DNA from: Chloroflexota bacterium
Lineage (GTDB): Bacteria > Chloroflexota > UBA11872 > VXNJ01
Direction of reading: 5' to 3'
Length of the DNA stretch: 64,000 bases
Assembly (NCBI GenBank): GCA_965218195.1
Contig: OZ244593.1
Span: 436,873-500,872, forward strand
The notes beneath the pieces are model-generated. The model saw only the letters and a program-made list of their open reading frames with translations, had not been told where the DNA came from and searched no databases. A program made the position numbers and the translations under genes. This document shows positions 1 to 64,000 of the stretch, one piece after another (position 1 is the first letter of the stretch; each line of letters starts with the position of its first letter).

Positions 1-149
1 TCTCGGGGTCGGGAATCAGGTCGACGATCTCCGCCCCCACACCGACCGACTTCGCCAACGCCAGAAGAGATGGACGCTCGTCGGAAGGTTTAAGGATCAT
101 CGCGGACGCGGTTCGCGGCGGTCGGCTGCCGGTCGAACCCACAGACCCG

Positions 150-905
150 CTAACCCGAACCCCGCACGACCATTAGCTCCCGCAGATGCTTGTTCCTCTC
201 CTCGTCACCGCTCACGCTCCTGCACTCCGACGATACGAATTGAATGGCGAAAGCCGGCCGCGGGTAGGGACTGCGGTTCGGCTTGGTGTTGTGCAGAGTC
301 TCGCAGTGGTGCCAGCTTGCGTGACCCTTGGGCACCGTTACGGTCACGGCTTTCGAATCGTCGGCCTCGGACTCTCTGAGAACCGTTCCTTCGAAGCCTG
401 AGTCGTGGTCTACGAGACCCAGCTTATGACTGCCCGGAATAAATCGCAGGGGGCTGTTGTCCTCGGTCACGTCGGCCAGCGCGATCCAGCAAGTAACCGA
501 GTCGGGAGGGTCGAGCTGAAAGTACCCGTTGTCCTGGTGCCACGGCAGCTCTCCGCCGTGATAGGCGGGCTTCAACAAGGCCTGATCGGCCAGCAGCTTG
601 ATGTTCGGTCCGATGAGCAATTCCGTTACGTCCAGGATGCGGTCGTCGTGGATCAGAGCCTCGAAGACCGGATCGAGCTTGTAGACGTTGATGATCTGCT
701 GGACTGAGTCCTTGGCCTCTCCCGTATCGTCGGTCCTGAGCTCCCTGAATGTTCTGGCTTTACGAGGGTCCTCGAAATTCGCCTTCTCGAAGATCTCGTC
801 GAAACGGCTTCGCAGGTCCTTTACCTCGTCCTCGGTGAGCAGCTGCCCATAAGGAAGGAACCCGTCGCGTTCATACTGCGCCACTCGGTCGGCAGATAGT
901 TTCAA
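150..905 (-). CDS. phytanoyl-CoA dioxygenase (PhyH) family protein
   Basis: 251-aa ORF; Fe(II)/2OG dioxygenase PhyH-like residues (HxD...H pattern, 'WHQDNGYF', 'CWIALADVTEDNSPLRFIPGSH'); clean start with no competing in-frame ORF. Confidence 0.75.
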   Translation of the reverse strand: MKLSADRVAQYERDGFLPYGQLLTEDEVKDLRSRFDEIFEKANFEDPRKARTFRELRTDDTGEAKDSVQQIINVYKLDPVFEALIHDDRILDVTELLIGPNIKLLADQALLKPAYHGGELPWHQDNGYFQLDPPDSVTCWIALADVTEDNSPLRFIPGSHKLGLVDHDSGFEGTVLRESEADDSKAVTVTVPKGHASWHHCETLHNTKPNRSPYPRPAFAIQFVSSECRSVSGDEERNKHLRELMVVRGSG

Positions 906-1095
906 ATCAGCTCCTCATTTAGCTTGCTTGCAGATTCCAATTTTAGTCAGACTCCAAGGACTGACGGGGAGGGCGCGAGGCTGTTCTGGATTCCCGCTTC
1001 CGCGGGGACGTGCTTCGCGGGAGTGATCGATAGAGGGGATTTCCGCGGCGACGGCCGTCCGCCGTTGTCAACGCAAGCACTGACGCGCACGCCGG

Positions 1096-1998
1096 CTAGC
1101 CTTTCAGTCCGCCGCTGATCGTTATCCCTCTCACAAAGTACTTCTGCGCCACGATGAAGATGATAAGTATCGGCACGACGCTGATGACCGCCCCGGCCAT
1201 CAGCAGGTCGAACCGGCTTCGGTTAAACCCCTTGAAGGTGGCGATCCCGACGGTGAGCGTCATCTTCTCCTGCGTCGTCAGATAGATGATCGGTCCAAGC
1301 AGGTCGTTCCACGAATACAGAAACGAGAAAACCGCCAGCGTCGCCAGCACAGGCTTCGACAGCGGTACGAACAGCCGCAGGAATATCTGGAAAGCGTTCG
1401 CCCCGTCGATCTTTGCCGCATCTTCCATCTCACTCGAAATCTGCAAAAAGAACTGACGCATCAGGAATATCCCGAACGCCCAACCCATCCAGTTCGGAAC
1501 GATCAGCGGCAAATGCGTGTCGATCCAACCCAGCCTGTGCATGATGATGAAAACCGGGATCATGGTGACCTGCGCGGGCACCATCATCGTCGCCAGCATG
1601 ATGATGAATAGCTGGTCGCGGCCCCAGAACCGCAGCCGCGCGAACGCGTACGCCGCCATCGCGCTGGAAATCAGCGCGCCGAGCGTCGCCAGAATGCTGA
1701 TCTCCCAGCTGTTGAAGAACATGTGCCCAAATGGAATCGCCTTGAACAGCACCGGAAAGGCTCCCAGCGTCCATGGATTGGGCAGCAGCCCGGGAGGGTA
1801 TTCGAATAGCTGCACTTCGGTCTTGAACGCGCCGAACACCATCCAAAGAAACGGGACGGCGGTTATGACGAGTATGACCGACAAGCCCGCATACGCCAGG
1901 GTCATTCCCAGGATTTTCCGAACCGTCACGTAACCGAGGGTGATCCGGCTTCTTCCCAAACGTTCGCCGGCGGGGTAGGTCTCGATTCGATCAGTCAT
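1096..1998 (-). CDS. carbohydrate ABC transporter permease (MalG/UgpE-like)
   Basis: 300 aa, about 6 TM segments, EAA-loop-like 'KIDGANAFQIFLRLFVPLSKP'; overlaps upstream permease by 8 nt (operon). Confidence 0.85.
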   Translation of the reverse strand: MTDRIETYPAGERLGRSRITLGYVTVRKILGMTLAYAGLSVILVITAVPFLWMVFGAFKTEVQLFEYPPGLLPNPWTLGAFPVLFKAIPFGHMFFNSWEISILATLGALISSAMAAYAFARLRFWGRDQLFIIMLATMMVPAQVTMIPVFIIMHRLGWIDTHLPLIVPNWMGWAFGIFLMRQFFLQISSEMEDAAKIDGANAFQIFLRLFVPLSKPVLATLAVFSFLYSWNDLLGPIIYLTTQEKMTLTVGIATFKGFNRSRFDLLMAGAVISVVPILIIFIVAQKYFVRGITISGGLKG

Positions 1999-2917
1999 AG
2001 TGGACCCAGCGCCGCTGCATGCTCCACTGGAACATGGTCACGATGAAGGTTATGGCGAACAGAGTGAAGGCCATGGCCGAGGCATAACCCATGTTGAACT
2101 GCTGAAATGCATGTCTGAAGATGTAAAAGACCATGGTGTACGTCGAAAAGGCAGGCCCGCCGTTCGTGAGTATCAAGGTCTGCTCAAAGACCTTGAACGA
2201 ACCGATGATCGACACCACGACCAAAAAGAAGATAGTGAACGAAATGAGCGGCAGCGTAATGTGCCGCATAAGCTGCCAGCGATTCGCTCCGTCAATGCGG
2301 GCAGACTCGTAATATTCGGGCGCTATCGCCTGAAGTCCGGCCAGGAAAATGATCATGTCGAAGCCCATGGTTCGCCACACGGACATGATGATTACGGCAG
2401 GCATAGCCCATCTCGTATCGACCAGCCATAGCGGCGGCGTGACGCCTGGAATCAAATCGAGCGCGTAGTTGACCAGACCGGTGTGGCCGTCGTACAGCCA
2501 GCCCCATATCAGCGCGATCGCCACAATCGACGAAACGCCGGGCAGGAAATACGCCGTCCTGAAAAAATTCACGCCCTTCAGCTTCTGGTTGACGAGGACC
2601 GCCAGGACGAACGAGAGAGTAAGACCGATAGGCACGCTCGCAAACGTGAAGTAAGCCGTCTGATGCAGCGAGCGCACGAACCGGGCGTCCGTGGGGAGGC
2701 GCGTGAAGTTGTCGAATCCGATGAATTCGGGCGGCGAAAGAGTATCCCAATCGAAAAGACTGAGAGCCAGTCCGCCGACTATCGGGCCGCCGGTGAAGAC
2801 CACCAGCCCGATGAGCCAGGGCGCGATGAACAGGTAGCCGGTGGCGTTCTCGCGCAGCCGCCGCATGCGGCGGCTGCGCGAAGCGACAGACTTCGGAGCT
2901 AGCTCAGCCGTAGCCAT
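1991..2917 (-). CDS. carbohydrate ABC transporter permease (MalF/UgpA-like)
   Basis: 308 aa, polytopic, 'ESARIDGANRWQLMRHITLPL' ABC-2 permease signature. Confidence 0.85.
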   Translation of the reverse strand: MATAELAPKSVASRSRRMRRLRENATGYLFIAPWLIGLVVFTGGPIVGGLALSLFDWDTLSPPEFIGFDNFTRLPTDARFVRSLHQTAYFTFASVPIGLTLSFVLAVLVNQKLKGVNFFRTAYFLPGVSSIVAIALIWGWLYDGHTGLVNYALDLIPGVTPPLWLVDTRWAMPAVIIMSVWRTMGFDMIIFLAGLQAIAPEYYESARIDGANRWQLMRHITLPLISFTIFFLVVVSIIGSFKVFEQTLILTNGGPAFSTYTMVFYIFRHAFQQFNMGYASAMAFTLFAITFIVTMFQWSMQRRWVHYD

Positions 2918-2971
2918 TGCGCGGCTATCGCCACCCGGTGCGGGTCAGCTACGATGCAGGCCAATCCGGTA

Positions 2972-4504
2972 CTAGTACGGTCGCTTGGAGCGCTGCTCCT
3001 CGATGGCGGCGTTCATGCTCTCGGCGTACTGCTGGCCCATCTCGACGGACGTTATGTCGTTGGACAGCATCTGGTCCGTAAACTGCCGCAGTTCGCCTAC
3101 GTATACGTCCCAGAGCAAGTAGCCGTTCTGGAAAGCCTTGGTCCACTTGTCGAGTACTTCGAGCGTGACCAGCCCGTTGTCGGCGGCGCTCAGAACCTCC
3201 TTCGCGTATACGCCTTCGGCGGCGGCCTTCTTGGCCGGCGTCTCGAGAGCGACGCCCAGAGTCTCTTGCCCTTCATCCGTCAGCGCGAGGTCATGCATCA
3301 GCTCCCAGGCCTGGTCCGGATACTTCGAGGCGGTGAACATCTCGAAGTTGTTGGCCTGACCACCGCTGGGCCGGCGCCCTGATTCGGCGTTCAGCGGCGG
3401 CATGGTGACGTCCCACGCGAACGGAGGCGGAGATTCCTGAAGGCCCTGAATCCCCCACGACCCGCCTGTCGGGCGCATCCCTATGAGGCCGGCCTTGAAG
3501 ATGTTGCCGCTGGGAGCCGCACCCGGCCTCGGCCAGATCTGATATTTGTAGACGAAGTCGTGCACGAGCTGCATCGCGTCCGTGTAGCCCTCTTTGTACG
3601 TTATGCACTCGTTGTAGAACTGGTCTTCGTCGAACTTGTAGTGCCCGGCGCCAAAGGGCCAGTCGAAGCCGGGAACGAACCCGTTCATCGCGCCCCACTG
3701 AGTCTGCTTGTCCCCGTCGAACTTGTTGAGCTTCTGGGCTATCTCGATCATGTCGTCATAGTTCCAGTTGCCGTCGGCGGCCGGGTACTCGACTCCCGCC
3801 TCGTCAAACAGCTCCTTGTTGAAGTAGGTGATGTCGCCGTCCCAGGTGACGGGCACGGCATAGACCTTGGTCTGGGTAACGTCTCTCAAGCCCTGCCAGA
3901 CTTCGGGATACCACTCGTTGATGTCGAACGTGCTCACCTTGATGTATTCCGTGAGGTCGACAATGATGCCCGCCGCTACCCAGTTTGGGATAACGTCGGG
4001 AACGCTCATCGCCACGTCGGGCGGGTTGCCGGCGGCAATCTGAGTGGCGAGCCGCTGAAGGTGTCCGTTGTAGTTCGAGTATTCGAACTGGACGTTGTGC
4101 CCCGTCTTCAACTCCCAGTCAGCGATGTTGCGGGCATACGCCGCCACCACGCGGTCGCCCCAGACGTAGCTTGCAAGCCGCAGGCTTGCCTTCTCCAGGC
4201 TGGGCTTCGCCACCTCGACGATCTTGGTGACGACCTTCTCGACCTCGACCTCGACCCGCTGGGTTACGACCCTCTCGACTTCCTGGGTAACTACCTTTTC
4301 GACTTCGACGATTCTCTCTTTTTCGACGATCTGGGTGACGACCTTCTCGACCGGCACCTCCTGGGTAACGACCCGGACTACTTCCTTCTCAACGATCTGA
4401 GTTTCTCCGCAGCCGGCCAGAGCGGCCACCGCCGCCAGACCCGCGCCGCCGAGCAATCCGGATCGAACGACCTTGCGCCGGGTCAAACCCTTCTTCTCAT
4501 CCAT
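2972..4504 (-). CDS. extracellular solute-binding lipoprotein (sugar ABC transporter SBP) with Tat-like signal, lipobox and repetitive linker
   Basis: 510 aa; N-terminus 'LTRRKVVRSGLLGGAGLAAVAALAGCGET' (RR motif plus L-A-G-C lipobox) followed by about 70 aa of VEKVVTQ/VEVEVEK repeats, then family-1 SBP fold residues. Confidence 0.8.
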   Translation of the reverse strand: MDEKKGLTRRKVVRSGLLGGAGLAAVAALAGCGETQIVEKEVVRVVTQEVPVEKVVTQIVEKERIVEVEKVVTQEVERVVTQRVEVEVEKVVTKIVEVAKPSLEKASLRLASYVWGDRVVAAYARNIADWELKTGHNVQFEYSNYNGHLQRLATQIAAGNPPDVAMSVPDVIPNWVAAGIIVDLTEYIKVSTFDINEWYPEVWQGLRDVTQTKVYAVPVTWDGDITYFNKELFDEAGVEYPAADGNWNYDDMIEIAQKLNKFDGDKQTQWGAMNGFVPGFDWPFGAGHYKFDEDQFYNECITYKEGYTDAMQLVHDFVYKYQIWPRPGAAPSGNIFKAGLIGMRPTGGSWGIQGLQESPPPFAWDVTMPPLNAESGRRPSGGQANNFEMFTASKYPDQAWELMHDLALTDEGQETLGVALETPAKKAAAEGVYAKEVLSAADNGLVTLEVLDKWTKAFQNGYLLWDVYVGELRQFTDQMLSNDITSVEMGQQYAESMNAAIEEQRSKRPY

Positions 4505-5183
4505 GCTTCAAAAACTCCCTCAAATTCGAGGACTACAACCCATATAACGGAAAATTCGAATACCAAGCCGTCTACCCGGGTCTCTCTCCCCCCAAAACCC
4601 CAAGAATTCAAATGGCTGGTTCATGTTGGCTGCCGGCCGACCTGCCGGCGACCTTTCGAAACCTGAAGTCAAGGGGCCGTACGCAAACGGCAGGCGACCT
4701 GCTCCAAGGATCGAATACTGCCGCTACCCCCCTTTCGGAACGACCCAGCTAAAGGCGCGCTAACGTGCCTGCGGCGGCGCTCCCGCCAAAATTACCTGCC
4801 TTGCGGCTCGCATCATCGCAGGCCGCGAAGCGGATGTCCACGCTATTGCGACGCCGCAACCAGCCCCGGCGCCTACCAAACACAGGGGCTGAACGCCGGA
4901 TAATAGTCAGAAGAAATAGCTTACGCAATCGAATGAACTGATCAGATACACCCGCTTGACTCGCCGCGCCGGTATCAATGCGGGACGAGGCTGAACGACA
5001 TCGCGCCGCCGCAACAACTCGGGGATGCCGTCCGTGTTGCCGATATCGAAGTCGAACAGGGTATTCTGGTTCGACGTGACGATGACGACCTCCTTGTGAC
5101 CGCGCGGGAGCCGAGGATCGTGGAAGAGGCCGCCGGGCTTGAGGGCGAGGCCGTAGAAGAGCAGAGGTACGATTAAGGCTGAG

Positions 5184-5759
5184 ATGGGCTATTCAGATAA
5201 CGTTGTCCACCACCTGACCATAGACGAGCTAGACGCTGGACTCGATCACATTCGTCAGTCGCCGGCGGACAGCGGCCCGCTGCGTATGATCGTGCGGCGA
5301 CCCGACGTCGGCCGGCGCGAGGTCGTGGCGGAGGGCGAGCTCGACGTTGATGCTGGCCTCGTTGGAGACGGCTGGAAGGATCGTGGAAGCAGCCGCACTC
5401 CCGACGGTGGACCGAACCCCGCCGCGCAGGTCACGATCGTCAACTCTCGCGCGCTCGGCCTGATGGCGCAGTCGGAAGAGCGCTGGCGGCTTGCGGGCGA
5501 TCAGCTCGTGATCGATATCGACATGAGCACGCAGAACCTGCCGCCAGGGACGCGGCTCTCCATCGGGTCGGCGGTTATCGAGGTGTCGGAGGAACCGCAC
5601 ACGGGTTGCGCGAAGTTCGCCGACCGGTTCGGTCGAGACGCCCTGAGATTCGTCAGCACGCCAACAGCCATGCGGATGCGGCTGCGCGGCGTCAACACCC
5701 GCGTCGTTAGATCAGGGGCGATTCGCGCCGGGGATATGGCAACGAAGCTCGGCCGGTAG
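5184..5759 (+). CDS. MOSC domain-containing protein
   Basis: 191 aa; MOSC beta-barrel signature with conserved Cys context 'EEPHTGCAKF'. Confidence 0.75.
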   Translation: MGYSDNVVHHLTIDELDAGLDHIRQSPADSGPLRMIVRRPDVGRREVVAEGELDVDAGLVGDGWKDRGSSRTPDGGPNPAAQVTIVNSRALGLMAQSEERWRLAGDQLVIDIDMSTQNLPPGTRLSIGSAVIEVSEEPHTGCAKFADRFGRDALRFVSTPTAMRMRLRGVNTRVVRSGAIRAGDMATKLGR

Positions 5760-5879
5760 ACCCACCCCCGTCCCAACTCGCAGGTCGCTCGAGAGCTCGT
5801 CGTTCAGTTTGATAACCAGGCCGGGTCGGTCTGTCGGTAGGTCGAGCCTTTTACGGTCTCGACCTCACACTAACTCGAG

Positions 5880-6770
5880 CTAGCCCTTCAGACCGGTGAG
5901 TGTTATGCCTTGGATAAACGTCTTCTGGGTAAAGAAGAACAGGATGATGATGGGCGACAGGACCATCACCGAGGCGGCCATCAGGAATCCCCACTCGGCG
6001 CTCATCCGCGTGTAGAAGCCGTATAGACCTATACCGAGCGGCCACATGGCCTGATCGTTCAGGTAAATCAGCGGCGCGATGAACGAATTCCATTCATTTA
6101 TGAAAGTGAACAGTGCGACCGTGGCCATCGCGGGGCGGCTCAGCGGAATGATGATACGCCAGAAAATCATCACCTCGTTCGCGCCGTCGATCTTGGCGGA
6201 TTCCGAAAGCTCCATGGGAATGGTCATGTAGAACTGCCGGAGCAGGAATATGAAAAACGGCACGCCCAGAAACGACGGAAGAATCAGAGGCCAGTAGGTG
6301 CCAACCATGTCGAAACGCCGGAAGATGAGGTATTGAGGCACCAGGGTCACGAAGGCGGGAATGGCCAGCGTCGAGACCATGACGAAGAACAACACGTTCC
6401 GCCCCGGCCACTGAATGCGGCTGAAGCCGTAGGCGACGAGCGTGGACGAGAGGAGAGTGCCTATGACGTTCATCACGGCCAGAAACACCGTGTTCAGCGT
6501 GTACCGGCCGAACGGTATGAAGTTCCACGCGCCGGGATAGTTTGAGAACTGCCATTCGCTCGGTATCCAAAACCTGAACCAGCCGACGTCCTGGACGAGG
6601 TTGAATAGTTCGCTGTCGGGCTTGAGCGACGTGGAGACGAGCCATGCGAAGGGCACGATGAAGATGACGCCGAACAGCACCAGCACGAAGTGAGCCGCGG
6701 TTCTCGCCCACACGTGGCGAACACGGGCCTGCGTCCGTGGACTGACCCGTTCGAGGCTAATCACTCTCAC
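5880..6770 (-). CDS. carbohydrate ABC transporter permease
   Basis: 296 aa polytopic; 'SESAKIDGANEVMIFWRIIIPLSRP' EAA loop; overlaps next permease. Confidence 0.85.
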   Translation of the reverse strand: MRVISLERVSPRTQARVRHVWARTAAHFVLVLFGVIFIVPFAWLVSTSLKPDSELFNLVQDVGWFRFWIPSEWQFSNYPGAWNFIPFGRYTLNTVFLAVMNVIGTLLSSTLVAYGFSRIQWPGRNVLFFVMVSTLAIPAFVTLVPQYLIFRRFDMVGTYWPLILPSFLGVPFFIFLLRQFYMTIPMELSESAKIDGANEVMIFWRIIIPLSRPAMATVALFTFINEWNSFIAPLIYLNDQAMWPLGIGLYGFYTRMSAEWGFLMAASVMVLSPIIILFFFTQKTFIQGITLTGLKG

Positions 6771-7722
6771 GGTCGCCTCCCATGTAGAAGACCCAGCGGC
6801 CCGAGGTCACGAACACTGCCAGCGTAACCCCCACCACGACCATGAAGAGAAGCCAGGCCATTGCCGACGCGTAGCCCATCTTGAAGTACTGGAACGCCTG
6901 GATGTAGAGCTGCATGGCGTAGAAGAGAGCGGAATCGAGGGGGCCACCCTGCCCCTGGTAGATAACGTATGCCTGGGTGAAGTATTGGAAAGTGGCGATC
7001 AGGTTGATTACGAGGTTGAAGAAAATGGCCGGCGTGAGCAGCGGCAGAGTGATGTGCCAGAGCTTGCGCGTGGCGCCGGCGCCGTCGATTTCGGCGGCTT
7101 CGTACAGATGTTCGGGAACATCCTGAAGGGCGGCCAGATAGATGATGACGGCAACGCCCGCGCCCCAGGTGTTCATTACGATTAGCGCCGGCTTGGACCA
7201 CATCGGGTCGCTGAGCCACCCGGGCCCAACGATCTGACCGAAGCCGAGCGCCCTGGCGCCCCCCTCGATCATCATGTTTACCAAGCCGAATTGAGGATTC
7301 AGTATCCAGGCCCAGAGGACCGAAGCCGCCACGGCCGGAACGAGGTTGGGCAGGTAATAGACGGTCCGGTACATCGAAAGCCCTCTAACCTTCATGTTGA
7401 GTATGAGAGCCAGCGATATTCCCAGGACGAGGTTCAGCGGCACCGACACCGCGGCAAAGTAGACGGTGTTGAATACGGATCTCCAGAAGTTGGGGTCGGT
7501 GGTAAACAGGTCCTGATAGTTCTCGCCCCCAACGAAGTTGAATCGCGGGTTGAGAACGGTGTAGTCGGTGAAGCTGTAGAAGAAAGACGCGCCTATCGGA
7601 TAGACGGTAAAAATCAGAAAGCCGGCAATCCAGGGCGAGATGAACAGAACGCCGGTGATGGTGTTGCGAACCGCAACCCGGCTAACGCGGCGGCTGGGAG
7701 CCGCCCTTGTAACTGTGGCCAT
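6757..7722 (-). CDS. carbohydrate ABC transporter permease
   Basis: 321 aa polytopic; 'YEAAEIDGAGATRKLWHITLPLL' EAA loop. Confidence 0.85.
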   Translation of the reverse strand: MATVTRAAPSRRVSRVAVRNTITGVLFISPWIAGFLIFTVYPIGASFFYSFTDYTVLNPRFNFVGGENYQDLFTTDPNFWRSVFNTVYFAAVSVPLNLVLGISLALILNMKVRGLSMYRTVYYLPNLVPAVAASVLWAWILNPQFGLVNMMIEGGARALGFGQIVGPGWLSDPMWSKPALIVMNTWGAGVAVIIYLAALQDVPEHLYEAAEIDGAGATRKLWHITLPLLTPAIFFNLVINLIATFQYFTQAYVIYQGQGGPLDSALFYAMQLYIQAFQYFKMGYASAMAWLLFMVVVGVTLAVFVTSGRWVFYMGGDRESD

Positions 7723-7813
7723 TGGATTAAGCCGGACCCTTTAGCCTCAAAAAACTCGAAGGGGCGGGAGCGGTTGCTCCCGCCCCTTCCGAATCAAGAT
7801 CGAATGCGAGCGG

Positions 7814-9346
7814 TTAGCTTCTCGACCGCCGCACCTTGACCAGCTCGTCCGTGGCGATCTTCTTGACGTTCGCCATGGACTCCGCAGGCTCTTCAAGGCC
7901 TCGGAAGACCTTCTCAACAGCCTTGCCCCACTCGGTCCGGTAGAACGAGCCGATGGGAATCGCCGGCCAGTGCTTCTCACCCTTGTTCTTGAGACCGGTG
8001 AAGAAGTCGAACCATTTGGCGAGACGGTTGTCGGGACCGATGCGCTCAAGCATTCCGTCGATCCACTCCTGCTGCTGCGCCAGGACGGTCGGTCCGTTCA
8101 GCGTGTTGATACCCATCTGGGCGGAGTTGTCGAAGAAGCCGAACTTCATGAACTCCCAAGCTTCCTCAGGGTGCTTGGCGCCGGTCGGTATGCCATACAT
8201 CCAGCCCTGGACCGAGTCCCAAGCACGCTCTGCGGGAGCGCCGGTGGAGGTCGGAAGCAGACTTACAGAGTAGTTGATGTCGGCGGCGTACTTGTCGAGC
8301 GGGTCCTGCGCCCAGAATCCGGTCGACAGGTAAGCGGCCTTACCCAAGGCGAACGGGCTGCCGGGCTTGGAGTAGCCGGGCTGATCCTGCCAGAACGCCG
8401 AAATCTGATTGAAGTCAAGCTCGTTGGAGTAATCCTGGAATCGCTCCAGAAACGCGATGATACCTGGATGGTCTGGGGTGACCGACTGAGTGCCCTCGTC
8501 CCAGAACTCGCCACCGCTCATGAAGGACATGATCTCTCTGCGCCACTGGGGCTGCCAGCCGATTCGCGTGATCTTCGCGCCATCGCGGGTGAGCAGCTTC
8601 AACGAGTGCTCTATCAGCTCGTCTTGCGTGGCCGCGCCTTCGTCCAGGCCGACCTCTTCGTACATGTCCTGGTTTCGGAAGATGGCGACGAAGTCGGCTC
8701 CGCCCGGCAGCGCGTACAACCGGCCCTGATAGGTCGAGGAGTCCCACATCGACTTGATGTACTGGTCGCGGGTTACACCGGCCAGCTTGGCCAACGAATC
8801 GAGCGGCTGGAACACGCCAAGAAATGCAAGGTTGCCCTGGGCGACCCAGTTCGTGTAGGTGGTGTCGGGCGGATCACCGCCGGCCACCGACGTGAGCAGC
8901 TTCTCTTCCCACTTGGGGATGAACTGATAGTCGACCTTGATGTGCGGGAACGCCGCCTCGAAGTCCCTGGCGAGGTTCGACATCAGATCGTTGTACAGCT
9001 CGCCCCAGTTGGCGTTCCAGGCGACGATCGTCACGTCCTTGACCTTCGGCATTGCCTCGACGATCTTGGTTACGACCTTCTCGACCTCTTTGGTTACGAC
9101 CCTCTCGACCTCGACCTCGACCCGCTGGGTTACGACCTTCTCGACCTCGACGACCTTTTCTTTCTCGACGATCTGGGTTACGACCTTCTCGACCGGAACC
9201 TCTTTGATGACTTCCTGGATCTTGGTCTCGGTGACAACCTGAGTCTCACCACATCCGGCAAGCGCCGCCACGGCCGCCAGACCGGCCCCGCCGACCAACC
9301 CGGAACGGATGATCTTGCGTCGGGTTAGACCTTTATCGATGTTCAT
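7814..9346 (-). CDS. extracellular solute-binding lipoprotein (second sugar ABC SBP); paralog of 2972..4504 with near-identical N-terminal 100 aa
   Basis: 510 aa; same Tat-like/lipobox and 'VEKVVTQIVEKE..' linker, diverged mature domain; GGAGG SD 8 nt upstream. Confidence 0.8.
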   Translation of the reverse strand: MNIDKGLTRRKIIRSGLVGGAGLAAVAALAGCGETQVVTETKIQEVIKEVPVEKVVTQIVEKEKVVEVEKVVTQRVEVEVERVVTKEVEKVVTKIVEAMPKVKDVTIVAWNANWGELYNDLMSNLARDFEAAFPHIKVDYQFIPKWEEKLLTSVAGGDPPDTTYTNWVAQGNLAFLGVFQPLDSLAKLAGVTRDQYIKSMWDSSTYQGRLYALPGGADFVAIFRNQDMYEEVGLDEGAATQDELIEHSLKLLTRDGAKITRIGWQPQWRREIMSFMSGGEFWDEGTQSVTPDHPGIIAFLERFQDYSNELDFNQISAFWQDQPGYSKPGSPFALGKAAYLSTGFWAQDPLDKYAADINYSVSLLPTSTGAPAERAWDSVQGWMYGIPTGAKHPEEAWEFMKFGFFDNSAQMGINTLNGPTVLAQQQEWIDGMLERIGPDNRLAKWFDFFTGLKNKGEKHWPAIPIGSFYRTEWGKAVEKVFRGLEEPAESMANVKKIATDELVKVRRSRS

Positions 9347-9964
9347 TTAGAGGAAAACCTCCCTAAAGCCACTGTCCGCTGGACAGCTATCCACTACTTA
9401 CCTATTTCGACTTCAACGCTCGGGCGACCTGCGAATACCCGCGGCGCTTGCAGCGCGCCAACTTCACGGCCGTCAAGCACGTAAAGTCGCGCTGTCGCGT
9501 TCAAGCCCAAGCCGCCGGAGTCCCCGGCGCCGCGGTCAAGGAATACGTTAAAGACCCAGTTCCCCCCTTTCGGAATCGCGCGCCCAACAGCGTCTGCGTT
9601 TGTCGCGTTCGCACCAAAAGGCTAATGCGGCGATGGCGGGCGGTCGTTCGTCCGGCGACCCGGGAGATCCCAACCTGTCCGGCGTGGACGCCTCAATCTA
9701 CATCACGAGAGATGAGAGAGAGGGATACAGTCCTGTTGCAACTCCCGAAAGCACCCAAAGAACTCAAGCCGCCAAGGCAGATACTAGCCCACGGAGTATT
9801 GAGGGGCAATTCACGGCGCTGATCGGACAAGTTCTGCACAGCAGCCTCCTTTCTGTCAATACGTCTTGTCTCGATCAAGTGTCAATGCGGAGGTTTCCGC
9901 CCTGTCGTAGACCTCCGAGCCGGAGGGCGCCGAGTTACAGGGGTTGCTTGGGCGCCGGCGGTAG

Positions 9965-10216
9965 TTGGTCGAAGAACGCGTGTGCGAGTCCAACCGCCTC
10001 GACAAAGGTTTCAGCGACAGCGTGCGCGATTCGACCAGACGCCATATCGCCTGGCTCGATGACGAGCTAGAACGGCTCGCTCAGCAGTACCGCGACGGTG
10101 GACGCAAGCCTGGCAAAGTGGCGCTAGTGGCAGTCATGCGCAAGCTGCTGTTACAGCTCAACGCCGTCCCGCAACGAGGAACGCCGTGGGTGGACCAGCA
10201 TCCAGCCGCCACCTGA
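9965..10216 (+). pseudogene. IS110-family transposase C-terminal remnant
   Basis: 'GRKPGKVALVAVMRKLLLQLNAVPQRGTPW' matches the conserved C-terminal tail of IS110/IS1111 transposases (consensus recalled from memory); only about 80 aa, internal parts missing. Confidence 0.5.
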
Positions 10217-10255
10217 AAACCCTTGACTTCCAACACAGATGCTCCCGCCCTTTGC

Positions 10256-10279
10256 GTCATTCCCCGAAAGCGGGAATCC
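10256..10279. repeat. hairpin repeat GTCATTCCCCGAAAGCGGGAATCC (ATTCCC-N8-GGGAAT type)
   Basis: perfect 6-bp inverted arms with 8-nt loop; degenerate copies cluster at 49295-49563. Confidence 0.5.
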
Positions 10280-10406
10280 ACCATCCCCGGCGCTGCGTTA
10301 AACTAGGCCGCGCCGCCCGTTCGTGGTGAGCTTGTCGAACCATGAACCGGCAATCAAGTCAGGCCATGCGCCCTTCGACCGAGGCCCGTGCCTCCCGTGC
10401 CGCGGA

Positions 10407-11054
10407 TCAGGCGCCGAAGCGTCCCGCTCTTGCGCGGCCGAAATGGGGCACCACCGCGCCCGCTCGTTCCCGCATTCCGTTCGACGGACACGAGCTGCAA
10501 CTTCCGCCGCCGCAGCCCGAGTCCGGTCCCAGTTCCTTGGGCGCGCCAAGATTCCGCAGCGCAAGCCCGGCGCCGTATTTCGGCGTCAGCCGCTCTCGAA
10601 TCCGGGTGTCGGATATCTTTACGCCCGACCTGAACTTGATTCGCAGCGCGCCGCCGTCGTAGCGATAGTCGGCCCGGACGGCGCTCACCTGCACCCCCTC
10701 CGCCGCGGCCGCGTGGAAGAAGTCCCGCCGGACCTCCACTTCACGGACCACGAAATCGCGCATCGATTCGAGATCGGCGCTGTTCGCTTTACGGACGACG
10801 TACCTGCTCTGTGTTTTCGACTCCGGGGAGCCGTTTGTCGTGCCCAGCGTTACTTTCGCCAGCTCGGGACCAAGCGCCGTTTGAACCACCGCGTAATCGC
10901 CCGGTCGGAGTGATTGGCTCCGGGCGTCGCAGAGCAACATGCGCCGGCTTCGCCGGAACCGCACCCCGCACACCAGCTTGACGTCGCCTGGAACGCCGTC
11001 CGGCAGCGACAGCGTGGGTTTGTCGATAAGGGCTTGTTGAGGCGTGCTGATCAT
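10407..11054 (-). CDS. PSP1 domain protein (RicT/YaaT-like), atypical C-terminus
   Basis: N-terminal 'VCGVRFRRSRRMLLCD...PGDYAVVQTALGPELAKV' and central 'YRYDGGALRIKFRSG' align to the PSP1/RicT family (B. subtilis YaaT sequence recalled from memory); Cys-rich tail 'CGGGSCSSC' is shorter than the canonical 4-Cys end, so possibly frameshifted. Confidence 0.45.
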   Translation of the reverse strand: MISTPQQALIDKPTLSLPDGVPGDVKLVCGVRFRRSRRMLLCDARSQSLRPGDYAVVQTALGPELAKVTLGTTNGSPESKTQSRYVVRKANSADLESMRDFVVREVEVRRDFFHAAAAEGVQVSAVRADYRYDGGALRIKFRSGVKISDTRIRERLTPKYGAGLALRNLGAPKELGPDSGCGGGSCSSCPSNGMRERAGAVVPHFGRARAGRFGA

Positions 11055-11222
11055 TTGTAAGAATTCTAGATCATCCGGCCGGCCGATCCGAGCGCGCAGC
11101 CGTCTCCCTTAGTCTGAAGGTCCGTCTCGCTGTGATACGATTCGTCTCACCGTCGACCAACGATCTGGCTTCTTCCGAAACGTGTGTCGGGCTGGTCTTC
11201 GACACGCAAATCCGCGCTATCG

Positions 11223-11298
11223 GGGCCCATAGCTCAGTGGTTAGAGCGGCCGGCTCATAACCGGTTGGTCCCTGGTTCGAATCCAGGTGGGCCCACCA
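11223..11298 (+). tRNA. tRNA-Met/Ile2 (anticodon CAT)
   Basis: cloverleaf folded by hand: acceptor GGGCCCA/TGGGCCC, D-arm GCTC..GAGC, anticodon loop CTCATAA, T-loop TTCGAAT, CCA encoded. Confidence 0.85.
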
Positions 11299-11362
11299 GC
11301 TACACAAAATCAAGAACTTTCACTTTGAGGTTCGGGTTGACGCTGTAAGCGGGAGGCTTGGT

Positions 11363-12493
11363 ATGGCCGAGCGCATATACACCAGAGCTAGGGATGGGGG
11401 GCTTGAGCCGCTCGAAGAGGAGCCCTTCTCGACCGAGGACGAGCTCCAGGCGCTGATTGCCGAACATCCGGAGCTGCTCGACGGAGAGCAGATGCGGCCG
11501 GGCGACCCGCGACGCTGGATCCTCATCACTCGCGAGAAGGGAATCGCCGAAACTTCCGACGCGGCCGCTCGGTGGGCTATTGATCACCTGATCGTTGACC
11601 AGGACGCAGTGCCAACACTGGTCGAAGTGAAGCGTGGTTCGAGTCCCGAAATCCGCCGCACTATCGTCGGGCAGATGCTGGAATATGCAGCGCACGCTGC
11701 GCAGACCTGGACGGCAGACGAGCTTCGCCAAACTTTCGAGGAGTCAACCAAAGCGCAGCGCCTTGACCCTGGTGAAGTGTTTGGGAAGCTGCTACAGGCG
11801 GACGGAGAATCGGATGCCGACGGTTTCTGGCAGAACGTGGCCACAAACCTCACCGCGAGACGTCTCCGTCTCCTGTTCGTCGCGGACGACATACCAGATC
11901 CCCTCGAACGAGTCGTGGAGTTCCTCAACGCCCAGATGCCCAGCGTCGAGGTGCTCGCGGTGGAGATCAAACAGTTTCGGGGCAAGTCGACGCAGACGCT
12001 CGTTCCGCGTGTCCTTGGAAGGACCGCCAACTCGCCCCCTCCGAACCCGAAGCTAACACGAAAGTTGTTCCTGGACGAGTTTACCGGCGACGAACGGAAT
12101 GCCGCGACCCGGCTCCTCGACGTGGCCCAGGAGTCTGGAGCCACCTTCGAATGGGGGCCGAGCGGTGTCAGCGTCCGAGGTCAATGTTCGCGCTGGCAGC
12201 ATCCGATCACCGTTGCCTGGCTCTACCCGCCGTCGAAGGCGGGGATGGGCTGGATGCGAACCAGAGACTTCACGTTTGGGGCAGGCATACTTGACTACGA
12301 TCCAGGGCCAGAGGAAGAACTACGCACCATCCTTCGTCGGTGGGTAGACGGTTTTTGCGACGATCCGTTCACTACAAATGCTTCAAGCAAGGGGGTCGCC
12401 GCGTGGTCGGTTGATTATGACGCGGCGGCTCGGAACATCGACACGTTGGTGGACCGCCTCACCAAGGTCCTCTCAGAGCTGAAGTCGCTGTGA
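11363..12493 (+). CDS. hypothetical protein with N-terminal PD-(D/E)xK nuclease-like motif
   Basis: 376 aa; GGGAGG SD upstream; 'IDHLIVDQD...TLVEVKRG' fits the D...(D/E)xK restriction-endonuclease fold; sits 65 nt after the tRNA. Confidence 0.6.
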   Translation: MAERIYTRARDGGLEPLEEEPFSTEDELQALIAEHPELLDGEQMRPGDPRRWILITREKGIAETSDAAARWAIDHLIVDQDAVPTLVEVKRGSSPEIRRTIVGQMLEYAAHAAQTWTADELRQTFEESTKAQRLDPGEVFGKLLQADGESDADGFWQNVATNLTARRLRLLFVADDIPDPLERVVEFLNAQMPSVEVLAVEIKQFRGKSTQTLVPRVLGRTANSPPPNPKLTRKLFLDEFTGDERNAATRLLDVAQESGATFEWGPSGVSVRGQCSRWQHPITVAWLYPPSKAGMGWMRTRDFTFGAGILDYDPGPEEELRTILRRWVDGFCDDPFTTNASSKGVAAWSVDYDAAARNIDTLVDRLTKVLSELKSL

Positions 12494-12616
12494 AATGGCA
12501 TACACGCCGCGTCTGGGCAGCCGCGAGACTGGCGGTGTCCCTCCGATAAGGGCGCGACCAGCCGAACTGCCAGAAACCAGCGCTCCCGACAGCTTTTTAG
12601 TACGTGTCCTTCTATC

Positions 12617-12687
12617 TCCACGTTCGGCTTATGGACCAGCTTGCTAAGGGCCGCTGGGTAGAATATGGCGGTCCCAACCTCCCAGCG
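12617..12687. repeat. ~70-nt conserved element, copy A (second copy at 19724..19792)
   Basis: about 85% identical to 19724-19792; core TTAGAATATGRCRGTCCCAACYTCCCAGCG. Confidence 0.5.
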
Positions 12688-12689
12688 CT

Positions 12690-13835
12690 TCAGGTGCTTG
12701 ACTCGAAGCGGCTCAGGCGCAGTAGCGAGATGTCATGGCCCGTCTCTCCCCGTGTGGCCAGGTCGGCCATGATCTCGCCCACAACGCTGCAGAACTTGAA
12801 TCCGTGGCCTGAGAACCCTGCCGCAAAGAAGACATTTGGCGAGCCGGGCAGGGCGTCGATGATGAAGTGCTCGTCAGGCGTGTTCGTGAACATGCAGGTC
12901 TTCAGGGCCACCGTCGGTCCGTTTGCGTCGGGAAAGTAGCGGGCCACGGCCTGCCGCAATACCGCCTCATCCTCATCGCGGCAGTCTCTGTCCAGGTCCT
13001 CGGCGGTCGTGGCTTCATTCAGGTGATGGAACTTGCCGATCTTGAACCCTGGGATGCCGAACACGGGGAAGGAATAGTACAGCCCTTCCTCGAAGTCACC
13101 CATCACGACCGGCCAGTTGCCGAGCGCAAAGAGCTGCGGACGCAGCGGCTGGAACCAGCCCATGACCTGGCGCTCAGGTACGAGCAGGTGGTTCAGGGAT
13201 GGCAATAGCGGCCCTGCCCAGGCGCCGGCGGTGATGACCAACGCCCCTGCGTCGTACGATCCGCGGGTGGTCTCGACGCGCACGGTGTTCCCAGCGCAGT
13301 TCCATTCCAGCACGGTCTCGCGGGCCCTAATTTCGCCGCCGCGCTCCAACGCGGCGAAAACGTGGTTGACTATGCACCGCTCGGACAGCAGGAACCCCCC
13401 GTCGGGCTGATATACGCCCATCCAATTCTCCGGGAACCGGCAACCGGGGAACCGCCTGGTCAGCTCGGCGCTGGTGAGCGGCTCGTGCGGCAAATCGTGC
13501 TCCAGACAGGAGCGCAAAGAGCCGGCAAACACCCTGCCGTCCTCACTGCCCGCATCCACCGATCCGGTGATGTACAGCAGTTTCTCGCCGCTGGCGGACT
13601 CTAGCTGGCGCCAACGCTCGTACGAGCGTCGCAGTAGCGGCACGTAAGACGGGTCCTCGTAGTAGGCCAGCCGGATAATGCGGTTTAGGCCGTGAGACGA
13701 TCCGAAATCGTTCGGTATGTCGAAACGTTCGAGGCCCAGCACGCGCAGGCCGCGGCTTGCGAGCTCGTACAGCGTCGCCGAACCCATTCCCCCGACGCCT
13801 ACGACGATTACGTCGTATGTACCGTGCGTCCTCAA
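12690..13835 (-). CDS. solA: FAD-dependent N-methyl-L-tryptophan/sarcosine oxidase (MSOX family)
   Basis: 381 aa; 'YDVIVVGVGGMGSATLYELA' dinucleotide fold; C-terminal 'GFSGHGFKF' (covalent-FAD Cys region) typical of the MSOX/MTOX family. Confidence 0.75.
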   Translation of the reverse strand: MRTHGTYDVIVVGVGGMGSATLYELASRGLRVLGLERFDIPNDFGSSHGLNRIIRLAYYEDPSYVPLLRRSYERWRQLESASGEKLLYITGSVDAGSEDGRVFAGSLRSCLEHDLPHEPLTSAELTRRFPGCRFPENWMGVYQPDGGFLLSERCIVNHVFAALERGGEIRARETVLEWNCAGNTVRVETTRGSYDAGALVITAGAWAGPLLPSLNHLLVPERQVMGWFQPLRPQLFALGNWPVVMGDFEEGLYYSFPVFGIPGFKIGKFHHLNEATTAEDLDRDCRDEDEAVLRQAVARYFPDANGPTVALKTCMFTNTPDEHFIIDALPGSPNVFFAAGFSGHGFKFCSVVGEIMADLATRGETGHDISLLRLSRFESST

Positions 13836-14075
13836 TCCAGTTTCCGGCCTTGCTTCGTCGACGACTCACCCACTGGCGGAGGCAGACCGCGCGCTGATCG
13901 CCGACAGTCGAATCGCGCGGCCCTCAGGATGTTGTCTATATTGATCCCACCAACCGGAAAGTTCGCACTACAGCCCTCTCAGGCCAACCAGACTAGACGA
14001 AACCAGGAACCCTATGAAGCCGGGGAGTTCGGGGGAAACTGTCTAGGAAGGCGTTTGGGCTGAGAGGATTTCGCT

Positions 14076-15755
14076 TCAGGACGAAAGGCAGGTGGAGTTT
14101 GGCGCCCCGCCAAGACGGCGGATCATGCCGTCTCGTTTGTTGAGCAGGAATACTTGGCCGTCGGGGCCGACGCCAAACCGCAAGTCCGCACGCAAGAGCT
14201 CCGGCAGCCCCAGCCGGTGTCTGGTTTCCTGCACCAACTGGAGCAGCGTCTTCGTCTGACCTTCGTGATTGAACAACACCCGGCGAATTTTGTCCTGCCC
14301 GCCATCGTGTGGCTCGTCGACCTGGACGTAGAACACCTCACCGCTGACGATGTCGCCGAACAGCAGCTTGTCCTTGAGCTCTGGAATCGCATCTTCCCGG
14401 TAGACCATGATGCCGGTGATGGCGACCGCCGCTTTAAATACGGGATCCTCATGGTCGAACTCGACAATGGGATACGTTACGCTGGGGTCGCCGCGTGGAT
14501 CGTCGAGATCGACCGGGTACCCGGTCGGGATCCGCGTCGGGTGAAACCGGAAGCTTCCCTCCCACCTGTTCCAACCGAGGTTGGCGCCCGGCGAGACAAT
14601 GCTGATCTCCTCCATGACTTCTTGACCAATGTCGGTGACGAACAGATCGCCGGTTTGGGAGTCCCAGCCGAAGCGTTGTGGGTTGCGCAATCCGTAGGCG
14701 TAGATTTCGCCAAGCCGGCCGGGCTTGCCGACAAACGGATTGTCCTCCGGGACGCCGTACCGGCCGTTGGCGCTGTTGGAGCCGAGCGGGTCGATGCGCA
14801 GGACCTTGCCATAGATATAGCTGAGGTTTAGCGCTTGGCCGTACGGAGCGCCGGGTAATCCACCGTCGCCTGTGCTGACATAGAGTTTGCCGAAATCGGG
14901 GTCTCCCGGCGCGGCGTTCGGGTTGAAGGCGATCTGCCCGCCGTTGTGATATCTGTGCGGTTGCTGGATGCGGATGAGTTCGCGCGGCGGGCCGCCGTCG
15001 TAGGCCACGGCCGCGGGGTCCAGAGCCGTCCACTCCAGTAGGACCGTGTCAAAATGATCGAGAGTTTGATTCCAGGGCGTGAAGTCCGCCTTGGGGGCTT
15101 TGTTGCTCGTCTCCACAAGTGTGTAGAACTTGCCGAACCCGGGCGTTCCGGACTGGTTGAACTGCGGATGAAAGGCAAAGCTCCCGAACCCCCAGTCGCG
15201 CCCCTTTTTATAGAAAACGGAATCGAGGTTCCACTCGGGGGCGCTCATATCGACGTACAATTTCACTGTCTGGCCGTCATAGCTGACACTGTGGAGCGGG
15301 CCGCGCAAGTCGTTCACGAACAGACGGCACGTGCCGGGCTCGTCGACGATCAGCATCATGAAAGCCGGCCCTCCGGCCGACTTGTCGCTGGATTCCGGAT
15401 CGCCCGAATCAGGCAGGCGTGCGAAGTCGGTGATCGCGACCTCGACGATGCCGTCCGTTTGTTGTATGGGATCGGGCAACGGATCCATGGAGAGGTTCGG
15501 AGGCAGCGTGGGCGTGGGAGTAGCCGCCGGTGTGGAGGTCGCCATGGGCGTCGGTGTCGATTCCGGTACCGGAACGTCGTCGCACGACCACAGTAAAGCA
15601 ACGGCTAAGCACGTCAAGCAAAGCGTGGTGCCAATAGTGGCTGGCCTGTCGTAACGGCGCGACCAGGCGAACTTCAAAATACCAACGTTTAAACAGGTTA
15701 TAGAGCAGTACGAGCCGTCAGAAGTGTACCCCGCCTGACCTGCCCCGGGACCCAT
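14076..15755 (-). CDS. PQQ-dependent sugar dehydrogenase (soluble glucose/sorbosone dehydrogenase family), secreted, with Pro/Thr linker
   Basis: 559 aa; N-terminal TM/signal then 'TPTPMATSTPAATPTPTLPP'; beta-propeller motifs 'GLRNPQRFGWD', 'GANLGWNRWEG'. Confidence 0.7.
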   Translation of the reverse strand: MGPGAGQAGYTSDGSYCSITCLNVGILKFAWSRRYDRPATIGTTLCLTCLAVALLWSCDDVPVPESTPTPMATSTPAATPTPTLPPNLSMDPLPDPIQQTDGIVEVAITDFARLPDSGDPESSDKSAGGPAFMMLIVDEPGTCRLFVNDLRGPLHSVSYDGQTVKLYVDMSAPEWNLDSVFYKKGRDWGFGSFAFHPQFNQSGTPGFGKFYTLVETSNKAPKADFTPWNQTLDHFDTVLLEWTALDPAAVAYDGGPPRELIRIQQPHRYHNGGQIAFNPNAAPGDPDFGKLYVSTGDGGLPGAPYGQALNLSYIYGKVLRIDPLGSNSANGRYGVPEDNPFVGKPGRLGEIYAYGLRNPQRFGWDSQTGDLFVTDIGQEVMEEISIVSPGANLGWNRWEGSFRFHPTRIPTGYPVDLDDPRGDPSVTYPIVEFDHEDPVFKAAVAITGIMVYREDAIPELKDKLLFGDIVSGEVFYVQVDEPHDGGQDKIRRVLFNHEGQTKTLLQLVQETRHRLGLPELLRADLRFGVGPDGQVFLLNKRDGMIRRLGGAPNSTCLSS

Positions 15756-15905
15756 GTCCAGGAGGACGCGGGCGGCTAGGAGACCAAGGATATGACGGTC
15801 GCCTCGCGCGTAGTCCCCGGGGTTGCTGCTCCGACCGGCGGAGCTCGCTACGCCAGCGGGCGACGGATTGCGCGCGGGAGAAGTCGGCTTGAAACGTAGA
15901 CGGCC

Positions 15906-17507
15906 TCAGTTCCGTTCTCTTAGACGGTACAACGTGTTTCCTGACACTTCATCGAGAATCTCATACTCCGTGTCTACGAAATCGAAGAAACGCTTGAATG
16001 CGTCCGGTTCGTGCAGATATCTCTTGTCGGTAGGTCGCCAACCCTTACGCGCCACCGGGTCCAGCGGCGATAATCGCCAGTTCTTGGTGTCCACGATTAT
16101 CGCCGGCCTGCTTTCGATGACGTCGTTAGTGAACTCGTTTCTATTTTTCAGATTCGCGTAGCCAGGTTTGACCAACGGGTATTGATAGAAGAATCGCGTA
16201 GGTGCGTCTCTTTGAGAAAGGGAATATATCTGTGGCTCGGCTCCCCATACTAGTATCGAATCGTCCGAAACCGTCTCCTCTCGGATGCGATCGGCGATAA
16301 GCCGGTCTTCGACCGATACAGTGATTTCGTCGACGTGAGCGTATTTATCGACCAGGCCGGCCACATGCCGGTAGGGGATCATGTAATACAGCACCCAAAG
16401 CAACAGTGCGGAGGAGAGCAGGATAGGCGCCACCAATCGTTGGTCGGTCAAAAACCGCACGAGAAACGCTATCAACACAGAGGAGACGGGGAGGATTGCG
16501 AGGTAATAGTGACCCCACTGAAAACCGGATAGCGCGATCAATACGACCTCGATCGGACCGAGAATCACAGCCAGCGGCAACAGATGTTCGAAAGTCCGTG
16601 ATCTCGTCCTGCCCGAGAGCCAATAGTAGAGACCCGCAATCCATGCCGCCGCAAGCGGTAATGAAATAATTACCAGTCTCCTCCTGATGTTCCCCAGGGC
16701 CTCTATTCTGTCCCAGAGCGAGGCGTCGACGTAAGCGAAGTTGTACGCGACCACGCTGTCCCAGAACGCACTCCACGCGCCAAAGATCGCGAACACAATT
16801 GAAACTGCGAGGAGGACTGCAATCCCTCCCAGGGTGGACCAGGCAATCCACCTCAAGGCAATGTCTCTTCGAATAATCCAGTACAGGCCTATGGCCAACC
16901 ACACGCCTATGAGGTTGCCCCTGAGAAGAAAGGCGCCGGCCCCTAGGGCGCCGATCGCCAAGGAGAGTCGGACCTCTCGCCCGCTCCCGCCAGTCAATTT
17001 GAAAAAGACGAGCAGCGCTACGAACTGGAAGAGCAGAGCGTAATGCTCCGTGAAATTCCCGCTGCCACTGAATTTGTTGACATAGATCAAGAATGTTGCA
17101 ACCGAAAAGAACCCGGCAGCGGCACCGAAGGCCTCTCTTGCGGTTTTGAATGCGAACCACGTTGAACCAAAGAGAAAGACCGCACCCGCCAGCCAGATAC
17201 CTGGAATTCCGGCGATGAGAAGACCGACAGCATAGAGCAGATATATCAGCGGTCCTTTATGATCCCAGCGATCGAGATAAGGTATCTCGCCGTCTAGCAA
17301 TCCCTCGGCAACGTAGATGAAGACATTCTGATCTCTCCCAGGCGTTGCGATCGTCGAGTCGACCGCTACAACCAACAGGACGGCGACTAAAACCGACCAG
17401 GCCCAGCTGAGGGCGGATTCGGCTTTGCAGCCAAGTAATTTGTCGGAAAAAGCTCTCGCCAAAAGTGACCTGCCCTCAAACCCGCGGACCGCCCTGCATG
17501 CTAGCAT
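15906..17507 (-). CDS. polytopic membrane glycosyltransferase-like protein (GT-C / ArnT-PMT-like)
   Basis: 533 aa, more than 10 TM helices; first-loop motif 'YVAEGLLDGEIPYLDRWDHKGP' resembles GT-C family acidic loop; C-terminal soluble domain. Confidence 0.5.
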   Translation of the reverse strand: MLACRAVRGFEGRSLLARAFSDKLLGCKAESALSWAWSVLVAVLLVVAVDSTIATPGRDQNVFIYVAEGLLDGEIPYLDRWDHKGPLIYLLYAVGLLIAGIPGIWLAGAVFLFGSTWFAFKTAREAFGAAAGFFSVATFLIYVNKFSGSGNFTEHYALLFQFVALLVFFKLTGGSGREVRLSLAIGALGAGAFLLRGNLIGVWLAIGLYWIIRRDIALRWIAWSTLGGIAVLLAVSIVFAIFGAWSAFWDSVVAYNFAYVDASLWDRIEALGNIRRRLVIISLPLAAAWIAGLYYWLSGRTRSRTFEHLLPLAVILGPIEVVLIALSGFQWGHYYLAILPVSSVLIAFLVRFLTDQRLVAPILLSSALLLWVLYYMIPYRHVAGLVDKYAHVDEITVSVEDRLIADRIREETVSDDSILVWGAEPQIYSLSQRDAPTRFFYQYPLVKPGYANLKNRNEFTNDVIESRPAIIVDTKNWRLSPLDPVARKGWRPTDKRYLHEPDAFKRFFDFVDTEYEILDEVSGNTLYRLRERN

Positions 17508-17692
17508 CGGCGATCTCTAGGGGTAGGTTCTGTAGAGGGTATGGTCGCTCGTACCGGCGACTTGTGGCAGGACGCAGTCACGATTCCCGTGCTGAGGATC
17601 AGAGCCTCCCAGACCGGTGACTTCTCCTATCAAGTCCACGAAGTGGCGTATAGATGGAGCCGGAAGTGACGTGACTGCTTCGCAACGGACTC

Positions 17693-19324
17693 ATGGGTAG
17701 TCGAGTGCGACGGCTAGCGGAACCCATTGGCCGTTTGCTGCTGCTGGGGGCGGTGGTGTTCTGGTGGGGCGCGGTCGTCGCTCCGCAGCTAGTAAGTCTG
17801 GCGTTTCCCTCGCTGCTTCCGTGGAGCGCCCTTCCGCGACATCTCAATCCGGATATCGAGGGGTCGCTGGCAAACGCGGTATCTGCCGCATCTTTCGCGG
17901 TAGTCGCACTTTTGGCTCTCGGAAATACCTCTCGCAGCCTCAGGATTCAAAACGCCCAGAAAAACTGGATTGCCGTGGGTGGTTGGGCGGCGCTGGCGGT
18001 GACAGCAGTGTATCTGACCGTAGATGAGACTGTCGATCCAAGAACCATGTCAGTCTTCGAAGGCCTGGGCCAAACCCCGTTCAGTGAGACCTACAAGAAG
18101 GATCTGTGGATCGTTGTGTTCAGCCCGCTGATTGTTGCTTTCGTTGTCGCGATGGGATTCTTCGTCTTAAGGGGATCGTTATCTCGTGCGGTGCGGGTCG
18201 TATTGATCCTCGGCTTCACTACTTGGTTGCTCGCTATCGTGCATGACGTGAGTTACATGCCGCTATTCGAAGGCATCGTTTCGAAGAGGGTAGGGAAATT
18301 GCTTGAAGAGACGCTTGAGTTCAGCGGCACCTTGCTAGTAGGACTGGGTGCGGCAATCTCCTTGTGGGGCCCGGAACCGGCATCTGACATGTTCCAGCGA
18401 CGGGGCCGGTTCACCTCGGCGGTTTGGTTACTCAACAAGTTCGCGATGGGCGCCGTCGCCATCGTCGCCTGCATTGTCGCGGTCGGCGTCCTAGTCCCGT
18501 ATCTCCACAAAACGCCGCTGGCCGACGCTCGCGCCGACACCAACATAGGTGCCTTTCAGATAATCCTGTACGACAAACACTCCCTCGTCCAGGAACTGGG
18601 CGTGCTTCCCGCACCTCCCTCCCGCTTGGATCTGCGCATTGCAAGCCGTGTCCCTCCGGATCGCCCGGGAAACCTCATATGGCGTGTGATCGAAGCGGGA
18701 GAAGGGGGTACCGGCAAAATATTCCGCGAGGGACGCAGGGAGATCCTCGCCAAGGATCACCTGACCTGGGAGACTATTGGATTTCCTCCGCCCGTCGAGG
18801 CCGAAGGCCATCCTTTGGCATTGCAACTCATAGCCGATGTCGGCCCAAGCGCCCATCTCCGGATTGGCGCGACAAAGACGAACCGGTACGAGGAAGGACG
18901 GCTCTGGGTTGACGGAGCACTGAGTTGGCCGGACCAAAACATCGAGTTCGTGGCCTACAGTGAGCCTGACCCAACCCGCAACAACCCCCAAGCAATGTGG
19001 CATATCTTTTTATCCGACTGGCGCTGGCCTGCTCTGGCCGCCGATCTGGCTATCGTTATGGCGCTGTTAATTTTTGTCCCGGCTCTGCTCATAATTGCCG
19101 CCGTTCCGCGGCGCGCGGCCGTGTTGGCCTTCGGGTTCACCTGGTCCATCCTACGCAGAAGACAGACCGCCCTCGGCGGCCTCTGCGAGGTGAATCCGAC
19201 CACGTTCGCCACTACGCCACAAAAAGAGAACGAAGTTCTCCGCCGAAAGCGCCAAGTTGGCAATCACGTTACTCGCCGGCGGGCGGACGAGAATGGAATC
19301 AAGTCTCAGTTGGCCTCGGTGTAG
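17693..19324 (+). CDS. hypothetical polytopic membrane protein
   Basis: 543 aa, multiple TM segments at both ends with central soluble domain; divergent from 15906..17507. Confidence 0.55.
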   Translation: MGSRVRRLAEPIGRLLLLGAVVFWWGAVVAPQLVSLAFPSLLPWSALPRHLNPDIEGSLANAVSAASFAVVALLALGNTSRSLRIQNAQKNWIAVGGWAALAVTAVYLTVDETVDPRTMSVFEGLGQTPFSETYKKDLWIVVFSPLIVAFVVAMGFFVLRGSLSRAVRVVLILGFTTWLLAIVHDVSYMPLFEGIVSKRVGKLLEETLEFSGTLLVGLGAAISLWGPEPASDMFQRRGRFTSAVWLLNKFAMGAVAIVACIVAVGVLVPYLHKTPLADARADTNIGAFQIILYDKHSLVQELGVLPAPPSRLDLRIASRVPPDRPGNLIWRVIEAGEGGTGKIFREGRREILAKDHLTWETIGFPPPVEAEGHPLALQLIADVGPSAHLRIGATKTNRYEEGRLWVDGALSWPDQNIEFVAYSEPDPTRNNPQAMWHIFLSDWRWPALAADLAIVMALLIFVPALLIIAAVPRRAAVLAFGFTWSILRRRQTALGGLCEVNPTTFATTPQKENEVLRRKRQVGNHVTRRRADENGIKSQLASV

Positions 19325-19394
19325 ACGCCTTGGCGAACGTTCGTAGGTCGCCTGCTGCGCCTAGAGCTCGATAACGCGCTGCAAGTCTAGCAAC

Positions 19395-19712
19395 GTGCTC
19401 CCCGAGATCGCCGTGCAAGATCAGTCGTACGCTAAAAATAGGATCAGTTTGAAAGCTCGGTCCGCAGTCCCCCGAACCGCCACGCCTGACTCCCCGCGAC
19501 CGGGGCGCGCGCTTCGCGCCCGCCGCATCGTCACGGTAGAAGGAAACGTGCTGGCGGGAGGGTTCAGCTTCGCTGTGCTCGAAGCCCTCTCCGAGGCCGG
19601 AATGGAGGACGCATCTGTCCACCGCATCGGGATGCGGAACTCTTTCATCGAGCACGGCACTGCGGCGGACCAGCGAAGTGAAGCCAGTCAGGGAATGGCG
19701 GCAAGCGCTTGA
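19395..19712 (+). pseudogene. 1-deoxy-D-xylulose-5-phosphate synthase / transketolase C-terminal fragment
   Basis: 'IVTVEGNVLAGGFSFAVLEALSEAGMEDASVHRIGMRNSFIEHG' matches DXS C-terminal domain (consensus recalled from memory); about 70 homologous aa only, N-terminal 550 aa absent. Confidence 0.55.
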
Positions 19713-19723
19713 CAGACCGCCGT

Positions 19724-19792
19724 CCCCGTTCGGCTTGTGGGCCAGCTTGCGAGGGGCTGACGGTTAGAATATGACAGTCCCAACTTCCCAGC
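19724..19792. repeat. ~70-nt conserved element, copy B
   Basis: see 12617..12687. Confidence 0.5.
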
Positions 19793-19840
19793 GTGGCGGC
19801 GGCGCTGGACTGAGCCGGTTACCGGCAGAGGACAAGCGTC

Positions 19841-20491
19841 ATGCTGAGATTCGTCGAGGAAATCATCCTGCTCCTGCTCCGCGACGACGACGGGAGGTTT
19901 GTGCGTGTGCCCAGCTGGTCGGTGGACTACGCCATCGCCGGCGGCGTGCTGATGGACCTGGCGATGGAGGACCGCATCGACACCGACCTGGACAATCTGA
20001 TTCTGCTCGACGCCACGCCCGTCGGCGACAGCCTGCTTGACCCCACGCTGGCCGAGATAGAAGCGGGAGAGAAGCGCGACGCCCGTTACTGGGTGGAGCA
20101 CACGGCGGAGCGCGCCTACGAGATCCGCGAGGAGGCGCTTTCCCGGCTGGTCGCCCACGGCATCCTGGAACGCCAGGACGACCTCTTCCTCTGGGTGTTC
20201 CGATCCAGGCGCTACCCGGCCATCGACGGCAGGGCCGAACGCGAGGTGAAGCTGCGCATCATGGAAGTGCTGTTCAGCGATGAGATCCCGGACCCGCGCG
20301 ACGTGATGATCATTTGCCTGGCCGACGCCTGCGGCATCTTCGAGGAGCTGCTTTCCAAGCGGGAGCTGAGCCAGGCGTCCGCCCGCATCGAGCAGGTGCG
20401 CAAGCTGGACCTCATCGGTCGAACCATGTCCCAGGCGATTAACGATATCGAGGTGTCCGTCGCCGCCTCGATTCAGGCGCACATGTACTAA
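19841..20491 (+). CDS. GPP34/GOLPH3 family protein
   Basis: 216 aa; N-terminus 'MLRFVEEIILLLLRDDDGRF' and overall helical pattern typical of bacterial GPP34 proteins. Confidence 0.65.
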   Translation: MLRFVEEIILLLLRDDDGRFVRVPSWSVDYAIAGGVLMDLAMEDRIDTDLDNLILLDATPVGDSLLDPTLAEIEAGEKRDARYWVEHTAERAYEIREEALSRLVAHGILERQDDLFLWVFRSRRYPAIDGRAEREVKLRIMEVLFSDEIPDPRDVMIICLADACGIFEELLSKRELSQASARIEQVRKLDLIGRTMSQAINDIEVSVAASIQAHMY

Positions 20492-20692
20492 CTCGCCGCC
20501 GACCGAGCGGCGAATGACGTTCGCCTTGGTCAAACGGTTGTCGTGTCGATGGCGCCGGAGTTGAGCTTATTCAAACTCGATAGAAGGTCGCGCTGACTGG
20601 GAGTTAACCCACGGCGCGATTAAATTGCTTACGCCGCGTCTAAAATGCCCCTGGCGGTAAAGCTAGACCTGCCGGAATAATATGTAGTATGC

Positions 20693-20766
20693 GGCGGGGT
20701 AGCTCAGCGGTAGAGCAGGAGATTCATAAGCTCTTGGTCGTCGGTTCAATTCCGACCCCCGCTACC
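20693..20766 (+). tRNA. tRNA-Met/Ile2 (anticodon CAT)
   Basis: acceptor GGCGGGG/CCCCGCT (G1-U72), D-arm GCTC/GAGC, anticodon loop TTCATAA, T-arm GTCGG-TTCAATT-CCGAC. Confidence 0.7.
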
Positions 20767-20808
20767 GGAATCGACCGGCGCTTGCCGCCGTTAAAATCGA
20801 TGTCCGAC

Positions 20809-20894
20809 GCCGAAGTGGTGGAACAGGCAGACACGCAGCGTTCAGGACGCTGTGCGCTTATGCGCGTGTGGGTTCAAATCCCACCTTCGGCACC
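20809..20894 (+). tRNA. tRNA-Leu (anticodon CAG), class II with long variable arm
   Basis: acceptor GCCGAAG/CTTCGGC, anticodon stem CAGCG/CGCTG loop TTCAGGA, variable arm about 14 nt, T-arm GTGGG-TTCAAAT-CCCAC. Confidence 0.8.
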
Positions 20895-21224
20895 TTGGTC
20901 GACTGTCCGCTGGTCGAAGTCGATTTGATCACGGCCCCGGACGCCTCGTGATGGACTGTTTGCGCCTTGAACGCTTTCTCGTTCTATCGAGTGCGGCGAG
21001 TCCTGTCGGCGAGAGGGCGACGGCGTCGCTACGGAGTATCGATTACCGTTAGGGCGGCGCAGCTCCCGATCCGGGGACGTTCATGGTTCGACAGAGCCTG
21101 TCCTGAGCGAAGTCGAAGGGCTCACCACGAACGGGATGGCTAGCCATGAACGGGCGGCGGAGGCGACCTTCGCAGCGGTTGGCTAGGACCCTCGTCCGCC
21201 CGCCGGCGCGGGCCCGTGGGATTA

Positions 21225-22133
21225 TCAATATGCGGCCGGCTCCGGCGTCCTTCTGCGGTCGAAGCCGTCGGGCGTGAATTCGGTCACACCCTCGACGTCA
21301 AGGATGTAGCGGTCTGCGTCGCTCAACCTCTCATACGTTTCCGGGCGGACGTATTTCCGCTGGTCGATGTACTGGGAAACGTCGCGCCGCCCAAAGAAGG
21401 CAAACGCCGCCGGGCGTTTCTCGTCGCTGTTGTTCTTGGTGCCGCCATGCCAGATGTGGGCATTGAATATGTAAACCGTTCCGGCCTTGCCCGTCAGGTG
21501 GACTTCATCGGGATGCTCCGCCCAGGTATCGTCCAGCACGTCCTCGGCCAGCTTTCCGAATCGGTGCGACCCGGGAACCACCCGAGTGGGTCCGTTCTCC
21601 TCGGTGAAGTCGACCAGGAACCAGATCGACATCGCGTTCTCGTAATCGCCGGGTTTCACGCGGCTGCCGGAGTCGGCGTGCAGGTGGGTGAGTCCGTCGC
21701 CCGGCAGGGCCGTCCGGCTATTTAGCGCCGAGAGTCTGAAATCGCCGCTGATCATCTGCTGCGCGCAAGCCAAAACCCGTGGATGGTTGAAGCAGACGTC
21801 GAACATCGGGTCCTTGTTTACAAGGTCGCCCAGCCTGTCCGTCCCTTTTTCCTTGTGGACCTCGATGCCCGCGTCTCCGCCCTCGGCGTCTACGAGCTGC
21901 TGGAGGCGGTCCTTCATTGCGGCCGCTTGCTCCGGAGTGATGGCGTCGTCGATTCGAAGGAAGCCGTCGCGGTCGATCGTTTCCCGTTCCGCGTCGGTAA
22001 GAGTGTCCTCGCGAACGCCCATTTGACTCAGAGCCGCAGCCATGTCCATAGGAGCTTTATCCTCTCTGTCCGCCTCTGGGAATCTCCGGGCGGCAAGCGG
22101 CCGGCGCCGAATTTCCCGCAACTCGATGCCCAC
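21225..22133 (-). CDS. phytanoyl-CoA dioxygenase (PhyH) family protein
   Basis: 302 aa (alternative start at about 22049 'MDMAAAL'); 'LTHLHADSG', 'VVPGSHRFG', 'IWHGGTKN' Fe/2OG motifs. Confidence 0.75.
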   Translation of the reverse strand: MGIELREIRRRPLAARRFPEADREDKAPMDMAAALSQMGVREDTLTDAERETIDRDGFLRIDDAITPEQAAAMKDRLQQLVDAEGGDAGIEVHKEKGTDRLGDLVNKDPMFDVCFNHPRVLACAQQMISGDFRLSALNSRTALPGDGLTHLHADSGSRVKPGDYENAMSIWFLVDFTEENGPTRVVPGSHRFGKLAEDVLDDTWAEHPDEVHLTGKAGTVYIFNAHIWHGGTKNNSDEKRPAAFAFFGRRDVSQYIDQRKYVRPETYERLSDADRYILDVEGVTEFTPDGFDRRRTPEPAAY

Positions 22134-22239
22134 CCCATCTTACCTATTCCGATATAGGCGATTCGCGGGTCTCTTAGAATATGGTCTCGCTCACTATGGC
22201 GTCCGTTCGTAATACCCGATTGAGAGAAACAACCTCCGC

Positions 22240-24264
22240 ATGAAAATGAGCATCGCCGTCGATACGGGCGGCACGTTCTCCGATCTCATCGGAATAGATG
22301 GGGACGGGGAGCTGGCCGTCGCCAAGACGCTAACAACGCCAGACGATCCGTCGCGAGGAATCTTCGACGCGATTCGCAAGGCCGGCGTCGACGCGCGCGC
22401 GATCGACTATTTCGTTCACGGAAGCACGGTTGCCACCAACATGCTCATCGAGCGTTCGGGCGGCCGCGTCGGACTTATCACCACCAAGGGCTTCCGCGAT
22501 CTTCTTCGCATCCAGCGCATAGTGCGTCCCGACTCGTTCAACCTCCACTGGGTCAAGCCGCGGCATCTGGTCGAGCGGTCGCTGAGCCTGGAAGTGACCG
22601 AGCGGATCGGAGCACACGGCGAAGAGACCGAGCCGCTTGACGAGGATGGCGTGCGCCGCGCAATTGCAAAGCTCAAGCGGGAGGGCGTGCGCGCGATAGC
22701 GGTGAGCTACCTGTTTTCGTTCCTGAATCCGAGCCACGAGCGGCGCACGCAGGAGCTTGTTCAGGAAATCTACCCCGAGGCGCACGTATCGATCTCGTCC
22801 GACGTATTCCCTCAATGGCGTGAATACGAGCGCACCAGCACCACCGTCATCGACGTCTATCTCAAACCGAGGATCGAGACATACTTAACAGGCCTCGAGC
22901 GCCAGGTTGAGCGGAGCGGCGCCGGCGGACTGCTGATAATGCGCAGCAACGGGGGCGTAATGACGACCGCGAGCGCGAAGCGGCGGCCCGTGACGATGAT
23001 CCAGAGCGGACCGGCGGGAGGAGTCATCGCGAGCCTGGAAATCGGCCGCCTGATGGGAATCGACACCATCATGACGGCCGACGTTGGCGGCACCAGTTTC
23101 GACACCTGCCTGATTTCCGGTTCCGTCTCGGCAACGACTACGAGCACGGAGCTCGAGTTCGGCATCCCCATAGCGAATCCGATGCTCGACATCCGCTCCA
23201 TCGGCGCGGGCGGCGGGAGCAAGGCGTGGATCGATCCGGCCGGGCTGCTTAAGGTCGGACCCGCGAGCGCCGGGGCCGATCCCGGCCCTGCCTGCTACGG
23301 ACGCGGCGGCGGCGATCCCACGTCGACCGACGCAAACGTGGTCCTGGGACGGATAGACCCCGCGTTCAAGCTCGGCGGCGACGTTGAGGTGCTCCACGAA
23401 CCGGCGGTGAGCGCGGTCGGCAAGCTCGGCGAACGGTTGGGGTTCGAGCGGGAGCGCACGGCCGCCGGAATCCTCGAGATCATGAACAGCGGCATGGCCG
23501 AAGCGATGCGGCTGCTGACTATCGATCGTGGACTCGATCCCAGGGAGTTCACGCTGGTGGCCTTTGGGGGCGCGGGGCCGCTGCACGCGGCCGATCTGGC
23601 CTCCCTGCTCGGAATGAGGCGCGTGGTGGTGCCGATTTACCCGGGCGTCTTCAGCGCGCTCGGCGCGCTGCTGGCCGACGCCCGGTTCGATTACGTCAAA
23701 TCCAGGATCACGTTTTCGAGGAATATAGATCCGGACGTGATTGCGCAGGACTTCGCCGAGCTAGAGGAGCGCGCCGCCGCGGACTTCGAACGCGAGGGCT
23801 TCGCCGACGCGCCCAGGATCATCAGAAGTCTCGACTTCCGCTATTACGGCCAGAATTGGGAGCTGGAGGTCCAGATACCGGGCGGCGAGGTAACGATGCA
23901 GTCGATCGAGGAATCGCGGCTGCGGTTCGACGCGGAGCACGAGCGGCAGTTCGGCTGGAGCTTTCCGGAATCCGATTACGAGCTTGTCAACTTCCGCGTT
24001 ACGGCTGTCGCGGCGCGCTCGACGGTAGAGCTGCCCCAACTTGAATCCCGTCCCTTGCCGTCGCCCGCGCGTATGGGCAATGCTTATTTCCACGATGTCG
24101 GTGGCTATGTCGCCACGCCCATCTATCATCGTGATGAGCTGGGCGCCGGCAACGAGATCGAGGGACCCGCCATAGTCGTCGAAGATGATGCGACCACCCT
24201 GGTTCCGCCAGAATGGAGGGCGCAAGTGGAAAGCTACGGAAACATGATTATGGAGCTTGCATAA
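22240..24264 (+). CDS. hydantoinase/oxoprolinase family protein, A subunit (HyuA-like)
   Basis: 674 aa; N-terminal 'IAVDTGGTFSDL' and second actin-like ATPase fold 'DVGGTSFD'. Confidence 0.85.
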   Translation: MKMSIAVDTGGTFSDLIGIDGDGELAVAKTLTTPDDPSRGIFDAIRKAGVDARAIDYFVHGSTVATNMLIERSGGRVGLITTKGFRDLLRIQRIVRPDSFNLHWVKPRHLVERSLSLEVTERIGAHGEETEPLDEDGVRRAIAKLKREGVRAIAVSYLFSFLNPSHERRTQELVQEIYPEAHVSISSDVFPQWREYERTSTTVIDVYLKPRIETYLTGLERQVERSGAGGLLIMRSNGGVMTTASAKRRPVTMIQSGPAGGVIASLEIGRLMGIDTIMTADVGGTSFDTCLISGSVSATTTSTELEFGIPIANPMLDIRSIGAGGGSKAWIDPAGLLKVGPASAGADPGPACYGRGGGDPTSTDANVVLGRIDPAFKLGGDVEVLHEPAVSAVGKLGERLGFERERTAAGILEIMNSGMAEAMRLLTIDRGLDPREFTLVAFGGAGPLHAADLASLLGMRRVVVPIYPGVFSALGALLADARFDYVKSRITFSRNIDPDVIAQDFAELEERAAADFEREGFADAPRIIRSLDFRYYGQNWELEVQIPGGEVTMQSIEESRLRFDAEHERQFGWSFPESDYELVNFRVTAVAARSTVELPQLESRPLPSPARMGNAYFHDVGGYVATPIYHRDELGAGNEIEGPAIVVEDDATTLVPPEWRAQVESYGNMIMELA

Positions 24265-26068
24265 CGTGGCCGCCGTATCCGCCAACCAGCCCCGCGTGAG
24301 CGCGGACCTGGACGATCCGGTACTGCTCGAAGTCGTTCGCAACTACCTCATCAGCACGTGCGAGGAGATGGGCGCCGCCATGATGCGCACTTCCTACTCG
24401 ACGATGTTCAACGAGGCCCGCGACTTCTCGTGCGGCATCTTCGACAGGACCGGCGAGATGGTCGCCATGGGCGACTTCTGCCCGGCCCACATAGGCGCGA
24501 TCGTGCACACGGTGGAGTGGGCTATCAAAGAGGTCGGCCCCGAAAACATGGAGCCGGGTGACGTGATCCTGCACAACGATCCCTACCGCGGCGGCTGCCA
24601 TCTGCCCGAGTTTCTGACGCTAAAGCCGTGTTTCCACGACGGCGAAGTCGTCGCGTATGCGGCCAACATCGCGCACATGACCGACATAGGCGGCATGGTG
24701 CCGGCGGCCTTTGGCGATACCCGCAACATATTCCAGGAGGGAATCCGCCTTCCGCCGATCAAGATCTACCGGCGGGACAAGGAGGTCGAGGACATCTTCA
24801 ACATCATCGCCTCCAACGTTCGGACGCCCGAGGTGTCTCGCGGCGACTTGAAGGCGATGGTCGGATCGACCTACCTCGCCGAAAGGCGCGTCGTTGAGCT
24901 TATCGAGCGCTATGGCGTCGACGTGTTCAACGGGCTCGCGGAGCGGATAAAGGACATATCCGAGCTGCTGGTACGCCGCGCGATCAGCCGGATGCCCGAC
25001 GGCGAATACACCGCCGTGGGATATCTCGAAGACGACGGGGTAGTCGTCGACAAGCGGTACAAGTTCGTGGTGACGCTCGTCATTCGCGGCGACGAAATCA
25101 TCGTCGATTACACGGGTTCCGATCCGCAGGCTCAGGGCGCGATAAACCAGTCGTTCGGCACGACCGCCTCGGCTACTTACGCGACGATCTTCCACATGAT
25201 CGACGACGGCATCGCCAAGAATGATGGCGCATACCGGCCCATAAGCATCGTCGCTCCGCCGGGAACCGTGGTAAACGTGAACTACCCCGGGTCGTGCGTC
25301 GGCGGCAATTCCGACACTTATCCGAATACGATGGACGTGCTGTTCGCGGCGTTTTCGCAGTTCAGCGACAGGAGCACCGCGGCGGACGGGGGAACCAGCG
25401 GGCTGCTCGGCTTCTATGGAAACTCGGCCGATAGCGGCCACCCGTTCGTGCTTTTGCACATCGAGGGGATGGGCTGGGGCGCTCGCGCCGATTCTGACGG
25501 CAACGACGCTATCATCACAAAAAACGGAAACTGCCTTAACTCGCCGTGCGAGGTGTTCGAGGTCCGTTATCCGGTGCGCATCGAATCGTACCGCATTGCC
25601 GAAAGCAGTCCGGGCGCTGGCGAGCATCGCGGCGGCCACGGCGTCGAGCGGATATGGCGATGCCTGGCGCCGATTACCGTGAGCGCCCATCTCAACCGCC
25701 TCGAAATAAATCCGTGGGGAATCAAAGGCGGCCGGCCCGCCGACAATACGGCTTTGCTGTTCAAGCGAGCTTCGGAGGAAAACTGGAAAACCGCCAGCGA
25801 GCTGTTCGGAACGATCTCCAGCGGCAAGTTCTCCAACATCCAGCTTCTGCCCGGCGACCAGATACTGCTCAGGACGCCGGGCGGAGGGGGATACGGCGAC
25901 CCGCTCGACCGCGACCCTGACAAGGTGCGGAGGGACGTGCTGGATGGACTCATAGATGCGGCCGGCGCGGCGGACGTGTACGGGGTGGTGATGGACGCGG
26001 ACCTGGCGTCGGTCGATGTTCAGGCGACCGCCCGGCTCCGGGAGGGGATGGGCGATGCCGCTTCGTGA
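24257..26068 (+). CDS. hydantoinase B/oxoprolinase family protein (HyuB-like)
   Basis: 603 aa; overlaps hyuA by 8 nt; 'HNDPYRGGCHLPEF' family signature. Confidence 0.85.
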   Translation: MHNVAAVSANQPRVSADLDDPVLLEVVRNYLISTCEEMGAAMMRTSYSTMFNEARDFSCGIFDRTGEMVAMGDFCPAHIGAIVHTVEWAIKEVGPENMEPGDVILHNDPYRGGCHLPEFLTLKPCFHDGEVVAYAANIAHMTDIGGMVPAAFGDTRNIFQEGIRLPPIKIYRRDKEVEDIFNIIASNVRTPEVSRGDLKAMVGSTYLAERRVVELIERYGVDVFNGLAERIKDISELLVRRAISRMPDGEYTAVGYLEDDGVVVDKRYKFVVTLVIRGDEIIVDYTGSDPQAQGAINQSFGTTASATYATIFHMIDDGIAKNDGAYRPISIVAPPGTVVNVNYPGSCVGGNSDTYPNTMDVLFAAFSQFSDRSTAADGGTSGLLGFYGNSADSGHPFVLLHIEGMGWGARADSDGNDAIITKNGNCLNSPCEVFEVRYPVRIESYRIAESSPGAGEHRGGHGVERIWRCLAPITVSAHLNRLEINPWGIKGGRPADNTALLFKRASEENWKTASELFGTISSGKFSNIQLLPGDQILLRTPGGGGYGDPLDRDPDKVRRDVLDGLIDAAGAADVYGVVMDADLASVDVQATARLREGMGDAAS

Positions 26069-26231
26069 GGTCGACAGGATGCCGCGCTGCGCCTCGTGCG
26101 GGATTCTCGTGCCGTGCCAGGAGATTGTGAAAACTCACGCCGGCGAGAAGGTTGTCGTTTGCAGCGAAAGGTGCTTCCGCATTTACAGAACGTACTGGTA
26201 TCCGAAATACGGCCAAAAGCGGGCAGGCTGA
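26052..26231 (+). CDS. possible small zinc-ribbon protein
   Basis: CxxC...CxxxC spacing 'CASCGILVPCQEIV...CSERC'; overlaps hyuB stop; weak. Confidence 0.3.
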   Translation, partial: AMPLREVDRMPRCASCGILVPCQEIVKTHAGEKVVVCSERCFRIYRTYWYPKYGQKRAG

Positions 26232-26275
26232 GCCGCGCTCAGAACATCCGGCGTCAAAAAGGTATTGAGACCGTG

Positions 26276-27076
26276 ATGACTGGACGCCTTCGGGACGGCG
26301 GTACAAGCCCGCCGCGCGCGAGTGATACGCCGAGCGCGACCAGAATCGACGGACGAGGGTCCGAGGCGGGCGGCAAGGTGCTCGTGGTCGAAGATGAGTT
26401 CAGCCTGGCGTCGACCATTTCTTACAACCTGAAGCGCGAAGGCTTCGACGCGCTTACCTGTGCGCGGGGCGACCAGGCGGTCAAGGCGGCGTCGGACTAC
26501 CTTCCCGACCTGATAATCCTCGACATAATGCTGCCCGGCATGGATGGTTTCGAGGTTTGCCGGAAGATTCGCCGCAGCTCGTCGGTGCCCATTCTCATGC
26601 TGACCGCCCGCGACGAGGAGATCGACCGCGTGGTCGGACTCGAAATCGGAGCCGACGACTACCTGACAAAGCCCTTTTCGATGCGCGAGCTGATAGCCCG
26701 CACAAGGGCGATGCTGCGCCGCCGGACCTTGCTGCGAGAGGAGCTCGTGACCGCGGAGGCCGAGGAAGGCCGCGACGACTGGCTCGAGTCGGACGATCTC
26801 AGGGTCAACATCGCCACCAGAGACGTTTTTCTGGCGGAAAAGCCTATTCGCCTCCGTCCGAAAGAGTTCGATCTTTTGACCTTTCTCCTCAAACACAAAC
26901 GGCAGGTTTTCTCGGCGGAGCGGTTGCTCGATTTGGTCTGGGGCTACGAGGCGGCCGTTGACACCGGGACCGTCAGCGTTCACGTCAGCAACTTGCGGCG
27001 CAAGATCGAGCGGGACGCCAGTCAGCCGCTGCGGCTCGAAACCGTCCGCGGCGTCGGCTATCGCTTCGTTCGCTAA
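26276..27076 (+). CDS. OmpR/PhoB-family response regulator (winged helix)
   Basis: receiver 'KVLVVEDEFSL...LIILDIMLPGMDGFEV' plus C-terminal 'TVRGVGYRF'; start chosen at ATG 26276 (ORF track begins earlier in junk). Confidence 0.85.
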   Translation: MTGRLRDGGTSPPRASDTPSATRIDGRGSEAGGKVLVVEDEFSLASTISYNLKREGFDALTCARGDQAVKAASDYLPDLIILDIMLPGMDGFEVCRKIRRSSSVPILMLTARDEEIDRVVGLEIGADDYLTKPFSMRELIARTRAMLRRRTLLREELVTAEAEEGRDDWLESDDLRVNIATRDVFLAEKPIRLRPKEFDLLTFLLKHKRQVFSAERLLDLVWGYEAAVDTGTVSVHVSNLRRKIERDASQPLRLETVRGVGYRFVR

Positions 27077-27305
27077 ACGGCGGGATTAAGTCAGGAGATA
27101 AGCCGCCACCATCCAATTATTCATATCCAGTTAATCGACGCTTTAGACCGCGTTCGATTGCGGTGTCCGGAGTTTAAGGCCGCGGCTCTAACTTAGGGTG
27201 CGTAGAGTCGGTCACGGCGTGGAAGCTGCGGCAGTAAGTTGACGTTCGCTTTCGCGTTCGACGCCGGAGTATTGCATTCATATAGATAAAAAACAGGCGG
27301 GCGCC

Positions 27306-27728
27306 ATGACGCGCGAAGAGTACGTAGCCGGGATCGAGAAAATCCAGACCGATTTGCTTGAGATCGGACGGAAGGTCGAAGAGTCGATAGTCTGCGCGAT
27401 CGCGGCGCTTAGGCCCCGCGACCTCGAAGCCGCCCAGCTGGTCATCGAAAACGACGACGAAGTGGACGCGCTGTACAAGCCGGTTTTCAGGGAACTTATC
27501 GTTTATATGCTGGAGGAGCCCCGGAACATTCGAGGCAGCACCTTTCTCATCTGGATAGCCCACGACCTCGAACGAATCGCCGACAGGGCCACCAACATCG
27601 CGGAGCGGGTCGAATACGTAGCGACGGGCGAGTTGAGAAGATCACGCGACGCTGTAGCTGCGCGGTCAGGACTGCCCGCGAACGGCGACACGGGCTTCGG
27701 AGTCGACGGCCAGGTCCGGTCGGGCTAG
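27306..27728 (+). CDS. PhoU-domain protein, single repeat (possibly truncated phoU)
   Basis: one three-helix PhoU repeat 'DDEVDALYKPVFRELIVYM...IAHDLERIADRATNIAERV'; second repeat absent, C-terminal 35 aa look like junk. Confidence 0.55.
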   Translation: MTREEYVAGIEKIQTDLLEIGRKVEESIVCAIAALRPRDLEAAQLVIENDDEVDALYKPVFRELIVYMLEEPRNIRGSTFLIWIAHDLERIADRATNIAERVEYVATGELRRSRDAVAARSGLPANGDTGFGVDGQVRSG

Positions 27729-27936
27729 CCCGGCGCGGCCCCGGCATTCTCATGGCTCCGACTGGCGGCGAGAGTTTCGGCATGATTGCCAACCGACGTT
27801 TGGCCGAACGTTTAGATCCGTTTAAACATCGCCGCGGCTCAGTTTATTCAGCGTCTGTACATTTAACTCTGGTTGTTCACTTGACTTGCCTTTTATCGAT
27901 TTGCGGCAGGCACGAGTTTCCTTATGGGAGGTCCGA

Positions 27937-29034
27937 TTGAAAGCATTCACCCGGCGGCGTGCTCTGCGGTTTGTGGGAACCGGAGCGGTCGCATCGAGCG
28001 TGGCCGTGCTGGCCGGCTGCGGAGAGCCTCAGGTCGTCGCGGAGACCAAGATCGTAACCCAGGCAGTCGAGAAGATCGTTACCGTCACGGCGCCTTCCGG
28101 GCCAATGGAGGGCACGATTCTGGTGGACGGTTCCAGCACCGTTGGGCCGATAACGCAGGCGGTCGCCGAAGAATACCAAAACCTCTTCTCGAAGGTTCGC
28201 GTGCCTGTCGGGATTTCCGGCAGCGGCGGCGGATTCAAGAAGTTCTGCAGGCTGGAGACAGACATCTCTGGCGCCTCGCGCTTCATCAAGGAGTCCGAGC
28301 AGGGCCTCTGCGGCGAGAACGAAGTGGAGTTCATCGAGCTTCCGGTGGCCATCGATGGCATCGCCGTGGTGGTCAACCCCCGAAATAGCGTAATAGGTGA
28401 GTGCGTCACCATCGAAGAGCTCAATAAGATGTGGGACCCCTCGTCCGAGGGTGCTATCACGAATTGGTCGCAGGTCAGGGACGGGTTGCCGGCCGACGAT
28501 TTCGTGCTCTACGGTCCGGGCGCCGACTCAGGTACCTACGACTACTTCACCAACGTGGTCAATGGTGAGGAAGGCGCCAGCCGCGGCGACTACACGCCCA
28601 GCGAAGATGACAACGTGCTCGTACAGGGGGTCTCCGGCGACCTCAACGCGCTGGGGTTCTTCGGACTCGCCTACTACGAGCAGAACATCGACCTCGTCAA
28701 GGCTTTGAAGGTCGATAAGGGAGCCGGTTGCATATTCCCCAATACCGAGGACGTGCTGACCGGAAAGTACCCGCTCTCGCGGGCTATCTTCATATACGTC
28801 AGCACGCAGGCGGCCGAGCGCACCGAAGTGCAGTCGTTTATCGAGTTCTACATGAAGAATGCGGCCAGCCTGGTGGGGCAGATAGGATACGTTCCTCTGC
28901 CTGACGAGATGTACGACATGGGCCTCGAGAGATTCGAGCAGCGCAAAGTCAGCACTCTGAACAGCCCGGATGTAGACTTCAAGTTCTCTTCGAGTCCGGC
29001 CGCCATACTCGACGCCTGGAAGAACGGAGCGTAG
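27937..29034 (+). CDS. pstS: phosphate ABC transporter substrate-binding lipoprotein PstS
   Basis: TTG start 6 nt after GGGAGG; 'TRRRALRF' Tat-like motif, 'LAGC' lipobox, short 'ETKIVTQAVEKIVTV' linker, then PstS fold 'ILVDGSSTVGP'. Confidence 0.8.
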   Translation: MKAFTRRRALRFVGTGAVASSVAVLAGCGEPQVVAETKIVTQAVEKIVTVTAPSGPMEGTILVDGSSTVGPITQAVAEEYQNLFSKVRVPVGISGSGGGFKKFCRLETDISGASRFIKESEQGLCGENEVEFIELPVAIDGIAVVVNPRNSVIGECVTIEELNKMWDPSSEGAITNWSQVRDGLPADDFVLYGPGADSGTYDYFTNVVNGEEGASRGDYTPSEDDNVLVQGVSGDLNALGFFGLAYYEQNIDLVKALKVDKGAGCIFPNTEDVLTGKYPLSRAIFIYVSTQAAERTEVQSFIEFYMKNAASLVGQIGYVPLPDEMYDMGLERFEQRKVSTLNSPDVDFKFSSSPAAILDAWKNGA

Positions 29035-29129
29035 CCTTCCGTTAGCCGTTGCCCTCGTTCGCCGCGGCGGGCCGCGCCTGCCGCGGCGAACGAGACGATC
29101 TTTGCGGAGGCGTGAATGACTCTTGCGAC

Positions 29130-30089
29130 ATGAGTGAAATAACCCAGAGGTCCCTGCGTCGAGGGGCGGAAGCCCTCGACGATTCAGTTTCTGGGGGTTT
29201 TGCCCGGAGGCGTCGGGCAATCTTCGAGCGCGCAATTCACGCCCTGCTGTTTGCGTGCGCGGCGATCTCGATACTCACCACCTTTGGGATCGTTGCCACG
29301 CTGCTCGGCGAGACGATCCAGTTCCTCCGCGAGGTGTCCGTCGTCGACTTCCTCACCGGCACGCGCTGGACTCCACTGTTTGCCTCGAAGCACTTCGGCG
29401 TGCTGCCGCTTGTAAACGGCACGATAGCGGTTGCGTTTGTCGCGATGGTCGTGGCGTTGCCGGTCGGGATCCTGACGGCGGTCTTTCTTAGTGAATACGC
29501 GCCGGCCCGATTACGCAGCATCCTCAAACCCATACTCGAGGTGCTCGCGGGAATCCCGACGGTCGTATACGGCTACTTCGCCCTGCTCTTCATAACCCCG
29601 ATACTCCGCGAGATATTCCCCCACGCGGGAATATTCAACGTGGCCAGCGCCGGCATCGTGATGGGCTTCATGATCCTTCCGATGATGGCCTCCATTAGCG
29701 AGGACGCCCTGCGCGCAGTGCCGTCCGGACTGCGGGAAGGCGCGTACGCGCTGGGCGCAACGAAATACCAGGCCGTGACGCGCGTGGTGATGCCTGGGGC
29801 GCTCTCGGGAATCCTGGCCGCCGTGATCCTCTCGATTTCCCGCGCGATCGGCGAGACGATGATCGTCGCGATCGCCGCCGGCCAGCAACCGAAGATGGGG
29901 TTCAACCTTCTTCAGTCGATGGAGACCATGACCGCCTACATCGTTCAGGTAAGCCTGGGCGACACTCCTCAGGACACTATCGAATTCCGCACCATCTTCG
30001 CCGTCGGAACGCTCCTCTTTCTAATGACTTTCGTCATGAACGTCATCAGTGACTGGCTCGTGCGACGGTTCCGGGAGGCGTACGAATGA
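29130..30089 (+). CDS. pstC: phosphate ABC transporter permease PstC
   Basis: polytopic, '[23 protein letters not shown]' EAA loop; start at ATG 29130. Confidence 0.85.
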
Positions 30090-30967
30090 TCATCGCCGGG
30101 GAACCCGGGACCACGTTTCACACGATTTACCGTCGAATAGCCGGCAGGACGTTTGCGGTCGCGACGTTAATCGCAACGCTGCTTGGCGTGGCCATGCTCG
30201 CCGTGCTGATGTTCGACGTATTTCGAGACGGCGCCAGCGAGGTGGACGGGCAATTTCTAACCAGCTATCCGTCGCGGTTTCCGGAAAAGTCGGGGCTTAG
30301 GTCGGCCCTGCTGGGAACGGCCTGGATGCTTGGATTGACGGCCGCCATGGCATTTCCTATCGGGGTCGGCGGCGCAATCTATATGGAAGAATACGCGCCC
30401 AACAACTGGCTTACGCGCGTGATTCAGATAAACATCGCGAATCTCGCCGGCGTGCCTTCCGTTGTTTACGGTTTGCTGGGGCTGGGCGTGTTCGTCCGAA
30501 CGATGGAGCTTGGCCGGTCGGTTCTGGCCGGTTCGATGACGATGTCCTTGCTGATACTGCCGCTGATCATCGTTGCCTCTAGAGAGGCTATCAGGGCCGT
30601 GCCGGACTCGCTTCGCGAAGGGTCGCTGGCGTTGGGCGCGTCGCGCTGGCAGATGGTGTCCCGCACCGTGCTGCCGGGCGCCATGCCCGGCATTCTCACC
30701 GGGACCATTCTGGCTCTTTCACGGGCGATAGGTGAGACGGCTCCGCTGATCACCATCGGCGCCCTCACTTACATAGCGTTCGATCCGCAGGGGCCGATGG
30801 ACCTGTTCACGGTTCTGCCGATACAGATTTTCAACTGGATATCGCTGCCGCAGAAGGACTTTCATAGTCTGGCGGCCGGCGGCATCGTCGTTCTGCTGGT
30901 CGTGCTGCTGCTTAGCAACTCAGTTGCCATATTCATACGAAGCAGATTTGAGCGGAGGCGGTATTGA
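30086..30967 (+). CDS. pstA: phosphate ABC transporter permease PstA
   Basis: '[24 protein letters not shown]'; 4-nt overlap with pstC. Confidence 0.85.
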
Positions 30968-31794
30968 TCGATCTGCAAGTAGGCAAGACAGCCGTACGCG
31001 GGCCCGAACCGACGCAGCCGGAGGCGTCGGAAAAAATAATCCTCTCCACCACGAATCTGAGCTTTTGGTACGGAGAGAGAAGAGCTCTCGACAGCATCAG
31101 CATGGAGATACCCGCCCGGCAGGTTACGGCGATCATCGGACCGTCGGGATGTGGAAAAAGCACCTATCTGCGATGCTTCAACCGTATGAACGAGCTGATT
31201 CCCGGCGCTACCCTGGACGGCTCCGTTGAGTTTCGCGGCAGGGATATCAACGACGGCCGCGTCGATCCTGTAAGTATTCGGCGGCAAATAGGCATGGTGT
31301 TTCAGAAGCCGAATCCTTTCCCCAAGTCCATCCGCGACAACATCGTCTTCGGCGCGAAGGTAAACGGGATCTCCGTGGACCTGGACGAGTTGGTGGAGAC
31401 GTCGCTTCGCAAGGCCGCGCTGTGGGACGAGGTCAAGAACGATCTAAAGCAGAGCGGCCTCGCTCTGTCGGGCGGCCAGCAGCAGCGCCTCTGCATTGCG
31501 CGCGCGCTGGCCGTCGAGCCGGAAGTCATCTTGATGGATGAACCGTGCTCCGCGCTCGATCCAATCGCGACTACCCGCATCGAGGACCTGATCCGAACGC
31601 TAAGGGAGACCTACACGATCGTTATCGTCACCCACAACATGCAGCAGGCGGCGCGAGTCTCCGACAAGACCGCCTTCTTTACGGTGGGCGATAGCGGGGG
31701 CGGGGAGCTCGTCGAATTCGACGACACTCATCGGTTGTTCACGACGCCAGGCGATCCACGGACCGAGGCTTACATAACCGGGCGCTTCGGTTAG
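30964..31794 (+). CDS. pstB: phosphate ABC transporter ATP-binding protein PstB
   Basis: Walker A 'GPSGCGKST', signature '[15 protein letters not shown]', Walker B 'ILMDEP'. Confidence 0.9.
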
Positions 31795-31823
31795 CGTTTC
31801 CAACCGTCGGGCGGCTGCGTGTC

Positions 31824-32534
31824 CTAGCCCTCGCCGGCCATTTGGCTAACTTCGTCCCGAATCACTTCGAGAATGGCCGAGAAGGTAACGGCTATGGGGC
31901 CTCGCGCGTCGATCATGACGAAATCGTGGACCGCCGCGAGCCGGCGGAACTCGGCGATCATCTCGTTCTGATAGTCGATGTAGGTCGTGTGCTGGTCCTG
32001 CCCCCGCAGGAAGTCTTGCCCCGACTCCCAGTAGTCGAATCCGCCCGCACTGGCAAGGATTCGGGACAGCAGGCGCTCGACGTTGACGTCCAGGTAGATT
32101 ACGCGGTCCGGAACGGCGGCGAAGCCGTACACGTCCTGCATCCACTCTGGCGATACGCCCCTGACTGACGCCCGGGCTATCAAGGAGTACATGTAGCGGT
32201 CGGCCAGTACGATCAGCCCCGCCCGGAGCGAGGGAATTATCGTCCGTTCGAGGCGGTCGGCGAAGTCGGTTGCATAGAACAGATTCAGCGTGAGCGGATC
32301 GAGCTTATGTCCGGTCTTGGCCCGCTCGATTCCCTTACCGGCAAGCTCCGATCTGGTAAGACCGGTGTCCACCACTCCATAGCCGTGATCTTCCAGCCAT
32401 TCCTTGGTAAGCCGAATGTGCGTGGACCGGCCCGAGCCGTCGGGCCCCTCGAACACGATCAGGCGCCCCGGGAAACTGCCGTCGTCGGCTCTCAGCGGAG
32501 GCTCGCCGTAGAACTTCAGCTTCCGCTCGCTCAC
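31824..32534 (-). CDS. thymidylate kinase-like (dTMP kinase family) protein
   Basis: P-loop 'VFEGPDGSGRSTH', 'LADRYMYS' dTMP-kinase motif. Confidence 0.6.
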   Translation of the reverse strand: MSERKLKFYGEPPLRADDGSFPGRLIVFEGPDGSGRSTHIRLTKEWLEDHGYGVVDTGLTRSELAGKGIERAKTGHKLDPLTLNLFYATDFADRLERTIIPSLRAGLIVLADRYMYSLIARASVRGVSPEWMQDVYGFAAVPDRVIYLDVNVERLLSRILASAGGFDYWESGQDFLRGQDQHTTYIDYQNEMIAEFRRLAAVHDFVMIDARGPIAVTFSAILEVIRDEVSQMAGEG

Positions 32535-33274
32535 CGCCCGAAGAGCTCCGGCATGTACCGGCCGCTGAGATCGAATTCGGACAACGCCCCGGCCAGGTCT
32601 CCATCATCGGCTTTGGTCACGCCGGTCAGGTGGGGTTCCACGGCCTGCCGCATCTTCCGCTGCTGTTGGACCAGCGACTCGGTGGCGTCGATTCGATACA
32701 GACCGAAATCGTCGACCATGCCGCTGTATTCGTTCTGGATCATTTCCTGGAATAGTCGAAACGATTCGAACGGATTGTCACTCAGCCCCAAGTCCATTCC
32801 GGCTTCGTAGTATTTGACAGCCTCGCGTCCGACCTCGATTCGCCGGATAGCTTCGTCGGGAGGTACGTCGAAGTAGAAGGCAATGGTTGGCTCTGGCGCG
32901 AATGAATACAGCCGCCGCAGCCATTGCGGATCCATCCCTCTCGCGCCATCGCGCGCGTACGCCGTGTAGACGTATCGATCGGCCAGGACGATAGCCCCTG
33001 CCCGGAGCGCGGGAAGTATCTGATCGTTTACCCGGTTGGCGAAATCACACGCGTGAATCAGGCTGAAGCTTAGCGGCGTCAGCAGTCGGCGGCGCTTTCC
33101 CCGGCGCGTGGTCCTGCGGACGATTGGCGACGAGTTCCATTCGGTAAAGACGACCAGGTATCCCCGGCTCACAAGCCATTTGTGCAGCAGGTCGATCTGC
33201 GTGCTCTTGCCTGAGCCGTCGATCCCCTCCACGACGAACAGCTTGCCCGGCAGATCCCCCTGTGGTGAATTCAA
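32531..33274 (-). CDS. thymidylate kinase-like (dTMP kinase family) protein, tandem paralog
   Basis: P-loop 'VVEGIDGSGKSTQ', 'LADRYVYT'; 4-nt overlap with downstream paralog. Confidence 0.6.
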   Translation of the reverse strand: MNSPQGDLPGKLFVVEGIDGSGKSTQIDLLHKWLVSRGYLVVFTEWNSSPIVRRTTRRGKRRRLLTPLSFSLIHACDFANRVNDQILPALRAGAIVLADRYVYTAYARDGARGMDPQWLRRLYSFAPEPTIAFYFDVPPDEAIRRIEVGREAVKYYEAGMDLGLSDNPFESFRLFQEMIQNEYSGMVDDFGLYRIDATESLVQQQRKMRQAVEPHLTGVTKADDGDLAGALSEFDLSGRYMPELFGR

Positions 33275-33279
33275 ACGGT

Positions 33280-33990
33280 TTATGCCGCCGCCCCCCGTAC
33301 TTTCAGCAAGATTCCCAGTGCGCTTGCGAATCGTCTCTCCAGCCCGCGCTCCGACCAGGCTTCGAGTCCCGCTCCGCAGATGGTCAGATCGCCGGCTTCG
33401 CGATAGACGCGCAGGCGGCCTTCCGCGTCGACGGGTAAACGGCGGGCGACTTCGTCAGCCGCTTCCAGTATCGCCGCGGCGCCGGGCAGATAGCTGGAGC
33501 CGTGCTTGCCGGCGTCGTCGATGTAGCGCTCGAGATCGGGCCCGTTCCTACCGGCCATCTTCAGCGCCCCCGCCATAAACGCGATCTCCGAATGCAGCAA
33601 TCCCCTCAGATCGCTCGATTCGACGATGCTGGCGGCGTGGGAAAAGCGGTTGTGGAAGTCCATGCTGCTCCCCGCCTTGAGGACCTGCGCGGCGTAGCGC
33701 ACAAGCTTTTTCAGTTCTTCGGGCGTGTCCGGCGACGCCGCTTCGACCAGCGCCAGGGTCACGTCGCGGCAGCGCTGCGCCGAATCATGCCGCCACGATC
33801 GAAACCTCGACGAGAGCGCCACGATCGAACGTTCCCGCACGGCGGCCACGCTGGGCAACGAGTCGCCTTCCAAATCGAGCGCCAACCCCTCCCGCAGACC
33901 GTCGCCCGAAATGATAATCGACTCAGCGCCAAGCGCCCGGACGATGGCATCGAGAACGACCCCGCCGCGCGCCGCGCGATCTGTCCCACG
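33280..33990 (-). pseudogene. Ppx/GppA phosphatase, C-terminal portion only (N-terminal ATPase domain missing)
   Basis: 'ISGDGLREGLALDL' (end of domain II) followed by HD-like helical domain; ORF 5' end runs into a REP palindrome and the RAYT gene. Confidence 0.45.
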
Positions 33991-34013
33991 TAGGGGCGGT
34001 TCGCGAACCGCCC
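33991..34013. repeat. REP-like palindrome GGGGCGGTTCGCGAACCGCCCC, copy 1
   Basis: perfect palindrome; five copies in the window. Confidence 0.8.
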
Positions 34014-34096
34014 TCGCTGAAATAGGACCCGGCAAGACCCGGGGGCGTTGCCCATCGCGTCGCCGACCAATCCGGTCCGGCTCGGCGACCGCCGCC

Positions 34097-34768
34097 TCAA
34101 TAGGGACGTGTGCGGTCGGCTTGGATTTCAGGATTGTATTTATCCAACTCCCACTGGGTTGGATTGTTGACGATGTACTCGCGAACGCCGGCCAATTCCT
34201 CGTCGTCTCGAATAACGCGTTCGTAATAATTCCGCTGCCAGATCGGTCTGCCAGGAGTTCTTCGGGCGAGGTTTAAACGCTTCGTTGAAACGGTTTTGAA
34301 TGCGCCGATCATGCGTTCCAAAGGTTGACGGCGAACCGGCGTTTGGGCGGTTCGCGAACCGCCTCTACACGGATCGGTCATGGCGATAATGCCGTGCAGA
34401 TGGTTCGGCATCACGACGTATTCATCCAGCGTCACGTAGGGATACTGCACGGCCAGCCATTCCCATGAATCTCTAACCAAACGCCCGGTGTCGTTCAGTT
34501 GGACTGCGCCGTCCACGACGCTCCCGAACAAACATGACCTGTCCCGGACGACGACCGTAACGAAATACGCCCCGGCTTGAGAGTAGTCGTACCGCTCCAG
34601 CCGAATCGAACGGCGGTCGTGGATCCTGGGATCGTAGGTCGTAGCCCGTTCCTCCGACGCCAATGCCCGCGTTTCCTTCAAGCGGTTTTGAACATAGTGA
34701 TCATACGTCCCGGATATTTGGATTGGACCGAAACGAGCGATAGGGTCGGATATGCGCCCCTCGACCAA
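34097..34768 (-). CDS. REP-associated tyrosine transposase (RAYT; IS200/IS605-like Y1 HUH transposase)
   Basis: 'YDYSQAGAYFVTVVV', HUH motif 'MPNHLHGII', catalytic Tyr context 'WQRNYYERVIRD', 'YIVNNP'; flanked by REP copies; ORF 5' extension probably not translated. Confidence 0.75.
   Translation of the reverse strand: MVEGRISDPIARFGPIQISGTYDHYVQNRLKETRALASEERATTYDPRIHDRRSIRLERYDYSQAGAYFVTVVVRDRSCLFGSVVDGAVQLNDTGRLVRDSWEWLAVQYPYVTLDEYVVMPNHLHGIIAMTDPCRGGSRTAQTPVRRQPLERMIGAFKTVSTKRLNLARRTPGRPIWQRNYYERVIRDDEELAGVREYIVNNPTQWELDKYNPEIQADRTRPY
34345..34366. repeat. REP-like palindrome, degenerate copy inside the RAYT ORF
   Basis: tGGGCGGTTCGCGAACCGCCtc; translated in frame as 'RGGSRTAQ'. Confidence 0.7.
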
Positions 34769-34863
34769 GGCCCGTGCTGAGCTTGCCTGCCGTGAGTCTG
34801 CCGAACCGGCCGAAGTGCTCGCGGCGAACGGAACAGAAGGGGCTGTCGGCCTGCCGTCCCACC

Positions 34864-34887
34864 GTAGGGGCGGTTCGCGAACCGCCC
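34864..34887. repeat. REP-like palindrome, copy 3
   Basis: gtaGGGGCGGTTCGCGAACCGCCC. Confidence 0.8.
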
Positions 34888-34893
34888 TTCAGG

Positions 34894-35031
34894 CTATTTC
34901 GTCTTCTTCCTTTTCGGCAACGTCTCTACGACGGTCGTCTTCGGTCGGCGCTTAGCCTCCTTCACCGGAATGAACTGGCCGGTCCCGGCATCACGGCCGA
35001 TCTTGCGTTTGGCACCCGTCTTTCTAGCCAA
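34894..35031 (-). CDS. small basic protein (45 aa), not in ORF track
   Basis: perfect AGGAGG SD 6 nt before TTG start; product 'MARKTGAKRKIGRDAGTGQFIPVKEAKRRPKTTVVETLPKRKKTK', pI very high. Confidence 0.45.
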   Translation of the reverse strand: MARKTGAKRKIGRDAGTGQFIPVKEAKRRPKTTVVETLPKRKKTK

Positions 35032-35113
35032 TTGTGTCCTCCTTACGACACTATGCAATACTTAATGTGATACTAACATTAACCTAACATCCAATGAGAG
35101 GAGCGACTGAAAA

Positions 35114-35865
35114 TACCGTCGGCAATCGAGTGGACGGACGAGACGTGGAATCCGGTCACCGGCTGCACCCGCGTATCGCCCGGATGCGACAACTGCTATA
35201 TGTTCGCCCTCTACCCCCGCCTACGGGCCATGGGTGTCGTCGGCTATGCAACCAGTCCCGACGACGTTCGCTTGCTTCCCGAGCGCCTCTCCATCCCGCT
35301 CGCTTGGAAGAAACCGCGACATGTTTTCGTCAACAGCATGTCCGACCTGTTTCACCACAGCGTCCCGTTCGATTTTGTCTTTGAAACGTTTGATGTCATG
35401 CGGAGAGCGGCGTCCGAACGCGGCCATGTATTCCAGGTGCTGACAAAGAGGCCGGGACGCGCCGTCGCTTGGTGGAATCAATACGAAGAACGCTTTCCGG
35501 AAGGCTGGCCGCGCAACATCTGGATCGGTACGTCGGTCGAGAGCCAGAAATACGCGCCGAGGATCACGGTTTTGGAGCGGTTGCCCGCGCCGGTGCGTTT
35601 CGTGTCTGCCGAGCCGTTGCTGGAGCGGCTGGAACTTATGGAATGGCTGAAGCGCGGGGCGTTGCAGTGGGTCATCGTTGGCGGCGAGAGCGGCTCCGGC
35701 GCCCGGCCCATGGATCTGGCGTGGGCGCGCGACCTGCGCGATCAGTCCAACAAGGCCGGCGTCGCCTTCTTCCTCAAACAGCTCGGCGGCGTACGAAACA
35801 AACGCGGCGGGGACAAGGCGATCATCGACGGCGAGTATTGGCGGCAAATGCCGGTTGCGGCTTAG
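35114..35865 (+). CDS. phage protein Gp37/Gp68 family (DUF5131); start codon uncertain
   Basis: conserved N-terminus 'IEWTDETWNPVTGCTRVSPGCDNCY' lies upstream of the first ATG (35200) and directly after an in-frame TGA; AGGAG at 35099. Confidence 0.65.
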
Positions 35866-35981
35866 CGCGCAGTAACCGTTCGCGGAAGATTTAGTCGAAA
35901 CCAACTTTGCGGCTATCCTTCAGCAATACCGGGATCAAGGCGTGCGAAGCTTGTAGTGCAAGCAGTCGGAGGGGATACCCC

Positions 35982-36752
35982 ATGCGTCAGCATCGCCGAT
36001 ATAAGAACCCACCGATAGAAGAGGCTATTTGCGAGTTCCGCTTCAAACCAGGCCCAGATTGGGATCTCACAATTCCCGGTAAGCTCCAGAGCAAGCTTGG
36101 CGACGAATACTCCGGTAAACCGCAGCAGAGAACAGTTGTCGAAGTTGGCCTGGAAATGCAGGCAGGACGGCCTTCCGAGTTACGGCATGGTGAAAGACTG
36201 GGGATGGTCCAGCTTGTCACCGAGAACGGCAAGCGTATGGTTGGCGTTGGATCGGACATCCTAAGTGTCAGCATGTTGCGGCCCTACCATGATGTCTCTC
36301 GTCCTGGCGGTAGCGGGTGGGATGAGTTCCAGCCCCGTATAGCGGATGCGCTTGATGCGTATAAGAGTGTTGCAGAACCCGTTGGCGTGTTTCGGATCGG
36401 CATCCGGTATATAAACAAGATTGCCATTCTACAGAACGAGGTACGAGTCGAGGACTATCTCAAGTGTGCATTGCCGGATGTGGATGGCCTGCCCGACCGT
36501 CTGAACAACTTTATTAGTCGTGTTGAATACACGTACGAGGACGGAGTGCGGCTTGTCTTATCTCAGGGCTTGATCAACGCGCCGTCGGACCATGTTGGCT
36601 TTCTTCTTGATCTTGACGTTATATGGGAGAACACCAAGCCGATTACGCTAAACGAGGCGTTGTCGAGGGTGGAAGACTTGCGCAATCGTGAACGAGACGC
36701 GTTCGAGACGGTGATTACGGATGAAGCGAGGAAGCTCTTCGATGCAGATTGA
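35982..36752 (+). CDS. TIGR04255-like protein (conserved hypothetical), first gene of low-GC three-gene operon
   Basis: 'MRQHRRYKNPPIEEAICEFRF' matches the characteristic N-terminus of the TIGR04255 family as I recall it; GGAGGGG SD; local GC about 52%. Confidence 0.5.
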   Translation: MRQHRRYKNPPIEEAICEFRFKPGPDWDLTIPGKLQSKLGDEYSGKPQQRTVVEVGLEMQAGRPSELRHGERLGMVQLVTENGKRMVGVGSDILSVSMLRPYHDVSRPGGSGWDEFQPRIADALDAYKSVAEPVGVFRIGIRYINKIAILQNEVRVEDYLKCALPDVDGLPDRLNNFISRVEYTYEDGVRLVLSQGLINAPSDHVGFLLDLDVIWENTKPITLNEALSRVEDLRNRERDAFETVITDEARKLFDAD

Positions 36753-37470
36753 AGCCAACACGCTTGTACATTCCAAGACTTCGACCTTTGGTCCACTTGC
36801 TCTCGCAGAGATCAACCAATCGGGTATGTCCTATGATCCCCCACCCCCTTTCGCAAACGGCAAAGAATCGCTTGCGGCTTCTTCAGATGCCGCATTGCTA
36901 CAAGAACGCATGGTGGCGCTTGTATGCGATTTGTACCTTGAAAGGATGACTACAGGTACGGTCGACGCGCTGCTCAGCGACCTGATCTTTCCGATGTACG
37001 TGGATGTGTCCTTCCTCGCCACTCAAGCGGACGCGCAAGAGTCGTCTACTGTGGCGAGAGAAACGGCGCGACTCTTGAACGAATTGCAAGCGGCCTTTGA
37101 AGCGGATCCCCTTGAGGATGGAATGGACCATCCGGCCGAGCGGATCATTGAAAGAGCATTGCGCCATACGGAAAACCAGCACGTTCTTGACTGGTTAGGG
37201 ACCGTCTCGTTGGATTCCGCGCAACCCAGCTTCGCGGCGTCCGTTCTGCGTTGCTTAGGACGTATTGAACATGTGGGGACAGCGTCATGGTGTGCGCAAC
37301 TCGTGCGGAACGGTCTGGAATTAGACGACGTTGAGATCAGAGACGCTGCGGTGCAGGCGGCAGAGTCGTGGCGCGACCCGGATATTGTGGACGTTTTGGC
37401 CGCGCACGATGAGCCTGAGCCTTGGCTTAGAGACTACATTCGAGACGTAATTACCGACCTCCGAGACTAG
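36742..37470 (+). CDS. hypothetical protein (helical), second operon gene
   Basis: ATG overlaps upstream stop by 11 nt (translational coupling); no recognisable motifs. Confidence 0.5.
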   Translation: MQIEANTLVHSKTSTFGPLALAEINQSGMSYDPPPPFANGKESLAASSDAALLQERMVALVCDLYLERMTTGTVDALLSDLIFPMYVDVSFLATQADAQESSTVARETARLLNELQAAFEADPLEDGMDHPAERIIERALRHTENQHVLDWLGTVSLDSAQPSFAASVLRCLGRIEHVGTASWCAQLVRNGLELDDVEIRDAAVQAAESWRDPDIVDVLAAHDEPEPWLRDYIRDVITDLRD

Positions 37471-37473
37471 GTA

Positions 37474-37989
37474 ATGTTCCTGGCTCGAAAGATCACGCGC
37501 GCCAAGTGGAATCCAAAGAACGGGTTGTCAGCAGGCGAAATCCCCGCCGACGCTGTGACCGTTGATCTGAGGACACGGGAGAACTCGCTATCTTTCTGGC
37601 GGTGTGGACTTGGGGAAAAGGAACAAGTCGAAGAGGCGGCGCTTGCAATAGCCGCGGCTGGCGATCGCGTTGATAGGCTGGACCTCGTTTGGCTTACAGA
37701 TGATGAACTTGGCGCTGACGGTCAAACGTGGAGCGATACGGACGGACAGACACCTGTTACAGACTTGATCAGGCGACACGTTGATGTATACAGGCTCGAC
37801 TACGTTCGTCTAGGAAACGTCGCTAGTCGAGTTGTCACCGCGTTGACAGAACAACGGTACTGTCGGCTCCCAAAACGCCGCGTTACAAATCTCCTAGCAG
37901 CGGCAGTTAGAGAAGGACGAGTCGCACTCACCGACTTGCGGGAGGGGGTCCGCATAGAAGTGCGTAAGTCGCTCTATGCCGGTCCATGA
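37474..37989 (+). CDS. hypothetical protein, third operon gene
   Basis: starts 4 nt after previous stop; 'MFLARKITRAKWNP..LSFWRCG' N-terminus; no match I can name. Confidence 0.45.
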   Translation: MFLARKITRAKWNPKNGLSAGEIPADAVTVDLRTRENSLSFWRCGLGEKEQVEEAALAIAAAGDRVDRLDLVWLTDDELGADGQTWSDTDGQTPVTDLIRRHVDVYRLDYVRLGNVASRVVTALTEQRYCRLPKRRVTNLLAAAVREGRVALTDLREGVRIEVRKSLYAGP

Positions 37990-37996
37990 AATTTCC

Positions 37997-40900
37997 CTAC
38001 ACCGCCACCACCGTCTCGGTATCCCCGGCGGCGAGGGCGTTGAGGTAGGCGAGGATTAGGTCGCGGGTGCGGTAGCGGCCGAAGTCGGTTTCGTCTTCGC
38101 GGCGGACTATGGGGAAGGTGTTTAGCACGTAGCCGGCGTCGTCCCGGCTCAGGCCGTAGAGGTGGAAGTAGAGGGCGTCGAGCCTGGCGCGCAGGTGGCG
38201 GCGCTCCTCGTCGTCCCAGACGAACGGCGGACCGTCGTAGCCGAGGTCGCGGGCGAACGGCGCCATGTCGTGGGCGGTGTAGGTGAGCCGGAGCACGTGA
38301 TCGCGGACCAGCTCCCGCGCCGTCACCGCGCCGAAACGGCGGTCGTAGGCGTCGGGCGCGATGACCGGTAGCTGCTCGACGATGTACCAGTTAAGGGTTG
38401 TCCCCTGAATTTTCTGACGTACGACAAAATCTAAAGAAATGCTATTTAGGTTTGCTGCGATGCAACAGTGCATAGCGGCTTCAGTGGAGGCGGGTAGCAG
38501 GATGTTATTTGCGTTCACTTCGTAGGCCGTATATGGGCCGATTGCGGCGATCATAGTGCGAACGTTGGTCGGAGCCGTGATGCGTTTGTAGGTCAGGACA
38601 TATTCACTAGTTCCATCATTGGTCACATTAGTCTCATTCACGAAGTAACGGGTGCTGGGAAGCCACTGCGGGTCTTGGTGCTGTCCCAGCGTTGCCGATA
38701 CTTTTTGGCCGGGCCGATGCAGATTGTCAGGGTTCACTACCACGCTGGCGGCGCGGTGATCGAACGCCTGCACCATCTTGCCCTCGTACAGAGGCAAATA
38801 CATTTCGTTGCCTCGCTTCCAGTGGTTGCCCTGGACCGGGTAGAAGCCTTCGTCCTCAAGCTGCGGTGCGGTGCGGAAGAGGTGCGAGTCGTTGGTCATG
38901 TCGAACATGCGCACGTACTTGACCGGCCAGGCGCGGCGCTCTGCATCGCCCGACCGGTCCACCAGCACCGGATGTTGCTCGTAGATGCGACGGGTGATGT
39001 CAGCGTCGCGGCGGGTGCGGAAGATCGGGGCGGTCCCGGTGTTGGGGTTTACGCGGGCGAAGTCGTCCGGCGCCAGCGCAAAGCAGCGGTCGGGGTCATT
39101 GATGGTCTCGGTGTCGTGGAGGAAGAAGGCGCATTCGGTCTCGTCGAAGCGCCGCTGCTCGCCGCCGAAGATGAAAGCGCAGAACTTTTCGGAGGCGTGT
39201 ACGTCCTTGAAGAAAATCTTCTTGTTCTCGAAATCGAACAGGCCGGACACGCGGCCCTTTGTGGAGACGGACTTGAAGAAGCGGGCGGCGGTCTTGTCGG
39301 CGTAGATGCCGGACTTCGTGAGCAGGCCCACGAAGCCGTCGGGCTTTATGAGGCTCATGGCGCGCTCGACGAACAGCGAGTAGAGGTTGATATCGCCTTT
39401 ACCGAGAAGGGGGTATTGTCCAGATGCGCGAACGAACCGGCCGAGCTTGTCCGCCCGCGCCTTGGCGGCGTCGAACTCGGCCGCGAGCGGCGCTCCCTGT
39501 TCCCGCAGTCGCTGAATGCCCGCCCTTCTCGCGGCGGCGGTCGGCGCTCGCGCCAGCTCCGGGTCGCGGGTCGCCAACCACTCAACCTCTTGCAGCTTGA
39601 TCTTTTCCCACGGCGGATTGCCGATCACGGCGTCGAATCCGCCCTCCGGACGGTAGTCCTGCCAGCCGCTCCACACGCCCGGAAAGGCGGCCTCCCAGTG
39701 CAGAAAGCTCTCGCGGCGGGCGACTGACATGGCGTCTTTCCACAGGTCGTTGAAGGCGGATAAGGAGTGGGTTTGGGGGACACCCTCACCCCTACCCTCT
39801 CCCTTCGAGGGAGAGGGATTAGAGGCGTCGGGTCCGCGTGCGAGGAGCTTGTATGCGACCTCCGGCTGCCGGCCGAGGGCCTCACTCGCCAGTCCCTCGC
39901 GGGCCATCCGGTCCAGTCTCTTCATCCCCGCGGTATGCCAGCGCAGGCCGCAGAGGAAGTCGAGCACACCGCGCAGGTCGGCGGTGGCTTCCTCGACGTT
40001 GCGGAACAGCGCGGCCGACTCGCGCACCTCGGCCACGTCCGCGTCGGACATCCCTTCGATGAGCTGCATCCCGTCGGCGGCGGTTTCGACGCCCGCAACG
40101 GCGCTCGCGGTGAGCAGCCCTCCGAGCTTGCGCAGGTCTTCGCGCGCGTCTGTAACCCGCAGCCCGATCAGCGAGTCGCCGCGGCGCAGGTGGTGGTCGA
40201 GAAACGAGAGCGGCGCACCGACGGTGAAGCTGTGCAGCCACAGTGAGACTTTGGCCAGCTCGACGGTGAGCGGGTTCTTGTCCACGCCGTAGATGCAGCG
40301 CTTGAGCACCATGCGCCGGATGATGGCCTGGTCGGTAAGCTGGGCCTCGTCCAGAATCCACTTCGATTCTTCGGCCCTGCGCAGGATCTCGTCGCGGATC
40401 GAGGCTATGCGGTCCACCAGCGGCGATGCGTATTCGCCGTCGAGCCACTCGGGGTATACCGGCGCGTACTCGACCAGGCGGGCGATGTCGTCGGACAGAT
40501 AGTCAACCGCCGTTACCAGAAAGTGGCCGCTGCCCATGGCCGGGTCGAGTATCTTGAGATCGAGCACCGCCTCGGCCGGGTCCAGCTTGCGCAGCTCAGC
40601 CTTGCGTTCGGACTTGGGGCGGCGGTCGCTCTTCAGCTCGTTCGACTTGCGCTTGAACGTGTCGAGGCGCTCGTCGATCAGCGGCTTCAGCGTGCGGTCT
40701 ACGATCAGGTCGACCAGCTCCTGCGGCGTGTAGAAGCTGCCGCTGTCCTTGCGCGCATAGGGATTGGGGCGGATTACGATCTTGCCGCCGTCGCCGAGGA
40801 CCGGCTCGCGTTCGAGCAGGCGCTCGTAGATCGAGCCGAGCTGCTGGACGGACATGTCGCGGTAGTTGACGAACTGGCGCTCGCCGTCGGTCTCCGTGTG

Positions 40901-42040
40901 GCTCAGGTCGTGGATTATCGGGGCGACCGCCGCGTCGGGCAGGCGCACGGCTTCCAGCAAGGGAGCGGCTTCGGCGGCGAAAAGTCCGCCGTTGTAGGGC
41001 GGCAGACCGATGGAGGCGTCGCCCCGGTCGATGATCTTGCAGAGCGTCATAACGTGGTCGTAATAGCTGGCGGCGACGTTCGAAAACGTGTCGCCCCTGT
41101 CCGTGCGGTCGGCGACATCCAATCGCACCCGCTTCTGCAGCCCGTAGTCGTCGTAGCGGGTGTCGTTTACGGGCAGCAGGCCGCGGTCCTCGGCGTAGAG
41201 CACGAACAGCAACCGGTAGAGGAGCACCAACGCCGCCTGGCGGACCTGGGCGAGGTCGCGGCCGCCGGCGGCCGCCAGCGCCTGCGCGAGGCTGGGAAAG
41301 GCGCGCTCGAACACGACGCGAGAGAGGTCCTGCGCGACCTGCCGCTCGTAGCGCCGCCCCTCCTCCAGCGCGCGCTCCAGGAAAGTCTCCGTGGCGCCGG
41401 CCCGCTTGACGAAGGAGTCGCGGCGGAACAACAGGTTGAACGTGCGCAGCTCGTCTTGGTCGTCGCGCTGGAGGGCATCGGCGAGATCGACCTCGAAGTA
41501 GCCGGTTGCGCGGGGACGGGCCCGCCGGTCGTAGAGACGCCATGTGCCGCCGTTGGTGAGGATTCCCCAGCGGGCGCCGCCGTCGGCAACGTATTCCGCC
41601 GTCGAAAGGTAGCGCAGGATCTGGCCGTGCGGCGTCCTTGCCCTGACCACGTCGTCCTCGTCGCGGGCGTCGAGCGGCAGGCCGAACCGCTTGCTCTCCT
41701 CTACTGCCAGCGCGTCGGCGTAGCGTCGATCCGGGTCGCGTCTGGCCGCGGCGCGGGCCTTGGAGTCCGCGTCGGCGAACAGCAGCAGATCGGGGATGTC
41801 CTCGTTGCGGGCCGCGCCCTGCTGCGGCAGGTAGTCGGTCCATCCAAGCAGCTCCAGCACCGGGCGGATTAGCTCCTGCTCGGTTACGGCCTCGTTGGGG
41901 TCGTGGGACTGCTCGAGGGCGTCGTAGCTCCGCCGGACGCCGTTGCGAAACGCCTCCGCGTTTGCGGCGGAAGAGTGCCACCTGGTCGTGGATCTGATGC
42001 CCTCGGTCAGGTAGTACTGGGTGAATAGCTGGCCGGACAT
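37997..42040 (-). CDS. Type IIG/IIL restriction-modification enzyme (fused PD-ExK endonuclease, gamma-class N6-adenine methyltransferase and TRD; Eco57I/MmeI-like)
   Basis: N-terminal 'IPDLLLF...AVEESKRFG' PD-ExK; MTase motif X/I 'GSFYTPQELVDLIV', 'LDPAMGSGHFLV'; motif IV 'VIGNPPWEKIK'; about 450-aa C-terminal region with GC dip (TRD). Confidence 0.7.
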   Translation of the reverse strand: MSGQLFTQYYLTEGIRSTTRWHSSAANAEAFRNGVRRSYDALEQSHDPNEAVTEQELIRPVLELLGWTDYLPQQGAARNEDIPDLLLFADADSKARAAARRDPDRRYADALAVEESKRFGLPLDARDEDDVVRARTPHGQILRYLSTAEYVADGGARWGILTNGGTWRLYDRRARPRATGYFEVDLADALQRDDQDELRTFNLLFRRDSFVKRAGATETFLERALEEGRRYERQVAQDLSRVVFERAFPSLAQALAAAGGRDLAQVRQAALVLLYRLLFVLYAEDRGLLPVNDTRYDDYGLQKRVRLDVADRTDRGDTFSNVAASYYDHVMTLCKIIDRGDASIGLPPYNGGLFAAEAAPLLEAVRLPDAAVAPIIHDLSHTETDGERQFVNYRDMSVQQLGSIYERLLEREPVLGDGGKIVIRPNPYARKDSGSFYTPQELVDLIVDRTLKPLIDERLDTFKRKSNELKSDRRPKSERKAELRKLDPAEAVLDLKILDPAMGSGHFLVTAVDYLSDDIARLVEYAPVYPEWLDGEYASPLVDRIASIRDEILRRAEESKWILDEAQLTDQAIIRRMVLKRCIYGVDKNPLTVELAKVSLWLHSFTVGAPLSFLDHHLRRGDSLIGLRVTDAREDLRKLGGLLTASAVAGVETAADGMQLIEGMSDADVAEVRESAALFRNVEEATADLRGVLDFLCGLRWHTAGMKRLDRMAREGLASEALGRQPEVAYKLLARGPDASNPSPSKGEGRGEGVPQTHSLSAFNDLWKDAMSVARRESFLHWEAAFPGVWSGWQDYRPEGGFDAVIGNPPWEKIKLQEVEWLATRDPELARAPTAAARRAGIQRLREQGAPLAAEFDAAKARADKLGRFVRASGQYPLLGKGDINLYSLFVERAMSLIKPDGFVGLLTKSGIYADKTAARFFKSVSTKGRVSGLFDFENKKIFFKDVHASEKFCAFIFGGEQRRFDETECAFFLHDTETINDPDRCFALAPDDFARVNPNTGTAPIFRTRRDADITRRIYEQHPVLVDRSGDAERRAWPVKYVRMFDMTNDSHLFRTAPQLEDEGFYPVQGNHWKRGNEMYLPLYEGKMVQAFDHRAASVVVNPDNLHRPGQKVSATLGQHQDPQWLPSTRYFVNETNVTNDGTSEYVLTYKRITAPTNVRTMIAAIGPYTAYEVNANNILLPASTEAAMHCCIAANLNSISLDFVVRQKIQGTTLNWYIVEQLPVIAPDAYDRRFGAVTARELVRDHVLRLTYTAHDMAPFARDLGYDGPPFVWDDEERRHLRARLDALYFHLYGLSRDDAGYVLNTFPIVRREDETDFGRYRTRDLILAYLNALAAGDTETVVAV

Positions 42041-42103
42041 GTCAACGCCTCGCGTCGAAGACCGTGTAAGCCCTGGCGATGCCGCCCTGGTGGTTGAAAA
42101 ACA

Positions 42104-42490
42104 TCAGAATTCGCCGATAGGTCTTACGTTTTCCTCAAGCCACGAGCGTAACTGAGCGAACCGGAACGAGTGCGTTTCGAACAGCCGCATGAAGAACTCG
42201 TAGGCTTCACGGTCGTCGCAATTGATGAAGTGGCCGTTCATGTCGAGGAAGACTTCGGTGGTAGCGAAGGCGACCCGCTTGTTGCCGTCCACAAAGGGAT
42301 GGTTCATGGCGAGGCTCTCCAGGAGCGCGGCGGCCTCCTCGATCAAGCCATCGTAGTACCCAAGCTGCGGGCGCATGAGCGCCGATTCCAGCGCACCGGC
42401 GTCACGGAGTCCCGTGGAGCCGCCGAACTCGGCGATCTGGGCAGCGTGGATGGCTAGGACTTCCTCGATCGTGGGGAAGTCGTGGGTCAC
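42104..42490 (-). CDS. doc: Doc/Fic-family toxin (death-on-curing)
   Basis: 128 aa; 'HPFVDGNKRVAFATT' Fic-like motif of the Doc family. Confidence 0.8.
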   Translation of the reverse strand: MTHDFPTIEEVLAIHAAQIAEFGGSTGLRDAGALESALMRPQLGYYDGLIEEAAALLESLAMNHPFVDGNKRVAFATTEVFLDMNGHFINCDDREAYEFFMRLFETHSFRFAQLRSWLEENVRPIGEF

Positions 42491-42714
42491 TTAGATAACA
42501 ACTCGTAGAGGAGGCGGTGTCGCTCGACGCTGGCCCGGTAGCGCGCCATCACCTCGGGACGGACCCGTTCCCGCTCCCTGCTTTCGATGTAGGTCTGCAT
42601 CGCGTCTTCCAGAACCGCCTGGAAGTGACGGCCTTCCTTGCGGGCGATCTCGCGCATCGCCGAAAGCAGCTCTGGGGCGGCCTGGCTGGAAAACTTCTCT
42701 CGCAGTGTATTCAT
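42487..42714 (-). CDS. antitoxin, ribbon-helix-helix/Phd-like (about 75 aa)
   Basis: short helical protein 4-nt-overlapping doc; GGAGG SD; the annotated 180-aa ORF is an upstream over-extension. Confidence 0.55.
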   Translation of the reverse strand: MNTLREKFSSQAAPELLSAMREIARKEGRHFQAVLEDAMQTYIESRERERVRPEVMARYRASVERHRLLYELLSK

Positions 42715-43337
42715 TAAATAGTGCCTCCAGACGATTTTTCTAAAATGTACATATGCGTTTGGTCTTTTGATACCGCCGGGAAGCAACGTCCTTCCCTGCG
42801 AGCAATTTCGGTGGTTACCCTCCCTCATTGTCGTCAAACGGTATTTCCCAGTGTCGGGCAATGTAGCAGTGTTGTCAAGAAGCATCTTGACAGAGATGGA
42901 CGACCTTGGGATCAGGCCGCCAACTCCAGGTTCAGTTCTTCGAGGAGTTGGGACAGGTCCTCGCCGAAGAGGGTGTAGGCCTTGGGCGAGGCCGTGCGCG
43001 TTGATCGTAGAGACGCCACACATCCCCATTGGTCGGGATTCCCCAGCGAATCCGTCGATCGGTCCTTATGCGAGATCGAGGTTATAAGAGGTTATGCAGC
43101 CCCTACGCGATCGTGCGTCTGCCCGAATAGTCGGGGGGCCGCAAACCGCGCTTACTCCTCAGTCATGAGGTGAGGGTGTGTCTACGGGATGATTCCCTTC
43201 TAAATGGACGGCTATTGCCGCTCACGGTACGATGGGTGGCCCTACCGATACCGGTAGGACTACTACCCCTATCGCTTCGGCGGCAGGGTCGAGGCCGCCT
43301 TCCGAGGCGGTCTCTGTCTTTATGAGGGGAGTATCGA

Positions 43338-43967
43338 TTGATCACTAACTTCTATGTCGATGGCTTCAACCTCTACTACCGCGCCGTCCGAGGCACGCGG
43401 TGCAAGTGGCTGGATCTGCGGAAGCTCGCCGAGACCCTCTTTCCCCAGGACTCTATCAATCGGGTCTGCTACTTCACCGCCCTTCTCCGTCCGCGCTCCA
43501 ACGACCCCACCCAACCTCAACGGCAACAGACTTACCTGAGGGCCCTGGCGACTTTGCCCAGCTTCGAAGTCTACTTTGGCGCCTTTCGGCCTAGGACCAA
43601 GCTTCGTCCGCTGGCACAGCCAGTTCCAGGGCTGCCAACCCATGTGCTGGTGAAGGACTCGGAGGAGAAAGGATCCGACGTGAACCTGGCTACACGTCTC
43701 CTCGTCGATGGCTTTAGCCGAGAGTACGAACAGGCGGTCGTCATTTCCAACGACGCCGACTTTGCTGGCGCGATGCGGTACGTGCGGGACGATCTGGGCC
43801 TTCGCGTCACGCTGGTAAATCCCGACTACAGAAACCCGAGCCCTAAGGACTTGGCCAACGCTGCGACTTACGTTAAGCGTTTATGGAAGAGTCATCTGAG
43901 ACGGAGCCAGTTCCCCCACACGATGGAGGACGCGATTGGCGCCATCACCAAACCGCCCAGTTGGTGA
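43338..43967 (+). CDS. NYN domain (PIN-like nuclease) protein
   Basis: 'NFYVDGFNLYY', 'EKGSDVNLA' acidic residues typical of NYN/LabA domains. Confidence 0.65.
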   Translation: MITNFYVDGFNLYYRAVRGTRCKWLDLRKLAETLFPQDSINRVCYFTALLRPRSNDPTQPQRQQTYLRALATLPSFEVYFGAFRPRTKLRPLAQPVPGLPTHVLVKDSEEKGSDVNLATRLLVDGFSREYEQAVVISNDADFAGAMRYVRDDLGLRVTLVNPDYRNPSPKDLANAATYVKRLWKSHLRRSQFPHTMEDAIGAITKPPSW

Positions 43968-44044
43968 AGGCTAGACCGGCTGGACGACCGTTTGATGGTG
44001 ACGATTGACTCGCCGCGCGACCGCAAGCCCGTCGAGCCGGCTGC

Positions 44045-45691
44045 TTGTCGTCGAGCCGACCGCCTAGTACATTTTCCGACCGGCCCGTTTGGCGTGCGCC
44101 GGCCGCGTCGAAGCTGGGAGGCAGCATGACGGATCGCAGATCGCTCGTTCCCGCGTACAAGTTTCCGACCACGCTGGACGCGCAGGAGGCCGCGCTGGCG
44201 ACGAACCCGCTGATGCGGCGGCTGATCGAATATCGTAAGTCATACGCGGGCGACCGATTCCGCCCGGCCTATCACTACGTCAACCCGGAATCGGTCCTCA
44301 ACGACCCGAACGGGCTCTGCCGCTGGCAAGGGCGCTGGCATCTGTTCTACCAGGGCTATCCGCCGGAGGAATCACGGTGGCACTGGGGCCACGCGGTCTC
44401 CGACGACCTGGTGCACTGGCGCGACCTGCCGTATGCCATCTATCCCGATCCCGAGCACAGTTGCTACTCCGGGGCGACGCTGGTCGAAGACGACCGCGTG
44501 ATTGCCATCTATCACGGGACCCAGGTTGGAAACATGGTGGCGGTGTCGAGCGACCCGCTGCTGTTGAACTGGGAGAAGGTCGCCGACAAGGCGGTCATTC
44601 CGATCGCCGCGCCGGACGGGTCGGCTTTGCCGTATAACGTGTTCGACCCGTGCATTTGGAGCAAGGACAGTGTCTACTACTCCCTTTCAGCAGGGACCAA
44701 GCCGGAAGGTCCCGCGGGCTGGCCCGTGCGGGCCAACTACCTGTTTCGCTCTAGCGATTTGGAGCATTGGGAATACATGCACCCGTTTGTCGAGGACGAT
44801 CGTTTCACCCTGGTAGGTGACGACGGCGCCTGCCCGTATTTCTGGCCTATCGGCGATCGCCACATTCTGCTGTTTTTCAGTCACATGAGCGGCGGCCAGT
44901 ACCTGCTGGGCGACTACGACACCGACCGCGACAAGTTTGTGGTAACGCATGGCGCGAAGTTCAATTTCGGCGCAGCCACGCCGAGCGGGGTTCACGCACC
45001 GTCGGCCACGCCGGACGGCGAGGGCGGATTGATTGCGATCTTCAACATGAACCCGGGCAAGCCTACGCACGACTGGAACCAGTTGATGACGCTGCCGCGG
45101 CGGCTTACGGTCGACGGCGACGATTTGACGATCGAGCCCGTCGAGGCGCTGACGTCGCTCCGTCAAAATGGGCGGCGCGTTGGGCCGTTGGAGCTTCCGG
45201 CGAACCGGGAAGTGGTGCTGGACGACGTGTCAGGCGACGCGCTGGAATTGGCGGCCGAGATCGATCTGCAAGCCGCCCCGATGGTGGAGATCAACGTGTT
45301 GCGCTCGCCTGAACGAGAAGAGTTGACGCGCATTTCGTTCTACAAAGAGCGGGGATTCCCCGCAGCACGCTGGATGCAAGGCGGCGTCTTTGGGCCCGGG
45401 GTCCGGGAAAGCCTCGTTTCGATAGATACGTCTTACTCGTCGACGGCCGCTGACGCGCTCTCGCGTCCCCCTGAGACAGCGCCGTTCTCGCTGGCCGAGG
45501 ACGAGCCGTTGCGGTTGCGCGTGTTTGTAGACCACAGCGTGTTAGAGGTCTTTGTTAATGGCCAGCAGGCGCTGGCGGTTCGTGTCTTCCCGGACCGCGA
45601 CGACAGCCTGGGTGTATCGCTGCGGTCGCAGGGCGCGCCGAGCGTGGTGCGATCGCTCGATGCCTGGACGATGGCGTCGATCTGGGGTTAG
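44045..45691 (+). CDS. glycoside hydrolase family 32-like (beta-fructofuranosidase/levanase type)
   Basis: 'LNDPNGLCRWQGRWHLFYQGYP' (NDPNG), 'FDPCIW' (RDP-like), 'ACPYFW' (EC-like); alternative start 44126. Confidence 0.65.
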   Translation: MSSSRPPSTFSDRPVWRAPAASKLGGSMTDRRSLVPAYKFPTTLDAQEAALATNPLMRRLIEYRKSYAGDRFRPAYHYVNPESVLNDPNGLCRWQGRWHLFYQGYPPEESRWHWGHAVSDDLVHWRDLPYAIYPDPEHSCYSGATLVEDDRVIAIYHGTQVGNMVAVSSDPLLLNWEKVADKAVIPIAAPDGSALPYNVFDPCIWSKDSVYYSLSAGTKPEGPAGWPVRANYLFRSSDLEHWEYMHPFVEDDRFTLVGDDGACPYFWPIGDRHILLFFSHMSGGQYLLGDYDTDRDKFVVTHGAKFNFGAATPSGVHAPSATPDGEGGLIAIFNMNPGKPTHDWNQLMTLPRRLTVDGDDLTIEPVEALTSLRQNGRRVGPLELPANREVVLDDVSGDALELAAEIDLQAAPMVEINVLRSPEREELTRISFYKERGFPAARWMQGGVFGPGVRESLVSIDTSYSSTAADALSRPPETAPFSLAEDEPLRLRVFVDHSVLEVFVNGQQALAVRVFPDRDDSLGVSLRSQGAPSVVRSLDAWTMASIWG

Positions 45692-45742
45692 GCGCGCCGC
45701 ACCGTTCGCCGCTGAACGGCCGCGAAGAAGATGTGTCCCTGG

Positions 45743-45770
45743 TAGGGGCGGTTCGCGAACCGCCCCTACG
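45743..45770. repeat. REP-like palindrome, copy 4 (full 28-bp GTAGGGGCGGTTCGCGAACCGCCCCTAC)
   Basis: perfect 28-bp palindrome just downstream of GH32 gene. Confidence 0.8.
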
Positions 45771-45817
45771 TGATCTTGCGCCTGCCTGAATAGTGGGGAG
45801 CCGCGGTCGCCGTGGAC

Positions 45818-46645
45818 TCAGCGCGCGGTCGACCGCCATGAGTTGACGACCACCGGCTTGCCTGTTTCGGGATGGTCGATGATGGTGGTCTCCGCGCCGT
45901 AGGCCCGCCGGATGTTGCCGGACGTCAGCACCTGCCGGACGGGCCCGGCAGCCAGGCAGCGGCCCTGGTGTATCAAGGCGACCTTGTCGGCGAACTGCGC
46001 CGCGAGCGTGAGATCGTGGACGGCGGTGACGACGGTCTTGCCCAAAGCCACCAGCTCACGCAGCAGCGACATGATCGCCGACTGATAGGCCAGGTCGAGG
46101 TTTGCGGTCGGCTCGTCGAGCAGGATCACCGGGGTCTCCTGCGCAAGCGCCATTGCGACCGCCACGCGCTGCCGCTCGCCCCCCGACAGTTGGTCGATGG
46201 ACCTGTCGAGCAGGTCTTCGGCGGAGGTCATTCGCATCGCGTTAACCGCGGCGTTAACGTCTGACTCGCGCTCCCACGACAGCAGACCGATGTGAGGGTT
46301 GCGGCCCAGCAGCACGACTTCCAGCGCCGCGGCGCCGGGGGGCAGCTCGGGATTCTGGGGCACCATCGCCACAAGCCGGGCGCGCTCCCTGGCCGGGAGC
46401 GCCGGAACGTCGGCGCCCAGCACCTCGATAGTTCCGCTGGCCGGCCTGAGAACCCCGGCAATCAGCTTGAGCAGGGTCGACTTGCCAGCGCCGTTGGGTC
46501 CCGCGAGCGCGAGCAGGTTTCCCGGTCCGACGCTGATGTTCACCCCCTCCAGCACGGGCCGGTCGCCATAGGCGAAGCGAACGTCCGCCACGGTTATGCC
46601 GGGGACGGCGGCGTTTTGGAGTCCGTTCGCGGTGGGCATATTCAT
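45818..46645 (-). CDS. ABC transporter ATP-binding protein (FecE/BtuD-like)
   Basis: Walker A 'GPNGAGKST', 'LSGGERQRV', 'LLDEPT'; start set at ATG 46645 (ATGA overlap with permease stop). Confidence 0.8.
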   Translation of the reverse strand: MNMPTANGLQNAAVPGITVADVRFAYGDRPVLEGVNISVGPGNLLALAGPNGAGKSTLLKLIAGVLRPASGTIEVLGADVPALPARERARLVAMVPQNPELPPGAAALEVVLLGRNPHIGLLSWERESDVNAAVNAMRMTSAEDLLDRSIDQLSGGERQRVAVAMALAQETPVILLDEPTANLDLAYQSAIMSLLRELVALGKTVVTAVHDLTLAAQFADKVALIHQGRCLAAGPVRQVLTSGNIRRAYGAETTIIDHPETGKPVVVNSWRSTAR

Positions 46646-47742
46646 ACTGATCTCACGCGTCTGCGTCTGAGGATGTACAGAAAGAACGGAGCTCCGCAGA
46701 AGGCCGTCACCACCCCCACGGGCAACTCGGCGGGGCTTGCTATCGTTCGCGCCACCATGTCTGCCAGAACCAGAAACGCGGCCCCCACGAGCGCCGACAT
46801 GGGCAGGATGAACCGGTAGTCCTCTCCCCATATTCGCCTTACGACGTGCGGCGCGATCAGTCCGACGAATCCGATTATCCCATTGAACGAAACGGCTGCC
46901 GCCGTCGCCAGCGTGGCCGCGCCCACCAGCAGAAGCTTGACCTTCTCCACGTCGACGCCGAGCACCGAGGCGTGCTCCTCACTTAGCTGCAAGACGTTCA
47001 ACAATCTTGCGAACCCAAGGATGACGCCCAGGCTGGGGGCCAGATACAGGATCAGAACGGCGCTTTCGCTCCACTCCGCCGATATGAAGCTGCCCAATAG
47101 CCAGCTAAGGACGGGCCGCAGATCCGGGTCGCTCCTGATGAGCAGCAGACTCGACACCGATCCGGCCAGAGCCGAGATCGCCACCCCGGCGAGAATGAGC
47201 GTGGTCAACGGCGTGCCGTAGGAACTTCGGGCAATCGTGTAGGCGATGGCGACGGCCACGGTCGCGCCCGCGAACGATGCGACCGGCAGCAAGCTCAGCC
47301 CTCCGATTACCACCGGAATTCCGGTCAGGAGCACGATCGTGGCCCCCAATCCGGCGCCCGAAGCCACTCCGACCAGATAGGGGTCGGCCAGCGGGTTCTT
47401 GAACAGCCCCTGATATGCGGCGCCGGAAATCGCGAGCGCGGCGCCCACGATCGCGGCGAGCGCGATCCTCGGAAACCGAAGCTGCCACAGGATGGTGTCC
47501 CACGTCTCCGGCAGGTCGGAAGGCGAACCCAAGACCGGAAATCGGGATAGCAGTATCTCGATCACGGCCCGGAACGGGATGTCCACCGATCCCTGGCTCG
47601 CCGCGAACAGCGCCGCCGCGGCAACGACGACGGCCCCGGCCGCCAGCCGCCGCCACGGATACCGAAGGCCGACCAGGCGCGCCGTCACCGCCGGATTGAG
47701 GCGTTGCGCCCCGGTCAATGACCGGCTGATCTGTTTTGCCAT
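46642..47742 (-). CDS. FecCD-family ABC permease (BtuC-like)
   Basis: 366 aa, about 9 TM segments, Gly-rich FecCD signature. Confidence 0.85.
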   Translation of the reverse strand: MAKQISRSLTGAQRLNPAVTARLVGLRYPWRRLAAGAVVVAAAALFAASQGSVDIPFRAVIEILLSRFPVLGSPSDLPETWDTILWQLRFPRIALAAIVGAALAISGAAYQGLFKNPLADPYLVGVASGAGLGATIVLLTGIPVVIGGLSLLPVASFAGATVAVAIAYTIARSSYGTPLTTLILAGVAISALAGSVSSLLLIRSDPDLRPVLSWLLGSFISAEWSESAVLILYLAPSLGVILGFARLLNVLQLSEEHASVLGVDVEKVKLLLVGAATLATAAAVSFNGIIGFVGLIAPHVVRRIWGEDYRFILPMSALVGAAFLVLADMVARTIASPAELPVGVVTAFCGAPFFLYILRRRRVRSV

Positions 47743-47753
47743 CGCGGGATGTC

Positions 47754-48908
47754 CTACGCCGCTTCCGCAAGCTGTTCGAACAGGTCCGGATATACCAGCC
47801 GGAAAATCTCTTCGATCCCTTCGACGAAGCGAGGCCCGGCGATGCTCAGCGCGTCGCTGCCAAGCGAATAGATCGCTCCGTCCTTAACCGCCCGGACATT
47901 TTCGAACGCCGGATCGTCGCTGAAGCTCTCGGGAGAGCCGGAGATGATTACCGCCGGGTCCTTCTCGACAATCACCTCGGGGCTGAGCTGCGCGTAGCCC
48001 TCGATCTCGGCGGCGATGTTTTCCAGCTTGAGCAGATCGAATACTTCCTGCACCAGCGTGCCCGCGCCCGGCGTCCAGAAGCCGCCGACGTCCTGGAAGA
48101 TCGTTGGACCCGCTTCAACTTGCTCCATCGCCGCCCGGATCGCTTCCACGCGGACTTCGAAGTCCCGCGCGACTGCTTCGGCGGCGTCCGGGTTGCCGAT
48201 GATTTGGCCCCAGAGGCGGACGTTGTCGGCAACCTTGGTGAAGTCCTGCGCCAGGGTTTCGACGTAGAGGACCTTCAGCCCCGCCCGCTCCAGGTCCTCG
48301 ACGAATCTGTCGAAGAACACGTAGACGAGATCCGGTTCCAGGGCGACGACGGCCTCGATGTTCATGTTGAACGCGTCGCCGACTCGCTCGATGGATTCCG
48401 TCTCCGGTGGGTACGAGACGAAATCGTGGGTGCCGGCGACCCGATCTCCCTCACCGATCGCGAAGAGGATCTCGACGACCGCCGAGTCGAAGGCGACGAT
48501 CCTTTCCGGCGGGCGCTCGAACACGATCTCGCGGCCGTCGGAAGACTGAACTGTTACAGGGAAGTTCCCGGCCGCCGCGGTCGTTGGTTCGGGCGTGGGC
48601 GTTGCCGTTGGCTCAGGGGTCACGGTCGCAGTCGCTGTCGGTTGGGGAGTCCCGGTCGGCTCGGGCAGCGGCGTTCGCGTAGTAGTTGGGGGCGCCGGAG
48701 TGTTGGTAGGCGTCGGGGCGGGAGTTGGAGTATCGGGGACGGCGGTCGCTGCCGGGGCGGTCGGCGGTGGTTCGGCCGCCTGGGCGATGGTCGTCTTGGA
48801 AGCGACTGGCTCCGGCGCTTCCTGATCGCAAGCCGCGACCGCCGCCAGCAGCAGTCCGGCGACCAGCAATCGCAACAAGGGACGGAACGAGAAAGGCATT
48901 TGCCGCAT
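47754..48908 (-). CDS. periplasmic-binding lipoprotein of the TroA/BtuF class with Pro/Thr linker
   Basis: lipobox 'LLAAVAACD', about 75-aa P/T-rich linker, class III SBP fold. Confidence 0.75.
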   Translation of the reverse strand: MRQMPFSFRPLLRLLVAGLLLAAVAACDQEAPEPVASKTTIAQAAEPPPTAPAATAVPDTPTPAPTPTNTPAPPTTTRTPLPEPTGTPQPTATATVTPEPTATPTPEPTTAAAGNFPVTVQSSDGREIVFERPPERIVAFDSAVVEILFAIGEGDRVAGTHDFVSYPPETESIERVGDAFNMNIEAVVALEPDLVYVFFDRFVEDLERAGLKVLYVETLAQDFTKVADNVRLWGQIIGNPDAAEAVARDFEVRVEAIRAAMEQVEAGPTIFQDVGGFWTPGAGTLVQEVFDLLKLENIAAEIEGYAQLSPEVIVEKDPAVIISGSPESFSDDPAFENVRAVKDGAIYSLGSDALSIAGPRFVEGIEEIFRLVYPDLFEQLAEAA

Positions 48909-49044
48909 AAACTCCTGGGCATGTGTGGCCGAAAACGCACTGCGCCCTCGGTGTGTCAAAGGTCGGAATCAACGCCCGCGTGTGTCCGGGACGAAGATTG
49001 GGATCGTTGGAGTCAGCCCCGCGCGGGGGGCGTGGCTCAGACTG

Positions 49045-49200
49045 GACTAGGCATCGTCAGCGCTCCATTCGTGCGAAGGAAACCACCGACACCGTCCGGG
49101 GCAGGCATTCTGGCTTCCCGGTTTCCCGGGCTACAGTTGCGCGACAGCGCCGGCTTTCGACCGGCTTCCCCTTAGGCCCGCGCGCGGCGGGCCGACCTCG
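49045..49200 (-). ncRNA. probable cobalamin riboswitch
   Basis: minus-strand read shows 'AAGGGGAAGCCGGTCGAAAGCCGG', 'GCGCTGTCGCGCAACTGTAGCC' and B12-box-like 'GCCAGAATGCCTGCC', in order, upstream of the SBP gene; matched to the Rfam RF00174 consensus from memory. Confidence 0.55.
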
Positions 49201-49294
49201 GACGTTAGTCAGGAGGACTGCTATGGTTTACGCGCCAAGGTTAGCAGGCATACCGGACAGCGACAAAGAAACGTACAGGTCCGGCGCTGATCCG

Positions 49295-49454
49295 TCGTTC
49301 CCGCGAAGCACGTCCCCGCGCAAGCGGGAAGCCGGAATGCAGGTCCGGGCGTCTAGCCGCATTGGATGCAGCGCCCCGTCTTTCCCGCACAAGCGGGGAG
49401 CAGGAATCCGGCGGATTGTGCTGGGACCGTCATTCTCCGCGCACAGGGGAATCC
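49295..49454. repeat. cluster of degenerate GTC(A/T)TTCCCGC-N-GCGGGGA-GGAATCC hairpin repeats (3-4 copies)
   Basis: copies beginning 49295, 49378, 49429 (and 49534); related to hairpin at 10256. Confidence 0.5.
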
Positions 49455-49477
49455 ATCAATCGCACGGCCATCATTCG

Positions 49478-49500
49478 TAGGGGCGGTTCGCGAACCGCCC
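49478..49500. repeat. REP-like palindrome, copy 5
   Basis: gtaGGGGCGGTTCGCGAACCGCCC. Confidence 0.8.
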
Positions 49501-49631
49501 ACACCGGGTCCGAGCGCGAATGGACCGGCGTTTGTCATTCTCGTTAAACCCGTCCCCGCGCGCGCCTTCGCCGTAGCGCAAACTTGTGTATCTCTGATCA
49601 GTCAACTGAGTAGGGCCTGGAGGTCGCGGAC

Positions 49632-50465
49632 ATGCCGAAAATGGACCTTGAGACGCGCAGGCGGCGGTGCGTGCGCGTAACGCTCAACGACTTAATCGAA
49701 GGCCTTCGGCGAGTGGGCATTCACGAGGGCGACACGATTTTCTGTCATTCGTCGCTCAGCAAGTTCGGCTACGTCGAGGGCGGCGCGGAAACCGTGGTGG
49801 AGGCGCTTCTACGGGCGGCGGGTCCCGCGGGGACGGTGGCGTCCGCCGCCGGTCAGCCTTCGGCGGACCTGGGGCCGAATCCGGTATTCGACGTTCTAAA
49901 CACCCCTTCCCGGCGCGGGATAATCTCCGAGGCCATTCGCAGGCGCGCCACCGGTCGAAGTCGCCATCTGGTCGATTCGATTTCGGCGCTCGGCCCGGCG
50001 GCGGAGTATTTGACCAGCACCCACTCAGTCACGAACTGCGGTGCCAAAAGCCCCTATCAAAAGCTGATGACGAGCGACGCTCAGATACTCTTGCTCGGGG
50101 TTTCGCACAATTCCAATACGACTTTCGAGGCCATCGAAGAGGAAATGGCGCGCTCATACGTCAAGTTCAGAGAGCTTCCCGGAGTGCGGATCATCGACGA
50201 AGATGGTCAAGAGCGCGCGCTGCCTACCAGGTTGCACGACTTCGAATACCCTTACGACTTCAACCGGATGAACGCCGGTCTGATTCGCGCCGGCGCTCAA
50301 ACCGAGATAGTGATCGGCGAGGCGATTGTGCGCCGGGTCTCAGCGGCGCGAATGCGTCAGGTCGTGAAAGAGGCCATCGAAGCCAACAGCTTTGCGCTCA
50401 GACTGCGGCAGGGCCAGCAACCGCTACCCGAAATCCCCACAAGCATCCACGACCTGCCGGCGTAG
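49632..50465 (+). CDS. AAC(3)-family aminoglycoside N-acetyltransferase-like protein
   Basis: 'LIEGLRRVGIHEGDTIFCHSSLSKFGYVEGGAETVVEALLRAAGPAGTV' matches AAC(3)/Antibiotic_NAT N-terminal motif. Confidence 0.65.
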   Translation: MPKMDLETRRRRCVRVTLNDLIEGLRRVGIHEGDTIFCHSSLSKFGYVEGGAETVVEALLRAAGPAGTVASAAGQPSADLGPNPVFDVLNTPSRRGIISEAIRRRATGRSRHLVDSISALGPAAEYLTSTHSVTNCGAKSPYQKLMTSDAQILLLGVSHNSNTTFEAIEEEMARSYVKFRELPGVRIIDEDGQERALPTRLHDFEYPYDFNRMNAGLIRAGAQTEIVIGEAIVRRVSAARMRQVVKEAIEANSFALRLRQGQQPLPEIPTSIHDLPA

Positions 50466-50813
50466 CGCTTTGCCGTCGGATGCCGCAAATGTCTCGGGCG
50501 GCCCGTGTTTCCGGAACGGCGCGTTACGCCGGCGCCTGAATCAGCAGCCCGCGCTCACGGCGTAACGCCCGTAGGCAGCCAAGTGCGGGCGCTGCCGATC
50601 CTCTGTAAAAAGACAGTTGGACTAGTAGAAAGTAGAAGAGCGGGCCGTAGCCCGCCTTCTCATTTTGTGCCTAAATGGCTTGTCAACGGCTGGATCATCG
50701 CGCCGCCAAGCGACGCTCCCCAAAGCCCCCGATCTCCCATCGGCGAAACTGCCACGTTAGCCGCTTGGCATCGTCAAATACAATATATCAACTAGACCAG
50801 CCTTTCAATCCTT

Positions 50814-51505
50814 GTGAGACACCATGTGGACGCAACCGCTAAAGACGGCTTGAAGTACAGGCTGGGCCTCGATCTCGGAACAAATCCCATAGGCTTGGCC
50901 GCCGTCAAACTCGACGATAGCAGCGAGTCTTGTGGGGTGCTGGATTTGGGTGTCCGCGTGTTCTCGGACGGGCGCAATCCGAAGGACGACTCATCGCTCG
51001 CCGTGCAGCGGCGCACCGAGCTACTAGACACGCTCGTCGCCTGCGGCCTCATGCCGCCGGATGAAGAAGCTCGCCAAGACTTGGCGCGGCTCGATCCGTA
51101 CCAGCTTAGAGAGCGTGCTCTAGACCAGCCACTACCTCCTTTTGAGCTAGGCTGTGCTCTCGTTCATCTAAACCAGCGGCGCGGCTTCAAGTCCAACCGC
51201 AAGGCGGGTGCCAGCGACGATGAAAGCAAAACCCGGGCTGACATGGATGCGCTGGGCGAGTTTCTGGCGCGGCGGCGGGCGAAGAGCCTTTTGGTGCGCG
51301 CCCGGCCGGGTTTGGGGACCTACCCGGACCGGTCCCTGTACGAGGCCGAATTCGATGCCATTCGCCACGCGCAGACGCCTCACCACACGCTGCGCGAGGA
51401 CCAGTGGGAATCGCTCAAGGACATCACCTTGTGCCAGCGTCCACTAAAGCCCGTCGATCCTGGATGGTGCCTGCTTGAGGCGGGAGAGCGGCGGCCTGGA
51501 CGGCT
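50814..51505 (+). pseudogene. type II-C Cas9 N-terminal remnant (RuvC-I plus part of REC lobe; bridge helix missing)
   Basis: 'YRLGLDLGTNPIGLAAV', 'VLDLGVRVF', 'SLAVQRR', 'ALVHLNQRRGFKSNRK', 'ITLCQRPL' align colinearly with NmeCas9-like residues 10-330 (NmeCas9 sequence recalled from memory); ORF then changes frame. Confidence 0.55.
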
Positions 51506-52555
51506 ATGGGAGAGGCGTTTCGCTGGGTGGAGCCTCACCAGCGGTCGTGGGTCGAGTCGAAACCCGTATGGCATATCGCCGTGTTGGTAAACATCCCGCA
51601 CGACCAGTTGACGCCGCAGAAACCGGGCGAGGCCACACCCCAACGGGTACTGGCCGCGTACGACCAGATGCTGCTCGAGCGTCACAAGCAGTTCGACTTG
51701 GTAGATGAAACGTGCCTGCTCGAGTCGCTAGACGACTTCAAAATACTGGTGCTGCCGGAGGACGTGGTCCTCAGCGACGCGGTTGAGGAGCGCATACAGG
51801 AATGGGTCAGCGCGGGCGGCCGCCTTCTCGGAGTGGGTTTGGGATTCTCGAACGGGCGCGGCGGGCATGGTTGGGAGGACGTTTTCGGTCTGGAGTTTAC
51901 CGACATCGCCCCGTACTCGGTCTTCTACTACAGATTGGGCAAGCGCATCGCGGGAGACTGCGGCGATAGGCCGCTAGTGATCTCGCAGCCGGTGGCCAAG
52001 GCGCGTGCGACTACCGCCGAGCCACTCGCGGACGCCTGGTTTCCGCTTCTGGAAAGATTGTCCGACCGGTTTTTCAGTCACGTGAACGCGCCGCCGTATC
52101 AGAAGAGTCCGTACTCGGGAATCAGCCGCAACGGCTTCGGCGAGGGACAGGCTATTTTTGTTGCGACCGACATGGGGCGGGAGTTTCTCGTCAAGGACCA
52201 CGTGTGGGTAAGGGACATTCTTGCGAATACCCTCGACCTCCTCGACGACGTTTCACCCTGGACCGTAGACGCTAGTCCCTCACTAGAAGGCAGCCTCATG
52301 CGGGCCGGCGGCGACCTTCTCCTGCACCTGACTTTCTATCACGCCGAGCGCTCGCTCATGGGCGGTGGCCATCCGCCCACCGAGTGGGCGCCGCCGGTAC
52401 GCGGCATCGGCGTGACGGTTAAGGCCCCCACAGCGGAGTCGGTGACCTGGGAACCCGATGGAGACGAGCTACCCTTCGAGCGGCAGGGCGATTACATCCA
52501 CGTCGAGTTACCCGAACTGAAAATCCACGGCATCGTGCGCGTGCAAAACGGCTGA
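51506..52555 (+). pseudogene. GH42 beta-galactosidase C-terminal fragment (trimerisation and C-terminal domains only)
   Basis: 'HIAVLVNIPH', 'FKILVLPEDVVLSDAVEERIQEWVSAGGRLLG' typical of GH42 domain B; catalytic TIM barrel absent. Confidence 0.55.
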
Positions 52556-52608
52556 CGAAACCAGCGTAAATACGCCATAGAGAATCGAGGCGGCCCCGTG
52601 ATTTCGCT

Positions 52609-53913
52609 TTGTGCGGCGCCCGCCGGGGGTCGATCTTGCGGTCCCCAGGGCGTCGCAAAGCTTGCGCCTTGATAGCCCAATACCTGACCACGGTCCGGCG
52701 CTTCAATCAACCGACAGTCCGTTTCGTGCTGGTCTGCATGTTGCATTCCTTTGGGTTCCACGGCATTTACATGCTGCTGGTAAATCTCTATTTGCTGCGC
52801 TTGGGCTACGGCCCAGCCGTGATCGGACTCTTCAACGGCGTGGCCAACGTGGCGGCGGCGGCAGCCGCCCTGCCGGCGGCTTCACTCGCCGGGCGCTGGC
52901 GTCTAAAGGCGCCGATGGTTTCCGGGCTTTCCTGCTCAGCCGTACTGATCGCCATCCTTCCCATCGGGGAGCTAATGGCGGGGACGGCGCGAACCGGCTG
53001 GCTGATTAGCGTCGGCGCGCTGGTGTCCCTCGCCGTGTCGGTCTGGTTTGTCTACGGCAATCCCTTCATGATGACTCTCGTCGGCGAGCGCGAGCGCAGT
53101 CAGGCGTTCTCCGTCCGCTGGGCGCTGCTCGCCCTGGGCGGGTTCGCGGGAAATCTGGTCGGAGGATGGCTCCCGCCCGCTTACGCCGCCGTGACTGGTT
53201 CGTCCCTGAACGCCCCCGAGCCGTTTCGGTACGCTTTGTGGACCTCCGCCGCACTGGTGGCGATCGTCGCGATATGGATGACGCGCGTCTCCGAACAACG
53301 CGGTCCAGAGGTCGCCGGGCAAGGCCTGAAAGGGATCAGCGGCACGGGCGCGGCCGGCCTGGTTGCCCTGTTTCTATTCACCAGCCTGCTCCTGCAAGTC
53401 ACGTTCACCGCGACGAAAATATTCTTCAACGTGTATATGGAGAGGGACTTGGGCGCGGATACCGTTCTTATCGGCTCTCTAATCGGCGCCGGCTGGCTCA
53501 TGGCCGCACCGGCGTCCCTCGCGATGCCCGTTATTGCCGCCAGGTTCGGACACGGCCGCACTGCTGGCGTTGCGGCGATGATCGGCTCCCTCATGTTGCT
53601 GCCGGTCGCGCTGGTCCCACGCGTGGCCGCGGCCGGAGCCGGGTTTTTGAGCATGAGCCTGACGATAGGCATCTTCTGGCCGTCGTATCAGGTCTTCTCG
53701 ATGAGCGTCGTCCGACCGGATCAGAGACCGCTGGTATACGGATCGATCGTCGGCGCCGGGGGTCTCGCCGGGACGCTTCTGGGCGCCGGCGGCGGGTACC
53801 TCATCGCGTCGGCTGGGTTTCGCGAGTTCTTCTTGTTCAGCTCCGCCCTAACCGTGCTGGGCGTGGGAGTATTCTGGTTGACCTTGCTCAGACGAGCTCA
53901 ACGCGGCGAATAA
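52609..53913 (+). CDS. MFS transporter
   Basis: 12 predicted TM helices in 6+6 arrangement; start position uncertain (52609-52738). Confidence 0.7.
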   Translation: MCGARRGSILRSPGRRKACALIAQYLTTVRRFNQPTVRFVLVCMLHSFGFHGIYMLLVNLYLLRLGYGPAVIGLFNGVANVAAAAAALPAASLAGRWRLKAPMVSGLSCSAVLIAILPIGELMAGTARTGWLISVGALVSLAVSVWFVYGNPFMMTLVGERERSQAFSVRWALLALGGFAGNLVGGWLPPAYAAVTGSSLNAPEPFRYALWTSAALVAIVAIWMTRVSEQRGPEVAGQGLKGISGTGAAGLVALFLFTSLLLQVTFTATKIFFNVYMERDLGADTVLIGSLIGAGWLMAAPASLAMPVIAARFGHGRTAGVAAMIGSLMLLPVALVPRVAAAGAGFLSMSLTIGIFWPSYQVFSMSVVRPDQRPLVYGSIVGAGGLAGTLLGAGGGYLIASAGFREFFLFSSALTVLGVGVFWLTLLRRAQRGE

Positions 53914-54054
53914 CGCCGCGCCGCTAGGCCGTCGCAATGCAGAGGGCCAGTCGTCAGGCGCGGACGGGCGACCGCCGGGCGTCTCACATGAGAGGTCAAA
54001 CTCCGGTTCAGGCTGCTATTTCGCGTGTTTCGCAGGTTTGAGCGGCCATTTGGG

Positions 54055-54127
54055 CGCGCCCGGAGGGATTCGAACCCCCGACCCCTGGTTCCGAAGACCA
54101 ATGCTCTATCCGCTGAGCTACGGGCGC
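54055..54127 (-). tRNA. tRNA-Arg (anticodon TCG)
   Basis: minus strand: acceptor GCGCCCG/CGGGCGC, D-arm, anticodon stem TTGGT/ACCAG loop CTTCGGA, T-loop TTCGAAT. Confidence 0.8.
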
Positions 54128-54244
54128 GAAGCCTCTTCAAGGCTCGATATTGCAAGAGGGGATTCAATCGTAGCACCGGCGCGGTGCGGCGCTGATATAA
54201 TGATCGACTGACTTCGTCGTTGGTTTCGTGATTGGAATCTAGGC

Positions 54245-54550
54245 TTGCCCTCGCAGAAGAAGGTCCAGAAGGCGCGTGCGCGCGCCAAGAAAGTTCGCCG
54301 CGAATCCGCGCGCCGAATCCGCAATCGCACCGCTCGCAGCGAAGCCAGGACGCTCGTTTCGAAAGCGCAAGCCGCCATCGGCGATGAGGATATGGACGCC
54401 GCCATCGGCGCCGTGGGTCGAGCCGTCAAGGCGCTCGACGTCGTCGCTGGCAAGGGCATCATTCACAAGAGAAACGCGGGCAGGCGCAAGTCGCGCTTGA
54501 TGGCGCGGCTGAACGACGAACTGGCTGAAAAACCGGCTACAAAAGCCTAG
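54245..54550 (+). CDS. rpsT: 30S ribosomal protein S20
   Basis: TTG start; basic helical 101 aa 'KKVQKARARAKKVRRESARRIRNRTA...GKGIIHKRNAGRRKSRL'. Confidence 0.85.
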   Translation: MPSQKKVQKARARAKKVRRESARRIRNRTARSEARTLVSKAQAAIGDEDMDAAIGAVGRAVKALDVVAGKGIIHKRNAGRRKSRLMARLNDELAEKPATKA

Positions 54551-54576
54551 GCGGGCGGTTCCCTAAAGAAGACTCT

Positions 54577-55599
54577 TTAGGCTCCTCGCCTTACTGCTCG
54601 CTCGGCGAACCGGCGGTAGCAAAATCGCACGGTAAGCGCCTCCAGACCAGCCGCCAGACCTCCGTATGGGAGGCGTCCGGCCTTGTAGTCGAAATCCAGA
54701 TCGACGATCGCCGAAAGCATTTTTCGCAGTTCATTTGACTCAAACCTCGACGCCTGCCCCGAAAGCTTGCGCGCCTGCCAGGCGGGAACGCGCAGGGCCG
54801 ACGCGGCCTCGCCCGGCGGCGTACGGCGGGCCGTCAAAGCCTTGATCAAGATGAGCCTGGGTATGGTCCGTCCCAGGATCGCGAGCACGAGCTCCGGCGG
54901 CTCTCCATTGCCGAGCGCCGCGGTCAGTATGCCGAGGGCCATTCCCGTACGCCGCTCTATCACAGCGTCCAGGTATTCCCAGATAGCCCGCTCGGCGGGG
55001 TGCGGGTCGGCCTCCCTGACGTCGTCCTCGGTTATCCGGCCGGTGAAGTTCTTGAGCACGGCGATCTTTTTGATCTCTTGTTCAAGCGACCCGTCATCCA
55101 GCGTCGATCTCTCTATGAGGTAGTTCGCCGTTCCGCGGTCGATGTGCAAGCCCTCCTCCTCGACGACCTCTCGAATCCATTGCAACGCGGACGTGTCACG
55201 GCCGGTTCGCCGGAGTTCCCTGAGAATCTGGACATCGGCGTGCTCCGATTTGATTTTCATCGCGCGGTTTTCGAAGGTTCGTCGGGCCGACCGCGTTAGC
55301 TCGTCCAAATAAAACACGACTACCAGAAGCAACTCGTCCGGCGGGAACTCGATGGCGGCCGTAAGCCATTTCCAGAATTTCGTAGCGTCTTTGCCGGCGC
55401 CGGGGGCGTTGAGCAATACGACCTTGCGCAGAGCCGCGAAGAATGGCGGAGTCTGTACCGATACGGCGATTTCCTGGAGGCTGGTTTCGGAGGCGTCTAT
55501 CCAAACCGCGTCCAGATCGTCTGCCGCCGGACGCCTTGCGAGGTTTTCCACGACCTTCGAAACACGAGGGCCGCGATCGCCCAGCACCAGATGAATCAC
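54577..55599 (-). CDS. holA: DNA polymerase III delta subunit
   Basis: 340 aa; divergent from rpsT (conserved synteny); delta N- and C-terminal domain pattern. Confidence 0.75.
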   Translation of the reverse strand: MIHLVLGDRGPRVSKVVENLARRPAADDLDAVWIDASETSLQEIAVSVQTPPFFAALRKVVLLNAPGAGKDATKFWKWLTAAIEFPPDELLLVVVFYLDELTRSARRTFENRAMKIKSEHADVQILRELRRTGRDTSALQWIREVVEEEGLHIDRGTANYLIERSTLDDGSLEQEIKKIAVLKNFTGRITEDDVREADPHPAERAIWEYLDAVIERRTGMALGILTAALGNGEPPELVLAILGRTIPRLILIKALTARRTPPGEAASALRVPAWQARKLSGQASRFESNELRKMLSAIVDLDFDYKAGRLPYGGLAAGLEALTVRFCYRRFAERAVRRGA

Positions 55600-55819
55600 A
55601 AGCTATGTCCGAATAAGTCGCTCAGGAGTTGATTCCAAGTCTTCTGATTCTAGCCGCCGGAGAAGTATCGACACGGCGCGAAAATCAGATTAAATGGGCA
55701 TTGACGACATTCCCATTCGTGCGTAATATTTAGAGAGTTTGTGATGAACTGCACAAACTAGCATCTGTCAAACCAGACACCACAACTTTGGTGCCCAGCA
55801 AGGTTACGAGGGAGTAACT

Positions 55820-56257
55820 ATGCGCTGCAAGGAATGCGATACGAACATTGAGAGTCAGCGAAACGGCAAGTCCAAGCGGGCCGGGCTATGCGCCACGTGC
55901 GGACGCAAAGCCAGACTGTCGGAATACTTTCGGAAATACTACATTGCCAATCGGGATACGGTTCTCGCCAAGAATCGCCAGTGGGCGGTCGATAATCGCG
56001 AGCGTATCTTAGAGCTTCGCCGTCGCCGCGCATCTCTAAGACCAAGGGTTGTCAGGGAACCCAAGGCGTGCATCGACTGTGGCGAACTGGTCATTCGGGC
56101 GGAACGTTGCCGCAAGTGCTACGTCCGGTATCGCTACGCCACAAACCTCGACTACCGCGCGCGCCGTCTGGCGAGCACGCGCCGGTGGATGCAGAATAAA
56201 CGCGCCAAGCAGATCGCGGAGCGCCTGGCCGAAACCGGCGACATGGCGGCCTCGTAG
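55820..56257 (+). CDS. hypothetical Cys-rich (multiple CxxC) basic protein
   Basis: 145 aa; four CxxC pairs; lower local GC. Confidence 0.45.
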   Translation: MRCKECDTNIESQRNGKSKRAGLCATCGRKARLSEYFRKYYIANRDTVLAKNRQWAVDNRERILELRRRRASLRPRVVREPKACIDCGELVIRAERCRKCYVRYRYATNLDYRARRLASTRRWMQNKRAKQIAERLAETGDMAAS

Positions 56258-56385
56258 GCGGAGCAACGGCGGCGGAGTCTACAGCGTCTGGAGCGTGGCG
56301 TCGGCAAGTTGGTTCTTGATCGGCGGCGGTCATTCGGTGAAACTTGAGTGCGACTTTGTGCAATTGATAGCACTACGGTGAGGTT

Positions 56386-56607
56386 GTGGTTGTGGAAGAA
56401 TTAACTTCTGGTTTTCCCCAATGTAGAAGCTGCGGCGACGGAGATCTAGTGCCACTTTCGGATTTCGGAAGTCAGGGCGCGGCCGTTCATTTCAAGGCCT
56501 GGATTTGCACCAATCCCGATTGCCATTTCAACCTTAAGATTCGTAATGGCGAGGTCTACTCGAACGAACCTGTCGTAGACGTAAACCACGCTCCGAGGCC
56601 TCGTTAG
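56386..56607 (+). CDS. possible small zinc-ribbon protein
   Basis: 'CRSCG...CTNPDC'. Confidence 0.3.
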   Translation: MVVEELTSGFPQCRSCGDGDLVPLSDFGSQGAAVHFKAWICTNPDCHFNLKIRNGEVYSNEPVVDVNHAPRPR

Positions 56608-56678
56608 AGTTCACTCGATCTTGCGGGCGGGCAGCGCTAGTCGCGTCGCCTGACTAGGGTCTAACCTAATAGGTAGAT

Positions 56679-57587
56679 ATGATCGGCGCCAAGCTACGTC
56701 AACCTCCTGCATGTCCCTCCCATCCGCATCGGATTGCGGAGGAGCGGTGCGACCGATGCTACGTCCATTTTTGCTATGAATGCGTTGAAGATGTCGACGA
56801 AAGGCTGCTCTGCGCCCGTTGCAGCGACGAGGTAGCCGCGCTCGCCCGGATTCGCGAAGAGTCCCGGCTGACGCCCCGCAACGTTCTCAGGAGAATCGCA
56901 CGCAAAAGCGTATTGATAGGCGTACTGGTGGTGGCCTTGATTTTGCTCGGAGTCGGGGCGCTGGTGACGGTCTTCTGGCGGTCCGCCGGTTCCGAAGTCG
57001 ACTTCACGCTGATCAGGAGGATTCGGGCCGGCTTTACCCAAACGTTCGAGCTGGCCGGCGAGGGGTTCGATTTCGCCGAACAGCTAAACGAAGGGCGGCT
57101 CCGCGCGAGCTCGCAGAGTCCGGACCCGCTGCATAACGCGGAGCGAATCAACGACGGCCTGCCCGACCCGCAGGTACCGGCATGGCATTCGGCGAGCGCC
57201 GACCTGCCGGTAGACCTGCTGTTCATCAGCGATAAGCCACGGCTGATGGGAAAAATCGTTCTTTGGAACCATCCGGCTGAAGACCCGTCCACCTACATCA
57301 AGGAGTTCGAGGTGTTTGTGTCGCCGGTCGACCCGGCCAAAGACAATTCTCAGCTCGAATCGGTCGGAGTGTTCGTGGCCGAGCAAATTACCGACGTGCA
57401 GCGGTTTGAGTTTGATCCGCCCGTGCCGACGCTATTTACATTGATTCGGGTGAACTCTCATTACGGCAGCCTGGACTATCTGTCGGCTGCGGAAATAGGG
57501 TTGTTTTTGCCCAATAACCCCGTGGACGGGCCGGTCCTTCCGCAGCCGTTTCCGGTCAATCGGGCGCTGCGCGGTCAGGTCGGTTAA
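56679..57587 (+). CDS. membrane-anchored protein with N-terminal zinc-finger and C-terminal discoidin/F5-8 type C-like domain
   Basis: B-box-like Cys/His cluster, single TM (residues about 75-98), C-terminal beta-sandwich pattern. Confidence 0.5.
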   Translation: MIGAKLRQPPACPSHPHRIAEERCDRCYVHFCYECVEDVDERLLCARCSDEVAALARIREESRLTPRNVLRRIARKSVLIGVLVVALILLGVGALVTVFWRSAGSEVDFTLIRRIRAGFTQTFELAGEGFDFAEQLNEGRLRASSQSPDPLHNAERINDGLPDPQVPAWHSASADLPVDLLFISDKPRLMGKIVLWNHPAEDPSTYIKEFEVFVSPVDPAKDNSQLESVGVFVAEQITDVQRFEFDPPVPTLFTLIRVNSHYGSLDYLSAAEIGLFLPNNPVDGPVLPQPFPVNRALRGQVG

Positions 57588-57593
57588 GAATTC

Positions 57594-58532
57594 TTGATGT
57601 TCAACCGCCTTAAACGCCCGCGTGGCGGACGCGGTATCGAGGACGGCGCCGCCAGGTCCCGGCGAGGGTTTGGAAGCCGGCTCGCCGGCATTTTCGAGCG
57701 ATCGCGCATCACCGACGCCGACTGGGAGGAGCTGGAGGAGACTCTGATCAGCGGCGACGTGGGGCTCGATCTGGCGGTCACTCTGGCGGAAGCGATCAGA
57801 GACCGCGTGAAGTCCGATGCGATTAAGGACCCGAACGCAATGTTAGCGGCTGCTCGGGAAGTGTTGATCGAGGCTCTACACGTTAACGGCCGCTCCGAGC
57901 CGCCTGTGGGAAAGCCGGCCGTAATCCTTGTGGTCGGCGTCAACGGCTCGGGCAAGACGACCACGGTCGCCAAGCTGGCCCGGCTTCTTCAAGACATGGG
58001 AAAGACGTCGGTGCTTGCGGCGGCCGACACTTTTCGGGCCGGCGCCATCGATCAGTTGGAGATATGGGGCAAGCGCCTGGATTTGCGAGTGATCGCTCAA
58101 GCGCCCGGTTCGGATCCCGCCGCCGTGGCGTTCGACGCCGCCTCCGCCGCCGTGGCGGCGAATGCCGACTATCTAATCGTCGATACGGCGGGGCGCTTGC
58201 AGACCAACCGCAATCTGATGAAGGAGCTTCGGAAAGTCAGCCGCGTCCTGGCCGGCCGAATCGAATCGGCCCCACACGAGATATTGTTGGTGCTGGATGG
58301 TCTCACCGGACAAAACGGCCTTGCTCAAGCGCGCGAGTTTCATGCGGACGTCGGAGTTTCAGGAATCGTGCTCGCCAAGCTCGACAGCTCTGCCAAAGGC
58401 GGCGTTGTGTTCGCCGTAACCAAGGAGCTTGGCGTACCGGTCAAGTTCGCGGGCACGGGCGAATCGATTGAAGACCTGACGCCGTTCGATGCCGAAGCGT
58501 TCGTCGATGCGCTGGTGAGTCCCAGACCGTGA
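57594..58532 (+). CDS. ftsY: signal recognition particle receptor FtsY (short form)
   Basis: 'VGVNGSGKTTT', 'DTAGR', 'VLAKLDSSAKGG' SRP GTPase motifs. Confidence 0.85.
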   Translation: MMFNRLKRPRGGRGIEDGAARSRRGFGSRLAGIFERSRITDADWEELEETLISGDVGLDLAVTLAEAIRDRVKSDAIKDPNAMLAAAREVLIEALHVNGRSEPPVGKPAVILVVGVNGSGKTTTVAKLARLLQDMGKTSVLAAADTFRAGAIDQLEIWGKRLDLRVIAQAPGSDPAAVAFDAASAAVAANADYLIVDTAGRLQTNRNLMKELRKVSRVLAGRIESAPHEILLVLDGLTGQNGLAQAREFHADVGVSGIVLAKLDSSAKGGVVFAVTKELGVPVKFAGTGESIEDLTPFDAEAFVDALVSPRP

Positions 58533-59296
58533 AAACCGACCGGCCCCGGGCGCTAAAGGGCGTCGTCCTGGTGGGCGGCACGGGCAGCCGCCTCTATCCG
58601 ATTACCATCGTAACCAATAAGCATCTGCTTCCGGTGTATGACCGGCCGATGGTGTATCACCCATTGCAAACGCTCGTCAACGCCGGCGTCAAAGAGGCCA
58701 TGCTTGTGACTGGGGGCAACAACGCCGGCGACTTTCTGCGGCTGCTAGGCGACGGCGGCAAGTTTGGCTTCAGCAGACTTCATTACGCGTATCAGGAGCA
58801 GCCCGGCGGAATCGCTCAGGCGCTCGGGTTAGCCGAAACATTCGCGGGCGGCGACGACATTCTGGTGATTCTGGGCGACAACATCATCGAGTCCAACGTT
58901 CGCGAAGCCGCGGCGGAATTCGCGGCGCAAGAGAACGGCGCCAAACTGATCCTGACGGAAGTTCCCAACCCGTCGGCGTACGGGGTCGCCGAACTTGAGA
59001 CCGGTCGAATAACCGGCATCGAGGAGAAGCCTGAGAACCCAAGATCCAATCTCGCGGTGATCGGGATCTATTTCTATAGCAGCGAAGTATTCGAGGTCAT
59101 CAAGACGCTGAAGCCTTCGGGCAGGGGGGAGCTGGAGATCACCGACGTGAACAACCACTTCATCCGGGCCGGTGCCGCGACGCACAGCATCCTCGATGGA
59201 TACTGGGCGGACTGCGGCGAGTCGATCGACTCCTACCTGGAGGCTGTCAACCTGGTCGCGCGGAACGGGGCCAACGACCGGGCGCCCTGCCCTTAG
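58529..59296 (+). CDS. sugar-phosphate nucleotidyltransferase (glucose-1-phosphate thymidylyltransferase-like)
   Basis: 'GVVLVGGTGSRLYPIT' and 'ILGDNI' motifs. Confidence 0.75.
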   Translation: MKTDRPRALKGVVLVGGTGSRLYPITIVTNKHLLPVYDRPMVYHPLQTLVNAGVKEAMLVTGGNNAGDFLRLLGDGGKFGFSRLHYAYQEQPGGIAQALGLAETFAGGDDILVILGDNIIESNVREAAAEFAAQENGAKLILTEVPNPSAYGVAELETGRITGIEEKPENPRSNLAVIGIYFYSSEVFEVIKTLKPSGRGELEITDVNNHFIRAGAATHSILDGYWADCGESIDSYLEAVNLVARNGANDRAPCP

Positions 59297-59577
59297 GGAT
59301 CGCGGCCGCCCGCCATCGAGGGCAGGATCGTCACCGTGTCGCCGTTCTTCAGTTGGGCCGACAGGCCGCCGATTTCCCGCACTTCGACGTCATTTACAAA
59401 GACATTCGTGTGGTCCAGCACGTCGACGCCGTCCGACGACAGTGAGTTCTTGAGCGTGGGGAACTGCTCGTACAAGCGGTCTAGGAGGTCGGCGAGAGTT
59501 TCGGCGTCGATATCGAGATCGGACTTGCCGGCCGTGTGACCGCGCAGGACCCTCGGAATTCTCACTACAACTGACAC
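59293..59577 (-). CDS. MoaD/ThiS-family ubiquitin-like sulfur carrier with C-terminal extension after Gly-Gly
   Basis: 94 aa ending '...ILPSMAGG|RDP'. Confidence 0.55.
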   Translation of the reverse strand: MSVVVRIPRVLRGHTAGKSDLDIDAETLADLLDRLYEQFPTLKNSLSSDGVDVLDHTNVFVNDVEVREIGGLSAQLKNGDTVTILPSMAGGRDP

Positions 59578-59785
59578 TTACCGCTCCCGATCGCAGCCGG
59601 CAATTTCCAGCCCGCCGCGGTGTTCACCCACCGCCGCCAAGCTTGCTCCTTCGATGTTATCGCAACAACCGATCCACTTCGCAACGGAAATCGATGGACA
59701 AATGATTGACAACGACGATAAGAGTAATATCTGGAGAATCAGGACTCCGTGAGCTGGCCCGGCATGGGGTGAGGGAGCGCAAATC

Positions 59786-59971
59786 GTGAGCGAGAGTAAG
59801 CAGGAGACGGCGCCAATGCGCGATGGCGATACCGCCGAAGGAAGATGTCAGTCTTGTAAGACGGAAACCACAATGCGATTTCGGGTCGAAAGTTCCTGGT
59901 TCGGTATGAAGAAGAAGGAATTCTGGGCCTGCACTAGATGCGGAAACACGCAGGACGCTCCATCTAGTTAA
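59786..59971 (+). CDS. possible small zinc-ribbon protein
   Basis: 'CQSCK...CTRCG'. Confidence 0.3.
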   Translation: MSESKQETAPMRDGDTAEGRCQSCKTETTMRFRVESSWFGMKKKEFWACTRCGNTQDAPSS

Positions 59972-60152
59972 CGCGAGCGTCCCAGCCTCGAACCTAATGA
60001 GACGGGTCCGCGCCGCCTTGGGCGTGCGCGTTGCGTAAGCCGCCCGGCTATATTCGCGTTTTCTGCGTTCCCGACCGACACTAGGCCACGATCATCCTCA
60101 AGGCCAAGCACACTGGGCGGAAGACTAACGCGTCATTCGAGATGATGGGACC

Positions 60153-61382
60153 GTGGCTGAGCCAACCGAGCTGAGTACAGAGCGACTGCTTCTGAGACCC
60201 TTCAGGCTGTCAGATATCGATGATGTGCTTGCCTATGCAAGCGACCCGGAATGGCCGGCGTTCTACTCGCGACCGTACGACCGGGGAGCGGCCGAATACC
60301 CGGTCGCGCGTGGAGTACTGACCTCGTGGGACAAGGAAGCCCTATTCGCCGTCGTCCTCCAGGGTCGTGTAATAGGCCTCGTCGACTTGGACGTCGATCC
60401 AAAGCACCAAAGTGCCGAGCTAGGCTACGACATCGCGAGAGATATGTGGGGACAGGGACTGGCTCCGGAGGCGGCGACCGCCGTTTGCGATTGGGGGTTC
60501 CGCGAATTCGAGCTCGTCAAAGTCTGGGCGTGGGCGAACGCACGGAACAGGCGTTCCCTGCGCGTGATGGAAAAGCTGGGCATGACGCGTGAGGGGTTGC
60601 ACCGGAGTTGTGAAGCCGTGCGAGGGGAGCGGGTGGATGGAGCCCGCTACGCCGTGCTGCGGAGCGAGTGGAATGGCCCCCGTGGACCACTGACTCCCAT
60701 ACCCACGCCCGCCGAGGAGTACGATACAACTGATCGTGGCGGTTCGCGCGAGTTGACGACCCCTCGGCTCGTCCTGCGGCCATTCGAACCGGACGACGTG
60801 GACGACCTCTTCGAGTACGCCAAAGACCCTGATTGGGCAGAGTATCTTCTCGACTCCGTGCCTCAGCCGTATACGCGGCGAAACGCCGAGGAGTTCATCG
60901 CCCGCCAGATGATCGCACCGCCGGATGCACACTCCTCCTGGGCGCTGGAACTCGATGGGATCGGCATAGGAGGCATAATCTTAAACGTCGACTCACGGCA
61001 CGAGACTGGCGAGATCCACTACGCCTTGGCGAAGAAGCACTGGGGTCGAGGCCTCACGACGGAAGCTGCCGGTGCGGTGGTCGACTGGGGGTTTAGACAG
61101 CGGGAGTTGGCCAAGATATCGTCCTGCGCTGACGTCCGTAACCAGGGGTCCTGGCGGGTGATGGAGAAGCTGGGTATGCGGCGAGAGGGAGTGTCCCGGA
61201 GCCACCGCAAGGACCCAAGGCCCGACCACCCGCGGATCGACTTTGTCTACTACGGGCTGCTTCGGGAGGAGTGGGAACAGGCGGTAGTCGGTCGGCCCGA
61301 GTTGGATAGTGGAGGCGGCGGCCATGTCCAGGGCCAGGGCCATGCGGCGGAAGGTCGGCTCGGCGCTGAAGGGGAAGCCTGA
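60153..61382 (+). CDS. tandem (duplicated) GNAT-family N-acetyltransferase
   Basis: two RimJ/RimL-like GNAT repeats, each with 'ERL(L/V)LRPF' N-terminus and 'ARN..S.RVMEKLGM' motif. Confidence 0.7.
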   Translation: MAEPTELSTERLLLRPFRLSDIDDVLAYASDPEWPAFYSRPYDRGAAEYPVARGVLTSWDKEALFAVVLQGRVIGLVDLDVDPKHQSAELGYDIARDMWGQGLAPEAATAVCDWGFREFELVKVWAWANARNRRSLRVMEKLGMTREGLHRSCEAVRGERVDGARYAVLRSEWNGPRGPLTPIPTPAEEYDTTDRGGSRELTTPRLVLRPFEPDDVDDLFEYAKDPDWAEYLLDSVPQPYTRRNAEEFIARQMIAPPDAHSSWALELDGIGIGGIILNVDSRHETGEIHYALAKKHWGRGLTTEAAGAVVDWGFRQRELAKISSCADVRNQGSWRVMEKLGMRREGVSRSHRKDPRPDHPRIDFVYYGLLREEWEQAVVGRPELDSGGGGHVQGQGHAAEGRLGAEGEA

Positions 61383-61654
61383 GGCCGACCAGATACCGTC
61401 ACCCTGGGCGACGAGGAGGGTGAAGGGCATAAGTCACTAAGTCACCCGTCATCCATGTTCAGCCCCTGTAGAACCTTGGCGGCACTGATCGCCGTCAGCC
61501 GGCTGAGTTTCCCGCCGGAATCCACGGCGTTCCCGGTGACGGCCCTGGGAGCATAGTCCGCTTACCCGCCAATGGAGCGTCTCGCTAGAGTGCTAACCTG
61601 AACCTCGGCACGAAGGTTCTTCTCTTTGTACGGTCGGGGCCCCAGTTAGCTCGA

Positions 61655-62566
61655 ATGATTGACGCGATCATCGACACCGATCCCGGGATCGATGACGCGC
61701 TGGCGATATTGCTGGCGCTTAAGTCCGGGCGGTTTCGCGTACATGCCGTTACTACCGTGGCCGGGAACTCCCCGATCGAGGATACGACGGCCAACGCCCG
61801 GTTCTTGCTCTCGCTTGCCGGTCGCGGCGACATACCGCTCTATTCCGGCGCTCGCAAGCCTTTGAAACGCGACCTCGTCACGGCCCCGGTACACGGAAAG
61901 GGCGGACTGGCCGGCGTTCGACAGGGCGGCGCCGCGAGCCTTACCGACGACGCGGCGGCGCGAATCGTGGAGATCGTCAGAGAGTCTCCACAACAGATCA
62001 CACTCATGGCGCTCGGCCCTTTGACTAACGTCGCACGGGCGATCCAACTGGACGCGGAGGCCATGTCGCGGGTCAACGAAATAGTGGTGATGGCTGGAAC
62101 GTTCAAAGGGCCGGGGAATATGCCCCACGGATCGGAATTCAACGTATACGTCGATCCGGAGGCCGCGGATATCGTCTTCAGGTTTCCAGTCCGAACGACA
62201 GTCGTGCCGCTCGAAGCGTGCGACCCTCTGAAGTTTCGCGGCGAATACTTCGGGAGACTGCGCGACGCGGATATCAGGCTGCCCGTCATGCGGATGATGA
62301 ACGGGTTCTCGGAGGCGCTGCCGGGATCGCGTCAAGAAGCAGGGGTAGCCTTGTACGACCCGATCACGGTCTACTGCGCGATCAATCCGAACGCGTTTGA
62401 ACTCGCGCCCCGGCGGATCAGCGTGGGACTCGATGATTCCACAGATCGGGGCCGCACCATCGGCAGTGCGGTGACGACGGGCGAGTCGAGCGACCTGAAT
62501 TTCGTCGCCGGATCGCTGGACCTCGAAGCGTTCCGGCGAGACTTCATCGAGATGCTCGACGGTTAG
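61655..62566 (+). CDS. nucleoside hydrolase (IunH family)
   Basis: N-terminal 'IIDTDPGIDDALAI' aspartate cluster. Confidence 0.85.
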   Translation: MIDAIIDTDPGIDDALAILLALKSGRFRVHAVTTVAGNSPIEDTTANARFLLSLAGRGDIPLYSGARKPLKRDLVTAPVHGKGGLAGVRQGGAASLTDDAAARIVEIVRESPQQITLMALGPLTNVARAIQLDAEAMSRVNEIVVMAGTFKGPGNMPHGSEFNVYVDPEAADIVFRFPVRTTVVPLEACDPLKFRGEYFGRLRDADIRLPVMRMMNGFSEALPGSRQEAGVALYDPITVYCAINPNAFELAPRRISVGLDDSTDRGRTIGSAVTTGESSDLNFVAGSLDLEAFRRDFIEMLDG

Positions 62567-62643
62567 ACCGGCGCCCGTTCGGTCAACGGCAATGCCGAAC
62601 GCGACCTGAGGGGGCCGAACGCGATAGAATGCGCGTTCTGCCA

Positions 62644-64000
62644 ATGCGAAAAATATCCGTCCGGGGCGCCAGCGAAAACAACCTCCAGGGGTTGGATCTG
62701 GACATTCCCCACCAGACCCTTACCGTAATCTCCGGTCTCAGCGGTTCGGGTAAGTCGTCGCTCGCGTTCGACACGATCTTTCGGGAGGGACAGCGTCGTT
62801 ATATCGAGTCGCTGTCTTCCTACGCCCGGCAATTCCTCGGCCAGATGGAGCGCCCTCGCGTCGATCACATAGAAGGGCTTTCACCGGCGGCGGCGATCGA
62901 TCAGCGGTCGGCCAACCGCAACCCGCGGTCCACTGTCGGGACGATTACCGAGGTTAGCGATTATCTGCGGCTTCTCTTTGCCCGGATCGGCCAGGTTCAC
63001 TGCCATCGCTGCGATACGCGGATTCGCCCCCAGACCGCCGGGCAAATCGTCGACCATTTGCTTGAAAGCACCAATGGGGAGCTGGCGCTGATACTGGCTC
63101 CCGTCGTACGCCATCGCAAGGGCGAACACAGCGAGCTCGTAGCTCAGTGGCGGCGCGCCGGATACGTTCGGGCAAGATTCGACGGCGAAGTGCACCGCCT
63201 CGACGCCGCGCCCAAGCTTGCGCGCACCAAGTGGCACGACATCGAAGTCGTGGTTGATCGAATCAGAATCGTCGAAGGGAACCGGGAACGGATCACCGAC
63301 TCGGTCGAGACCGCGACCGAGCTTGCCGAAGGGATGGTGGTCAGCTCCACCAGGGCCGGCGACCAACTGCTGAGCTCGAAATACGGCTGCCCCGGCTGCG
63401 GCGCCAGCGTCGAGCCGCCCGAACCCGCGTCTTTCAGTTTCAACAGCCGCCGCGGCGCGTGCCGGACGTGCCAGGGCCTCGGCAGAGTGCTCGATCTCGA
63501 CCCGGACAAGCTGATCCGCGACCCCGATCTGAGCATTAGGGAAGGCGCTATTTCTCTTACCAACAACTCCGGCTACACACTCTATGCGCGGATGCCGATG
63601 AGAAGCTGGGAGCAGCTTGCCAGCGCGTTCGACTTCAGCACCGACACGCCGTGGAAGGAGCTCTCGAACGAGCAGCGCGACTTGATCCTGTACGGGTCTG
63701 GCCGGCGCAAGTTCACCGAGACGCAATCATGGGAAAGTGAAGACGGCCAGTCGGGCGGCGCCCGCACCACGCAGCGCCCCTGGCGCGGGCTGATTCCGCT
63801 CTTGCGGCGTCGGTCCAAGTCGGGCCGTATGGAGTGGGCGCACAGGCTGCTATCGCATCGGACGTGCCAGGCTTGCGACGGGGCGCGATTGCGCGACGAG
63901 AGTCTCAGCGTTCGGTTTCAGGGGCTGAGCATTGCCGAAGTCAACGCCATGCCGATTGCAAAGGCGCGGGCGTTTCTGAAGGCGTCGGAACTCCAGCCGC
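62644..64000 (+). CDS. uvrA: excinuclease ABC subunit A, 5' partial (runs off window)
   Basis: 'GLSGSGKSSLAFDTIF', 'YIESLSSYARQFLG', zinc finger 'CHRCDTRI'; no stop in window. Confidence 0.85.
   Translation, partial: MRKISVRGASENNLQGLDLDIPHQTLTVISGLSGSGKSSLAFDTIFREGQRRYIESLSSYARQFLGQMERPRVDHIEGLSPAAAIDQRSANRNPRSTVGTITEVSDYLRLLFARIGQVHCHRCDTRIRPQTAGQIVDHLLESTNGELALILAPVVRHRKGEHSELVAQWRRAGYVRARFDGEVHRLDAAPKLARTKWHDIEVVVDRIRIVEGNRERITDSVETATELAEGMVVSSTRAGDQLLSSKYGCPGCGASVEPPEPASFSFNSRRGACRTCQGLGRVLDLDPDKLIRDPDLSIREGAISLTNNSGYTLYARMPMRSWEQLASAFDFSTDTPWKELSNEQRDLILYGSGRRKFTETQSWESEDGQSGGARTTQRPWRGLIPLLRRRSKSGRMEWAHRLLSHRTCQACDGARLRDESLSVRFQGLSIAEVNAMPIAKARAFLKASELQP

What the first reader, a model, noticed from the sequence alone, without database searches (positions are those of the whole stretch)
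50814..52555. Decayed type II-C Cas9 N-terminus joined out of frame to a GH42 beta-galactosidase C-terminal fragment; no CRISPR array
Residues align colinearly with Cas9 RuvC-I ('YRLGLDLGTNPIGLAAV'), 'VLDLGVRVF', 'SLAVQRR' and REC-lobe motifs ('ALVHLNQRRGFKSNRK', 'ITLCQRPL'). The Arg-rich bridge helix between 'QRR' and the REC helix is missing, and the conserved Trp of 'GWAV' is Leu. At about 51500 the reading frame jumps into a GH42 trimerisation domain ('HIAVL...ILVLPED'). This looks like a deletion scar of a former CRISPR-Cas9 locus. It could alternatively be a domesticated fragment.
Basis: partly seen in the sequence, partly recalled or inferred. Interest (0 to 1): 0.7.

Follow-up and report, generated by a model that had tools for sequence, protein, structure and literature searches.

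The report
Deletion scar of a CRISPR-Cas9 locus
This is the leftover stump of a bacterial CRISPR-Cas9 immune system: one roughly 10-kb deletion fused the first fifth of cas9, out of frame, to the back half of a sugar-cleaving enzyme gene, which is ordinary genome decay and not a new system.

Summary

- **Cas9 stump.** Window 50826-51494 (+) encodes residues 1-248 of a ~1070-aa type II-C Cas9 (NCBIfam TIGR01865, E 2.6e-24; 64% identical to a full-length Cas9).
- **Junction.** At 51489-51494, a 5-6 nt microhomology (C)GGCGG joins it out of frame to the C-terminal half of a ~670-aa glycoside hydrolase. That enzyme is GH151-like (alpha-L-fucosidase type, Pfam GHL6 at the N-terminus), not GH42. Its catalytic domain is missing.
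- **Sister strain.** A strain with 97-99% identical flanks carries tracrRNA-cas9-cas1-cas2 and a 2-repeat array at the same site.
- **More distant relative.** A ~90% identical relative has a CRISPR array with the same repeat core, then five genes, then a longer copy of the hydrolase gene.
- **Missing parts.** No cas1, cas2, Cas9 C-terminus or CRISPR array is left in the 64 kb.
- **New finding.** The cognate tracrRNA gene survives upstream on the minus strand (~50772-50630).
- **Decay.** The stump breaks 10 of 53 near-invariant Cas9 positions, including loss of the bridge helix. The hydrolase remnant evolves under relaxed constraint.
- **Verdict.** Domestication is unlikely.

The parts
50630..50772 (-). 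Retained tracrRNA gene of the lost type II-C system. The ends are predicted: start about 7 nt after the -10 box, end after the U-tract.
   Evidence: A single reverse-oriented copy of the CRISPR repeat core lies 84-216 nt upstream of cas9 in 20 loci (five of them strains or relatives of the window's own lineage) and in the window. The module is conserved in an 18-locus alignment. The 3' hairpin covaries, with 7 pairs changed on both sides. No Rfam family matched.
50780..50808 (-). Sigma-70-like promoter for the tracrRNA (TTGAAA, 17 nt spacer, TATTGT).
   Evidence: It is the only promoter-like site in 50400-51700, against 0.2 expected from shuffles. This is a consensus match only.
50725..50750 (-). 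Anti-repeat, 5' block (AGTTTCGCCGATGGGAGATCGGGGGC). It is complementary to the crRNA sense of the repeat GTTGCGGCTAGCCCCCGATCTCCCATCGGCTAAACT found in relatives.
   Evidence: 25 of 26 bases match the repeat of L014, L024, L027, L003 and L085. A ~32-nt hairpin insertion (50693-50724) follows, then the second anti-repeat block CAGCCG (50687-50692). The same layout occurs in the intact loci L014, L009, L028, L012 and L084.
50679..50689 (-). Conserved tracrRNA motif after the anti-repeat, CCGTTGACAAG, carrying an A-to-G change (plus-strand position 50684).
   Evidence: All 17 other aligned loci have A at this position; the full motif CCGTTAACAAG is present in 16 of them (L027 has CCGCTAACAAG).
50639..50656 (-). 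tracrRNA terminator hairpin followed by a U-rich tail. It has a 1-nt bulge compared with L084 and L001.
   Evidence: Terminator scan, alignment and covariation.
50826..51494 (+). Cas9 N-terminal remnant (RuvC-I motif and part of the REC lobe), equivalent to residues 1-248 of a 1068-aa type II-C Cas9. ORF callers start it at GTG 50814; relatives start at the equivalent of GTG 50826.
51003..51004 (+). Site of the 48-nt in-frame deletion that removed the Arg-rich bridge helix. It lies between two QRR-coding near-repeats (CAGCGCCGC and CAACGCCGC in L001).
   Evidence: Six of the ten violated conserved columns lie here.
51251..51252 (+). Site of a second in-frame deletion (12 aa, RKAIDESGARTL in L014) in the REC part.
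51489..51494 (+). Deletion junction with microhomology (C)GGCGG, shared by the cas9 side and the hydrolase side.
   Evidence: Three-way comparison of L084 (cas9), the window and L003 (hydrolase). The junction is identical in L001 and L002.
51495..51590 (+). Out-of-frame tail of the cas9 ORF. It reads hydrolase DNA in the wrong frame until a stop codon.
   Evidence: The tail is identical in P0001 and P0002 and has no Cas9 homology.
51489..52555 (+). C-terminal half (central Rossmann-like / GH42M-like domain plus C-terminal beta-sandwich) of a GH151-like/GHL6 glycoside hydrolase. The catalytic barrel is missing. Possible starts are ATG 51506 or GTG 51581.
   Evidence: Homologues of 650-700 aa align from their residue ~320 to the end. 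Full-length homologues carry PF14871 GHL6 at the N-terminus. 6TVK residues 381-686 match. dN/dS is 0.63 against 0.17-0.19 in the neighbouring genes.

Best explanation
The locus is a non-functional deletion scar.

- **Inferred ancestral order.** AAC(3) - tracrRNA (minus strand) - cas9 - cas1 - cas2 - CRISPR array - about 6 kb of sugar-metabolism genes - GH151-like hydrolase - MFS transporter - rpsT.
- **The event.** One illegitimate recombination at a 5-6 nt microhomology, (C)GGCGG, removed everything from cas9 codon ~228 to hydrolase codon ~320. That is about 10 kb or more, depending on array length.
- **What was left.** The tracrRNA gene, the first fifth of cas9, and the non-catalytic half of the hydrolase, fused out of frame.
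- **Later decay.** The cas9 stump then lost its bridge helix, lost 12 more residues and took substitutions at near-invariant positions. The hydrolase remnant drifted under relaxed constraint.
- **Spread.** The scar is polymorphic in the population. One sister strain still has the cas operon. Another (L001) carries the same junction, but its left part has been overwritten by recombination with the intact allele.

Shown here: homologies, junction, synteny, decay counts and the recombinant pattern. Inferred: the ancestral gene order (a composite of L085 and L003), the order of events, and the lack of function.
For: - **Cas9 identity and extent.**
- **Hydrolase is a C-terminal half.**. The 6TVK catalytic domain is residues 1-336 with D154 and E235 (PMC10154630).
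- **Junction and microhomology.**
- **Not an assembly artefact.** The same scar occurs in five independent assemblies: three long contigs (3.59 Mb, 3.235 Mb and 3.243 Mb) and two short ones (27.7 kb and 9.5 kb).
- **Sister strain.** L085 has AAC(3)-tracr-cas9-cas1-cas2-2 repeats-MFS at the same site, with flanks 96.8-98.7% identical.
- **More distant relative.** L003 has a CRISPR array with the same repeat core ~5.9 kb upstream of a longer hydrolase copy.
- **No other remnants.** No other cas remnants or array in the window.
- **Decay of the stump.** 10 of 53 near-invariant columns are violated, against a mean of 0.67 and a maximum of 4 in 70 full-length Cas9s.
- **Relaxed constraint on the hydrolase remnant.** dN/dS 0.63 against 0.165 and 0.185 in the neighbours, Fisher p 0.005. 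Neutrality is not rejected (p 0.28).
- **L001 is recombinant.** It is L085-type to the left of ~51430 and window-type to the right of it, including the junction.
Against: - The cas9 stump is still one open frame. All three internal gaps relative to L014 (16, 2 and 12 aa) are in frame, with no stop codon.
- The RuvC-I catalytic Asp is kept.
- The tracrRNA keeps a promoter-like site and a terminator.
- The hydrolase remnant's dN/dS is below 1, although only 30 substitutions were counted.
- The ancestral order is assembled from two different relatives. No single genome with the complete undeleted arrangement was found.
- L085's cas9 has two frameshifts. They could be long-read errors at 12x coverage or real decay.
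- Only 64 kb of the host genome was searched.
Confidence: 0.9

Rival explanations
1. Domesticated module. The Cas9 N-terminal fragment and/or the orphan tracrRNA are kept because they do something. Examples would be a regulatory small RNA, a guide-RNA-binding decoy acting on incoming type II-C systems, or a tracrRNA supply for a second Cas9 elsewhere in the genome.
For: - The ORF is open over 258 codons, and the three internal gaps are all in frame.
- The catalytic Asp of RuvC-I is retained.
- The tracrRNA has a promoter-like site and an intact-looking terminator.
- The scar persists in five assemblies, and in L001 the stump was 'refreshed' by recombination.
Against: - 10 of 53 near-invariant positions are lost, including the whole bridge helix that contacts guide RNA.
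- The last 32 codons are out-of-frame hydrolase sequence.
- A tracrRNA position that is A in all 17 other aligned loci is mutated, and the terminator stem has acquired a bulge.
- There is no family of similarly truncated proteins. 70 of the 82 Cas9-bearing loci examined have uninterrupted ORFs of at least 1000 aa from the match start. Of the short database hits read, most end at a contig end or in a divergent tail that looks frameshifted.
- In a 60-65% GC genome, long open frames are easily kept by chance.
Confidence: 0.05
2. Partial acquisition rather than deletion. A fragment consisting of tracrRNA plus the cas9 5' end was inserted by horizontal transfer into the hydrolase gene, and the lineage never had a full locus here.
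For: - The window's cas9 allele is only ~75% identical in DNA to the sister strains' allele, although the flanks are ~98% identical. This shows allelic exchange at this site.
Against: - A sister strain has the full operon at exactly this site, between the same flanking genes.
- The relative L003 has the matching CRISPR array upstream of the hydrolase.
- An insertion would not remove the hydrolase N-terminal half or the genes found between the array and the hydrolase in L003.
- The junction has the microhomology typical of a deletion.
Confidence: 0.03
3. Assembly chimera or sequencing artefact that joined two unrelated regions.
For: Several related contigs come from low-coverage long-read assemblies that carry frameshift errors (3x for L003, 5x for L002, 12x for L085).
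Against: The identical junction is present in five independent assemblies, three of them 3.2-3.6 Mb contigs, with conserved synteny on both sides.
Confidence: 0.01

Closest known systems
Type II-C CRISPR-Cas9 loci (Cas9 of the TIGR01865 family; solved examples matched here include 9AR4, 8JTJ and 6JDV)
   Same: - The RuvC-I motif (YRLGLDLGTN) and the REC-lobe helices are colinear with type II-C Cas9.
- A cognate tracrRNA with an anti-repeat lies next to cas9.
- Relatives have cas9-cas1-cas2 plus an array of 36-nt repeats with ~30-nt spacers.
   Different: - Only residues 1-248 of ~1070 remain.
- The bridge helix, RuvC-II/III, HNH and the PAM-interacting part are absent.
- cas1, cas2 and the array are absent.
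- It is a remnant, not a working member.
GH151 alpha-L-fucosidase (ALfuk2, PDB 6TVK) / Pfam GHL6 (PF14871) proteins with a GH42M-like central domain
   Same: - The remnant aligns to 6TVK residues 381-686, which are the central Rossmann-fold domain and the C-terminal domain. It also aligns to residues ~320-670 of ~670-aa homologues.
- Full-length homologues match 6TVK end to end, E 4.5e-51.
   Different: - The N-terminal (beta/alpha)8 catalytic domain is missing (6TVK residues 1-336, with nucleophile D154 and acid/base E235; PMC10154630).
- Identity to the family is only ~30-37%.
GH42 beta-galactosidase
   Same: The central domain hits Pfam Glyco_hydro_42M (E 4e-7) and weakly matches GH42 chains (E ~0.007).
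   Different: - Full-length homologues carry GHL6, not the GH42 catalytic domain.
- They match a GH151 structure far better than GH42 structures.
IscB / OMEGA RuvC nucleases
   Same: They share the RuvC-I fold ancestry with Cas9 (general knowledge).
   Different: - All significant hits are bona fide Cas9 at up to 64-69% identity.
- REC-lobe segments specific to Cas9 are present.
- No IscB-type hit appeared in NCBIfam or Pfam.

Membership tests
Functional type II-C Cas9 | RuvC-I motif with catalytic Asp | tested here: met
   LGLDLGTN is retained, but the adjacent near-invariant Ser and Trp are changed (S25P, W28L).
Functional type II-C Cas9 | Arg-rich bridge helix | tested here: not met
   A 16-aa in-frame deletion removes it. 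Six conserved Arg/Asp columns are lost.
Functional type II-C Cas9 | RuvC-II/III, HNH and C-terminal PAM-interacting region | tested here: not met
   tblastn with full-length Cas9 from L014, L024 and L084 finds only residues 1-248/262 in the window and nothing else at E < 0.1.
Type II CRISPR-Cas locus | Adjacent cas1 and cas2 | tested here: not met
   No tblastn hit in the 64 kb. They are present in relatives L014, L084 and L085.
Type II CRISPR-Cas locus | CRISPR array | tested here: not met
   No array was found by TRF, direct-repeat search or repeat-core search in the window. The rest of the genome was not searchable.
Type II CRISPR-Cas locus | tracrRNA with an anti-repeat complementary to the repeat | tested here: met
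   25 of 26 bases match the relatives' repeat. The downstream motif and the covarying terminator are conserved. One position that is A in all 17 other aligned loci is mutated. Expression was not tested.
GH151 / GHL6 glycoside hydrolase | N-terminal (beta/alpha)8 catalytic domain with nucleophile and acid/base | tested here: not met
   Family homology starts at homologue residue ~317-331. There is no GHL6 hit in the window ORF.
GH151 / GHL6 glycoside hydrolase | Central GH42M-like/Rossmann domain and C-terminal beta-sandwich | tested here: met
   PF08532 E 4e-7. 6TVK residues 381-686 align.
GH42 beta-galactosidase | GH42 catalytic domain in full-length relatives | tested here: not met
   Full-length homologues P0123-P0125 carry GHL6 with weak Alpha_L_fucos hits, not Glyco_hydro_42.

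The most novel reading that the evidence does not exclude
The orphan tracrRNA keeps a promoter-like site and a terminator. Together with the still-open Cas9 N-terminal ORF, it might be retained as a working module after loss of the rest of the system. It could act as a stand-alone regulatory small RNA, as a tracrRNA donor for another Cas9 in the genome, or as a guide-RNA-binding decoy against incoming type II-C systems.
Probability: 0.04. Interest if true: 0.6.

Novelty: already known. Interest (0 to 1): 0.15.

Why it matters
- **Annotation.** The 258-aa and 324/349-aa ORFs should be flagged as pseudogene fragments, not as 'hypothetical proteins' or 'Cas9'. This genome should not be counted as carrying a type II system on the strength of this hit.
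- **Population snapshot.** It is a small, clean example of CRISPR-Cas loss within one population. An intact operon, a microhomology deletion scar and a recombinant scar coexist at one site.
- **Limits.** It opens no new question and reveals no new mechanism.

Tried and rejected
- **A family of mini Cas9 N-terminal proteins.** I considered this because the 120 best database hits were all shorter than 450 aa. I rejected it. 70 of the 82 Cas9-bearing loci examined have uninterrupted ORFs of at least 1000 aa from the match start. Of the short hits read, most end at a contig end or in a divergent tail that looks frameshifted.
- **Pfam on the Cas9 fragment.** No hit. Only NCBIfam and PDB sequence searches recognised it.
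- **Rfam.** No tracrRNA or CRISPR-DR family matched at the gathering threshold or at E <= 10. I identified the tracrRNA by comparison with relatives instead.
- **Word-indexed homologue search on the hydrolase ORF.** It found only 2 proteins. The exhaustive HMMER search was needed to find the family.
- **Neutral decay as the cause of the divergence between window and L001.** I rejected this. The flanks are ~98% identical, while the cas9 part is ~75% identical and carries allele-specific indels that match other natural alleles. The three-way alignment shows a recombination breakpoint near 51430.
- **Literature search.** A search for truncated cas9, cas9 pseudogene or degenerate CRISPR together with type II-C and tracrRNA returned nothing.
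- **Host organism.** Not determined. The nearest cas9 loci are from Dehalococcoidia/Chloroflexota metagenome-assembled genomes, so a Chloroflexota host is only an inference.

Full report
**1. Observation**

ORF 50814-51590 (+, 258 aa) and ORF 51506-52555 (+, 349 aa) exist, in different frames, and overlap by 85 nt.

The first ORF is Cas9-like well beyond chance:
- NCBIfam TIGR01865 (cas_Csn1), E 2.6e-24.
- Solved type II-C Cas9 chains, down to E 2.6e-13.
- 417 database homologues, those that carry a name being called Cas9/Csn1.
- A full-length Cas9 from locus L014 aligns by residues 1-248 of 1068 to window 50850-51503, at 64% identity and E 1e-86.

Pfam gave no hit for this ORF.

A 16-aa bridge-helix segment is missing as a 48-nt in-frame gap, and the conserved Trp of GTNSIGWA is Leu.

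**2. How decayed is the stump?**

I aligned the N-terminal 300 aa of 70 full-length relatives, each with an uninterrupted ORF of at least 1000 aa from the match start. 53 columns within the fragment span are at least 95% conserved.

| Sequence | Conserved columns violated (of 53) |
|---|---|
| Window fragment | 10 (S25P, W28L, R114C, F117V, and six Arg/Asp columns in the deleted bridge helix) |
| Full-length proteins | mean 0.67, maximum 4 |
| L001 fragment | 1 |

Relative to L014 there are three gaps (16, 2 and 12 aa). All are in frame, and there is no internal stop.

**3. The downstream piece**

- An exhaustive HMMER search found 739 homologues. They are typically 650-700 aa, and the window ORF aligns to their residues ~320-670. 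tblastn starts at homologue residue 317-331, at window 51491-51506.
- Full-length homologues carry Pfam GHL6 (PF14871) at the N-terminus and a GH42M-like central domain.
- They match PDB 6TVK, named alpha-L-fucosidase, end to end (E 4.5e-51).
- The window ORF itself matches 6TVK residues 381-686 (E 1.2e-9), against E ~0.007 for GH42 beta-galactosidases.
- 6TVK is the GH151 enzyme ALfuk2. Its catalytic domain is residues 1-336 (nucleophile D154, acid/base E235), its Rossmann-fold domain 341-558 and its C-terminal domain 560-660 (PMC10154630).

So the remnant is the non-catalytic half of a GH151-like enzyme. 'GH42' is a near miss at the domain level.

**4. The junction**

- DNA homology to a relative's cas9 (L084) ends at window 51494.
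- Homology to a relative's hydrolase gene (L003) begins at 51489.
- The three sequences read as follows:
  - cas9 side: ...GGGAGAG-TGGCGG-GCGGCC...
  - window: ...GGGAGAG-CGGCGG-CCTGGA...
  - hydrolase side: ...TGGAAC-CGGCGG-CCTGGA...
- This is a 5-6 nt microhomology, typical of an illegitimate-recombination deletion.

**5. Related genomes**

| Locus | Relationship to the window | Arrangement at the site |
|---|---|---|
| L002 | ~98.5% identical | Encodes the identical 258-aa fragment, same scar |
| L001 | ~98% identical flanks, 3.24-Mb contig | Same junction and same out-of-frame tail; 294-aa fragment with the bridge helix intact |
| L085 | Flanks 96.8-98.7% identical, 97-kb contig | AAC(3) - tracrRNA - cas9 (colinear with residues 1-1082, but with two frameshifts) - cas1 - cas2 - two repeats with one spacer - MFS; no hydrolase remnant |
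| L003 | ~90% identical | Contig begins in a CRISPR array (at least 6 copies of a repeat with the same core as L014, L024 and L027), then five genes (ADH, aldo-keto reductase, SBP, GFO/IDH/MocA, GIY-YIG), then a hydrolase copy reaching back to family residue ~145, then MFS |

With two further contigs found by cluster look-up, the scar is present in five assemblies in all.

The composite of L085 and L003 gives the inferred ancestral order. It puts the deletion at about 3.9 kb (rest of cas9, cas1, cas2 and a minimal array) plus 5.9 kb, so roughly 10 kb or more. This order is an inference. No single genome with the whole undeleted arrangement was recovered.

**6. Nothing else of the system is left in the window**

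- No cas1, cas2 or Cas9 C-terminal hit at E < 0.1, and none of L003's five intervening genes.
- No CRISPR array by TRF, spaced direct-repeat search or repeat-core search.
- Rfam finds only four tRNAs and a cobalamin riboswitch.

**7. A retained tracrRNA gene (new)**

- In 20 loci (five of them strains or relatives of the window's own lineage), one reverse-oriented copy of the repeat core lies 84-216 nt upstream of cas9. The window has exactly one such copy, at 50726-50743, 88 nt upstream of the ORF start.
- An 18-locus alignment shows a conserved module: the anti-repeat, the motif CCGTTAACAAG (16 of the 17 other loci; one has CCGCTAACAAG), a short stem, and a GC-rich terminator hairpin with a U-tract.
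- RNAalifold finds 7 hairpin pairs kept through changes on both sides.
- The window copy has a sigma-70-like promoter (-35 at 50808, -10 ending at 50780; the only such site in 1.3 kb, against 0.2 expected) and a terminator at 50656-50639.
- It also shows decay. It carries an A-to-G change at a motif position that is A in all 17 other aligned loci, and a 1-nt bulge in the terminator stem.

**8. Mosaic alleles**

- Window and L001 differ by ~25% across most of the cas9 fragment and by 11% in the tracrRNA region, although the flanks are ~98% identical.
- A four-way alignment shows that L001 follows the L085 allele up to about window 51430. It then switches to the window allele for the last ~65 nt of cas9 and for the junction. 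L085 differs from the other two at many positions across that stretch.
- The simplest reading is that the deletion arose on the window-type allele. L001 then arose by homologous recombination between the scar haplotype and an intact L085-type haplotype.
- This explains why the L001 stump looks undecayed.
- A deletion in an already mosaic cas9 cannot be excluded.

**9. Selection**

- Between the window and L001, the hydrolase remnant has 20 non-synonymous and 10 synonymous changes (dN/dS 0.63). AAC(3) has 0.165 and MFS 0.185.
- The Fisher test gives p = 0.005. Neutrality is not rejected (p = 0.28), while an omega of 0.18 is rejected (p = 0.0009).
- Counts are small.

**10. Verdict**

- This is an ordinary, well-supported deletion scar of a type II-C CRISPR-Cas9 locus. 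Confidence is about 0.9.
- The domestication alternative keeps a few percent. The frame is open, the gaps are in frame, and the tracrRNA looks able to be transcribed.
- Against that, the bridge helix and other near-invariant residues are lost, the tail is out of frame, and no family of similar truncated proteins exists.
- The host organism was not determined. The nearest cas9 loci come from Dehalococcoidia/Chloroflexota metagenome-assembled genomes.

Noticed in passing
window 49083-49215 (-): A cobalamin riboswitch (Rfam RF00174, 52 bits) lies upstream of the minus-strand ABC transporter genes (Peripla_BP_2 / FecCD / ABC_tran in the gene calls of L002 and L085). This is consistent with a B12-regulated uptake operon.
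   Followed up: no
window 4215-4360 and 9009-9202: Two clusters of 24/36-nt tandem repeats about 4.7 kb apart share the same unit (TCGACGATCTTGGTGACGACCTTCTCGACC...). They probably encode a repeated peptide motif in two paralogous genes.
   Followed up: no
window 50693-50724 (-); also L001, L084, L014, L009, L028, L012: In a subset of these type II-C loci the tracrRNA anti-repeat is interrupted by a ~30-nt insertion. In the window's copy, inspected by eye, it can form its own hairpin (GCGUCGC-UUG-GCGGCGC). Other loci (for example L024, L011, L017) lack the insertion. I have not seen this tracrRNA variant described.
   Followed up: partly
L085 14632-14735 versus L003 1-395 and 7412: The sister strain that still has the cas operon has only two repeats and one spacer. 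It also lacks the ~7 kb (five genes plus the hydrolase) that L003 has between the array and the MFS gene. This is a second, independent deletion (or an insertion in L003) ending exactly at the last repeat.
   Followed up: partly
L003 5156-5383 (-) and 5794-7401: In the ~90% identical relative the hydrolase gene also lacks its first ~145 residues, and a small GIY-YIG-like ORF sits just upstream. The hydrolase may therefore already have been a pseudogene before the cas9-hydrolase deletion. The contig has only 3x coverage, so its frameshifts are unreliable.
   Followed up: partly
window 50518-50570 (+): By eye, there is an inverted repeat (GCGTTACGCC ... GGCGTAACGC) between the AAC(3) stop codon and the tracrRNA terminator. 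Its role is unknown; it could be a terminator or a REP-like element.
   Followed up: no
window 54055-54127 (-): A tRNA gene lies between the MFS gene and rpsT.
   Followed up: no
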